Virus record (IMG/VR): IMGVR_UViG_3300045988_022658
Span: 1 to 31,632 of that record
Direction: 5' to 3' (one strand)
Source of the DNA: a virus
Length of the DNA stretch: 31,632 bases
Shown here: positions 1 to 31,632 of the stretch, piece by piece
Layout of the letters: every line of letters begins with the position of its first letter
Numbering within the stretch: position 1 is the first letter of the stretch
The notes under the pieces: generated by a model
Told to the model about the DNA's origin: nothing
Databases searched by the model: none
The model's input: only the letters and a program-made list of their open reading frames with translations
Made by a program: the position numbers and the translations under genes

Positions 1-55
1 CGAAAAATGACCCGTTTCTACCGGGAAAATGGTGTGGACGCTGAGAAAATTGACG
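1..55. repeat. Terminal duplicate, identical to 31578-31632 (circular-assembly overlap)
   Basis: cgaaaaatgacccgtttctaccgggaaaatggtgtggacgctgagaaaattgacg occurs at both ends of the window. Confidence 0.95.
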
Positions 56-354
56 CGCTCACGCCCGTTTTTGATAGCGTTTGCTGGATGCAAATCAAGC
101 TGGAGGATGCCAGAGCGGACATCGCAGAAGATGGGCTGACCGCCGAGTATGATAACGGCGGTGGGCAGACCGGTATCCGCGAAAATCCGGCATTCAAGGC
201 ATACAAAGCTCTGTGGAAGTCTTACTGTGCCGGGCTCCAAATCCTCCTGGCGGAGCTGCCGGACAGTGCAAAAGCCGCTGCGGCAGCTGCCGGGCAAAAA
301 ACTGCCCCGGAAACAGCGTTGGCCCTTGTGCTTGGCAAGCGAAAGGATGCGTGA
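1..354 (+). CDS. terS: Terminase small subunit (P27-family-like), 3' part; the gene starts at 31515 and crosses the circular junction
   Basis: The frame of ORF 7..354 is open back to base 1. It is the same frame as ATG 31515 read through the terminal duplicate, with no stops. TGA 352-354 lies 2 nt before the terL ATG. Synteny is HNH-terS-terL. Confidence 0.75.
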   Translation, partial: RKMTRFYRENGVDAEKIDALTPVFDSVCWMQIKLEDARADIAEDGLTAEYDNGGGQTGIRENPAFKAYKALWKSYCAGLQILLAELPDSAKAAAAAAGQKTAPETALALVLGKRKDA

Positions 355-356
355 CG

Positions 357-1799
357 ATGGCAGCGGATCGCATTGGATCGCAGACACCGAGAATTCAGGT
401 GGAGCCGGAGCGGGTGCGGTCTGATGGCGAGGATGCCGCAATCCTGATGGCGGCTTATGGCAACAGTCTGGATCCGTGGCAGCGGAGCGTGGTGGATTGC
501 TGGCTCGGGCGCGATGCGTCCGGCGCTTACAGCGTTACCTCCGCAGGTCTGGCGCTGCCGCGGCAGAACGGCAAAAACGTATGCCTGGAGGCGCGGGAAT
601 TTTTCGGGCTGGTGGTCAGCGGAGAGAAAATCCTGCATACGGCGCATCAGGTCCGGACGGCGAAAAAGAGCTTTAACCGGCTGGCGCAAATGTTTACCGA
701 CAAGCGCCACCCTGAGATCATTGCTCTGGTTAAAAACATCCGCCGAACCAATGGCGAGGAAGCCATTGAGCTGGTTAACGGCGGCGTGATCGAATTCTCC
801 TCACGGTCGCGGCAGGCTGTCCGCGGCTTTGACGGATTCAGCTTGGTTGTGTACGATGAGGCACAGGAGCTGACGGACGATCAGGTGGAAGCTATTATGG
901 CAACGCTGGCAGCATCGGCTACCGGCACCAGACAGATTATCTATACCGGGACACCCCCATATCCGGGGTGCCCCGGTACTGTTTTCCGCAGGCGGCGCAC
1001 TGCCTGCCTCCAAGCTCCCGGTGCACATGATGCATGGCACGAGTGGAGCGTGGACGGTGACGATGTAGAAAGGATCAACGTTGACGATCGGGACCTGTGG
1101 TACCAGACCAATCCGGCGCTGGGCATCCATCTCACCGAGGATTTTACCGCCGAGGAGCTGCGGAGCATGAGCCGGGACGGCTTTGCCCGAGAGCGGCTGG
1201 GCTGGTGGAGCCCGATGCTGACAGAGCAGGCGGACTTTGCCCTGAACAAAGCCGTCTGGGAAACGTGTGCATCGGAGGAACGGAAGCCGGAGGGCAAAAC
1301 CGCCTACGGCGTAAAGTTTGCCGCTGACGGGTCCGCCGTGTGCCTGTGCGGCGCTGTAATCCCCCAGGAGGGCCCGGCGCGGATCTCGCTGATTGATATG
1401 CAGCCCTGCGGCCGTGGCATCCGGTGGCTGGCAGACTGGCTGAATGCCCGGTATGACCGCGCCAGCTGCGTGGTGATTGACGGGCGCAACGGCGTGGATG
1501 TGCTGGTGGATCGGATCTCCGATACCTGGCGGGCAAAGGATGCTGTTGTCCGCGCCAATACCAAAAATGTAATTGCGGCGGTATCCGTGCTGACGGATGC
1601 CGTCAACGATGGATCGCTCAGCTGGTACAAGCCTCAGGCGGCGCTGAACGACAGCGCCGTTACCGCAACGAAACGGACATTCGGCGGCGGGTACGGATTT
1701 GGCGGAGACAACAGCCTGCCGATCGAGGCTTGCGCCCTGGCTCTCTGGGGTGCAAAGACCAGTAAGCGGGACCCCAACCGCAAAATGAGAATCGGGTAA
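357..1799 (+). CDS. terL: Terminase large subunit
   Basis: 480 aa. Walker A-like LPRQNGKN and Walker B-like LVVYDEAQE. ATG 357 is preferred over the in-frame ATG 213, which overlaps terS. Confidence 0.9.
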   Translation: MAADRIGSQTPRIQVEPERVRSDGEDAAILMAAYGNSLDPWQRSVVDCWLGRDASGAYSVTSAGLALPRQNGKNVCLEAREFFGLVVSGEKILHTAHQVRTAKKSFNRLAQMFTDKRHPEIIALVKNIRRTNGEEAIELVNGGVIEFSSRSRQAVRGFDGFSLVVYDEAQELTDDQVEAIMATLAASATGTRQIIYTGTPPYPGCPGTVFRRRRTACLQAPGAHDAWHEWSVDGDDVERINVDDRDLWYQTNPALGIHLTEDFTAEELRSMSRDGFARERLGWWSPMLTEQADFALNKAVWETCASEERKPEGKTAYGVKFAADGSAVCLCGAVIPQEGPARISLIDMQPCGRGIRWLADWLNARYDRASCVVIDGRNGVDVLVDRISDTWRAKDAVVRANTKNVIAAVSVLTDAVNDGSLSWYKPQAALNDSAVTATKRTFGGGYGFGGDNSLPIEACALALWGAKTSKRDPNRKMRIG

Positions 1800-1811
1800 G
1801 AGGGTGAAGAA

Positions 1812-3242
1812 ATGATAAGTCTGAATTTTGGACACGTCCAGGGGCTGGTCGATACGGAACAGCAGCTGCTGGTGGAGCTTGCCGACGTGTACAACTACCA
1901 TCAGGGAAAAAACGCCACCAAGGACAAGTATTATGAGGGTCAAGTCACGCTGAAGGACGTCAATATTGGCATTGCTCTGCCGAACGGACTGAATAATCTG
2001 GATGTTGGGTGCAACTGGGGGCAGAAGGCTGTGGACGTGCTGGCAGCCCGGTCCATGTTTGACGGCTTTGTGGGCGCAAACGGCAATGACACTACGGCAC
2101 TGGCGGAAATCATCGAGAAAAACCGCATGGTGGCTGAGTACCAGAAAGCGTGCCGGGATGAACTGAAGTATGGATGCGTCTTTGCTACGCTGTCCCCCGA
2201 CCAGTCTCTCGGATGTAAAATCCGCTGGCACAGCCCGGCTACCGCATCGGCGCTGTGGGACGGCGACAAGGGACGAATCTCCTGCGGCATGGCGATCATC
2301 GACACAGCCAAGGACGAAAAATACAAGGACAGCTGGACGCCGTCCCTGGTGAATCTCTACACCGACAAAGCCATTATCGTGCTTAGCCGCACGCAGAACG
2401 GTTGGAATGTGAAAAACCGGGTGACGCACAGCATCGGCAGACCGATTATGGAGCCTATGGTGTGGAATGCCACAAACGGAAAGCCCTTCGGGCGCTCCCG
2501 GCTGAAACACCCCATCCGGACGCTGATTGACGATTATATCCGGATCCTTGCCAACGCTACCATTGCGCTGGAATTCGATACCACGCCGCAGAAGTACATT
2601 CTCGGTGTCACCGATGAGCAGTACGATGCGATTGTGTCGAATAAGTTCCGCCAATATGTTGGTAGCATCCTCGCCGCGACGAGAAACCATGAAAGTGGGG
2701 AAAATCCGGTTTTCGGTCAGCTCGCCCAGGGCAGCCTCAGCCCCCATGTGGACAAGCTCCGGATGGTAGCAACACAGTTTTCCGCTGCCACCGGGCTGAC
2801 CGTGACGGATGTGGGCATTATCAACGACGCCAACCCCACCAGTTCGGACGCGATCCTTGCTCAGAGCCAGACGCTGGTGCTGATGGCGCAGCAGCTGAAC
2901 TCCGGCAATGGGGACAGCCTCAAGACCATTGCGCTGATGGCGCTGGCGGTTGCCCGGAATTGCAGTCTGGATGCGCTGGAGGATGCCGAAACGGACATTG
3001 TGGCGCATTTTAAAAATCCGGCGATGCCCAGCGTGGCGGTGACTGCGGATGCTGCCATTAAAATTGCTTCCGCCCGGCAGGAATTCGCTTCCACCGACAC
3101 GTTTTTGGAGATGATCGGATTCGATCAGGCTGACATCCGGCGCATTCGCGCTCAGGAGCAGCGGGTCAGGGGACAGAAGGTGCTGACGGAGTTGGACAGC
3201 GAGGATGATGTAGATGACAATCTCGGAGCGGGACTGGAATAA
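1812..3242 (+). CDS. Portal protein
   Basis: 476 aa, directly after terL, with RBS GAGGGTGA and an acidic C-terminus. Size and position are typical of a portal. Confidence 0.8.
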   Translation: MISLNFGHVQGLVDTEQQLLVELADVYNYHQGKNATKDKYYEGQVTLKDVNIGIALPNGLNNLDVGCNWGQKAVDVLAARSMFDGFVGANGNDTTALAEIIEKNRMVAEYQKACRDELKYGCVFATLSPDQSLGCKIRWHSPATASALWDGDKGRISCGMAIIDTAKDEKYKDSWTPSLVNLYTDKAIIVLSRTQNGWNVKNRVTHSIGRPIMEPMVWNATNGKPFGRSRLKHPIRTLIDDYIRILANATIALEFDTTPQKYILGVTDEQYDAIVSNKFRQYVGSILAATRNHESGENPVFGQLAQGSLSPHVDKLRMVATQFSAATGLTVTDVGIINDANPTSSDAILAQSQTLVLMAQQLNSGNGDSLKTIALMALAVARNCSLDALEDAETDIVAHFKNPAMPSVAVTADAAIKIASARQEFASTDTFLEMIGFDQADIRRIRAQEQRVRGQKVLTELDSEDDVDDNLGAGLE

Positions 3243-4344
3243 TTACGTCCAGCGGCTGTCCAAATTGGACAAACGCGCCGGGGACGCCATGGCAAAGTAC
3301 ATTGCCAAGTACGGCACGGAGGACACCGAGGAACTGATCGTCTATGCCAATGCGCTGGTGACAAAGTACGGCGAGGGCAGCGCGGAGCTGGCAGCCCAGA
3401 TGTACGATGATCTGGCAGCGGCGGAGGGTGTGACCGTCAGCCCCGCAGAGCCCGCCCAGCCGCCCAGCATGGCAGAGGTGGCAAAGGCTATTTATCGCAC
3501 ACTCGACAGCCCTCCGCTGATGGCAGGCGCCACCAGCCGGCTGGTAAAGCAGACCGGCGCGGACACCATCCTCAAAAACGCGCTGCGGGACGGGGCGGAA
3601 TTCGCCTGGATCCCAGGCGGCATGAGCTGCGCATTCTGTCTAACCCTGGCAAGCCGGGGATGGCAGCGGGCCAGTAAGAAGGCAATTAAGGGCGGTCACG
3701 CCCAGCATATTCACGCACACTGTACCTGCACCTATGCAATCCGCTTCTCCTCCAAGACAAACGTTGCCGGATATGATCCGGACAAGTACCTTCGGATGTA
3801 CGAAAACGCCGAGGGCAGCACTCCCAGCGAGAAAATCAACTCCATGCGCCGGGCGCAGCGGGAAGAGAATAAGGAGCTGGTGAACGCCCAGCAGCGGGAA
3901 GCCCGCCGGAAACGGCAGGAGCGGGAAAACGGCTCCGACCCTAGCTGGAAGAAAATCACGGTTGAGGGCTCGACAAGGGCTGGGAATCGTGGTAAAATAA
4001 GCACAGATAAACTGTTCCCTGTGAACCCCGTCACCGGGCAGTCGTATACACTGCACACGCTCACGATTGACAGCGCCCAGTTTGGCGCGAAAATCGGCAA
4101 GCACGCGCAGGACTATGGGCTGGACCCATCAGCCGAGAACACGCGGGAGTTCTTCCGGAATGAGATTAACCGCATTGTAAACGACGCGGATGAACGGCGC
4201 TATGGCGACTGGCGCGGTCAGGAGTATCCGGTTGTATTCCACATCAAGGGCGACGATGTTGTTGTGGAGAGCAAGGACGGAGAGTTTATCACGATTTTGA
4301 AGGGAGGCGTATCCAATGCGCGGGTTAAAAACGCAGGAAAGTGA
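3214..4344 (+). CDS. MuF/SPP1 gp7-like head morphogenesis (minor capsid) protein with a C-terminal toxin-like extension
   Basis: Sits just after the portal gene. Cys/His cluster MSCAFCLTLASRGW...HAQHIHAHCTCTY is typical of MuF-type proteins. A KRE-rich linker is followed by a distinct ~110-aa C-terminal module (FGAKIGKHAQDYGLD...). Confidence 0.8.
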   Translation: MTISERDWNNYVQRLSKLDKRAGDAMAKYIAKYGTEDTEELIVYANALVTKYGEGSAELAAQMYDDLAAAEGVTVSPAEPAQPPSMAEVAKAIYRTLDSPPLMAGATSRLVKQTGADTILKNALRDGAEFAWIPGGMSCAFCLTLASRGWQRASKKAIKGGHAQHIHAHCTCTYAIRFSSKTNVAGYDPDKYLRMYENAEGSTPSEKINSMRRAQREENKELVNAQQREARRKRQERENGSDPSWKKITVEGSTRAGNRGKISTDKLFPVNPVTGQSYTLHTLTIDSAQFGAKIGKHAQDYGLDPSAENTREFFRNEINRIVNDADERRYGDWRGQEYPVVFHIKGDDVVVESKDGEFITILKGGVSNARVKNAGK

Positions 4345-4630
4345 AAAATTCAATCGCTTCTGGGCCCTGATCCAAACTGCGGCAGCCAAAAAAGGATGTA
4401 TGTTCTTTGGGTACGCCGGAGAAGGTCGAGACTTCTCTACAAGCGATATGGAGGGAGAGGACTTCGGCGGCTGGCTGGTGCCCATGGAAAGCGTAGATCC
4501 GTTTGAACGTGTTTGGGCCTCTGATCCGGCGGCTTTGTTCCAGTCACCCCCTTCTGGGACGGAGTTTACCTTCGCAATCTGGAAAAACCAGGCCGGAAAC
4601 ATAACGGTTGATTTTAAGAATTTTCAATAA
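4316..4630 (+). CDS. Hypothetical acidic 104-aa protein; candidate immunity partner of the MuF C-terminal module
   Basis: ATG 4316 is preceded by GGGAGG at 8-nt spacing. It overlaps the last 29 nt of the MuF gene and is followed immediately by a hairpin terminator. Confidence 0.6.
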   Translation: MRGLKTQESEKFNRFWALIQTAAAKKGCMFFGYAGEGRDFSTSDMEGEDFGGWLVPMESVDPFERVWASDPAALFQSPPSGTEFTFAIWKNQAGNITVDFKNFQ

Positions 4631-4660
4631 ACCACGATGCAGCTGCACCGTGGTTTATTC
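4627..4660 (+). terminator. Hairpin terminator after the immunity-like ORF
   Basis: Perfect 10-bp stem ATAAACCACG / CGTGGTTTAT (4627-4636 / 4649-4658), whose 3' arm runs into TTTATT. Confidence 0.5.
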
Positions 4661-4683
4661 ATGCCCGGAGAAAGGAAACACAA

Positions 4684-4875
4684 ATGAAAGATTCAGATGG
4701 CGGCAGCGGTGTGCGCATTGGCTTTTGCGGGCTGCTGACGCTTGTTTTTATCGTGCTGAAACTCACCGGCGTTATCAATTGGTCTTGGATTTGGGTGCTG
4801 GCGCCTGTGTGGGCTTCGGCTTTGGTTTGGATTGGCATTCTTGTGGTAATCGCGCTGATCGAACACAGGAGCTGA
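4684..4875 (+). CDS. Small 63-aa membrane protein (two predicted TM helices, Trp-rich)
   Basis: RBS GAAAGGA. Hydrophobic text GFCGLLTLVFIVLKLTGVINWSWIWVLAPVWASALVWIGILVVIALI. Terminators lie on both sides. Confidence 0.65.
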   Translation: MKDSDGGSGVRIGFCGLLTLVFIVLKLTGVINWSWIWVLAPVWASALVWIGILVVIALIEHRS

Positions 4876-4903
4876 GCAATCTATAAAACTTCATATGCAA
4901 TTG

Positions 4904-4933
4904 GCAGCACCGGATACCGGCGCTGCTATTTTT
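4904..4933 (+). terminator. Rho-independent terminator
   Basis: Stem GCAGCACCGG / CCGGCGCTGC (one mismatch), 3-nt loop, then TATTTTT. Confidence 0.7.
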
Positions 4934-4981
4934 GTATAAATTTACGCCACGGCGGCGGGACAAGCCGGAAAGGAGACCATT

Positions 4982-5476
4982 ATGGAAAAAGAAACTGTGA
5001 ATCAGGAAAAAACAAACGGCGGCACTGGGTCCGGAACCCCGGAGCGTACTTTTACCCAGTCGGAACTGAACGCCATCGTTACGGATCGGCTGAGCCGGGA
5101 GCGGGAGCAGTACGCAGATTATGCAGCCCTCAAGGAGAAGGCTGAGAAATACGATGCTGCCCAGGAAGCAGATAAGACCGACCTCCAGAAAGCCACAGAT
5201 AAGGTTGCAGCGCTCCAGGCCCAGGTGGAAGCATACACCAAGGCCGACAACCTCCGGAGGATCCGGGAGAAGGTCAGCAAGGAAACCGGCGTACCGGCAA
5301 GCCTTCTGTATGGCGAAGATGAGGACAGCTGCAAGGCACAGGCGCAGGCGATCCTGGACTATGCCAAGCCCCAGACCGGCGGAACTGCGATCCGGGACGG
5401 CGGCGAGCCTCAGGGTAAGCCGGGGGGCAGCACACGGGACCAGTTCGCGGACTGGTTTAACAAAGCAACAAAATGA
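4982..5476 (+). CDS. Capsid scaffolding protein
   Basis: 164 aa, coiled-coil and charged (ERTFTQSELNAIVTDRLSRERE...). RBS AAGGAG. Lies immediately upstream of the major capsid gene. Confidence 0.75.
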   Translation: MEKETVNQEKTNGGTGSGTPERTFTQSELNAIVTDRLSREREQYADYAALKEKAEKYDAAQEADKTDLQKATDKVAALQAQVEAYTKADNLRRIREKVSKETGVPASLLYGEDEDSCKAQAQAILDYAKPQTGGTAIRDGGEPQGKPGGSTRDQFADWFNKATK

Positions 5477-5493
5477 AAGTGAGGAATTAAACT

Positions 5494-6387
5494 ATGGCAA
5501 TCGATTTGAACAGAACCAGCTCCATCTCCCTGCCTACGGCGGTGGCATCGGAGATTTTGCAGAAGACCCAGGAGGACTCCGCTGTTATGGCTCTGGCACG
5601 GCAGATTACGCTGCCGGGTCTTGGCGTGACCATCCCAGTTATCACCGGCGATCCCGAAGCCGGATGGGTAGGGGAGACCGAGAAAAAGCCCGTAAAGCGC
5701 GGCAGTCTTGCAACCAAGGTGATTACCCCGTATACTCTGGCGGTCATTGTGCCGTTCTCGAACCAGTTCAAGCGGGACGCCTCGGCGCTGTACGATGCGC
5801 TGGTCCAGCGGCTCCCCAAGGCACTGGGCAAGGCGTTTGACAAGACCGTATTCGGCAGCCTTGCCGTCCCCGGATCCAATTTTGACACCCTCAAGAGCTG
5901 CACCGCTCAGGAGATCGGCACCAACACCTATAACGGTCTGGTGGCTGCGGATGCGGACATTGCCGACCACGACGGCATTCTCAACGGCTGGGTACTCTCT
6001 CCCAAGGGCAAGAGCCTGCTGCTAACTGCGGTGGACGGTAACAAGCGCCCGCTGTTCATCAACAACGTGGCGGAGGGTGCTGTTCCCATGATTCTGAGTG
6101 CGCCGGTGCAGCAGAGCAAGGGCGCGTACATTGCCCCGGTAGCAGCCAGTGACGGCCCTCCCAAGGTCGAGGCTGTGCCTGCCACCGTTGGCTATGCTGG
6201 TGACTGGACTCAGGCGGTTTATGGCACTGTGGAGGGCGTACAGATTGCGGTCTCCGATCAGGCTACCCTGACCGACGGCAGCACCACCATTAACCTGTTC
6301 GAGCAGAATATGTTCGCCGTGCGCGCTGAGATTGAGGTCGGTTTCCGCTGCGACACCAGCGTGTTTAACCGACTGACCAAGGCGTAA
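5494..6387 (+). CDS. Major capsid protein (HK97-fold family)
   Basis: 297 aa. ITLPGLGVTIPVITGDPEAGWVGETEKKPV matches the conserved N-terminal pattern of HK97-type capsid proteins. Synteny supports the call. Confidence 0.85.
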   Translation: MAIDLNRTSSISLPTAVASEILQKTQEDSAVMALARQITLPGLGVTIPVITGDPEAGWVGETEKKPVKRGSLATKVITPYTLAVIVPFSNQFKRDASALYDALVQRLPKALGKAFDKTVFGSLAVPGSNFDTLKSCTAQEIGTNTYNGLVAADADIADHDGILNGWVLSPKGKSLLLTAVDGNKRPLFINNVAEGAVPMILSAPVQQSKGAYIAPVAASDGPPKVEAVPATVGYAGDWTQAVYGTVEGVQIAVSDQATLTDGSTTINLFEQNMFAVRAEIEVGFRCDTSVFNRLTKA

Positions 6388-6389
6388 GC

Positions 6390-6788
6390 ATGGACGACAA
6401 GCGGACAGCATACGCCACCTCCTACGATGTGGAAGAAGGCTTTCGAACCCTGACGCAGGAGGAACAGAATCGCGCCGAAGCGCTGCTGCTGGAGGCTGCT
6501 ATCATCGTTGACGCCTACAACCGGGCTGCCAGCGAGGACGCCAAACATCTGGTTTCCTGCCGGATGGTCCGGCGGCAGCTGGGTGCGGGGGACGGTGGAG
6601 ACATCCAATTTCCCATGGGGTCTACTCAGGGCAGCATGAGCGCCATGGGCTACAGCCAGAGCTGGACCATGAGCAGCGGCGCGGTGGGTGAGCTGTATTT
6701 GTCCAAATTGGACAAAAAACTTCTGGGAGTGGGTAATCGGATCGGTTCCCACTCTCCGCTGGAGGATATGACCGATGCAGGGGATTGA
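6390..6788 (+). CDS. Head-tail connector (gp6-like adaptor)
   Basis: 132 aa, first gene after the capsid gene. Call is based on position and size. Confidence 0.6.
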   Translation: MDDKRTAYATSYDVEEGFRTLTQEEQNRAEALLLEAAIIVDAYNRAASEDAKHLVSCRMVRRQLGAGDGGDIQFPMGSTQGSMSAMGYSQSWTMSSGAVGELYLSKLDKKLLGVGNRIGSHSPLEDMTDAGD

Positions 6789-7104
6789 CATCATCCGATA
6801 CAACAAAACCCAGACCGGTTTGGACGGCTTCGGTGCTCCGATTTATTCGGAGACACCTGAGGTCGTCCACAATGTGCTGATTGGGGAGCCTGCCACCGAG
6901 GACATCGTCAACGATCTCCAGCTGTACGGCAAGCGCCTTGCCTATACGCTGGCGCTGCCCAAGGGCGACAGCCGCGACTGGGATAATGTCGCGGTGGAAT
7001 TCTTCGGGCAGAAATTCCGGACGTATGGCGCGGTGACGGAGGGCATTGAGGCAATGATCCCGCTACGCTGGAACCGAAAGGTCAAGGTGGAACGGTATGA
7101 GTAA
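6775..7104 (+). CDS. Head closure / head-tail adaptor protein
   Basis: 109 aa, RBS GGAGGA, overlaps its neighbours. Call is based on position. Confidence 0.6.
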   Translation: MQGIDIIRYNKTQTGLDGFGAPIYSETPEVVHNVLIGEPATEDIVNDLQLYGKRLAYTLALPKGDSRDWDNVAVEFFGQKFRTYGAVTEGIEAMIPLRWNRKVKVERYE

Positions 7105-7387
7105 GCTGAAAATTGAGCTGGACAGCGCCGGGATTCAGGCGCTGCTGAAATCTCAGGAGATCATAGATGTGCTCCAGGAGCAGGCGGACAGCATCTGTGC
7201 CCAGTTGGGCAGCCAGTACCAGACCAGCCAGCATATCGGCAAAACCCGCGCCAATGTGTCCGTGTACACCGAGGATCCGGAAGCGCTCCGAAATAACTCG
7301 GAGCGCAACACCATGCTCAAGGCGATGGGCGTTAAAGTCCCGGCGAGCAAGTCCAAGGCCAAGGGGAAGGGGAGTAAGAAAACGTGA
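7097..7387 (+). CDS. Head-tail joining protein (hypothetical; in the HK97 gp10-like position)
   Basis: 96 aa, translationally coupled, Lys-rich C-terminus. Confidence 0.5.
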   Translation: MSKLKIELDSAGIQALLKSQEIIDVLQEQADSICAQLGSQYQTSQHIGKTRANVSVYTEDPEALRNNSERNTMLKAMGVKVPASKSKAKGKGSKKT

Positions 7388-7722
7388 TTATCGAAAAAGT
7401 GATCCGCGATTATCTCTCCGCCCAGTTGGATTGCCCGGTGTATGCAGATATGCCGGAGACGCTGCCGGAGCGCTGTGTGGTGCTGGAGAAAACCGGCTCC
7501 GGGCGTGAGAATTACATCCGCAGCGCCATGATTGCGCTGCAAAGCTATGGGAAGAGTCTGTATGAGGCGGCACAGCTCAACGAGCAGGTGAAAGACGCCA
7601 TGGACAATGCAATCCGTCTGGACTGCATCTGCTCCAGCAGCCTCAACAGCGATTACCCGTTTAACGACGACAGCAATAAACGGCACCGCTATCAGGCGGT
7701 GTATGACATTGTGCATTACTAG
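7384..7722 (+). CDS. Tail completion / tail terminator-like protein
   Basis: 112 aa with a GTG start that overlaps the previous stop. Lies just before the major tail gene. Confidence 0.55.
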   Translation: MIIEKVIRDYLSAQLDCPVYADMPETLPERCVVLEKTGSGRENYIRSAMIALQSYGKSLYEAAQLNEQVKDAMDNAIRLDCICSSSLNSDYPFNDDSNKRHRYQAVYDIVHY

Positions 7723-7740
7723 AAAGAGGTGCAAAACACT

Positions 7741-8358
7741 ATGGCAGAAACCAATACCAACAACGCCGAAAATGTCAGCGTTGGCAAGCCTAAAGTGGGC
7801 GGTGCGATTTTTCGTGCACCTGCCGGCACAACCCTGCCCACTGATGTAAAGACTGCCCTGAACGCTGCATTTGCTTCGGTGGGTTATATCTCCGACAGCG
7901 GTGTAGTCAACTCCAATTCCCCTTCATCCAGCGACGTCAAAGCCTGGGGCGGAGATACGGTCGGTAGCTACCAGACTGAAAAACCCGACACATTTAAGTT
8001 CACGATGCTGGAAAGCCTCCGAGAGGCTGTGCTTAAGGCCGTATACGGCGATGATAATGTCAGCGGCTCGCTGGCTTCCGGGCTGACCGTCAAGGCAAAC
8101 AGCACCGATCAGGCAAGCTGCGCATGGGTCATCGATATGATTCTTAATGGCGGCTACCTGAAACGTGTCGTAATCCCCTCTGCCAAGGTGACGGCAGTGG
8201 GCGATATTACCTATGTTGACGGTCAGCCCATTGGTTACGAGGTTACGCTCAGCGCTGCGCCGGATTCCAGCGGCAACACACACTACGAGTATCTGGCCGC
8301 ATCCACGGAAACGCAGTCCCAGAACAACGCTGAGAGCCAGCAGGAGGTAGTGGCATGA
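7741..8358 (+). CDS. Major tail protein
   Basis: About 205 aa. ATG 7741 follows RBS AGAAAGAGG (the ORF is open from GTG 7729). Lies immediately upstream of the chaperone pair and tape measure. Confidence 0.75.
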   Translation: MAETNTNNAENVSVGKPKVGGAIFRAPAGTTLPTDVKTALNAAFASVGYISDSGVVNSNSPSSSDVKAWGGDTVGSYQTEKPDTFKFTMLESLREAVLKAVYGDDNVSGSLASGLTVKANSTDQASCAWVIDMILNGGYLKRVVIPSAKVTAVGDITYVDGQPIGYEVTLSAAPDSSGNTHYEYLAASTETQSQNNAESQQEVVA

Positions 8359-8642
8359 TTCAGGGCAAGACGAAAACCGGATTTGAATACCAGCTGAACG
8401 ATAACGTCCTGAACAACATGGAGCTGGTGGACGCTATTGCGGAGCTTGATGAGCGGGGAAGTCTGTTTGCCCTGAGCAAGCTCTGCATCCTCCTGCTGGG
8501 AGAAGCACAGCGGAAACAGCTGTATGACCATCTCCGCGCCGAGGACGGCAGAGTCCCGAACAGCGATGTGGAGCGGGAGGTTGTGGAAATCCTGCGGGGC
8601 TGTGGTAAAGCAGGAAAAAACTCTGTACCCTCGCCGGAATGA
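8355..8642 (+). CDS. Tail assembly chaperone (G-like, zero-frame product)
   Basis: 95 aa between the major tail and tape measure genes, with RBS GGAGGT. Confidence 0.75.
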   Translation: MIQGKTKTGFEYQLNDNVLNNMELVDAIAELDERGSLFALSKLCILLLGEAQRKQLYDHLRAEDGRVPNSDVEREVVEILRGCGKAGKNSVPSPE

Positions 8643-9007
8643 TTGCCACCGACCAGGACGCTCTGATTTGTGACCTGGCTGAAACATATGGAATCTACGA
8701 TATGCAAGCACTGCCGGTTTCCACCCTGGCAGTGCTTGCTTCCGGTTTGAGGGACGATAGCCGCATTAAAATGAAGATGTCCGGCGTGAAAACCGATCAG
8801 GAGACGCTGCTGCTGGCAATGGCAGTGGACAACCTGCGGTTTTTGAGCTGGACAAAAACCGTGGCAGCACAGGACGGCAAGGATCGTCCGAAATCCATTG
8901 CCCGTGTGCTGCTGGGACAGGTGGAAGAAAAGCCCCAAAACGTTGCATACGGGAGTGGGGAAGAATTTGACGCTGCTTGGAAGCGTCTGACCGGAGGTGA
9001 GGCGTAA
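8355..9007 (+). CDS. Tail assembly chaperone GT-like fusion produced by a -1 frameshift at 8615-8621
   Basis: The -1 frame is open from the slippery site (ctc tgt acc ctc gcc gga atg...) into ORF 8639..9007, which has no convincing RBS of its own. Confidence 0.65.
8615..8621 (+). promoter_or_regulatory. Slippery heptamer A_AAA_AAC (programmed -1 frameshift site)
   Basis: Zero-frame codons are gga aaa aac, an X_XXY_YYZ pattern, 7 codons before the G stop codon. Confidence 0.65.
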
Positions 9008-12000
9008 TGGCAGGGACCAGCATTGCAAAGGCATATGTGCAGATCGTTCCGTCCGCCGAGGGAATTAAGGGCAAGCTGACCGACACGTTAAACGGTGAGG
9101 CTCAGATCGCAGGAAAGGTTGCCGGTGGAACTCTGAATACAACGCTGGGCAAGACGTTGACGGCAGGGGTGGCCGCAGGCACTGTCATAAGCAAGGTTAC
9201 GGGAGCTCTGTATTCCGCAGCAGGCAAGACTGCGAAAGCTGTGTACGAAGTCGGCAAGGCTGCTGTTTCCAGCTATGCCGACTGTGAGCAGTTTGTGGGC
9301 GGCGTGGAGACGCTTTTTAAGAGCAGCGCCCCCATTGTAGAGAGATACGCCAAAAATGCTTACAAGACCGCAGGGCTGTCTGCCAACGACTACATGGAGA
9401 CAGTTACCTCATTTTCCGCATCTCTGCTCAAAAGCCTTGGCAACGATACCGCAAAAGCCGCCGATAAGGCAGATATGGCAATTACCGATATGGCGGACAA
9501 TGCCAACAAAATGGGCACATCCATGGAGGCAATCCAGTATGCGTATCAGGGATTCGCCAAGCAGAACTATACGATGCTGGACAACCTTAAGATTGGCTAT
9601 GGCGGTACAAAGAGCGAAATGGAGCGTCTGCTCAAAGATGCAGAGGCCCTGAAGGCGAAACAGGGTGAGGTTGCCCATTACAGCATTGACAGCTATGCTG
9701 ATATTGTTGACGCGATCCATGTTGTGCAAACTGAGATGGGCATCACCGGCACTACGGCGCTGGAATCAGCGGAAACGATTTCCGGCAGTATGTCGAGTGC
9801 AAAAGCAGCTATTGATAACCTCCTGGTCGGCATGGTTGACACAGATCAAGACATTATCGCTCTGGGAGAACAGACAGCTAGCGCAGTGGCTACGGCATTT
9901 GAAAACGTTGCTCCGGCGATTGCTAATTTTATGACGGTTGGCGTCCGGGCGATTTCTGACGCAGTTGACCCAGCGAATAAAGTTTCCCGGGCAATTGGTG
10001 AGATTGAGGAAGCTCAGGAGCGGGTAACCAGCTCCAGCAATATCCTTGATCTTGTTGGACGCTACAAATCTTTGCAGGAACAAGCAGAGCGCTCTGGTGT
10101 GTCTTCCGGCGAACTGGCGGATATTGAAAAAGAACTGACCTCCGTGCGGAACCAACTGGCAACGGCAACCGGTAACGCGAAGATTGCGCAGTCCGAATCC
10201 AACGATGAGCTGGCTGATGCAGTAGAATACGAGGAAGCGCTTGCACAGAGTGAAAAAGAGCGTGCGCAAATGCAGCTCTATGAGGACGTGGCAAGGGGTG
10301 CAGCTGCGTATGGTGAGGCTCTGCACGAGCTGTATGTTACCAGTGGAGAGCTGGCGGACGCCGAAAAACAGTATGCCGACGTCACTGCGGATAAGACCAA
10401 GAATGCAGCACAGGAATACTCCAAGCTCTCCAGTGCGATAGACGATCTGTCCGACGGCTTCTTTGACGGCGAAATATCCGCTGAAGAGATGCATGTCAAG
10501 CTAGGCGAGATTGCAGATAGCGTGTATAGCCTGACCGGTGAGAAGGTGGAATTCAAGGACATTCTGGCTGGTCAGGACTATATCGACAAGCTGAGTCTCA
10601 CGTTTGACGACTTGACAGACCGCACGATTACCACATACGAAGAGTTGGATGAGCTTCGCACCCGGCAGGACGATTTAACGGAATCTACAGAGGCGTACCA
10701 GAGAAAAGTTGCAAGTCTCGTGGACAATGGTCTGCTTACAGCTGATGAGGCGGCTGGCTATCTTGGCATAACTGTAGATGAGCTAAAAGATGTGTTGGAT
10801 GCCGCTGCCGCTGCCTCGGACGATGCGGCTGCTTCCGCTGATGGCGTTGCAGATGCAATGACGGAAGAAGAAGCCGCTGCTCAAGAGCTGAGGAAATCTC
10901 TGGCTGATATCGGTACCGAGGCGTACAATGCGCTCAGTTCCGGCGAGGACTTGCGGGCGAAGTATGAGGAATTGACAGGGCAACTGGAAAACCTTGATGG
11001 TGAGCTGGACCAGAACACTTTGGACATGGTCAATACTGCGCTGGAAACTCTGAACCTTGCAGCCACCAATCAGGAGTTGACTAATAGTTATCCCGGATTT
11101 GTGACCGCGACTCAAAATGCCGGCGTCTCGCTGTCTAATCTATCTGCATGGCTGATTGACAACGAGATCACAGCAGAAGAATGGGGTTCCCGGGTGTCTG
11201 CGTCTGCGGATGGCATCGTCAATGATTTCGCCGAGCTTAACACCTCCACTGGGCAAAGTGTGTCCGAAATGAAAGCGGCGCTGGAGAGTAATATTGCAGC
11301 CTACACCAGCTGGAATAGCAATATAGCAAAACTCATGTCTGCCGCCGTTGCCAGCGGCGATCAGAGTAAGATTGCATTCGTGCAGTCTCTCCAGGATATG
11401 GGCATCGGCGCTGCCGACCAGGTGGCAGCCATGGCAGAGGACATTGACGGTACACTTGATGAGTTCGGTCCTCTTTTTGCTGACGCTACAGATCAGGGCA
11501 TGCTGGAAGTGAAGAACAGCATTGATAGCGGCACAGCGCCAGCGGAAGCCGCGGCAAAGTCCTCCATGAAGGATATCCAGGATGCAATGGAAAAGGTGAA
11601 CTTCAAGACCACTGGCAAAGAAGCTATTTCCGATGTCGCGTCTGGAATGTCCTCGAAAACAAGCACCGCAACAAACGCCGCAACAAATGTTGCAACCAGT
11701 GCAAAATCAGCTGCCGGGAGCGTGAGCTTTTACTCCGTCGGCTACAATATGGATTCCGGTATGTCCAGCGGTCTATATGGCGGGTCTAGCTTAGTGTCAA
11801 GCGCAGCCAGAAGCGTTGCAAAATCTGCGTATAATGCGGCAAAGGCTGCGCTGGGGATCCATTCCCCGTCCAGACTCTTTCGAGACGGCGTTGGCAAGAT
11901 GATCACCGAGGGTATTTCCACCGGTATGACCGCTCCGGATGCCATCCGGGGACTGAAAGCCGCATCGGAAGAAGTTACTGACTCGATATCTGAGAATTTT

Positions 12001-12255
12001 GCCGGTGACGCCGCCGATGTGTCCACTCAGTCTGTACTCTACGGTGCAGCCATGCGTGGAATCGTCGGCGGCGAACTGGCAGACGGCATTGCATCTCTGG
12101 AAGACAAGCTGGATCGTCTGATTGCTGTGCTTGCACGGATGGCCGGCGTTACCATCAACGTCAACGGCACGGACTACCAGAGCAAGATGGCGCTGGCGGA
12201 GGAGATTATGGACCTGATGCATCGAGATTGGACCCGTCAGGAGGCGGCAATATGA
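9007..12255 (+). CDS. Tape measure protein
   Basis: 1082 aa, Ala/Glu-rich and helical, located after the chaperone pair. RBS GGAGGTGA. Confidence 0.9.
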   Translation: MAGTSIAKAYVQIVPSAEGIKGKLTDTLNGEAQIAGKVAGGTLNTTLGKTLTAGVAAGTVISKVTGALYSAAGKTAKAVYEVGKAAVSSYADCEQFVGGVETLFKSSAPIVERYAKNAYKTAGLSANDYMETVTSFSASLLKSLGNDTAKAADKADMAITDMADNANKMGTSMEAIQYAYQGFAKQNYTMLDNLKIGYGGTKSEMERLLKDAEALKAKQGEVAHYSIDSYADIVDAIHVVQTEMGITGTTALESAETISGSMSSAKAAIDNLLVGMVDTDQDIIALGEQTASAVATAFENVAPAIANFMTVGVRAISDAVDPANKVSRAIGEIEEAQERVTSSSNILDLVGRYKSLQEQAERSGVSSGELADIEKELTSVRNQLATATGNAKIAQSESNDELADAVEYEEALAQSEKERAQMQLYEDVARGAAAYGEALHELYVTSGELADAEKQYADVTADKTKNAAQEYSKLSSAIDDLSDGFFDGEISAEEMHVKLGEIADSVYSLTGEKVEFKDILAGQDYIDKLSLTFDDLTDRTITTYEELDELRTRQDDLTESTEAYQRKVASLVDNGLLTADEAAGYLGITVDELKDVLDAAAAASDDAAASADGVADAMTEEEAAAQELRKSLADIGTEAYNALSSGEDLRAKYEELTGQLENLDGELDQNTLDMVNTALETLNLAATNQELTNSYPGFVTATQNAGVSLSNLSAWLIDNEITAEEWGSRVSASADGIVNDFAELNTSTGQSVSEMKAALESNIAAYTSWNSNIAKLMSAAVASGDQSKIAFVQSLQDMGIGAADQVAAMAEDIDGTLDEFGPLFADATDQGMLEVKNSIDSGTAPAEAAAKSSMKDIQDAMEKVNFKTTGKEAISDVASGMSSKTSTATNAATNVATSAKSAAGSVSFYSVGYNMDSGMSSGLYGGSSLVSSAARSVAKSAYNAAKAALGIHSPSRLFRDGVGKMITEGISTGMTAPDAIRGLKAASEEVTDSISENFAGDAADVSTQSVLYGAAMRGIVGGELADGIASLEDKLDRLIAVLARMAGVTINVNGTDYQSKMALAEEIMDLMHRDWTRQEAAI

Positions 12256-12986
12256 AAAATCAGAGGACACAGTATTTTTGCTTTGACGGGGTGGACAGCC
12301 GGGATTACGGCATCTATCTCAGCAGCGCAATTAAGATCGGGGGTGCGCAGCCCCGCGTTAAGAAGATCTCTATTCCAGGTCGGAGTGGAGATCTTCTCCG
12401 TTATGACGGCAGCTTTTCCAATGTGGAATTCAGCGCCCAGTGCTTTGTGGAGGGGGACCATGCAGCGGATGCCATTGCGGCAATTGCGCAATGGACTCTT
12501 GGACAGCATGGGTACCGCAAACTGGAATTCCCTTGGGAAGACGGGTACCGGATGGCGTATGTCACCGGCGGTCCCGGCACGGAGTGCCTGTCTAAGGGCG
12601 TGAGAGCCTTCGCGTTGGATTTTTCCTGCGCCCCTCAGGTATGGACCTATGCCGGTCAGCAGGCCGTCCAGATCGCCAACGGTGACACTCTGTACAACGA
12701 TTGGATGGAAGCAAAGCCTCTGATCACTCTGTACGGTCCCGGCGGAGAGTCCAAGGCAATCGGGACGCTCACCGTTGGGGATGTTCCCATGGAAATCACT
12801 GTCCGCGATTTTATCACGCTGGATTGTGAGACACAGGATGCATACAGAGGGCTCGCCAACGCTAACAGCTTGATCTCGGCATCGCAATTCCCAACCCTGC
12901 CGCATGGAAAGAGCGTGATCTCCTGGACCATGAGCAGCGGGAGCTTCAGCAAAGTAGAAATCGTTCCAAGGTGGTGGCATCTATGA
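12252..12986 (+). CDS. Distal tail protein (Dit)
   Basis: ATGA overlap with the tape-measure stop. About 244 aa. N-terminal text FCFDGVDSRDYGIYL is typical of siphovirus tail-family proteins. Confidence 0.75.
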   Translation: MKNQRTQYFCFDGVDSRDYGIYLSSAIKIGGAQPRVKKISIPGRSGDLLRYDGSFSNVEFSAQCFVEGDHAADAIAAIAQWTLGQHGYRKLEFPWEDGYRMAYVTGGPGTECLSKGVRAFALDFSCAPQVWTYAGQQAVQIANGDTLYNDWMEAKPLITLYGPGGESKAIGTLTVGDVPMEITVRDFITLDCETQDAYRGLANANSLISASQFPTLPHGKSVISWTMSSGSFSKVEIVPRWWHL

Positions 12987-14077
12987 AGCCAATTCTGTAC
13001 AGCTCAACTGAAAAAGCGTTCGATTCGAACGGGCTGGGGATCCTCAATGATGCAATATCCTGTACCGTAACGCAGGAGCGCAACGGCATGTATGAGCTGG
13101 AAATGGAGTATCCCGTTGGGGGAATCCACTATGAGACTCTGGCCCCGTTGTATATCATTATGGCAAGGACGGACACGATGACGTGGCGCCCACAGCCATT
13201 CCGGATCTATGAGATCACGAAGCCGCTGAACGGAAATATCACGGTATACGCCCGGCACCTCGCCTATGATCTCATGGGCATTCCGGTGAGCCCGTTCACC
13301 GCCAACACGGCGGCAGCGGCGCTGGAAGGGCTTACGCAAAATGCCATAATCACATGCCCGTTCACGTTCTGGACGAATAAAACCACGGAGGCAACCATGA
13401 CGGTGGAGGCTCCAACATCCATTTGGGATTTGCTCAAGGGCAACGCCGGAGGAATCCTGGATGTATACGCCGGCGAGTATGAATTTGACTGGTGGTCGGT
13501 GGGGCTCTGGAAGCAGCGCGGAGAAGATATGGACGTGACGATCCGATACGGAGTTAATCTGACGGACCTGAAACAGGAGGCCTCTACTGACAACTGGTGC
13601 ACCACCGTCTACCCCTACTGGAGAGGAGAGGACGGTACGCTGGTGACCGGCGGTCTGTGTCGCACCTCGGAGTTTTACCCGTTTGAGCAGGTCCGCGTGA
13701 TTGATTACTCCGACGCATGGGAAACCGCGCCGACCGCGGATCAACTGAGTGCAAGAGCATTAAATTACCTCAACAACCAGAAGCTCGCGGAGCCAACCGT
13801 GAATATCACGGTTGATTTTGCGAGCATCGAAGCTGATGCGCTATTCGGCACAAGCATCCGGCAGATGTTCCGGATCTGCGATACGATCAAGATTGTCTTC
13901 GATCAGCTTGGAATCAGCACCACTGCAACTGTGATCAAAACGAAATATGATGCGCTTACAGAGCGATATACCAGCGTTGAAATCGGATCGAAGAAACAAA
14001 GCCTCATGGATCTGATCGTATCGTCTACAGGCTCCAAATACCAGTGGGGCTCCATGACCAACAATTCATTCGCGTGA
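12983..14077 (+). CDS. Tail-associated protein (Tal / prophage tail endopeptidase-like)
   Basis: ATGA overlap with Dit. N-terminal text MKPILYSSTEKAFDSNGLGILNDAISCTVTQERNGMYELEMEYP matches the conserved Tal N-terminus. Confidence 0.75.
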   Translation: MKPILYSSTEKAFDSNGLGILNDAISCTVTQERNGMYELEMEYPVGGIHYETLAPLYIIMARTDTMTWRPQPFRIYEITKPLNGNITVYARHLAYDLMGIPVSPFTANTAAAALEGLTQNAIITCPFTFWTNKTTEATMTVEAPTSIWDLLKGNAGGILDVYAGEYEFDWWSVGLWKQRGEDMDVTIRYGVNLTDLKQEASTDNWCTTVYPYWRGEDGTLVTGGLCRTSEFYPFEQVRVIDYSDAWETAPTADQLSARALNYLNNQKLAEPTVNITVDFASIEADALFGTSIRQMFRICDTIKIVFDQLGISTTATVIKTKYDALTERYTSVEIGSKKQSLMDLIVSSTGSKYQWGSMTNNSFA

Positions 14078-14088
14078 GGAGGCTATTC

Positions 14089-14901
14089 ATGATTACCCAA
14101 TCCTACACCCTATCCCTTCAGCCCGGCGGCATTCCCGTCCGGGTCCCCTGCGTCCAGGGGGACATCCAAAGCCGCACCCTCCAGTTCCAGCTGACCTCCT
14201 CCGGCGCTGCGCCCGATCTTCCCGCAGGAGCCGGTGTCACTTTGGAGGGCACCAAGCCCGACGGCAGGAGCTTTTCCGTTGCCGGAACCCTGTCCGACGA
14301 TGTGGCGGAGATCACCCTCACCGCCCAGATGACCGCCGTTGCCGGTGAGATTCCCTGCCGCCTGAACATCACCAGCGGCTCCAAGGTCCTGGGCACCGGG
14401 CAGCTGCTGCTGGAGGTTGCTCCCTCGGCGCTGCCGGTAAGTCCCGACCTGTCCGACAGCGATATCAGCCTCTTGACCCAAATCAAGAACACCGTCAATC
14501 AGCTCTCTGCCAGTATTTCCACCGGCAGCTGGACCCCAACGCTGTCCGGAATGTCCTCGTATAGCTACCAAAGAGGACGGTATGTCAAAATTGGAGACGT
14601 TGCGATTGTCTCTTTCAGCGTCTGGGGCATTATGGCAGGCAGCAACACGGAGCAAATTAAAATTTCCGGCTGCCCGCTGATACCCGCCGATGGCGGGTAT
14701 TCCGGCGGCGGCTCTCTATCCGGCTATTACACGGGGAACGACACCATCTTTACTAGCTGGGCGGCTTCCACGGATGGCAGCTTTTATGCATACGGTCAAA
14801 TACCCGGGAGCGGCAACAAGTGGCAGTCCAGTGACATCTTCCAGAAGACAGAGGGCGAGTGCGGCGGCGGCGGAACTATCATGTTCAAAACAAGCAGCTA
14901 A
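14089..14901 (+). CDS. Baseplate upper protein-like / tail fibre protein
   Basis: RBS GAGGAGG. N-terminal text VQGDIQSRTLQFQL...G..DL resembles BppU-type N-terminal domains. The C-terminal domain is Gly/Ser-rich. Confidence 0.6.
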   Translation: MITQSYTLSLQPGGIPVRVPCVQGDIQSRTLQFQLTSSGAAPDLPAGAGVTLEGTKPDGRSFSVAGTLSDDVAEITLTAQMTAVAGEIPCRLNITSGSKVLGTGQLLLEVAPSALPVSPDLSDSDISLLTQIKNTVNQLSASISTGSWTPTLSGMSSYSYQRGRYVKIGDVAIVSFSVWGIMAGSNTEQIKISGCPLIPADGGYSGGGSLSGYYTGNDTIFTSWAASTDGSFYAYGQIPGSGNKWQSSDIFQKTEGECGGGGTIMFKTSS

Positions 14902-14916
14902 GGAGAGAAAGCGATC

Positions 14917-15537
14917 ATGAAATACGAACTCTCAAACGGTGAGAATCGCGTTTACCAGTGGGACCGTGACATCACCATCACCATCACGGAGCCGGAGAAT
15001 GTGCCAGAGGTGCATTTTAAGTGGGGCGGTAAGGCGGTGCCATTTAAGGTTGAGAATCAGCAGGTGGCAATCCCGCCGGAGCTGATGCAGCTGCCCCACG
15101 ACATCGTGCTATGGGCATATACACCAAATCACACCCTGGATATGGCACGGATACAGATGGACACGCGCCCGAAACCGGCTGACTACGTCTACACGCCCAC
15201 GGAGATTAAGACGTGGGAAGCCTTAGACGAACGCATTAAGGCGTTGGAGGACGGCGGCGGAATCGCTGGTGTCTCCAGTGTCAACGGTCATACCGGCGCT
15301 GTAACCATCACAGCTGCGGGACTGGGGGCGCTGACCGAGGACGACCTACAGAGCGCGACCGACAAGGCGCTGGCGCAGGCAAAAGAGTCTGGCGCATTTG
15401 ATGGTGCGCGGGGACCTACGGGTCCCGCCGGAGTAACTCCCGTCAAAGGCACGGACTACTGGACTGCATCAGACAAGGCGGCAATCGTGCAGGATACGCT
15501 TGCAGCGCTGCCTACATGGACAGGGGGTAGTTACTGA
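14917..15537 (+). CDS. Tail fibre-associated protein with a short collagen-like stretch
   Basis: 206 aa, RBS AAGGAGAG. Contains GARGPTGPAGVTPVKG near the C-terminus. Confidence 0.55.
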   Translation: MKYELSNGENRVYQWDRDITITITEPENVPEVHFKWGGKAVPFKVENQQVAIPPELMQLPHDIVLWAYTPNHTLDMARIQMDTRPKPADYVYTPTEIKTWEALDERIKALEDGGGIAGVSSVNGHTGAVTITAAGLGALTEDDLQSATDKALAQAKESGAFDGARGPTGPAGVTPVKGTDYWTASDKAAIVQDTLAALPTWTGGSY

Positions 15538-16025
15538 TGGCAATTGACAAGGCTGTTGATTCTGGCGCACTTGATACTGCACTGACGTATACCGCAGATA
15601 GAATCCGTGCGAAGACCGGCGGAACAGACCAGATAGCATGGGACGCTGCGAAAGGTTTTGGGGATGCGGTGGACGGGATTCAGGCGGGCGTTGGACGCCT
15701 GACATTTACGCCAACAGAAAACACGCAGAGCGTGGAGGTACCATTTAACAAAACCTTCGACTCGTTTTATGTTGTGGCATATTGTAGCAATATCACGGGA
15801 AGCGGTGACGTGTCGAGAATAAAGCAATTTGCGGGTCAAAAACTCCCATTTAGCGGAGCATACAGCGGACGTATTGATGTTATAAACGCTGACGGTACAG
15901 CTGATTACTGGTCCCAGGCATTGACCACCATGACTGGGACTATAATCAAATTTGAAACGTCGAGAGCGTGCTACTTCGAAGCCGGAAAGACATACAACGC
16001 TGAAATTTTTGAGGTAACGGTATGA
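15537..16025 (+). CDS. Hypothetical tail/receptor-binding module protein
   Basis: 162 aa, TGATG coupling, visibly lower GC than the flanks. Confidence 0.5.
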   Translation: MAIDKAVDSGALDTALTYTADRIRAKTGGTDQIAWDAAKGFGDAVDGIQAGVGRLTFTPTENTQSVEVPFNKTFDSFYVVAYCSNITGSGDVSRIKQFAGQKLPFSGAYSGRIDVINADGTADYWSQALTTMTGTIIKFETSRACYFEAGKTYNAEIFEVTV

Positions 16026-16276
16026 AATACTACAAAAACATGGATAACGGTTATATCCAATGCCTAAGCACAGGGACAGGGCAAACTGAAATTACCAGGA
16101 CAGAGTATGAGCGAATTTTAAGCGTCTGCCAAAACAAGCCGACTGATACGGACGGATATTATTACAGACTGACTAATGATCTCCAATGGGAAAAGCAATC
16201 GAGAGCTCAAATTGTCCCAGACGATGAACTTTCCGCCGAAGACACCCTTAAGATCATCACAGGAGGTGTGGTATGA
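16022..16276 (+). CDS. Hypothetical protein
   Basis: 84 aa, ATGA coupling, RBS GAGGTAA. Confidence 0.5.
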   Translation: MKYYKNMDNGYIQCLSTGTGQTEITRTEYERILSVCQNKPTDTDGYYYRLTNDLQWEKQSRAQIVPDDELSAEDTLKIITGGVV

Positions 16277-16277
16277 C

Positions 16278-16694
16278 ATGACAGAGCAGCAGGCGCGGAA
16301 ATATCGTGCGATCATCGAAGCTGGGGCACAGGGACTGACTGACGCAGAAGCGCTTACCGTTAAAACGCTGTATCCGGCGTGGGCAGCAGGTCAGAGCTAC
16401 AAGGTGGGCTACAAAATCACCTGTAACGGTGAGCTGTATAAGGTGCTGCAAGCCCACACGTCGCAGGAGACGTGGAAGCCAGGAACGGGAACGGAAAGCT
16501 TGTATGCCCGGATCGATGAGCAGCATGACGGCACCCGTTATGATCCCATCCCCTACAATGGCAACATGGCGCTGGTAAGCGGAACGTATTACAGCCAGGG
16601 CGGCGTGATATACCGATGCACCAGAGATACCGGCAATCCGGTGTACAACGCGCTCAGTGAGCTGGTGGGGCTGTACGTTGAGGTAGCGGAGTAA
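16278..16694 (+). CDS. Carbohydrate-binding (CBM5/12-like) protein
   Basis: YPAWAAGQSYKVGYKITCNGELYKVLQAHTSQETWKPGTGTESLYARI fits the chitin-binding-type aromatic pattern. A second degenerate copy follows. Confidence 0.55.
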   Translation: MTEQQARKYRAIIEAGAQGLTDAEALTVKTLYPAWAAGQSYKVGYKITCNGELYKVLQAHTSQETWKPGTGTESLYARIDEQHDGTRYDPIPYNGNMALVSGTYYSQGGVIYRCTRDTGNPVYNALSELVGLYVEVAE

Positions 16695-16703
16695 GGAGGG
16701 CAA

Positions 16704-16976
16704 ATGGAAGCAATCATTATTGCGGTGATCCCGCCACTCATTACAGGGGTGCTGGCGCTGGTAGGTGTGGTTATTACCAGCCACAGCACGGCAAAAAAGA
16801 TGCAGGCAAATTTGGAGAAACATCAGGCGGTTACCGAAACGAAACTGGAGGAGCTGACCCGGGAGGTCCGAGAGCACAACGGTTTCGCACGGCGAATGCC
16901 TGTAGTGGAAGAAAAATTGAGCGTGGCAAACCATAGAATTAGTGACCTGGAGGAGGCAATGAAACATGATCGTTAA
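16704..16976 (+). CDS. Membrane-anchored coiled-coil protein (XhlA-like lysis accessory, tentative)
   Basis: N-terminal TM segment IIIAVIPPLITGVLALVGVVI followed by a coiled coil. Lies directly upstream of the holin. Confidence 0.5.
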   Translation: MEAIIIAVIPPLITGVLALVGVVITSHSTAKKMQANLEKHQAVTETKLEELTREVREHNGFARRMPVVEEKLSVANHRISDLEEAMKHDR

Positions 16977-17028
16977 AAACACCAACATGAATCTTGACGA
17001 AACTGTACTGTAAAAGGAGGACGCAGAT

Positions 17029-17298
17029 ATGGATTTTGGAATTGCTGGCGTTGCGGCTATTACCGTACTCGCCTATCTGATCGGGCAGGGCGTAAAAGCC
17101 ACTGGCATTGCGAATAAGTGGATCCCGGTTATTTGTGGTATTGTTGGACTGGCGCTGGGCATTGTGGCATTGTACATCATGCCAGATTTTCCAGCAGGTG
17201 ACCCCATTACCGCTGCTGCGATTGGCGCGGTTTCCGGTTTTGCCGCAACTGGCATCCACCAGGCTGCAAAACAGCAGAAGGAGGACAACAATGGCTAA
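17029..17298 (+). CDS. Holin
   Basis: 89 aa with multiple TM segments and a charged C-terminus (KQQKEDNNG). Overlaps the endolysin start. Confidence 0.75.
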   Translation: MDFGIAGVAAITVLAYLIGQGVKATGIANKWIPVICGIVGLALGIVALYIMPDFPAGDPITAAAIGAVSGFAATGIHQAAKQQKEDNNG

Positions 17299-18322
17299 AA
17301 TTATCGGCATTGACGTTTCCGAGCACAACGGCTCCATCAACTGGGAGGCGGTTAAAAAGGCGGGAGTAAGCTTCGCCTTTGTCCGCACGGGCTATGGAGT
17401 ATCCCATGTGGACAACTATTTCAAACGCAACATGGAGGGCGCTCTTGCCCAGGGCATCCCCGTGGGCATCTACCATTTTTCTTACGCCCTGAATGCTGCC
17501 GGGGCAAAAGCAGAAGCGGAATACGTCCTCAAGCTGATCCAGCCGTACAAGGACAAGATCACCCTCCCGGTGTTCTACGATTTTGAGTATGACACCGTCT
17601 CCTACGCCAAAAAGCAGGGTGTCACTCTGGGCAAGGAAGCGTTTAACGCCCATACTGTGGCATTCTGTGAGACGATCAAGGCGGCTGGCTATACGCCCGG
17701 TACATACTACAACCTGGACTATCTGCGCCGGTATGTGGACATTAACCGGGTGGGTGGATACGTCCAGTGGTATGCGCAGTATGCCAGCACAGCGTCTGCG
17801 GCTGGCTGGGCAATCTGGCAGTACAGCAGTTCCTACACCATCCCCGGATGCTCTGGGCGGTTTGACGTCAATGTGCTGGCGGATGCAAGCCTGCTGACTG
17901 GCAGCACCGGCAAATACACCATCGGCTGGCACCGGGACTCCAAGGGCTGGTGGTACGCCAACAGCACCACTACCTACTATAAAGAGCAGTGGGCAAAGAT
18001 CAATGATAAGTGGTATTACTTTGGCAAGGAGGGCTACGTGATGGAAAACGCGTGGAAGGTTGAGGCAGGCGGCGATACCTACTATCTGGGCGCTGATGGT
18101 GATATGCAGACCAGTATGGTTGTTGGGCTTGGCAGTGATGGCAAGCTACAGCCGATTGAGCGGTATTATCACCTGATCTCCGAGCTGCCGGATTATTACC
18201 GCGCGGAAATCGACCCGCTGATTGCAGCCGGGACCCTGAAGGGCAAAGCCGGCGAAGGGGAGAATCTGGTGCTGGACCTCAGTGAAAGCGCCCTGCGGGC
18301 GATTATTATTTGTAATCGGTAA
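17291..18322 (+). CDS. Endolysin: GH25 muramidase with cell-wall-binding repeats
   Basis: MAKIIGIDVSEHNGSINWEAVKKAGVSFAFVRTGYG is a GH25 signature. The C-terminal GWWY...WYYFGKEGYV...TYYLGADGDM repeats resemble choline/cell-wall-binding repeats. Confidence 0.9.
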   Translation: MAKIIGIDVSEHNGSINWEAVKKAGVSFAFVRTGYGVSHVDNYFKRNMEGALAQGIPVGIYHFSYALNAAGAKAEAEYVLKLIQPYKDKITLPVFYDFEYDTVSYAKKQGVTLGKEAFNAHTVAFCETIKAAGYTPGTYYNLDYLRRYVDINRVGGYVQWYAQYASTASAAGWAIWQYSSSYTIPGCSGRFDVNVLADASLLTGSTGKYTIGWHRDSKGWWYANSTTTYYKEQWAKINDKWYYFGKEGYVMENAWKVEAGGDTYYLGADGDMQTSMVVGLGSDGKLQPIERYYHLISELPDYYRAEIDPLIAAGTLKGKAGEGENLVLDLSESALRAIIICNR

Positions 18323-18353
18323 GTAACAGGCAGCCCTTTCACCCGAAGGCGGC

Positions 18354-18373
18354 TGTTGTCATATTTGTTGTCA
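18354..18373 (+). repeat. Two direct copies of TGTTGTCA (18354-18361, 18366-18373); candidate integrase arm-type sites (left arm)
   Basis: The exact octamer occurs twice here and twice again at 18576-18594, flanking the tRNA-like core. Confidence 0.45.
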
Positions 18374-18385
18374 AAATTCCCGGGC

Positions 18386-18458
18386 ACGCTGGTATTCCTA
18401 ATGTTTTTTAGGATTCCGGTTCCGAGGGTTGGGGGTTCGAGTCCCTTCTGGCGTACCA
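18386..18458 (+). tRNA. Degenerate tRNA-like sequence (the 3' part resembles tRNA-Arg CCG); probable attP core, not a functional tRNA
   Basis: T-arm GGGGG-TTCGAGT-CCCTT, acceptor 3' strand CTGGCGT, discriminator A and CCA (18431-18458). Anticodon-arm-like TAGGA-TTCCGGT-TCCGA (18409-18425). The 5' ACGCTGG can pair with the acceptor strand, but no canonical D-arm can form. Confidence 0.45.
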
Positions 18459-18464
18459 AGTGCA

Positions 18465-18520
18465 AAACCCGCTGAAATCGTTGCAACTACACGGTTTCGG
18501 CGGGTTTTCTTTTTATTTTC
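18465..18520 (+). terminator. Rho-independent terminator
   Basis: 13-bp stem AAACCCGCTGAAA / TTTCGGCGGGTTT (one G-U pair), followed by TCTTTTTATTTT. Confidence 0.7.
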
Positions 18521-18575
18521 TCCGCGTTGTTGTGGTGCAAACAATGACATTAAAATGCATTTTATGCGGTGCTTT

Positions 18576-18594
18576 TGTTGTCAAATTGTTGTCA
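18576..18594 (+). repeat. Two direct copies of TGTTGTCA (18576-18583, 18587-18594); candidate integrase arm-type sites (right arm)
   Basis: Same octamer and orientation as 18354-18373. Lies between the core and the int 3' end. Confidence 0.45.
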
Positions 18595-18610
18595 AAAAAT
18601 TTGGCGCGTA

Positions 18611-19768
18611 CTACATGGCAGTTTTAATATACTCTTGGAGCTTATCCAAAGAATTTTTCTTTTTTTCATCTCGCAGGTGGGTGTATATCCCAATCGTTGT
18701 TTCCACATCACTGTGACCAAGCAAGTGCTGGGCAGTATATACGTCCACCCCTGCCTCAAATAGGAGGGTGGCATACCCATGCCGCAGGACGTGCGCCGTC
18801 AGTGTTGGCTTGTAATGCGTCACTGTATATTTACGTTTCGCCTTGCTGATCCGGTGCTCAGTGGTAGTGGTCACAAAGCCCATGTCCTTGCAGTAATGCA
18901 GCCACCGGCGGCGATATGTCGATACCGGCATGGGCTTTGCCGGATTCTCACCAGGGAACACATAGTCTGTGTTTTTTGCCGTGCTTGGACGATGCAGCAC
19001 AGCCTCCAGCGGTTCCAAAAGTGGGAGCTGCCGTATCCCCGCTTCTGTCTTCGGGTCCTTAATCTTTGGTGCCCCAGAGTAGTAGGAGACCGATTTGCGG
19101 ACCGTAATCGTCTTGCTTTTGAAATCTATATCGCCCCATTGAATTGCCATTGCTTCGCCGTATCGCAGTCCTGTGCTCATCAAGAACAGCGCATACACTC
19201 CCCAATACGCAGTAGTTGCCTGTGCTCTGATTTGACGTACAATTTCATCCTCTGGCGCATTGCGCTTCATCGGAGGCTTTGCCCCCTTCGGCACTCTTAC
19301 ATTGTCCACAGGGTTGGTGGTGATATCTCGCGGAAGTTCCGGGCACACGATAGCGTGCCGGAATATCATCTTGTACATGATCTTCTGCTTTTGGATTGTG
19401 CTTTTGGCATAGCCCTGGAGCTTGAGCCATTCAAGGTGATTCTGCACGTCCGCAGAGGTAATAGACGCTATTGGTTCGCCCCCAAAGCGCTCCATTGCTC
19501 GTTTATAGTGAGCAGCGTAACAAGCCTTTGTGCCGTCTTCTAAGCCGTCCCACGCAGCATCATGCCAAGACTCCGCAGCTTCACCAAAGGTCAAGGGCTT
19601 CGGCTCCGCATTCTCCAGCTCCTGGATTTTGTGATAGAGTTTTTCCGGATCACGGGAGTATGCAGGCTTCCGCTTATCGCTTCCCGGCGGATAATACCAC
19701 CCCATATAACGCCCATCAGCTCGAAGGGTGTACATAGCTGCATAGTCTATTTTTTTGCTTCTGGGCAT
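18611..19768 (-). CDS. int: Tyrosine integrase
   Basis: 385 aa. HVLRHGYATLLFEAGVDVYTAQHLLGHSDVETTIGIYTHL carries the H-x-x-R ... H ... Y catalytic signature. RBS AGGTGG. Confidence 0.95.
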   Translation of the reverse strand: MPRSKKIDYAAMYTLRADGRYMGWYYPPGSDKRKPAYSRDPEKLYHKIQELENAEPKPLTFGEAAESWHDAAWDGLEDGTKACYAAHYKRAMERFGGEPIASITSADVQNHLEWLKLQGYAKSTIQKQKIMYKMIFRHAIVCPELPRDITTNPVDNVRVPKGAKPPMKRNAPEDEIVRQIRAQATTAYWGVYALFLMSTGLRYGEAMAIQWGDIDFKSKTITVRKSVSYYSGAPKIKDPKTEAGIRQLPLLEPLEAVLHRPSTAKNTDYVFPGENPAKPMPVSTYRRRWLHYCKDMGFVTTTTEHRISKAKRKYTVTHYKPTLTAHVLRHGYATLLFEAGVDVYTAQHLLGHSDVETTIGIYTHLRDEKKKNSLDKLQEYIKTAM

Positions 19769-19797
19769 AAAAAGACCACCTATCCTTTCAAAAATGG

Positions 19798-19827
19798 TTG
19801 CAAAAACCCAAGGACAGGTGGTATAAT
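19798..19827 (+). promoter_or_regulatory. Sigma-70-type promoter TTGCAA-18 nt-TATAAT with extended -10 (TGG)
   Basis: The -35 is at 19798-19803 and TGgTATAAT at 19819-19827. It points away from int. Confidence 0.5.
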
Positions 19828-19833
19828 CGTCCT

Positions 19834-19912
19834 GCGTGGGAGCAATTTGGGCACCTGCCCGGATTGTTTCTGGTTTCCCTCTGGCGGTGCGAACGCCGGA
19901 GGGAAATTTTTT
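19834..19912 (+). ncRNA. Candidate ~80-nt small RNA or terminated leader
   Basis: Lies downstream of the 19798 promoter and contains no ATG. It ends in a 13-bp hairpin TTTCCCTCTGGCG / CGCCGGAGGGAAA (19874-19886 / 19894-19906) followed by TTTTTT. Confidence 0.35.
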
Positions 19913-20140
19913 ATAAAGCCACTATATTGTGAGCTTTTTCTACACATAAAAACAGTGAGCCACCGCTTGATTATCGTGAGGTATATGTCAAAAAAGAAAA
20001 ATCGGCTACCTATTATAACAGCAAAGCCCCTTATACTAAGGTCGTTACATCGGCATTGGGCGGCGCCGCAGAAATCATCACAGCATTTAACGTAAAAAGC
20101 CTATTTGGCGGGATGATTGAAGGAGAGGAGGCAATATATA

Positions 20141-20395
20141 TTGCGAAACGTGAATCAGAAATTTAACTATGATTCTAAATACGATATTCTATATATTTTG
20201 TTCTCTGACAGTAGCAATTCCTATGGTGACGACGAAACGCCCGGAATCATCTATATGAGAGATATGGATACCGACGAATTAACCGGATATACCATCACAC
20301 ATTTCAAGAAGATGTACCATAACAAGAAACTTCCTGATCTTCCATCTTCTTTCCCATATTCCTATGATGAGCTGTACAAGAACATAATGTCATAA
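20141..20395 (+). CDS. DUF2283-like small protein (AT-rich moron)
   Basis: NYDSKYDILYILFSD...ETPGIIYMRDMDTDELTGYTITHF follows the YD-x-x-x-D-x-LYI ... G-I ... I-x-G pattern of DUF2283. The start is ambiguous (TTG 20117, TTG 20141 after AGGAGAGGAGG, or GTG 20150). Confidence 0.65.
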   Translation: MRNVNQKFNYDSKYDILYILFSDSSNSYGDDETPGIIYMRDMDTDELTGYTITHFKKMYHNKKLPDLPSSFPYSYDELYKNIMS

Positions 20396-20414
20396 TTCAT
20401 AGCCATTTCACTCC

Positions 20415-20452
20415 CCCGCTCCAGTGCGCCAACACTGGGGCGGGATTTTTTT
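20415..20452 (+). terminator. Rho-independent terminator between convergent genes
   Basis: Stem CCCGCTCCAGTG / CACTGGGGCGGG (one G-U pair) followed by ATTTTTTT. Confidence 0.7.
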
Positions 20453-20993
20453 ATTCCGTATCCTTCAACAATTTATTCAACGCCTCATTAAGCTGGCTTA
20501 GCTGTCGTATAAGTATGAAATTCTGTTCCACAATCGCGCGTTGGTAATTGACCTGAACTTTGTCTGCGGCGTTCACTGATCGGTCCCCGCCCAAAAGACT
20601 GAGCGTAACGCCCGCATCCATTAGCCCGGTTCCAGCAAGTTCCGCAGCGATACGTGCAGCAGAGGCGACATCTCGACCATTGGTGAGGCTATCAAGCCCA
20701 TATTTTCTAAGAATGGCTTTTGCCTTTTCGGCTTGTTTTCTGTCTAAGCCAAAGTACGGGTCGATATCCCTTGGGTCAACCGGCTGTGGCGCGGATGGTT
20801 TCTCGGCTTCCGTTTTTGCGATTGCACCAGAGTTAAAACGCCCTTTGCATCCCGGAGTTGTGCAGCCTTTATTTGCTTCCCAACAGCTCTTGTGCATTAC
20901 TACATGGCAATGCGGGCACATTGTCGCATCTGAATTTCGCAGTATTTTCCCCTTGCAATAGCTGCAAGGGAATTTTGTCATATCCACAAGCAT
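20451..20993 (-). CDS. Prok-RING-type zinc-finger protein with an uncharacterised helical C-terminal domain
   Basis: N-terminus CSYCKGKILRNSDATMCPHCHVVMHKSCWEANKGCTTPGC has the pattern C-x2-C ... C-P-x-C ... H-x2-C-W ... GC ... GC. RBS AAAGGAGAG. Confidence 0.7.
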   Translation of the reverse strand: MLVDMTKFPCSYCKGKILRNSDATMCPHCHVVMHKSCWEANKGCTTPGCKGRFNSGAIAKTEAEKPSAPQPVDPRDIDPYFGLDRKQAEKAKAILRKYGLDSLTNGRDVASAARIAAELAGTGLMDAGVTLSLLGGDRSVNAADKVQVNYQRAIVEQNFILIRQLSQLNEALNKLLKDTE

Positions 20994-21011
20994 TTTTGCA
21001 TCTCTCCTTTT

Positions 21012-21039
21012 ATTTTACACCTTACGGTGCAGATTACAA
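21012..21039 (-). promoter_or_regulatory. Possible internal promoter TTGTAA-16 nt-TAAAAT for the Prok-RING gene
   Basis: Minus-strand reading of 21039-21012. Lies in the 58-nt gap after immA. Confidence 0.35.
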
Positions 21040-21051
21040 TTTCGGATGATT

Positions 21052-21504
21052 TTAACAACCATCTTCCGAAGCATCCCGGAAGCTGAGCCCGCAGGGACCG
21101 GTGTAATACTCCACCGCCTGCTGGATCAGGTCTTCCGGTACTTCAAAATACTCTGCCAACTGATATAACTCGGTATATCCGTCTTCCATAGCTGCTCTCA
21201 TTTCGTCGAATGGGAGCAGCTTTTTTATTTGTGCTCTTGCCGCACGGCGTTCAGCTGCCTGTATCACGCACGGCGTTGCGCCTATGGTATAGGTTGCTCC
21301 AGTGACAATATGCGCCCATTCATGAGATGCTGCCGCGCGTTCTTTTGCCACTGTATCCAATTTATCCAAATCGAAGAATACGCCATACACCCCGTCAGCT
21401 GCCACAACGCAAGCATCGGTTTCAGCTGGAAGCCGTTTGTATTCCGCAATTAGGACGGCACCAAGGTTGTATAGGTCTTCGTAGATTTCAGCAAGCTTAA
21501 GCAT
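21052..21504 (-). CDS. ImmA/IrrE-family metallopeptidase
   Basis: HEWAH (HExxH) motif, 150 aa, 4 nt downstream of the XRE repressor gene. Confidence 0.8.
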   Translation of the reverse strand: MLKLAEIYEDLYNLGAVLIAEYKRLPAETDACVVAADGVYGVFFDLDKLDTVAKERAAASHEWAHIVTGATYTIGATPCVIQAAERRAARAQIKKLLPFDEMRAAMEDGYTELYQLAEYFEVPEDLIQQAVEYYTGPCGLSFRDASEDGC

Positions 21505-21508
21505 TAAG

Positions 21509-21835
21509 TTACTCCTGTTTTTGGTTCATCTTGCGAAGTCTCTCCGCCATATCCACAAGCAGCTGCTTGTCTTGCTCAGACAGGTCGCGTGATGCATTGT
21601 GCATGGCAAAGGTAAAAGAATCCATTTGTTCTTCGCTTCTGGGCATGTCGTTTCCGAGAATGTAATCGACTGGGACGCCAAAGAACTCCCCAAGTCGAAG
21701 CAACGTTTCGTTATCCGGCTGACGCTTACCAGTTTCATATTGAGAAATTGTGCTTTCAGCCAATTCAACAACTGCGCCGAGCTGTTTCATAGTCATACCG
21801 CGAGACTTTCTAAGTTCACGAATTCGGTTTTTCAT
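21509..21835 (-). CDS. XRE-family HTH repressor (CI/ImmR-like)
   Basis: MKNRIRELRKSRGMTMKQLGAVVELAESTISQYETGKRQP is a classic HTH_3 pattern. It is divergent from a cro-like gene. Confidence 0.85.
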   Translation of the reverse strand: MKNRIRELRKSRGMTMKQLGAVVELAESTISQYETGKRQPDNETLLRLGEFFGVPVDYILGNDMPRSEEQMDSFTFAMHNASRDLSEQDKQLLVDMAERLRKMNQKQE

Positions 21836-21860
21836 GCAGCATCTCACCTTTCACATTGCC

Positions 21861-21889
21861 ATTATACACTCGTACTTCACATTTTGCAA
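21861..21889 (-). promoter_or_regulatory. Repressor promoter TTGCAA-17 nt-TATAAT (minus strand)
   Basis: The -35 is at 21889-21884 and the -10 at 21866-21861, about 25 nt upstream of the repressor ATG. Confidence 0.6.
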
Positions 21890-21914
21890 AATGAAAAGTA
21901 AATATAACTTTTCA
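21880..21914. promoter_or_regulatory. Candidate operators: the 14-bp perfect palindrome CATTTTGCAAAATG (21880-21893) and the inverted repeat TGAAAAGT-7 nt-ACTTTTCA (21892-21914)
   Basis: Both were read directly from the sequence. The palindrome covers the -35 of the repressor promoter. Confidence 0.5.
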
Positions 21915-21931
21915 AATCGACAAGAAATAGC

Positions 21932-21960
21932 TTGACAAATCGTGAATTCAATGCTAATAT
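21932..21960 (+). promoter_or_regulatory. Early lytic promoter TTGACA-17 nt-TAATAT
   Basis: Consensus -35 at 21932-21937 and -10 at 21955-21960, 30 nt upstream of the cro-like ATG. Confidence 0.65.
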
Positions 21961-21989
21961 ACAATTCGAGAAGTTAAGAGGTGATAAAC

Positions 21990-22214
21990 ATGCGTGAATG
22001 GTTAAAAACTATGCGTACTGAGCAGGGACTGACCATGAAGGATTTGAGCAAAAGACTTGGCATTTCCGAAAGTTATTACTGTGCTATTGAAAATGGTGAG
22101 CGGCAAAAGCGGATGGACTTAATGTTGTGCCATCAGCTTTCGGTGGTTTTCGGAAAGCCAATGTCTGAAATTTCAGATGCAGAGATGCGCTATAGATCTA
22201 TGCAACCAATATAG
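21990..22214 (+). CDS. Cro-like XRE-family HTH protein
   Basis: MREWLKTMRTEQGLTMKDLSKRLGISESYYCAIENGERQ. RBS AAGAGGTG at 6-nt spacing. Confidence 0.8.
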   Translation: MREWLKTMRTEQGLTMKDLSKRLGISESYYCAIENGERQKRMDLMLCHQLSVVFGKPMSEISDAEMRYRSMQPI

Positions 22215-22260
22215 CACAAATCCTGTCCCAATAACGGTACTTTTAAGGAGGTGAAGAAGA

Positions 22261-22359
22261 ATGGTTGACATCATCAATGCCGCAGGACCTTGGGTATTTT
22301 CAATCGTACTTTTCGGCGGCTTTTATCTTGTAGTTTGGTGGATGATACGAGGCGATTGA
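22261..22359 (+). CDS. 32-aa hydrophobic peptide (MVDIINAAGPWVFSIVLFGGFYLVVWWMIRGD)
   Basis: Below the ORF-track size cutoff and found by eye. Strong SD AAGGAGGTGA lies 9 nt upstream of ATG 22261. One TM helix. Overlaps the convergent gene's 3' end by 86 nt. Confidence 0.5.
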   Translation: MVDIINAAGPWVFSIVLFGGFYLVVWWMIRGD

Positions 22360-22699
22360 GACAATAATCAAAACTTTGGTAGATTGTTGTCAATTCGGCA
22401 CCAGACCGCAATTCTTCGATAAGCACTTCGAACCCATACATTTCGGTCTCCGGGACGTATGGCATAACTAAGTAGGTCGCCGCCAGCACAGACTGGATTG
22501 CACTGGTTCGCGTGGCTGTGGCAGAGTGCAGCTTGGCAAACGATTCGGCAAATGCGTTGATTGCGTCCATGCGGCGTGTCTCGTAAAATTCGAGCTGCTT
22601 CTGCTTGAGATCGTAACCCCGTGTCAACCACGTTGTTACTACCGTGGCAATTATCGTGAGCGGCGCCGCGAATGCAGCGATGATTGATGCAATATTCAT
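22274..22699 (-). CDS. Membrane-anchored 141-aa hypothetical protein (reverse-oriented moron in the early region)
   Basis: RBS GGGAGGTGA. N-terminal TM segment IASIIAAFAAPLTIIATVVTTWL. Has its own promoter. Confidence 0.7.
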   Translation of the reverse strand: MNIASIIAAFAAPLTIIATVVTTWLTRGYDLKQKQLEFYETRRMDAINAFAESFAKLHSATATRTSAIQSVLAATYLVMPYVPETEMYGFEVLIEELRSGAELTTIYQSFDYCLNRLVSSTKLQDKSRRKVRLKIPKVLRH

Positions 22700-22721
22700 A
22701 ATTTCACCTCCCTTCGCAGCT

Positions 22722-22751
22722 AGTATAGCACCACACGGGTGGAGGTGGCAA
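22722..22751 (-). promoter_or_regulatory. Promoter TTGCCA-18 nt-TATACT with TGc extended -10 (minus strand)
   Basis: The -35 is at 22751-22746 and the -10 at 22727-22722, upstream of the 141-aa gene. Confidence 0.5.
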
Positions 22752-22783
22752 GAATGGAAACAAAATCAAAAGGAGGAATAACC

Positions 22784-22993
22784 ATGGCGAGAGAAAAAAC
22801 GGATTACCGGGACAACCTGGCACTGCTGAATGCCAGATTCCCGGATCGGGATATGCTGTCGCTCAATGACCTGTGTCCGGTGTTTGGCTATAAGGATAAG
22901 CGCTCATTGAAGGGGCGTTTGTCCCGCGCTGGAATCGCCATTGACGGCGGCAGGGTAAGCAAGGTAGCAATAGCACATCACATGTGCAATTAG
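22784..22993 (+). CDS. Small hypothetical protein (possibly DNA-binding)
   Basis: 69 aa from ATG 22784, after RBS AAAGGAGG. Confidence 0.6.
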   Translation: MAREKTDYRDNLALLNARFPDRDMLSLNDLCPVFGYKDKRSLKGRLSRAGIAIDGGRVSKVAIAHHMCN

Positions 22994-23004
22994 GAGGTAA
23001 CAAC

Positions 23005-23349
23005 ATGAGACTGGAAACCAACAAGAACCACCTGGAGCAGCGGCACAGAACTGCAATGCAGCTCACTGCAACCCACGAGGCACTGAGAGACGCCCAGAAA
23101 GCTGTACTGGCACAGGAGGACGGGTTTCTCCGGATGTGCTGGCAGAACCACCAGGAGGCTATGGAGCGGGACGCAAAGTGTGTGAGGGTTCCCACAGCCG
23201 TGGTCAAGCCCACCCGTCAGGCTAAGGCAGAACAGCCCGTAAATCTCTTACGCCGCAAGATGGAAGCCTTTTTGAGCGGTATGAGCGTCGGTGCCGCTGT
23301 GGCGCTGCTGATTGTCTGGCTTCTGCTTCTGGCGGCTGGCGTGATTTAA
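23005..23349 (+). CDS. Hypothetical protein with a C-terminal TM helix
   Basis: 114 aa, RBS AGGAGG. C-terminal text GMSVGAAVALLIVWLLLLAAGVI. Confidence 0.6.
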   Translation: MRLETNKNHLEQRHRTAMQLTATHEALRDAQKAVLAQEDGFLRMCWQNHQEAMERDAKCVRVPTAVVKPTRQAKAEQPVNLLRRKMEAFLSGMSVGAAVALLIVWLLLLAAGVI

Positions 23350-23417
23350 AAAATGCCGTCTCAGGGGCGCAACCCAGAGACGGCAAATGCAGGGGTAAAA
23401 GCATAAGTTTACGAAAC
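23348..23417 (-). ncRNA. Candidate ~70-nt antisense small RNA (OOP-like)
   Basis: Lies downstream of the minus-strand promoter at 23452-23424. It ends in the hairpin UGCCGUCUC...GAGACGGCA followed by UUUUUU (plus-strand coordinates 23385-23348). There is no RBS or ORF. Confidence 0.5.
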
Positions 23418-23423
23418 ATTTAT

Positions 23424-23452
23424 ATTGTAGCTTTTACCCCTTATTTTGTCAA
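23424..23452 (-). promoter_or_regulatory. Near-consensus promoter TTGACA-17 nt-TACAAT (minus strand)
   Basis: The -35 is at 23452-23447 and the -10 at 23429-23424. Confidence 0.6.
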
Positions 23453-23467
23453 TAAGGAGAGGATAAA

Positions 23468-23683
23468 ATGTCGAGATATTATTCGGATGATCCAATTGCG
23501 GATTTCGACCGCTGGGATCGGGATCAGCAAAAATTGCTGGACAAGCTCCCGAGATGCTACGCCTGCGAGGAGCCTATCCAGGATGATGTCTGCTACTGCT
23601 TCAACGGGCACAAGTACTGCCTGGACTGCAAGGATGCAGCCGCAGATGATATCCTACCCGAGTTTCTGGAGGCGACGGTATGA
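23468..23683 (+). CDS. Small Cys-rich (zinc-ribbon-like) protein
   Basis: 71 aa, RBS AAGGAGAGG. Contains CYACEEPIQDDVCYCFNGHKYCLDC. Confidence 0.65.
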   Translation: MSRYYSDDPIADFDRWDRDQQKLLDKLPRCYACEEPIQDDVCYCFNGHKYCLDCKDAAADDILPEFLEATV

Positions 23684-23910
23684 TCCAGAGCGGCGTGCAA
23701 GGCTATGTTACCGGCACGGCGACGGTCACAGTCAACTTTCCGATTGACCTACATGGCAATCTGGATATCAACTGCCGTCAATGCTGGTACTTCCGGCGGA
23801 CTTATTCCACCTGCGGCCTTAATGGCCAGGTATGCGAGTACCCGGACAAGTACATTGGGTCTCGGTGCCCGTTAAAATTCGGAGAGGAGGACGACGATGG
23901 GAGTCTATGA
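23680..23910 (+). CDS. Small Cys-rich hypothetical protein
   Basis: 76 aa, ATGA coupling. Contains CRQCWYF...CGLNGQVCEYP...CP. Confidence 0.6.
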   Translation: MIQSGVQGYVTGTATVTVNFPIDLHGNLDINCRQCWYFRRTYSTCGLNGQVCEYPDKYIGSRCPLKFGEEDDDGSL

Positions 23911-24547
23911 TAAGCTGCTGGCAATTCAGGCAGAGCTCAAAGCCCCCAAAAACCAGCATAGTGTTTTCGGCAACTTTAACTATCGCAGTTGCGAGGATAT
24001 TCTGGAGGCAGTCAAGCCACTGTGTAAGGCGCACAATGCGCTGGTGATGATCTCCGACGAGCTGGAGTATATCAACGGCAGGTTTTACGTCAAGGCCGTG
24101 GCGACGTTTGCAGATGCCGAAACCGGTGGAAACGTGCATGTATCTGCATATGCAAGAGAGCCGGAAAACAAGAAGGGCATGGATGATTGCCAGCTTACTG
24201 GAGCGGCGTCAAGCTACGCGCGGAAGTATGCACTCAATGGGCTGTTTTGCATCGACGATGCAAAAGACCCCGACACTGACGCATATGGAAGACAGACCGG
24301 CAAGGGCGCCACCAAAAAGCAGCCCGATAATCAGCCGGACAAGCCCACACCCCCCGCTCCGCCCCCGGCTGTGGTCAAGTGCAAGGACTGTGGAAAGCCC
24401 ATTACTGATGTGACCTGGGCAAACGGCTCTAAAACCGGCGCCAAGACGATGGTCAACAAGACCATTCAGAAATACGGCGTGCCGCTCTGCGGTGACTGCT
24501 ACACCCTGAGGCGGGCGAAGGAGCAGACCGATGGAAACCAGAGCTGA
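23897..24547 (+). CDS. erf: ERF-family single-strand annealing protein with a C-terminal zinc ribbon
   Basis: KLLAIQAELKAPKNQHSVFGNFNYRSCEDILEAVKPLCKAHN...AASSYARKYALNGLFCIDD fits the ERF pattern. C-terminal CKDCG...CGDC. Confidence 0.75.
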   Translation: MGVYDKLLAIQAELKAPKNQHSVFGNFNYRSCEDILEAVKPLCKAHNALVMISDELEYINGRFYVKAVATFADAETGGNVHVSAYAREPENKKGMDDCQLTGAASSYARKYALNGLFCIDDAKDPDTDAYGRQTGKGATKKQPDNQPDKPTPPAPPPAVVKCKDCGKPITDVTWANGSKTGAKTMVNKTIQKYGVPLCGDCYTLRRAKEQTDGNQS

Positions 24548-25067
24548 CCGGATCAACTGGTCTATTGACCAGGATGGCACATGGCTGCACCTCCTGGTCA
24601 CGGACGGCCAGGAAGCCCGGGCATACGCCGAGAGCACGGACAAACCCCAGCGGGTCAAAATCACCCGCTGGCGGGACAAGCGGAGCCTATCCGCCAACGC
24701 CTACGCCTGGACGTTGTTGGGCAAGCTGTCTGCGGCGCTCCATCTCCCGCCTGAGGAGATATACCGTCAGCTGATCCCGGATGTTGGCGACAACTACACC
24801 ACCGTCACCGTTGACCTTGCGGGGCTGAGTAAGCTACGCGAGACATGGGGCAGTAACGGCAAAGGCTGGCTGGTTGACGTGATCGGGGCCGGGGCTAAAA
24901 CCGGCACGCTGGACGTGGCGCTCTACTATGGCAGCAGCGTCTACGACACCGCCCAGATGGCACGGCTCATTGACCTGATTATTTCCGAGTGCCGGGAAAA
25001 CGACATTGAATATTTACCACCGGATCGGCTGGCGGCAATGCTGGAGGATTGGCATGGGGAGCGTTAA
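24531..25067 (+). CDS. NinB-like recombination protein (tentative)
   Basis: RDKRSLSANAYAWTLLGKLS and GSSVYDTAQMARLIDLIISECRENDIE parallel the lambda NinB motifs R-S-L-x-Q-N...W..LG and G-x-S-T-S... Confidence 0.5.
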   Translation: METRADRINWSIDQDGTWLHLLVTDGQEARAYAESTDKPQRVKITRWRDKRSLSANAYAWTLLGKLSAALHLPPEEIYRQLIPDVGDNYTTVTVDLAGLSKLRETWGSNGKGWLVDVIGAGAKTGTLDVALYYGSSVYDTAQMARLIDLIISECRENDIEYLPPDRLAAMLEDWHGER

Positions 25068-25359
25068 AAAAGCAACCTCCATCCCGGCTGAGGTAAAAGA
25101 GGCAGTGCGGGAGCGGGACAACGGGCGTTGCATTATTTGCGGCGCACCGGGGAACCCCTGGTGCCACTACATCCCTCGCTCTGCTCTGGGGCTGGGCGTG
25201 GAGCAGAATATTGTGACGCTGTGTGACAGGTGCCACCGGCAGTATGACCAGAGCACATTACGACCCGCATACAAGCGGATCATTGAGGACTATTTGAGAG
25301 CCAGATATCCGGGCTGGAACCCGGACAGGCTGGTATACCACAAAGGAGAAAAAATATGA
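25054..25359 (+). CDS. HNH-type endonuclease
   Basis: RDNGRCIICGAPGNPWCHYIPRS...NIVTLCDRCHRQYD. RBS GGAGGA. Overlaps the upstream gene by 14 nt. Confidence 0.7.
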   Translation: MGSVKKATSIPAEVKEAVRERDNGRCIICGAPGNPWCHYIPRSALGLGVEQNIVTLCDRCHRQYDQSTLRPAYKRIIEDYLRARYPGWNPDRLVYHKGEKI

Positions 25360-26072
25360 ACATCAACGTATCGCAGATTGTCACAGAAAAACTTGCCCAG
25401 CTTGAAGCTGACGGCACCATCAAAAAGAAAATCGAGGAGGCTCTCGAAAAAACAATTACAGAGGCCATCATCTCAGAGTTGAGCAGTTACTCATTCCGGC
25501 GGGAGATTGCAAAGCAGCTGGAAGATGCCGTTTCCGGCGTCGCAGCTGGTTGCGGATTGGCTGCCTATAATGGGTACATTGCAGAAAAGTGCAAAGCTAT
25601 CGTTCAGGAGCACTTCACCACAGATATCGGTGCTAAGGTGGAAAAGAGCCTCAAGGATATCATGTTTGCAAAGCACGAGGGCGTCAAACTCTCTGACATA
25701 TTCAGGCGGTACCGGGAATGGGTGCTGCGCAATACAGATGAATCGGACAAGTACGACAGAGAAGAGTTTACCCACGAACTGGTAGAGCAGTGTGACGGTT
25801 GTTGGGAAAAGTATACCTGCCGATTTGCAGACCGGAAACTCTGCGGCTATGACAACCCGGACATCGAAATCAGATTTCTTAAATACGGTGACAATGATGA
25901 GTGCAGTATTTCTTTCCTGTATCTCAACGGGCACAACGTAAAAGAAACCTTTAAGGTTGGGACTATAACTGACTTTGAGGCATTCGTCCTCAATCTGTAT
26001 TATAACGACACCAAGATCATTCTGGACCCCGACAACGTGGATGAAGATCCGTGCTTTGACATCGACATTTGA
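25356..26072 (+). CDS. Hypothetical 238-aa protein
   Basis: RBS AAAGGAGA and ATGA coupling. No motif recognised. Confidence 0.65.
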   Translation: MNINVSQIVTEKLAQLEADGTIKKKIEEALEKTITEAIISELSSYSFRREIAKQLEDAVSGVAAGCGLAAYNGYIAEKCKAIVQEHFTTDIGAKVEKSLKDIMFAKHEGVKLSDIFRRYREWVLRNTDESDKYDREEFTHELVEQCDGCWEKYTCRFADRKLCGYDNPDIEIRFLKYGDNDECSISFLYLNGHNVKETFKVGTITDFEAFVLNLYYNDTKIILDPDNVDEDPCFDIDI

Positions 26073-26089
26073 GGAAGGGGAGCAACAAC

Positions 26090-26281
26090 ATGATGAATCA
26101 CATGGACAAGAAACTCTACACCCGCATGGAAGCGGCGGCATTGTTGAGCATCAGCACCGATACGTTGGACAAGCTCCGGTGTGCTGGTAAAATCAGATCG
26201 CGCTATATCGGCGCCAGAGTGTACATATCTTCGGACGAGCTGGCTGCCTTTGTACGGAGATTGGAGGACGGCAGATGCTGA
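26090..26281 (+). CDS. Small HTH (excisionase/MerR-like HTH_17) DNA-binding protein
   Basis: YTRMEAAALLSISTDTLDKLRCAGKIRSRYIGARVYISSDEL. The start is ambiguous (26090 or 26102). Confidence 0.65.
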   Translation: MMNHMDKKLYTRMEAAALLSISTDTLDKLRCAGKIRSRYIGARVYISSDELAAFVRRLEDGRC

Positions 26282-26667
26282 ACCACATCACACTGGCTGG
26301 GCGGCTTGTGGCCGACCCAGAGCTGAGACGGACGCAGAGCGGCATTGCGGTAGCATCCTTTAACCTGGCCGTGGATCAGGACTATAAGGCTCAGAATGGT
26401 GAGCGAGGCGTTGATTTTATCCCCATCGTAGCCTGGAGAGGGACGGCGGAATTTGCCGAGAAATACTTTGAAAAGGGCCAGATGGCGATTGTCTCCGGGC
26501 GGCTGTCTACCCGCCGTTACGAAGATAAGAACGGCAACAAGCGGACGGCCTATGAGGTTGTTGCCAGCAACATCTATTTTGCTGGGAGCAAGGCAAAGTC
26601 CAACACCGATGAAGCCCCGCAGAGATACGATGAACTGCTGGATGATGATCCTGATTTGCCCTTTTAA
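26275..26667 (+). CDS. ssb: Single-stranded DNA-binding protein
   Basis: MLNHITLAGRLVADPELRRTQSGIAVASFNLAV... is an OB-fold pattern, with the acidic tail DDDPDLPF. Confidence 0.9.
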   Translation: MLNHITLAGRLVADPELRRTQSGIAVASFNLAVDQDYKAQNGERGVDFIPIVAWRGTAEFAEKYFEKGQMAIVSGRLSTRRYEDKNGNKRTAYEVVASNIYFAGSKAKSNTDEAPQRYDELLDDDPDLPF

Positions 26668-26679
26668 GGAGATGTGACG

Positions 26680-27390
26680 ATGAGAGAGTACACCGCACTC
26701 CCGTATGAATACCTTGAGGAGATGGAGAGACTCAGCGACGCAGAGTACGGGCGGCTGATTCGGGCACTGCAAACATACAGCATCACCGGACAGGAGCCCG
26801 ACCTCAAGGGCGCTGAGGTAAACCATTGGATCAGGGTGAGAAATCGGGAAAACCGGTACCAGGCCAGCTTTGATGAGCAGGACAAAGCCAAAACTGACCG
26901 GGCAACAAAGGCAGCTCAAGCACGCTGGGGAAATGCTAAAAATGCTAATGCATGCGTAAGCACTTCAAGCAATGCTAAAAATGCCAAAACCAAAGCCAAT
27001 ACCGAAACCAAAACCAATACCAAAGCCAAGGATATCCCCCCTAAATCCCCTCAGGGGGACGCCTTCGGCGTGCTGGCTGGCGATGATAAGGCCCTTTCGG
27101 ATGCCTTGACCGCCTTTACGGCAATGCGCAAGCAGATCAAGGCCCCTATGACGGATCGGGCCAAGTCCATGATGGCGAAACGTCTTACCGAGCTATCCGG
27201 AGGGGATCACGCGTCCATGATTGCCATTCTGGATCAATCCACCGTCCACTGCTGGAAGGACGTGTACGAACTCAAGGGGCAACCCGTGAAGCCCGCTGGT
27301 CTCCCGGATGGAAAATTTACGCCCGGTGAAACCGAACGGGCCTCTGTCTCAGCACTGGCGCGGTACCGGGAACAGCTGAGGGAGGGATAA
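26680..27390 (+). CDS. Replisome organizer-like replication protein
   Basis: The N-terminal EYLEEMERLSDAEYGRLIRALQTY pattern matches phage replisome-organizer N-terminal domains. It has a low-complexity N/A/K/T linker. RBS AAGGAG; GTG 26674 is an alternative start. Confidence 0.6.
   Translation: MREYTALPYEYLEEMERLSDAEYGRLIRALQTYSITGQEPDLKGAEVNHWIRVRNRENRYQASFDEQDKAKTDRATKAAQARWGNAKNANACVSTSSNAKNAKTKANTETKTNTKAKDIPPKSPQGDAFGVLAGDDKALSDALTAFTAMRKQIKAPMTDRAKSMMAKRLTELSGGDHASMIAILDQSTVHCWKDVYELKGQPVKPAGLPDGKFTPGETERASVSALARYREQLREG
26932..27029 (+). repeat. Iteron-like direct repeats inside the replisome-organizer gene (candidate origin)
   Basis: AATGCTAAAAATGC occurs at 26932 and 26971. AATGC occurs 5 times. 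ACCAAAGCCAA occurs at 26989 and 27019. CCAATACC occurs at 26996 and 27014. Confidence 0.45.
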
Positions 27391-27392
27391 CC

Positions 27393-27905
27393 ATGCAAGC
27401 AAAACGGAGCTGTAAAACCTGCGTCTGGAGGCTTTCAAACGCAGGCAACAGCAAGGAATATCATTGCGGCTACTCCCTCTGTCTCACCCATCACAGCCGG
27501 ATATGGCTGCACTACCAGCGCACCGGGCGTGAGAGCCTGGAGGGCATGACCTTTGATACCAACTGCACCGAGTGGATGCACGGCAACCCCCGGGCCAAGT
27601 TGTCCTTGTTGCAGGACAACCCCGGCGCCGTCACGGCGGAAGCGTGGGCGCTGCTGGCCCAGGAGATGGGCAAACCCATTAAGCCTGAGAAGGTCAGCCG
27701 GAAGCCCTACGCCCTGACAGCGGATTTGGATATGGACAAGGCTTACGCTCTGAAACGGGAGCACACGTGGATAGAGATTGCTGACGCCGCGGGGCTCAGT
27801 CTCAACGGAACCAAAGGCAGTTGGCAGAGACATCGGATCAACAGACAGGCAGCCAAACGGCTGTTGGACGCTTATGGCGTCGATATCACAAAAGGAGGCA
27901 TATAA
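27393..27905 (+). CDS. Hypothetical protein with an N-terminal Cys/His cluster
   Basis: 170 aa, RBS GAGGGAGG. Contains CKTCVWR...HCGYSLCLTHH. Confidence 0.6.
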   Translation: MQAKRSCKTCVWRLSNAGNSKEYHCGYSLCLTHHSRIWLHYQRTGRESLEGMTFDTNCTEWMHGNPRAKLSLLQDNPGAVTAEAWALLAQEMGKPIKPEKVSRKPYALTADLDMDKAYALKREHTWIEIADAAGLSLNGTKGSWQRHRINRQAAKRLLDAYGVDITKGGI

Positions 27906-28216
27906 TGGCTGATTACATTGACCGTCAGGCCGCAATCGCGGCACTGAGGGAATTTGCGGAGGAGTGCAAGGGCAGTACGGAGGCCGCAACTGCGGCGGCT
28001 ATGGCGATTTCGGTGATTTCGAAGCTACCGTCTCCGTGGGCAGATGTGGAGGTGCAGCCTACACCCGGCGGGAAAGACGTACTGCTTGCCATCGGGCAAA
28101 CGGATGTTTTTATGGGGTATCGTGTCGGAGGGCAGTATTACGATAGTGAGTGCTGCGGGACGTATGGGGTGACTCATTGGATGGATAAGCCGGATGCGCC
28201 AGAGGTGGAGAAATGA
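27905..28216 (+). CDS. DUF551-like protein
   Basis: TAATG coupling. The C-terminal GVTHWMDKPDAPE matches the VTHWMPLP signature. Confidence 0.6.
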   Translation: MADYIDRQAAIAALREFAEECKGSTEAATAAAMAISVISKLPSPWADVEVQPTPGGKDVLLAIGQTDVFMGYRVGGQYYDSECCGTYGVTHWMDKPDAPEVEK

Positions 28217-28356
28217 GCTACACTGAGGCATTGCACATTGTAACCGATTACTCAACTGCACTGAGCATGGGCTATGCGCTGGATAAAGACTGCTGCCTTG
28301 AGTACGCTGAAGCGTTGCGGATCGTGCTCCAGCGGGCGGAACAGGAGACAATATGA
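28213..28356 (+). CDS. 47-aa hypothetical protein
   Basis: Not in the ORF track because it is under 60 aa. ATGA overlaps at both ends link it to its neighbours. Confidence 0.45.
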   Translation: MSYTEALHIVTDYSTALSMGYALDKDCCLEYAEALRIVLQRAEQETI

Positions 28357-29231
28357 GCGAATGGTATGACGAGAGCCTTGACAGGCTTAGGACGGCGGCA
28401 CGGCTGTCAGAACAGTATTATAAAAAGCCTCTGGTTGTGACCACTTCCGGCGGCAAAGACAGCTCTGTATGTGTTGATTTGGCTATCAAGGCTGGGATCA
28501 ATTTTGAGGTACTCCATAATCACACCACGGCAGACGCTCCGGAGACAGTCCGATTTGTCAGGGACGAGTTCCGGCGGCTGGAGCTGATGGGGATTAAATG
28601 CACGATCAACTGGCCCATGTACAAGGGGCAGCGCACATCCATGTGGGATTTGATTCCACAGACGCGCATGCCGCCTACACGGCCGGTGAGGTACTGCTGT
28701 GCGGTGCTTAAAGAGCACGGCGGCACTGGGAGATTTATCACCACAGGGGTACGCTGGGCAGAATCCACCGCCCGAAAGAACAACCGAGGAGCGTTTGAGC
28801 GAAGCCACCGAAACAAGGAGAAACGGATCATCATCAACGACAATGACCCGGATCGGCTGCTGTTTGAAAATTGCTCAATCAAAGCGAAACGGGTTTGCAA
28901 TCCAATAATTGACTGGGAGGACGAAGACGTTTGGCACTACATTGAGGAAAACCATGTGCCGGTGAATCCACTATATGCGGAGGGATTTAACAGGGTTGGA
29001 TGCATCGGGTGTCCGCTAGCCGGGAAACGCAAACGCGAGGCCGAATTTGAGCGGTGGCCGAAATACAAGACGGCGTATATCTTAGCATTTGACAGGATGC
29101 TGGAGGGGCGGAAACGGCGCTGGCAATCTCAAAATGATTGGCTAACCGGAACCGATGTGTTTAACTGGTGGATGGAGTACGATGTGCTGCCGGGGCAAAT
29201 GGAAATGGAGGATGTGCTATGTGAGTCTTGA
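28353..29231 (+). CDS. PAPS-reductase / DndC-like PP-loop ATP pyrophosphatase family protein
   Basis: PP-loop motif VVTTSGGKDSSV. C-terminal NRVGCIGCPLAGKRKRE Cys motif as in DndC/IbrA-type proteins. Confidence 0.75.
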   Translation: MSEWYDESLDRLRTAARLSEQYYKKPLVVTTSGGKDSSVCVDLAIKAGINFEVLHNHTTADAPETVRFVRDEFRRLELMGIKCTINWPMYKGQRTSMWDLIPQTRMPPTRPVRYCCAVLKEHGGTGRFITTGVRWAESTARKNNRGAFERSHRNKEKRIIINDNDPDRLLFENCSIKAKRVCNPIIDWEDEDVWHYIEENHVPVNPLYAEGFNRVGCIGCPLAGKRKREAEFERWPKYKTAYILAFDRMLEGRKRRWQSQNDWLTGTDVFNWWMEYDVLPGQMEMEDVLCES

Positions 29232-29370
29232 TAGCCTGTGAAGAATCCCAGACCGAGTGCATGGCATTCCGGACACTGGGACATGAGGCGTACAGCTGCG
29301 ATATACAGGAGCCAAGCGGCGGACACTCTGAGTGGCATATCCTTGGGGGATGCGCTGGGGAGGAAAGAAA

Positions 29371-29616
29371 ATGACCATCACAACAATCATCCAGTTTGCG
29401 CTGCTTGTGGCAATCTTCGCTGCGGCGCTGGGCATTGCATATCTCTACGGGAAAGAATCAGCCCTGAAGGTGCATCTTCGTGTCCTCGACACACTCCAGC
29501 AGGAGGTTAATGGCGGAGATCACCCGGACGCATGGTACTCCGGAGCGATTTGGGTGTTTCGGCAAATCAATGATGAGTGGGACCGCGTCACATTTACTTG
29601 GCGGAGCCTGCTATGA
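29371..29616 (+). CDS. Small membrane-anchored hypothetical protein
   Basis: ATG 29371 follows GGGGAGGAAAG. N-terminal TM segment TITTIIQFALLVAIFAAALGIAYL. Confidence 0.55.
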   Translation: MTITTIIQFALLVAIFAAALGIAYLYGKESALKVHLRVLDTLQQEVNGGDHPDAWYSGAIWVFRQINDEWDRVTFTWRSLL

Positions 29617-29813
29617 AATGGGTTAGCCCATGGAGGAAAATGCACATGAAAGAAAATCCTGATGCCAACGCTATCTTGAACAACATTGGTGCCCTCGCTG
29701 AGATCGCTGGATTTATGCGGGATCAGCTGGTGACGCGGGGCTTTACCCGAGAAGAAGCAGTAGCTATCGTGGATCATTACATTTGCGCAACGTGCGCAGG
29801 TCAGAAATCATGA
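29613..29813 (+). CDS. Small hypothetical protein
   Basis: ATGA coupling at 29613. An alternative start, ATG 29646, lies 9 nt after GGAGG. Confidence 0.5.
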   Translation: MKWVSPWRKMHMKENPDANAILNNIGALAEIAGFMRDQLVTRGFTREEAVAIVDHYICATCAGQKS

Positions 29814-30574
29814 AGAAACTCAAAACAATGCGTGCAGGTCGGCTGGTGCGCAGCGTCGTGTACACTGCGCCCTCCCGTCAGCCGGAAAGCCCGAAGCCCC
29901 GTGGCCCGCGGCGGCAGATCAGCACAGAAGCCCAGGCAAGGTTTAATCTCTCAAAGTCTACGGACAAATTGGAAATGCTGATCGCGTTGAATTTTCCCAG
30001 CGGATTTTGGTGGGTCACTCTTACATATGATGATGCCCATCTACCGGAGGATCGCAAGGCTGCCGGACAGATCATGCGGAAATACATCCGGAAACTGCGG
30101 GCCGCCTGGAAGCTCAAGGGCAAGACCCCACTCTATATATATTGTACCCAGCAGGTGCAGGACGATGGCAGCCTCCGGCTGCACCACCACATGGTTCTGT
30201 CCGCTGCCGACGGTGGCAAGGATGATTTTGACACCATCCGGGCGCTTTGGACATACGGATCTAATATTTATATAGAGTGGCAAGACGACGATCAGTCTGT
30301 GACCGACAAAGCCACCTACATGACCCATGAGCCACGGGACCATGGCAAACCCCGTCCGGGGGAACAAACCTGGACCCCATGCCGGGGGCTGAAACGTCCG
30401 GAAGTCGAGACCATTGATGTGCCCGATGAGGTGACTCTGGAGGCACCGGCTGGAGCCGTGACCATTGAGCGGGATGGTACGCGGAACGAGTGGGGAGAGT
30501 TCGCATTTATTAAATACTGGCTGCCAAAACCAGGCCAGTTATACGGTCCGCATTTTAATTCTGGGGGGAGGTAG
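29810..30574 (+). CDS. HUH-superfamily rolling-circle replication initiator-like protein
   Basis: Motif 1 is FWWVTLTYDDAHLP, motif 2 is LRLHHHMVL, and the candidate catalytic Tyr lies in DKATYMTHE. ATGA coupling. Confidence 0.65.
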   Translation: MKKLKTMRAGRLVRSVVYTAPSRQPESPKPRGPRRQISTEAQARFNLSKSTDKLEMLIALNFPSGFWWVTLTYDDAHLPEDRKAAGQIMRKYIRKLRAAWKLKGKTPLYIYCTQQVQDDGSLRLHHHMVLSAADGGKDDFDTIRALWTYGSNIYIEWQDDDQSVTDKATYMTHEPRDHGKPRPGEQTWTPCRGLKRPEVETIDVPDEVTLEAPAGAVTIERDGTRNEWGEFAFIKYWLPKPGQLYGPHFNSGGR

Positions 30575-30580
30575 TAACGA

Positions 30581-31024
30581 ATGAACAGCGTAGATAATAA
30601 AGACCCAAGGGAGATTTTGCGGCGTACACTGCACATCGATCAGGAGATCAAAGCCCTCCAGCAGGAGCAGGCACAGCTGGAGGAAAGCCTTAGCTCCCTC
30701 CAGAGTTTTGACTACCAGAAACCCATCGTGCAGTCCTCCGGCGGAAGGGGCAGCGTGGAAGCCCTTGCAATCCAGGTTGCTGACGGCAAGAACAGAATCG
30801 CGCAGAGAATCAGTCAGCTGATTGCTGCCAAGGAGGAAGCCCGGGAGCTGATTGCAAAACTACCGGATGGGCCGGAACATAACGTGCTGGTGCAGCGGTA
30901 CATTTTGCTGCACAGCTGGGAGCAGACGGCGGTGGAGCTGGGGTATAGCTATCGGCATGTGACCCGGCTGCACGGCGAAGCTTTGCGGCAGCTGCGTGAA
31001 ATCATGTCCTTGAATGTCCCATAG
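30581..31024 (+). CDS. Sigma-70 region-4-like / DUF1492-type phage transcriptional regulator (probable late activator)
   Basis: C-terminal HTH VLVQRYILLHSWEQTAVELGYSYRHVTRLHGEALRQL. Lies just upstream of the packaging genes. Confidence 0.6.
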   Translation: MNSVDNKDPREILRRTLHIDQEIKALQQEQAQLEESLSSLQSFDYQKPIVQSSGGRGSVEALAIQVADGKNRIAQRISQLIAAKEEARELIAKLPDGPEHNVLVQRYILLHSWEQTAVELGYSYRHVTRLHGEALRQLREIMSLNVP

Positions 31025-31062
31025 CCCCTGTGTTATCTTGTATTCTGGAAAGAGTGAAAGAA

Positions 31063-31401
31063 ATGAACAATCCCAGATATGCAAACGGCGCACTGAGACG
31101 AAAGCACCGCGCCCGGCTGAAAGCTCAGGGCGGCGAGTGTGGGATATGCCGCGGCAGGTTTGGACCAATCCGCTACGATGAGCCGTCCGATGCAAAGCAC
31201 CCATGGAGCTTCGTGGTGGATGAGATTCGCCCTGTCTCCAGGTGGCGAGAGTTCGGTTATTCGTCAGCTCGTGCAGCTGCGGAGGATTTCAGCAACCTGC
31301 AAGCTGCGCATTACTGGTGCAACCAGCAGAAGGGCGCAAAGCTTGGCGACATTTTCGCCAAACCAAAACGATTGCCGACCATGACAGACGGCGAGTGGTA
31401 G
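31063..31401 (+). CDS. HNH endonuclease (packaging-associated)
   Basis: CGICRGRF...VVDEIRPVSRW...NLQAAHYWCNQQKG. Lies immediately upstream of terS. Confidence 0.75.
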   Translation: MNNPRYANGALRRKHRARLKAQGGECGICRGRFGPIRYDEPSDAKHPWSFVVDEIRPVSRWREFGYSSARAAAEDFSNLQAAHYWCNQQKGAKLGDIFAKPKRLPTMTDGEW

Positions 31402-31514
31402 GGGAGGGACCCCCCACCCGGCGGCGAGGCGAGACCACGCCGTCCAGCGCTGATTTACCCCCGAGGGATAGCCCCAGGAGGGGGTGGTCAATCCGGAGAA
31501 AGGAGGAATGCCGG
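31402..31514. other. GC-rich non-coding spacer; candidate cos / terminase recognition region
   Basis: Contains the C/G tracts GGGGAGGGACCCCCCACCC and CCCCAGGAGGGGGTGGTC between the HNH gene and terS. Call is based on position only. Confidence 0.3.
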
Positions 31515-31632
31515 ATGGCAGAAAGTACAACTATCCGCGCGTGCGCGGAGATTTCCAAACGCTGTAAAAAAGAAGTACGAAAAATGACCCGTTTCTACCG
31601 GGAAAATGGTGTGGACGCTGAGAAAATTGACG
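31515..31632 (+). CDS. terS: Terminase small subunit, 5' part (continues at base 1 of the circular molecule)
   Basis: ATG 31515 follows RBS AAAGGAGGA. The frame is open to the window end and is in frame with 1..354. Confidence 0.75.
   Translation, partial: MAESTTIRACAEISKRCKKEVRKMTRFYRENGVDAEKID
31578..31632. repeat. Terminal duplicate, identical to 1-55
   Basis: Exact 55-nt identity with the window start. Confidence 0.95.

Follow-up and report, generated by a model that had tools for sequence, protein, structure and literature searches.

A predicted colicin D-type RNase module with a linked candidate immunity gene on a VG15-type phage head protein

The tRNase colicin D cuts tRNA-Arg between positions 38 and 39. 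Its essential residues are K607, K608, H611, D614, and S677, and the Tox-ColD signature comprises the elements [KH]K, Hxx[ED], [ST], and [TS]xxK (PMC3482391); H611 acts as the general base (PMC9990079). The delivery systems of Tox-ColD toxins listed by Zhang et al. 2012 include "MuF," and the immunity proteins are of the ImmD or Imm64 type (PMC3482391). Tox-ColD with MuF delivery has thus already been catalogued, and the kind of system considered here is a known one. Jamet et al. 2017 make no mention of colicin D in their main text (PMC5576092). Among MuF toxins, those that we found characterised by experiment in the literature are all (p)ppApp synthetases (Apk2), with no nuclease type among them, and their physiological role is still called unknown by their authors (PMC12226406).

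The window analysed here is the whole stretch of 31,632 nucleotides of the viral record IMGVR_UViG_3300045988_022658. Its head module is arranged as a terminase-like gene (213-1799), the portal gene (1812-3242), the ORF at 3214-4344, a scaffold-like ORF, and an HK97-type capsid gene, and the synteny of portal and carrier genes is alike in loci L001, L003, and L005. The window also encodes a tyrosine integrase and a GH25 endolysin with choline-binding repeats, and relatives are found within long bacterial contigs, for example in Frisingicoccus caecimuris DSM 28559. Taken together, the integrase, the endolysin with its choline-binding repeats, and the MAG hosts fit a temperate phage of Gram-positive gut Clostridia. 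The features of the carrier gene and its surroundings are as follows.

1812..3242, plus strand: portal gene (PF05133 SPP1_portal, E 3.3e-15), overlapping the start of 3214-4344 by 29 nt
3214..4344, plus strand: full ORF of 376 residues, made up of carrier, linker, and C-terminal toxin module
3220..3810, plus strand: conserved carrier domain, residues 3-199, Pfam VG15 (PF25310, E 2.4e-47) and PHROG 193 (phrog_193, E 3.5e-32)
3628..3729, plus strand: Cys/His cluster C139-x2-C142 ... H162, H165, H167, C170, C172
18611-19768, minus strand: tyrosine integrase (E 2.9e-25)

The translation of 3214-4344 agrees with the protein quoted in the preliminary description of this DNA. This is a genuine gene and not a chance ORF, as it has at least 4493 homologues at E ≤ 0.001 (word-limited search) and is positioned between the portal gene and the scaffold and major-capsid genes. 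The preliminary description had taken residues 1 to about 200 for an ordinary MuF/gp7 core with a Cys/His cluster. The cluster, which reads C139-A-F-C142 ... H167-A-H-C170-T-C172, is there, and the domain does take the place of MuF (SPP1 gp7) beside the portal gene; the family assignment, however, is a different one, with Pfam giving the L5-gp15-like VG15 and no match to Phage_Mu_F (PF04233). All seven Cys and His residues of the cluster are invariant in 26 homologues, and the cluster presumably binds metal. In an hhalign comparison of the VG15 N-termini with Phage_Mu_F carriers, nothing but this cluster is paired, its partner being their CxxC...HxxCRC region, and the pairing is not significant (Prob 2.5%, E 0.018). 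This profile-profile comparison does not support VG15 as a divergent Phage_Mu_F domain. A search of the PDB with a profile of the N-terminal domain gave no match. Among 50,697 GenBank phage records searched by tblastn, relatives were found for the N-terminal domain only, mostly in actinophages, where they are annotated as "head maturation protease" or as hypothetical; neither the C-terminal module nor the immunity protein had any.

The carrier domain is followed by a segment in which C-termini have been exchanged, and its borders can be placed by comparison with related phages.

3826..4053, plus strand: basic Lys/Arg/Glu-rich linker, residues 205-280
4009..4628, plus strand: swapped cassette, consisting of the toxin module and the overlapping immunity candidate, as delimited by comparison with L003
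4626..4659, plus strand: hairpin at the right-hand end of the cassette, spanning the stop codon of the immunity gene (dG -17.6 kcal/mol, z -3.2)

The Lys/Arg/Glu-rich linker that had been described by eye is borne out, with 17 Lys or Arg and 10 Asp or Glu in its 76 residues and a pI of 10.4. Two recombination breakpoints lie inside it, one at nt 3903 relative to L005 and one at nt 4008/4009 relative to L003. The phage of L003 is 97% identical to the window over 214-4008 and 4629-7371, and between these stretches it carries an unrelated 613-nt segment; homology begins again within the hairpin. Position 4006 (residue 265), where the module had been proposed to begin, is thus nearly on the L003 breakpoint. 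The GC content of the cassette is 0.50-0.55 versus 0.57-0.65 in the flanks. Across different proteins, N-termini that are 94-97% identical are joined to unrelated C-termini, and the 120 closest N-terminal homologues include 22 unrelated C-terminal clusters and 15 short forms. Alternative C-termini recognised by Pfam include CdiA_C, Ntox50, and ADPrib_exo_Tox. The C-terminal module is therefore swappable, as the preliminary description had supposed, rather than invariant in all homologues, and it travels with the immunity gene as one cassette of ~620 nt between head-protein scaffolds.

The separate C-terminal module has the sequence that was originally quoted, and its folded part covers residues ~283-376 in an AlphaFold2 (AF2) model. 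Its features are listed below.

4054..4344, plus strand: colicin D-like BECR-fold module, residues 281-376, predicted from profile, AF2, and Foldseek results to be a metal-independent endoribonuclease
4090..4113, plus strand: predicted active-site helix motif K293-I-G-K296-H297-A-Q-D300, aligning by HMM to colicin D K608/K610/H611/D614
4291..4302, plus strand: [TS]xxK motif T360-I-L-K363 in the last β-strand, aligning to colicin D S677-G-W-K680

A single-sequence search of the PDB with residues 243-376 returned nothing but chance RNA polymerase matches (E > 0.4) and was uninformative, so a family profile was needed. When a profile of 23 module homologues was compared with 177,635 PDB sequences, it matched colicin D alone (1tfo_A, 1v74_A, 1tfk_A, and 5znm_A, at E 8.6e-9 to 1.5e-7), with no other PDB sequence at E ≤ 10. 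The module of the window scores 17.3-17.8 bits (E 0.004-0.006) against Pfam Colicin_D (PF11429), which is under the gathering threshold of 25 bits; this model is matched at E ≤ 1 by 16 of the 23 module relatives (best E 1.6e-7), and one relative, P0047, has a precomputed PF11429 match. Judged by the family profile, the module is significantly homologous to the tRNase domain of colicin D.

The predicted structure points the same way. The AF2 model of the ~96-residue module (pLDDT 87.4, pTM 0.79) has helices at model residues 7-21 and 28-43 followed by a four-stranded sheet, and the module is accordingly modelled with a BECR fold, in which N-terminal helices pack on a four-stranded antiparallel sheet. 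With this model as the Foldseek query, the colicin D tRNase takes ranks 1-5 (TM 0.57-0.62, prob 0.99-1.0), followed by colicin E5, RelE/YafQ, and BECR-type CdiA toxins (CdiA-CT). The Foldseek E-values of 8.7e-3 are modest, as a domain of only ~90 residues would lead one to expect. Of the likeness to colicin D and to phage BECR nucleases that had been noted by eye, the colicin D half is thus upheld by profile and fold comparison, whereas the PBECR families stay below threshold: PBECR2 (PF18810) is matched at E 0.002-0.017 by one of the 23 modules and by two of 10 carriers, under its cut-off of 27.1 bits. These sub-threshold matches led us to reject the PBECR families and to place the module with colicin D. 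Neither the C-terminal module nor the 104-residue ORF downstream has a family in PHROGs, and NCBIfam and PADLOC gave no match for the toxin-carrier protein or for the 104-residue protein.

The alignment with colicin D extends to the residues expected to be catalytic. In 43 unique modules, K293, H297, D/E300, and T/S360 are each conserved at 100% and K363 at 93% (40 of 43). The Tox-ColD signature is present, scored at K293, H297..D300, and T360..K363. The exception is the equivalent of colicin D K607, which is an Ala (A292) in the window copy and a Lys in 36 of the 43 modules. The module family also has invariant residues of its own, R311 and D348, that are absent from colicin D.

Directly downstream of the module, and partly within it, lies the ORF that had been put forward as its partner.

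4300..4307, plus strand: Shine-Dalgarno sequence AAGGGAGG for the immunity gene, ending 8 nt before the ATG
4316..4344, plus strand: dual-coding overlap of 29 nt, with the toxin tail N-A-R-V-K-N-A-G-K-stop in one frame and the immunity start M-R-G-L-K-T-Q-E-S in another
4316..4630, plus strand: candidate cognate immunity protein of 104 residues, acidic (pI 4.7), assigned from its linkage to the module

The partnership is a strict one. In every one of 44 viral loci, the module is followed directly by a homologue of 4316-4630, and of the 16 genome loci that were located through the 4316-4630 family, 14 have the module upstream. A related cassette is also carried by Frisingicoccus caecimuris DSM 28559, at locus L017. 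The pair occurs on VG15 carriers and also on true Phage_Mu_F and Phage_min_cap2 carriers, three carrier types in all. The family is absent where the C-terminus differs, and the small ORF (<150 residues) that directly follows the toxin module changes with the toxin domain, from 104 residues here to 86 residues in L003 and to a 122-residue YjcQ protein in L005. Distances among the toxins covary with those among the immunity proteins (r 0.73, Mantel 0 of 2000, overlapping parts excluded), a covariation that shared ancestry alone also predicts. The product of 4316-4630 is very probably the antidote of the toxin module.

The two genes are intertwined at the nucleotide level. The Shine-Dalgarno sequence is made of the toxin's conserved L-K-G-G codons, and 34 of 52 related loci have a similar sequence at the corresponding position; in 45 of the 52, the toxin and immunity genes overlap by 29-38 nt. 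Promoter-like sites were observed upstream of the immunity gene at 3970-3998 and 4067-4094 and are present in 23 of 47 related loci. The A-rich linker window contains such sites just as often, and they are therefore no evidence for an internal promoter that could express immunity in lysogens. One locus, L014, has a possible orphan immunity gene.

The AF2 model of the immunity candidate is confident (pLDDT 93.5). Pfam gave no meaningful match for the 104-residue ORF or for any of 38 relatives, and the family profile matches no PDB sequence at E ≤ 10. A fold search of the PDB with the model found no match either, though the library includes the colicin D entries 1v74, 1tfo, and 1tfk, which describe an ImmD or inhibitor complex. 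The one match in BFVD is to an uncharacterised phage protein. A confident model with no PDB fold match led us to reject ImmD, or any solved immunity fold, as the identity of this protein. The family is represented by 303 clusters at 50% identity among 1.84 billion proteins. We lean toward the view, with some reservation, that the 104-residue protein is the founder of an undescribed immunity family with a fold unseen in the PDB, specific for colicin D-clade RNases and held by a conserved dual-coding overlap, and that together with the VG15 carriers it extends the MuF system. If so, the toxin tail (LKGG..NARVKNA) would double as the ribosome-binding site, start codon, and first ~10 codons of the immunity gene.

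We propose that 3214-4344 encodes a MuF-type phage polymorphic toxin, in which a head-morphogenesis domain would bear an exchangeable C-terminal effector by way of a basic linker. In this phage, the effector would be a colicin D-clade BECR-fold endoribonuclease. We predict that its chemistry resembles that of colicin D, namely metal-independent cleavage of RNA, most likely of a tRNA, with H297 on the N-terminal helix as the general base, assisted from that helix by K293, K296, and D300 and from the last strand by T360 and K363. Members of Pfam Colicin_D cut different tRNAs at different sites, and the CdiA-CT toxins of this family from EC3006 and Kp342 cut the tRNA acceptor stem, not the anticodon loop (PMC9990079); the substrate of the module can therefore not be deduced from family membership. 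The immunity protein would be translated from the Shine-Dalgarno sequence and ATG that lie within the toxin's last codons, and in the producing cell the acidic 104-residue protein most likely inhibits the RNase by binding to it. The toxin-bearing protein may be packaged in the capsid and ejected with the DNA into the next cell, where its toxicity might serve to kill competitors or to take over the host. As the N-terminal domain is not detectably Phage_Mu_F, packaging has to be argued from the gene position and the shared cassette.

The same RNase could also have another purpose. As an early effector injected with the DNA, it would serve the phage by shutting off host translation or by destroying defence RNA or tRNA and would be no weapon against competitors, and the 104-residue protein would merely protect the producing cell late in infection. 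Such a role was proposed by Iyer et al. for MuF-fused BECR RNases (PMC5512222), and the translational coupling of the immunity gene to the toxin in a late head operon is better suited to protecting the cell while virions are assembled than to protecting a lysogen. However, the many C-terminal clusters on one scaffold and the exchange of cassettes with cognate immunity are hallmarks of polymorphic toxins, which serve competition. The possible orphan immunity gene and the promoter-like sites, weak as the latter are, also hint at expression outside the lytic cycle. We consider a purely phage-serving effector possible but less likely than not, with competition as the purpose that the cassette exchange suggests.

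It is unlikely that the pair is instead an intracellular toxin-antitoxin or an abortive-infection or addiction module of the prophage, with a toxin that is never delivered by the virion. The BECR fold is common to the RelE and YafQ toxins, and the partner gene is small, encodes an acidic protein, and is adjacent and overlapping, all of which would suit such a module. In complete loci, however, the toxin never stands alone but always forms the C-terminal end of a head protein, of which three scaffold types occur; the toxin gene precedes the immunity gene and is located inside a structural late operon; and the 104-residue protein has neither a Pfam match nor a DNA-binding antitoxin domain. It is more improbable still that the module has no catalytic activity and serves to bind RNA or DNA or as a structural domain, with the downstream ORF as an assembly chaperone: an inactive PBECR was described in phage Mu gpF (Mu gp30) by Iyer et al. 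(PMC5512222), and the window copy is not basic and has no Lys equivalent to K607, but the catalytic His, the acidic residue at +3, and the Thr/Ser of [TS]xxK are invariant in the 43 modules, with K363 in all except three, and a structural part would not be expected to be replaced by unrelated toxin domains or to be missing in short forms.

A colicin D-type toxin module with its cognate immunity gene on a head-protein carrier is thus, as far as the identity of the parts is concerned, an explanation in which we place considerable confidence. Delivery of the toxin by the virion, taken alone, has closer to an even chance of being correct.

New here are the family of the immunity protein, its dual-coding overlap with the toxin, and a carrier of the VG15 type. 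If the proposal is correct, VG15 carriers add to the MuF toxin system a family of head proteins that earlier surveys did not count, and the locus would provide the first tractable nuclease-type pair of phage-head toxin and immunity protein. The pair is compact, with a predicted RNase module and a partner of about a hundred residues each, and H297A, D300A, and T360A are clear point mutants to make. A natural isogenic comparison exists because the 97%-identical phage differs in the cassette only, and the partner protein combines a confident predicted structure with the lack of any characterised relative. The pair could be used to ask whether the toxin is packaged, which RNA is cut, whether immunity operates in lysogens or during assembly only, and how a new immunity fold blocks a BECR RNase. 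The practical value is modest, amounting to better annotation of a recurrent gene pair in phages of human and animal gut Clostridia, now labelled "head maturation protease" and "hypothetical."

Several described systems come close to this locus. The colicin D tRNase domain (PF11429; PDB 1V74, 1TFO, 1TFK, and 5ZNM) is the sole family of solved structure that the module profile matches and is its best structural match. They share the motifs K..KH..D (helix) and [ST]xxK (strand), and in both a C-terminal toxin of a modular protein is followed directly by the gene for a small immunity protein. Identity to colicin D is only ~27%, however, and the module is presumably delivered by a head protein of Gram-positive Clostridia phages instead of a colicin translocation/receptor module. 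The 104-residue partner is unrelated to ImmD in sequence and predicted fold, and whereas the tRNA-binding face of colicin D is strongly basic, the module is mildly acidic, with a pI of 5.9. The PBECR domains fused to MuF or portal proteins within polyvalent proteins (Iyer et al. 2017, PMC5512222) are likewise fusions to phage head proteins with predicted injection, but the module is closer to colicin D than to these domains, comes with its own immunity gene, and behaves like the cassette of a polymorphic toxin instead of forming one part of a polyvalent protein. The CdiA-CT toxins of the Colicin_D family from EC3006 and Kp342 share with it the swapping of C-terminal toxin/immunity cassettes on a conserved delivery protein (PMC9990079), although theirs is a type V secretion system of Proteobacteria. 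As to the MuF polymorphic toxins (PMC3482391; PMC5576092), the N-terminus here is VG15 (PF25310) and not Phage_Mu_F (PF04233), but the head-module gene adjoining the portal gene, the variable C-termini, the toxin-less short forms, the small ORF after the long forms, and the temperate phage are all features that this locus has in common with them.

ORF 3214-4344 (+) is a real gene whose translation is the 376-aa protein quoted in the preliminary description. It lies in the head module of the phage, with a scaffold-like ORF and the HK97-type major capsid gene downstream, and is preceded by:
1812-3242, portal gene (PF05133), directly 5' of ORF 3214-4344.

Pfam PF25310 "VG15" (E 2.4e-47) and PHROG 193 both match residues 3-199. 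This region had been read as a MuF/gp7 core; a conserved N-terminal domain is indeed present, but its Pfam assignment is VG15, and Phage_Mu_F was set aside as the family of the carrier. Profile-profile comparison did not detect a relationship of the VG15-type carrier to Phage_Mu_F. The Cys/His cluster described previously is found in this domain (C139-x2-C142 ... H162/H165/H167/C170/C172) and is invariant among 26 homologues; the expected linker follows at residues 205-280 and is basic (pI 10.4). The VG15-type domain (window 3214-3810) occupies the MuF/gp7 position with its invariant cluster, and it has relatives in deposited actinophages of Mycobacterium, Propionibacterium, and Arthrobacter (GenBank matches H4-H15) that are annotated as "head maturation protease" or hypothetical. 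The protease label, which PHROG 193 shares, may be a misnomer because no protease family is among the Pfam matches of the toxin gene product.

A separate domain, as had been proposed, is made up of the final ~96 residues; its confident AlphaFold model (pLDDT 87.4) has two helices and then a four-stranded sheet. Alone, the window module reaches only 17.3 bits against Pfam Colicin_D (E 0.006), below the threshold of 25. When relatives were collected and 23 C-terminal modules aligned, 16 of the 23 matched Colicin_D individually (best E 1.6e-7), and the profile of this alignment retrieved four colicin D entries and nothing else from 177,635 distinct PDB sequences (E 8.6e-9 to 1.5e-7). A Foldseek comparison of the model with the PDB placed colicin D tRNase at ranks 1-5 (TM 0.57-0.62, probability 0.99-1.0), with colicin E5, RelE/YafQ, and BECR-type CdiA toxins below. 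In the HMM alignment, Lys293, Lys296, His297, and Asp300 pair with colicin D Lys608, Lys610, His611, and Asp614, and Thr360..Lys363 pairs with Ser677..Lys680. The published Tox-ColD signature is [KH]K, Hxx[ED], [ST], and [TS]xxK, and Lys607, Lys608, His611, Asp614, and Ser677 are essential in colicin D (Zhang et al., PMC3482391), His611 being described as the general base (PMC9990079). Across 43 non-identical modules drawn from 58 loci, Lys293, His297, Asp/Glu300, and Thr/Ser360 are invariant, and Lys363 is retained in 93%. Taken together, homology, predicted fold, and catalytic signature place the module, on sequence and model grounds, in the colicin D clade of BECR RNases. The earlier colicin-D/BECR guess is supported as regards colicin D, and PBECR was set aside as the home of the module. 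Some caution is called for: the position of colicin D Lys607 is Ala in the window copy and Lys in most relatives, and the module is mildly acidic. Because Colicin_D-family toxins vary in the tRNA cut and in the cleavage site (PMC9990079), family membership does not fix the substrate.

The candidate partner, ORF 4316-4630, encodes a 104-aa protein of pI 4.7 with homologues of about 100 aa, and a library of 1.84 billion proteins contains 303 clusters of its family at 50% identity. HMMs of both proteins were used to assess linkage in two sets of loci, 44 viral ones fetched via the toxin module and 16 from genomes fetched via the immunity ORF. The immunity ORF lies immediately downstream of the module in 44 of 44 toxin-bearing viral loci, and the module lies immediately upstream in 14 of the 16 genome loci. 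One exception, a Lachnospiraceae MAG (L014), has an immunity homologue at 1094-1402 with no toxin module upstream and is possibly an orphan immunity gene; the other (L021) is a 38-residue tblastn match with no HMM match to either protein. The immunity ORF is absent from loci with the same N terminus but a different C terminus, and the pair occurs on three carriers: VG15, Phage_Mu_F (PF04233), and Phage_min_cap2 (PF06152). Elsewhere, the immunity ORF is split in two beside an intact toxin (L026, 4248-4566), or a truncated remnant of both genes is left (L022, 3689-4144).

An overlap of 29-38 nt between the two genes is seen in 45 of 52 loci. In the window copy, the N-A codons of the toxin supply the immunity ATG at 4316, and the stretch encoding the toxin tail NARVKNAGK also encodes, in a different frame, the immunity N terminus MRGLKTQES. 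The ribosome-binding site also lies within the toxin gene:
4300-4307, Shine-Dalgarno AAGGGAGG of the immunity gene, spelled by the toxin's conserved L-K-G-G codons.

With overlapping parts excluded, distances between toxins correlate with those between immunity proteins (r 0.73, Mantel 0 of 2000), and some correlation is expected from linkage anyway. On this sequence evidence, we regard ORF 4316-4630 as the cognate partner of the module. Its model is confident (pLDDT 93.5) and has no fold match in the PDB and one in BFVD, an uncharacterized phage protein. Because neither Pfam, NCBIfam, PADLOC, nor PDB sequences gave a match either, ImmD, the classical colicin D immunity protein, is ruled out as its identity.

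The C terminus is not an invariant structural part of the protein, the alternative that the preliminary description named as a refutation. N termini 94-97% identical to that of the window protein carry unrelated C termini, and the 120 closest homologues include 22 unrelated C-terminal clusters, some with Pfam labels (among them CdiA_C, Ntox50, ADPrib_exo_Tox), and 15 short forms without the extension. In one relative (L003), window 214-4008 and 4629-7371 are matched at 97% identity, and an unrelated 613-nt segment stands in place of 4009-4628, that is, of the module plus ORF 4316-4630. In another (L005), homology breaks at window 3903 and 4883, and the contig carries a module with a faint CdiA_C match and a YjcQ-family ORF. 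GC content is 0.50-0.55 in the cassette versus 0.57-0.65 in its flanks. The immunity stop codon falls within a stable hairpin at 4626-4659 (dG -17.6 kcal/mol, z -3.2), precisely at the point (4629) from which L003 is again homologous. This hairpin may act as a terminator or attenuator, or it may mark a recombination boundary. A strongly hydrophobic 63-aa ORF (4684-4875, +) is located between the immunity candidate and the scaffold-like ORF of 164 aa; it encodes a predicted small membrane protein with no NCBIfam match and is retained in L001 and L003 but replaced along with the toxin cassette in L005.

The locus encodes a head-module protein to which an exchangeable colicin-D-type RNase module is fused, along with a small acidic protein that is translationally coupled to it and strictly co-inherited. 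Following the precedent of colicin D and MuF toxins (PMC3482391, PMC5576092, PMC5512222), the module would cut tRNA or another RNA without metal, with His297 as general base, and the 104-aa protein would bind and block it inside the producer. By way of its N-terminal domain, the toxin protein could enter the capsid close to the portal and then exit with the DNA, possibly to kill non-immune competitors or to take over the host. Protection during assembly is the favored immunity role because the immunity gene is coupled to the late operon. Sites resembling sigma-70 promoters occur within the toxin gene, 5' of the immunity gene (3970-3998 and 4067-4094, +); the whole region has 5 such sites versus 1.1 expected from shuffles, and in 23 of 47 related loci comparable sites precede the immunity ATG by 250-290 nt. 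The A-rich linker window yields them at the same rate, so they are no evidence of independent immunity expression and too weak a sign to support expression in lysogens.

Genes elsewhere in the window are as follows:
17108-18322 (+), GH25 endolysin with choline-binding repeats
18611-19768 (-), tyrosine integrase
20451-20993 (-), Prok-RING_1 protein
23897-24547 (+), ERF recombinase
28353-29231 (+), PAPS-reductase-domain protein
29783-30574 (+), REP_ORF2-G2P-like replication protein

Judged by these genes, the window appears to cover most of the genome of a temperate, siphovirus-type phage with a Gram-positive host. Near-identical cassettes occur in MAG records of very different taxa, including Lachnospiraceae and Oribacterium contigs (L007/L008) and a proteobacterial Oxalobacter sp. 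bin (L011). This scatter probably reflects mis-binning of prophage contigs, and host assignment is therefore unreliable below the level of Clostridia.

Overall, the observation in the preliminary description is confirmed, and its interpretation is supported with two corrections, the VG15 carrier and colicin D rather than PBECR. The finding would not surprise a specialist, but the locus offers a well-defined nuclease-type phage-head toxin/immunity pair that lends itself to testing, and the predicted fold of the partner has no PDB match. MuF was already among the Tox-ColD delivery systems, with ImmD and Imm64 as immunity proteins (Zhang et al. 2012, PMC3482391); MuF toxins of temperate phages were defined by Jamet et al. 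2017 (PMC5576092), whose main text does not mention colicin D; and PBECR RNases are known on MuF and portal proteins (Iyer et al. 2017, PMC5512222). Thus, the kind of system is known and the pair is new. Characterized MuF toxins in the literature compared are (p)ppApp synthetases (Apk2) only (PMC12226406). The pair is missing from all 50,697 deposited phage genomes searched by tblastn with both proteins; all occurrences found were in metagenomic contigs, MAGs, and a small number of isolate genomes, the majority from Clostridia of the gut or rumen. Also new are the conserved dual-coding overlap of the two genes and the VG15 type of the carrier. Whereas MuF toxins have a Phage_Mu_F domain, the carrier here is VG15-type, and whereas colicin D is paired with ImmD, the 104-aa partner is unlike it and adds an uncharacterized immunity family to a known combination of Tox-ColD with MuF delivery.

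Follow-up and report, generated by a model that had tools for sequence, protein, structure and literature searches.

A Prok-RING_1-type zinc finger joined to a helical protein family of phage lysogeny modules

Accessory genes are found between the repressor and the integrase of several temperate phages of Gram-positive bacteria, namely ltp of TP-J34, sie2009 of Tuc2009 and orf203 of Sfi21, and in lambda the rexAB genes adjoin cI. These genes are transcribed in the lysogen, and their products are membrane-bound or lipoproteins with demonstrated exclusion activity. The integrative element ICEBs1 has an operon in the order immR-immA-int on one strand. Two catalogued families are of concern here, the zinc finger Prok-RING_1 (PF14446; Burroughs, Iyer and Aravind 2011, Mol Biosyst 7:2261) and PHROG 16443, yet neither has a tested function in phages, and a text search of the literature for Prok-RING or PF14446 returned nothing on phages. 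Burroughs et al. reportedly hold that prokaryotic RING fingers are not all tied to ubiquitin-like systems, and that some prokaryotic treble-clef domains pair with peptidases.

The window analyzed here (positions 1 to 31,632 of IMG/VR record IMGVR_UViG_3300045988_022658, 31,632 nucleotides in all) is an essentially complete temperate siphovirus-type genome, the host group being gut Firmicutes. Its lysogeny block shares with ICEBs1 the order of XRE repressor, metalloprotease and integrase on one strand, and differs from it in an additional gene after ImmA, of a family far commoner without ImmA than with it. The map position of this gene, called here the RING gene, is like that of ltp, sie2009, orf203 and rexAB; unlike their products, the RING-gene protein is soluble by prediction, unrelated in sequence, and a candidate rather than a demonstrated exclusion factor. 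It consists of a PHROG 16443 core to which a Prok-RING_1 finger is joined at the N-terminus, a new architecture made of two domain families that were already catalogued. The finding is real, and less exotic than first proposed.

The RING gene and its transcription

The features of the window are collected in Table 1. Beyond the lysogeny block, the plus-strand early region encodes the cro-like HTH protein, Erf, NinB, HNH, SSB and replication initiators. No close annotated relative was found among GenBank phages by megablast of the window, and tRNA and Rfam scans of the window gave no matches. The early region encodes several other small Cys-rich proteins (23468-23910 and 23897-24547, +): one of 71 aa has CxxC...CxxC pairs and another, of 76 aa, is rich in Cys, and both lack a PHROG match; the Erf-like annealing protein likewise has a C-terminal CxxC...CxxC ribbon. 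A PAPS-reductase-like gene (28353-29231, +; PHROG 424, E 3.5e-41) lies amid the early and replication genes.

Table 1. Coordinates of features in the window
Feature	Position	Strand	Evidence or remark
Large terminase	213-1799	+	
Portal and major head protein		+	
Tape measure protein	9007-12255	+	
Endolysin	17108-18322	+	
Tyrosine integrase	18611-19768	-	End of lysogeny module; Phage_integrase E 3e-25
DUF2283 gene	20117-20395	+	Convergent; low GC, 0.39-0.40; DUF2283 E 4e-5
GC-rich hairpin	20415-20444		Directly after the RING stop codon; 12-bp stem, 9 GC
RING-finger ORF	20451-20993	-	180 aa
Three-helix core	20460-20741	-	aa 85-178; PHROG 16443
Pro-rich acidic linker	20742-20831	-	aa 55-84; predicted disordered, AF2 pLDDT < 50 at aa 56-71
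C4HC3 binuclear zinc finger	20847-20978	-	aa 6-49; Pfam Prok-RING_1
Spacer	20994-21051	-	58 nt; RBS and promoter-like hexamers
ImmA-like metalloprotease	21052-21504	-	HEWAH motif; PHROG 87, E 3.9e-10
XRE/HTH_3 repressor	21509-21835	-	HTH_3 E 6e-16; PHROG 8/3/4 repressors
Repressor-side switch promoter	21861-21889	-	TTGCAA-17-TATAAT, 10/12 match
Divergent promoter	21932-21960	+	TTGACA-17-TAATAT, toward the cro-like gene
cro-like HTH gene	21981-22214	+	

The RING ORF is a real gene, as it has a good RBS (GGAGAG at 21007-21002, 8 nt ahead of the ATG) and many homologues. A preliminary description had placed it directly behind an XRE-ImmA pair on the same strand, and both order and strand were confirmed: the ImmA-like gene is 58 nt upstream and the XRE gene comes next, all on the minus strand. 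The Pfam match of the ImmA-like protein to Peptidase_M78 is weak (E 0.037), and a close 148-aa homologue has a precomputed PF06114 match. The likely start of the XRE repressor is the ATG at 21835, the mechanical ORF beginning at a GTG (21847) within the RBS. In the JGI/IMG annotation the RING gene was called as a 148-aa version (P0212, 20451-20897), whose start at Met33 is deduced from its length; a call from Met33 would remove half of the zinc finger, so that the domain would be missed there.

The same description had proposed a promoter belonging to the RING gene itself, the hexamers TTGTAA-16-TAAAAT at 21039-21012, and this did not hold up. The site scores 9/12, and a promoter scan over 2.6 kb returned six sites scoring like it against 4.5 expected from shuffles, which puts it at chance level. 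It is not conserved in other RING orthologues, and it lies outside the segment of the spacer (20994-21016) that is common to the locus of a 99% identical orthologue in prophage L133, where the space ahead of the RING cassette is too short for a separate promoter. The XRE-ImmA-RING transcript probably starts from the switch promoter (21889-21861), from which reading would pass through XRE and ImmA into the RING gene and give the protein in the lysogen. Expression in the lysogen, which had also been predicted earlier, is very probable: the family is operonic with repressor genes, and the 99% identical copy starts 14 nt after a repressor stop.

The hairpin that follows the RING gene has a T-run on the plus strand; on the gene strand it is preceded by an A-run and lacks a following U-run. 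A hairpin also follows the stop codon of the 99% identical orthologue at the matching position (L133 10545-10575), where no convergent gene needs a terminator, and it may block incoming antisense transcription or stabilize the 3' end of the mRNA. The DUF2283 gene, which is variable cargo, fills the slot that separates the RING gene from the integrase. Some 290 nt upstream of the DUF2283 gene, a promoter-like site (10/12, 19798-19827) is followed by a terminator-like hairpin (19872-19908); the two could represent a leader or a small RNA.

Zinc finger, linker and helical core

The Prok-RING_1 model matches the finger at 31.1 bits (E 2.4e-7), exceeding the curated gathering cut-off of 29.1, so that the Prok-RING-type pattern of Cys and His residues first noticed by eye is borne out by profile search. 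Other RING, C1 and zinc-ribbon Pfam models overlap the finger with weaker scores, and a homologue (P0001) has a precomputed PF14446 match as well. The spacing is C-x2-C-x12-C-x2-C-x4-H-x2-C-x6-C-x4-C, a cross-brace arrangement. Seven RING-bearing homologues have finger regions 46-97% identical to that of the window, and in all seven the eight ligands (C10, C13, C26, C29, H34, C37, C44 and C49) stay unchanged; H28 and H30, which are not ligands, vary. These ligands would bind zinc. In the AF2 model the finger has two short strands and one helix and a pLDDT of 78-88.

A profile of the seven fingers searched against the PDB placed the C1 domain of ARHGEF2 first (9h1o, E 1.4e-4) and Pygopus PHD fingers second (e.g. 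3zpv, E 1.5e-3), followed by the C1 domain of PKC-delta and then the RING-H2 domain of EL5 (E 0.035); the top Foldseek matches of the finger were RING, PHD and FYVE domains, all weak with E > 0.7. The likeness to C1 and PHD domains includes the spacing C-x2-C-x12-C-x2-C-x4-H-x2-C, and the differences are that the window finger lacks the N-terminal His of C1, ends in a short C-x4-C pair, and has no lipid- or histone-related context. A fair description of the finger, judged from sequence, is a treble-clef binuclear type belonging to the RING/PHD/C1 group and classed by Pfam as Prok-RING_1.

A word-index protein search with the finger alone gave zero candidates, tblastn against GenBank phages gave a single match at chance level, and the one match from a pattern scan of IMG/VR (L136) was discarded as spurious, a Cys-rich hit in the capsid region. 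The closest metagenomic relatives found, about 800 aa long, contain several hydrophobic stretches of membrane type around their finger, which has an HVMHKSCW(D/E)xN core in common with that of the window; by eye, an FHA-like motif is present at their C-terminus, and the N-terminal region is possibly vWA-like. The window finger thus resembles Prok-RING_1 in its above-cut-off profile score and eight cross-brace ligands, and differs in being N-terminal in a small phage protein of the soluble type, in having C4HC3 rather than the C3H2C3 ligands of its relatives, and in that neither the membrane segments of those relatives nor conjugation genes were seen with it.

The acidic linker (pI 4.4) leads into a domain that the preliminary description had called helical and had been unable to place. 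It is indeed helical by prediction, and can now be placed: it matches PHROG 16443 with an E-value of 2.9e-16 over profile positions 12-98 of 100 (87 matched), and is the conserved and widespread part of the protein. The family motifs are (Y/F)G(L/M) at aa 98-100, a G-x-G-rich turn at aa 121-128 and EQN(F/W)IxI(R/K)QL at aa 156-165, the last present as EQNFIxIRQL in the C-terminal helix. Among 125 sequences, N158 is conserved in 100% and Q157 in 99%, and the heptad a/d positions 154, 161, 165, 168 and 172, in 3-4 spacing, are at least 93% hydrophobic. The hydrophobic heptad and the invariant Asn158 suggest a coiled-coil-type oligomerization surface on the long C-terminal helix, and this helix probably drives oligomerization.

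AF2, given the 125-sequence alignment, predicted a three-helix C-domain (pLDDT 81; helices at domain residues 11-23, 32-59 and 67-105), for which a Foldseek search of the PDB found nothing significant. A Foldseek search of the PDB with the full-length model likewise gave nothing significant, and against BFVD that model had no match at E <= 0.001, the best weak matches being RING-type fingers. The family profile found only chance-level matches in a sequence search of the PDB, and the C-domain had no matching model in Pfam, NCBIfam or PADLOC, 125 family members having also been scanned singly. Resemblance to DksA/TraR, which combine a helical hairpin with a zinc finger, was considered and set aside, as here the hairpin tip is poorly conserved and the C-terminal helix invariant. 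No homologue of known function was found for the RING-gene protein. It has no transmembrane segment (maximum Kyte-Doolittle value 1.19 in a 19-aa window) and is predicted to be soluble.

PHROG 16443 proved to be a large family. A word-index search returned five full-length relatives and 33 stand-alone clusters, mostly of 99-127 aa, aligning to the C-terminal half; a profile search of 1.84 billion cluster representatives returned 416 clusters at E <= 1e-3, 188 of them at E <= 1e-10, clusters being counted at 50% identity. Nearly all are 85-110 aa long and mostly stand-alone, and they come from temperate phages of Firmicutes. The window protein has the motifs and lysogeny-module position of these stand-alone members, and differs from them in adding an N-terminal finger and linker. 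Cysteine pairs are present in 14 of 186 collected members, six of RING type and eight simple zinc ribbons, the ribbons being N-terminal in P0110, P0144, P0146, P0149 and P0166 and C-terminal in P0068, P0090 and P0130; among 150 listed representatives of the 50%-identity clusters, two have a RING-type finger. This distribution indicates that zinc modules were fused to the helical core repeatedly and independently, at either end. From these comparisons the helical domain appears as the conserved functional core of the protein, and the RING finger as a rare, lineage-specific add-on.

Genomic context and a mobile cassette

One hundred loci of the family were drawn from genomes, IMG/VR and metagenome assemblies and their ORFs called, leaving 62 non-redundant loci after removal of duplicates, and XRE, ImmA-like, tyrosine-integrase and serine-recombinase genes were labeled with iterated HMMs. 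An XRE gene is immediately upstream on the same strand in 34 of the 62, with gaps mostly of 2-35 nt, and in 42 when the range on that strand is widened to two genes. Integrases follow within three genes, again on the same strand, in 41 (21 tyrosine, 20 serine), and an ImmA-like gene is immediately upstream in four. The survey of homologous neighborhoods that had been suggested at the outset therefore supports a link to the repressor and not one to ImmA. The upstream repressors are varied, including short XRE proteins, S24 (LexA-like) fusions and ImmA-partnered forms. Prophage 315.5 of Streptococcus pyogenes has the order cI-like gene, metalloprotease-motif gene, family member, one further gene and int. 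Hosts named in the genome records are Lachnospiraceae, other Clostridia, Erysipelotrichaceae and Streptococcus. A minority of members are found elsewhere: in L026, L031 and L033 the gene directly follows the lysis cassette and no integrase is close by, and in the first two neither an integrase nor a divergent repressor occurs within 5 kb; two others (L019 and L022) lie in ordinary, non-phage chromosomal surroundings.

The RING-bearing orthologues show a similar diversity of neighbors. P0003 has an XRE gene and a small HTH gene upstream, and a 100-aa gene followed by a serine recombinase downstream; P0002 has an S24 repressor upstream and two unannotated genes downstream, after which the contig ends before any integrase; P0005 is preceded by an XRE gene, a 301-aa BRCT protein and a 109-aa protein, and followed by a serine recombinase. 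The BRCT-domain protein (L130 2706-3611) comes straight after the XRE repressor in this operon, and BRCT domains are unusual in phage switch regions. The prophage carrying P0003 also has a Tad2-like gene (anti-Thoeris family, PF11195; L001 4490-4732) beside its switch.

The most telling orthologue, P0216, is 99% identical to the window protein and belongs to L133, an integrated prophage on a 243-kb contig. Its gene starts 14 nt past the stop of a 219-aa S24 repressor gene, that stop overlapping the RBS, and this spacing implies co-transcription with the repressor; there is no ImmA at the locus. Downstream are the hairpin, HicA/HicB, a 120-aa gene, the integrase and then host genes. Comparison of the window with L133 by blastn found as common blocks the tail and lysis genes, the integrase (96% DNA identity) and the segment 20429-21016, which holds the RBS, the ORF and part of the hairpin at 96.9% identity and ends inside the hairpin at 20429. 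Not shared are 21017-22222 (ImmA, XRE and the cro-like gene) and 19918-20428 (the DUF2283 gene), the slot of the latter holding HicA/HicB in L133. The RBS-ORF-hairpin cassette is exchanged among prophages with different types of repressor and different neighboring cargo, and this argues that it does not act via ImmA or via one type of repressor. Being exchanged as a discrete unit with non-homologous DNA on both sides, the block 20429-21016 is like a moron; it is unlike one in that a promoter of its own is not supported, and in its GC content, 0.47-0.52 across the RING gene against 0.46-0.52 across ImmA and XRE.

Possible roles of the RING-gene protein

The reading we prefer, tentatively, is that of an accessory protein expressed in the lysogen, which binds stoichiometrically to a target outside the switch and protects the lysogen against other phages. 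The protein would be a soluble one of two domains, in which a disordered Pro-rich linker separates the zinc finger from the three-helix PHROG 16443 domain; the C-terminal helix would make it an oligomer, and the finger would most likely be an additional module that binds a protein, a peptide or nucleic acid, and not a ubiquitin-type E3. An accessory role is favored because the gene is independent of repressor and integrase type, because the family is sometimes found in another accessory hot spot, after the lysis genes, and because its neighbors in the slot are variable cargo (DUF2283, HicAB and DUF4160 pairs). The gene has the same map position as the known exclusion genes, which supports a protective function, and it is in this sense that we infer a role of exclusion or defense type. 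Superinfection immunity and abortive infection, both put forward in the preliminary description, are candidate roles. That function is weakened by the predicted solubility of the protein, as the exclusion proteins we know of in this position are membrane proteins or lipoproteins, and PADLOC matched the protein to no known defense family. A GC content like that of the neighbors, unlike a recently acquired moron, and a tight and widespread coupling to repressor genes, which fits core regulation too, also weigh against the accessory reading.

As a membrane-type candidate for superinfection exclusion, a different gene of the window is better suited than the RING gene. It encodes a 141-aa protein (22274-22699, -) with a strong N-terminal transmembrane helix (hydropathy 2.34) and no Pfam or PHROG match, and lies just past the cro-like gene, antisense to the early genes. 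Positions 22250-22641, which include most of this gene, are 99% identical in DNA to prophage L133.

The main rival to the accessory role, though we think it unlikely, is a core lysogeny regulator whose helical domain acts in the switch or on integration. Such a protein might modulate the stability or activity of the repressor, or the expression or directionality of the integrase, with the zinc module tethering it to DNA or to a partner protein. The operonic arrangement with repressors at gaps of 2-35 nt (14 nt in L133), the position before an integrase in 41 of 62 loci, the large family with its strongly conserved motif, and a GC content matching the surrounding module all agree with this explanation. 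It is opposed by the heterogeneity of the upstream repressors, by two unrelated classes of integrase downstream, by near-identical proteins in modules with different repressor genes, and by the members after a lysis cassette (L026, L031) or in a non-phage chromosome (L019, L022).

We give rather little credence to counter-defense of an anti-CRISPR-like or anti-restriction-like kind, in which a small helical dimer, kept on in the prophage, would block a component of host immunity. The protein is small and helical and lacks enzyme motifs, its family is found in accessory hot spots, either in the lysogeny module or just past the lysis genes, and one orthologue has the Tad2-like gene nearby; against this, transcription with the repressor is the wrong timing to protect incoming DNA, and the full-length model had no BFVD match at the threshold given above. 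The one anti-CRISPR candidate checked, AcrIIA21 of Streptococcus prophages, is a different protein, related to replication initiator A, and identity with it was rejected.

Signaling to ImmA, as proposed in the preliminary description, would make the finger an adaptor or sensor presenting the repressor or a signal peptide to the protease. This is highly improbable, and largely refuted already by synteny: adjacency to ImmA in the window and four other non-redundant loci, together with the pairing of some prokaryotic treble-clef domains with peptidases that Burroughs et al. reportedly describe, is outweighed by the 58 of 62 family loci without ImmA, by its absence from the loci of the RING orthologues P0002, P0003 and P0005, and by P0216, which follows an autocleaving-type S24 repressor with no ImmA.

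A true RING E3 ligase of a ubiquitin-like conjugation system, to which the Pfam family name, the cross-brace pattern and weak structural and sequence matches to RING-H2 domains might point, is scarcely credible, and the finger is very unlikely to act as a ubiquitin-type ligase: no E1, E2, Ubl or JAB gene was found among the window genes scanned (a subset of the ORFs) or in precomputed Pfam matches at the RING-orthologue loci L001, L129, L130 and L133, matches to C1 and PHD domains are at least as good as those to RING, plain zinc ribbons replace the finger at either terminus in homologues, and its nearest relatives are membrane signaling proteins with an FHA-like motif (seen by eye) rather than members of conjugation operons.

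The PHROG 16443 domain might even be an unrecognized, widespread component of the lysogeny operons of Firmicutes phages, with one specific conserved target, in host or phage, through which superinfection or the choice between lysis and lysogeny is steered. We regard this as doubtful; if true, the RING lineage would show how bacteria use a binuclear finger without ubiquitin machinery, for instance in the capture of peptides or nucleic acid. The window provides a case of a RING-like finger near which no ubiquitin-like conjugation genes were seen, and the RING fusions, with the parallel fusions of zinc ribbons, offer a handle on the binding partner of the helical domain. Our findings shift the focus to an uncharacterized family of about 100 aa and some 416 clusters with a fixed place between repressor and integrase, a position kept in phages that infect Lachnospiraceae, Erysipelotrichaceae, Streptococcus and other hosts, which makes the family a good and inexpensive target for deletion and phage-challenge work.
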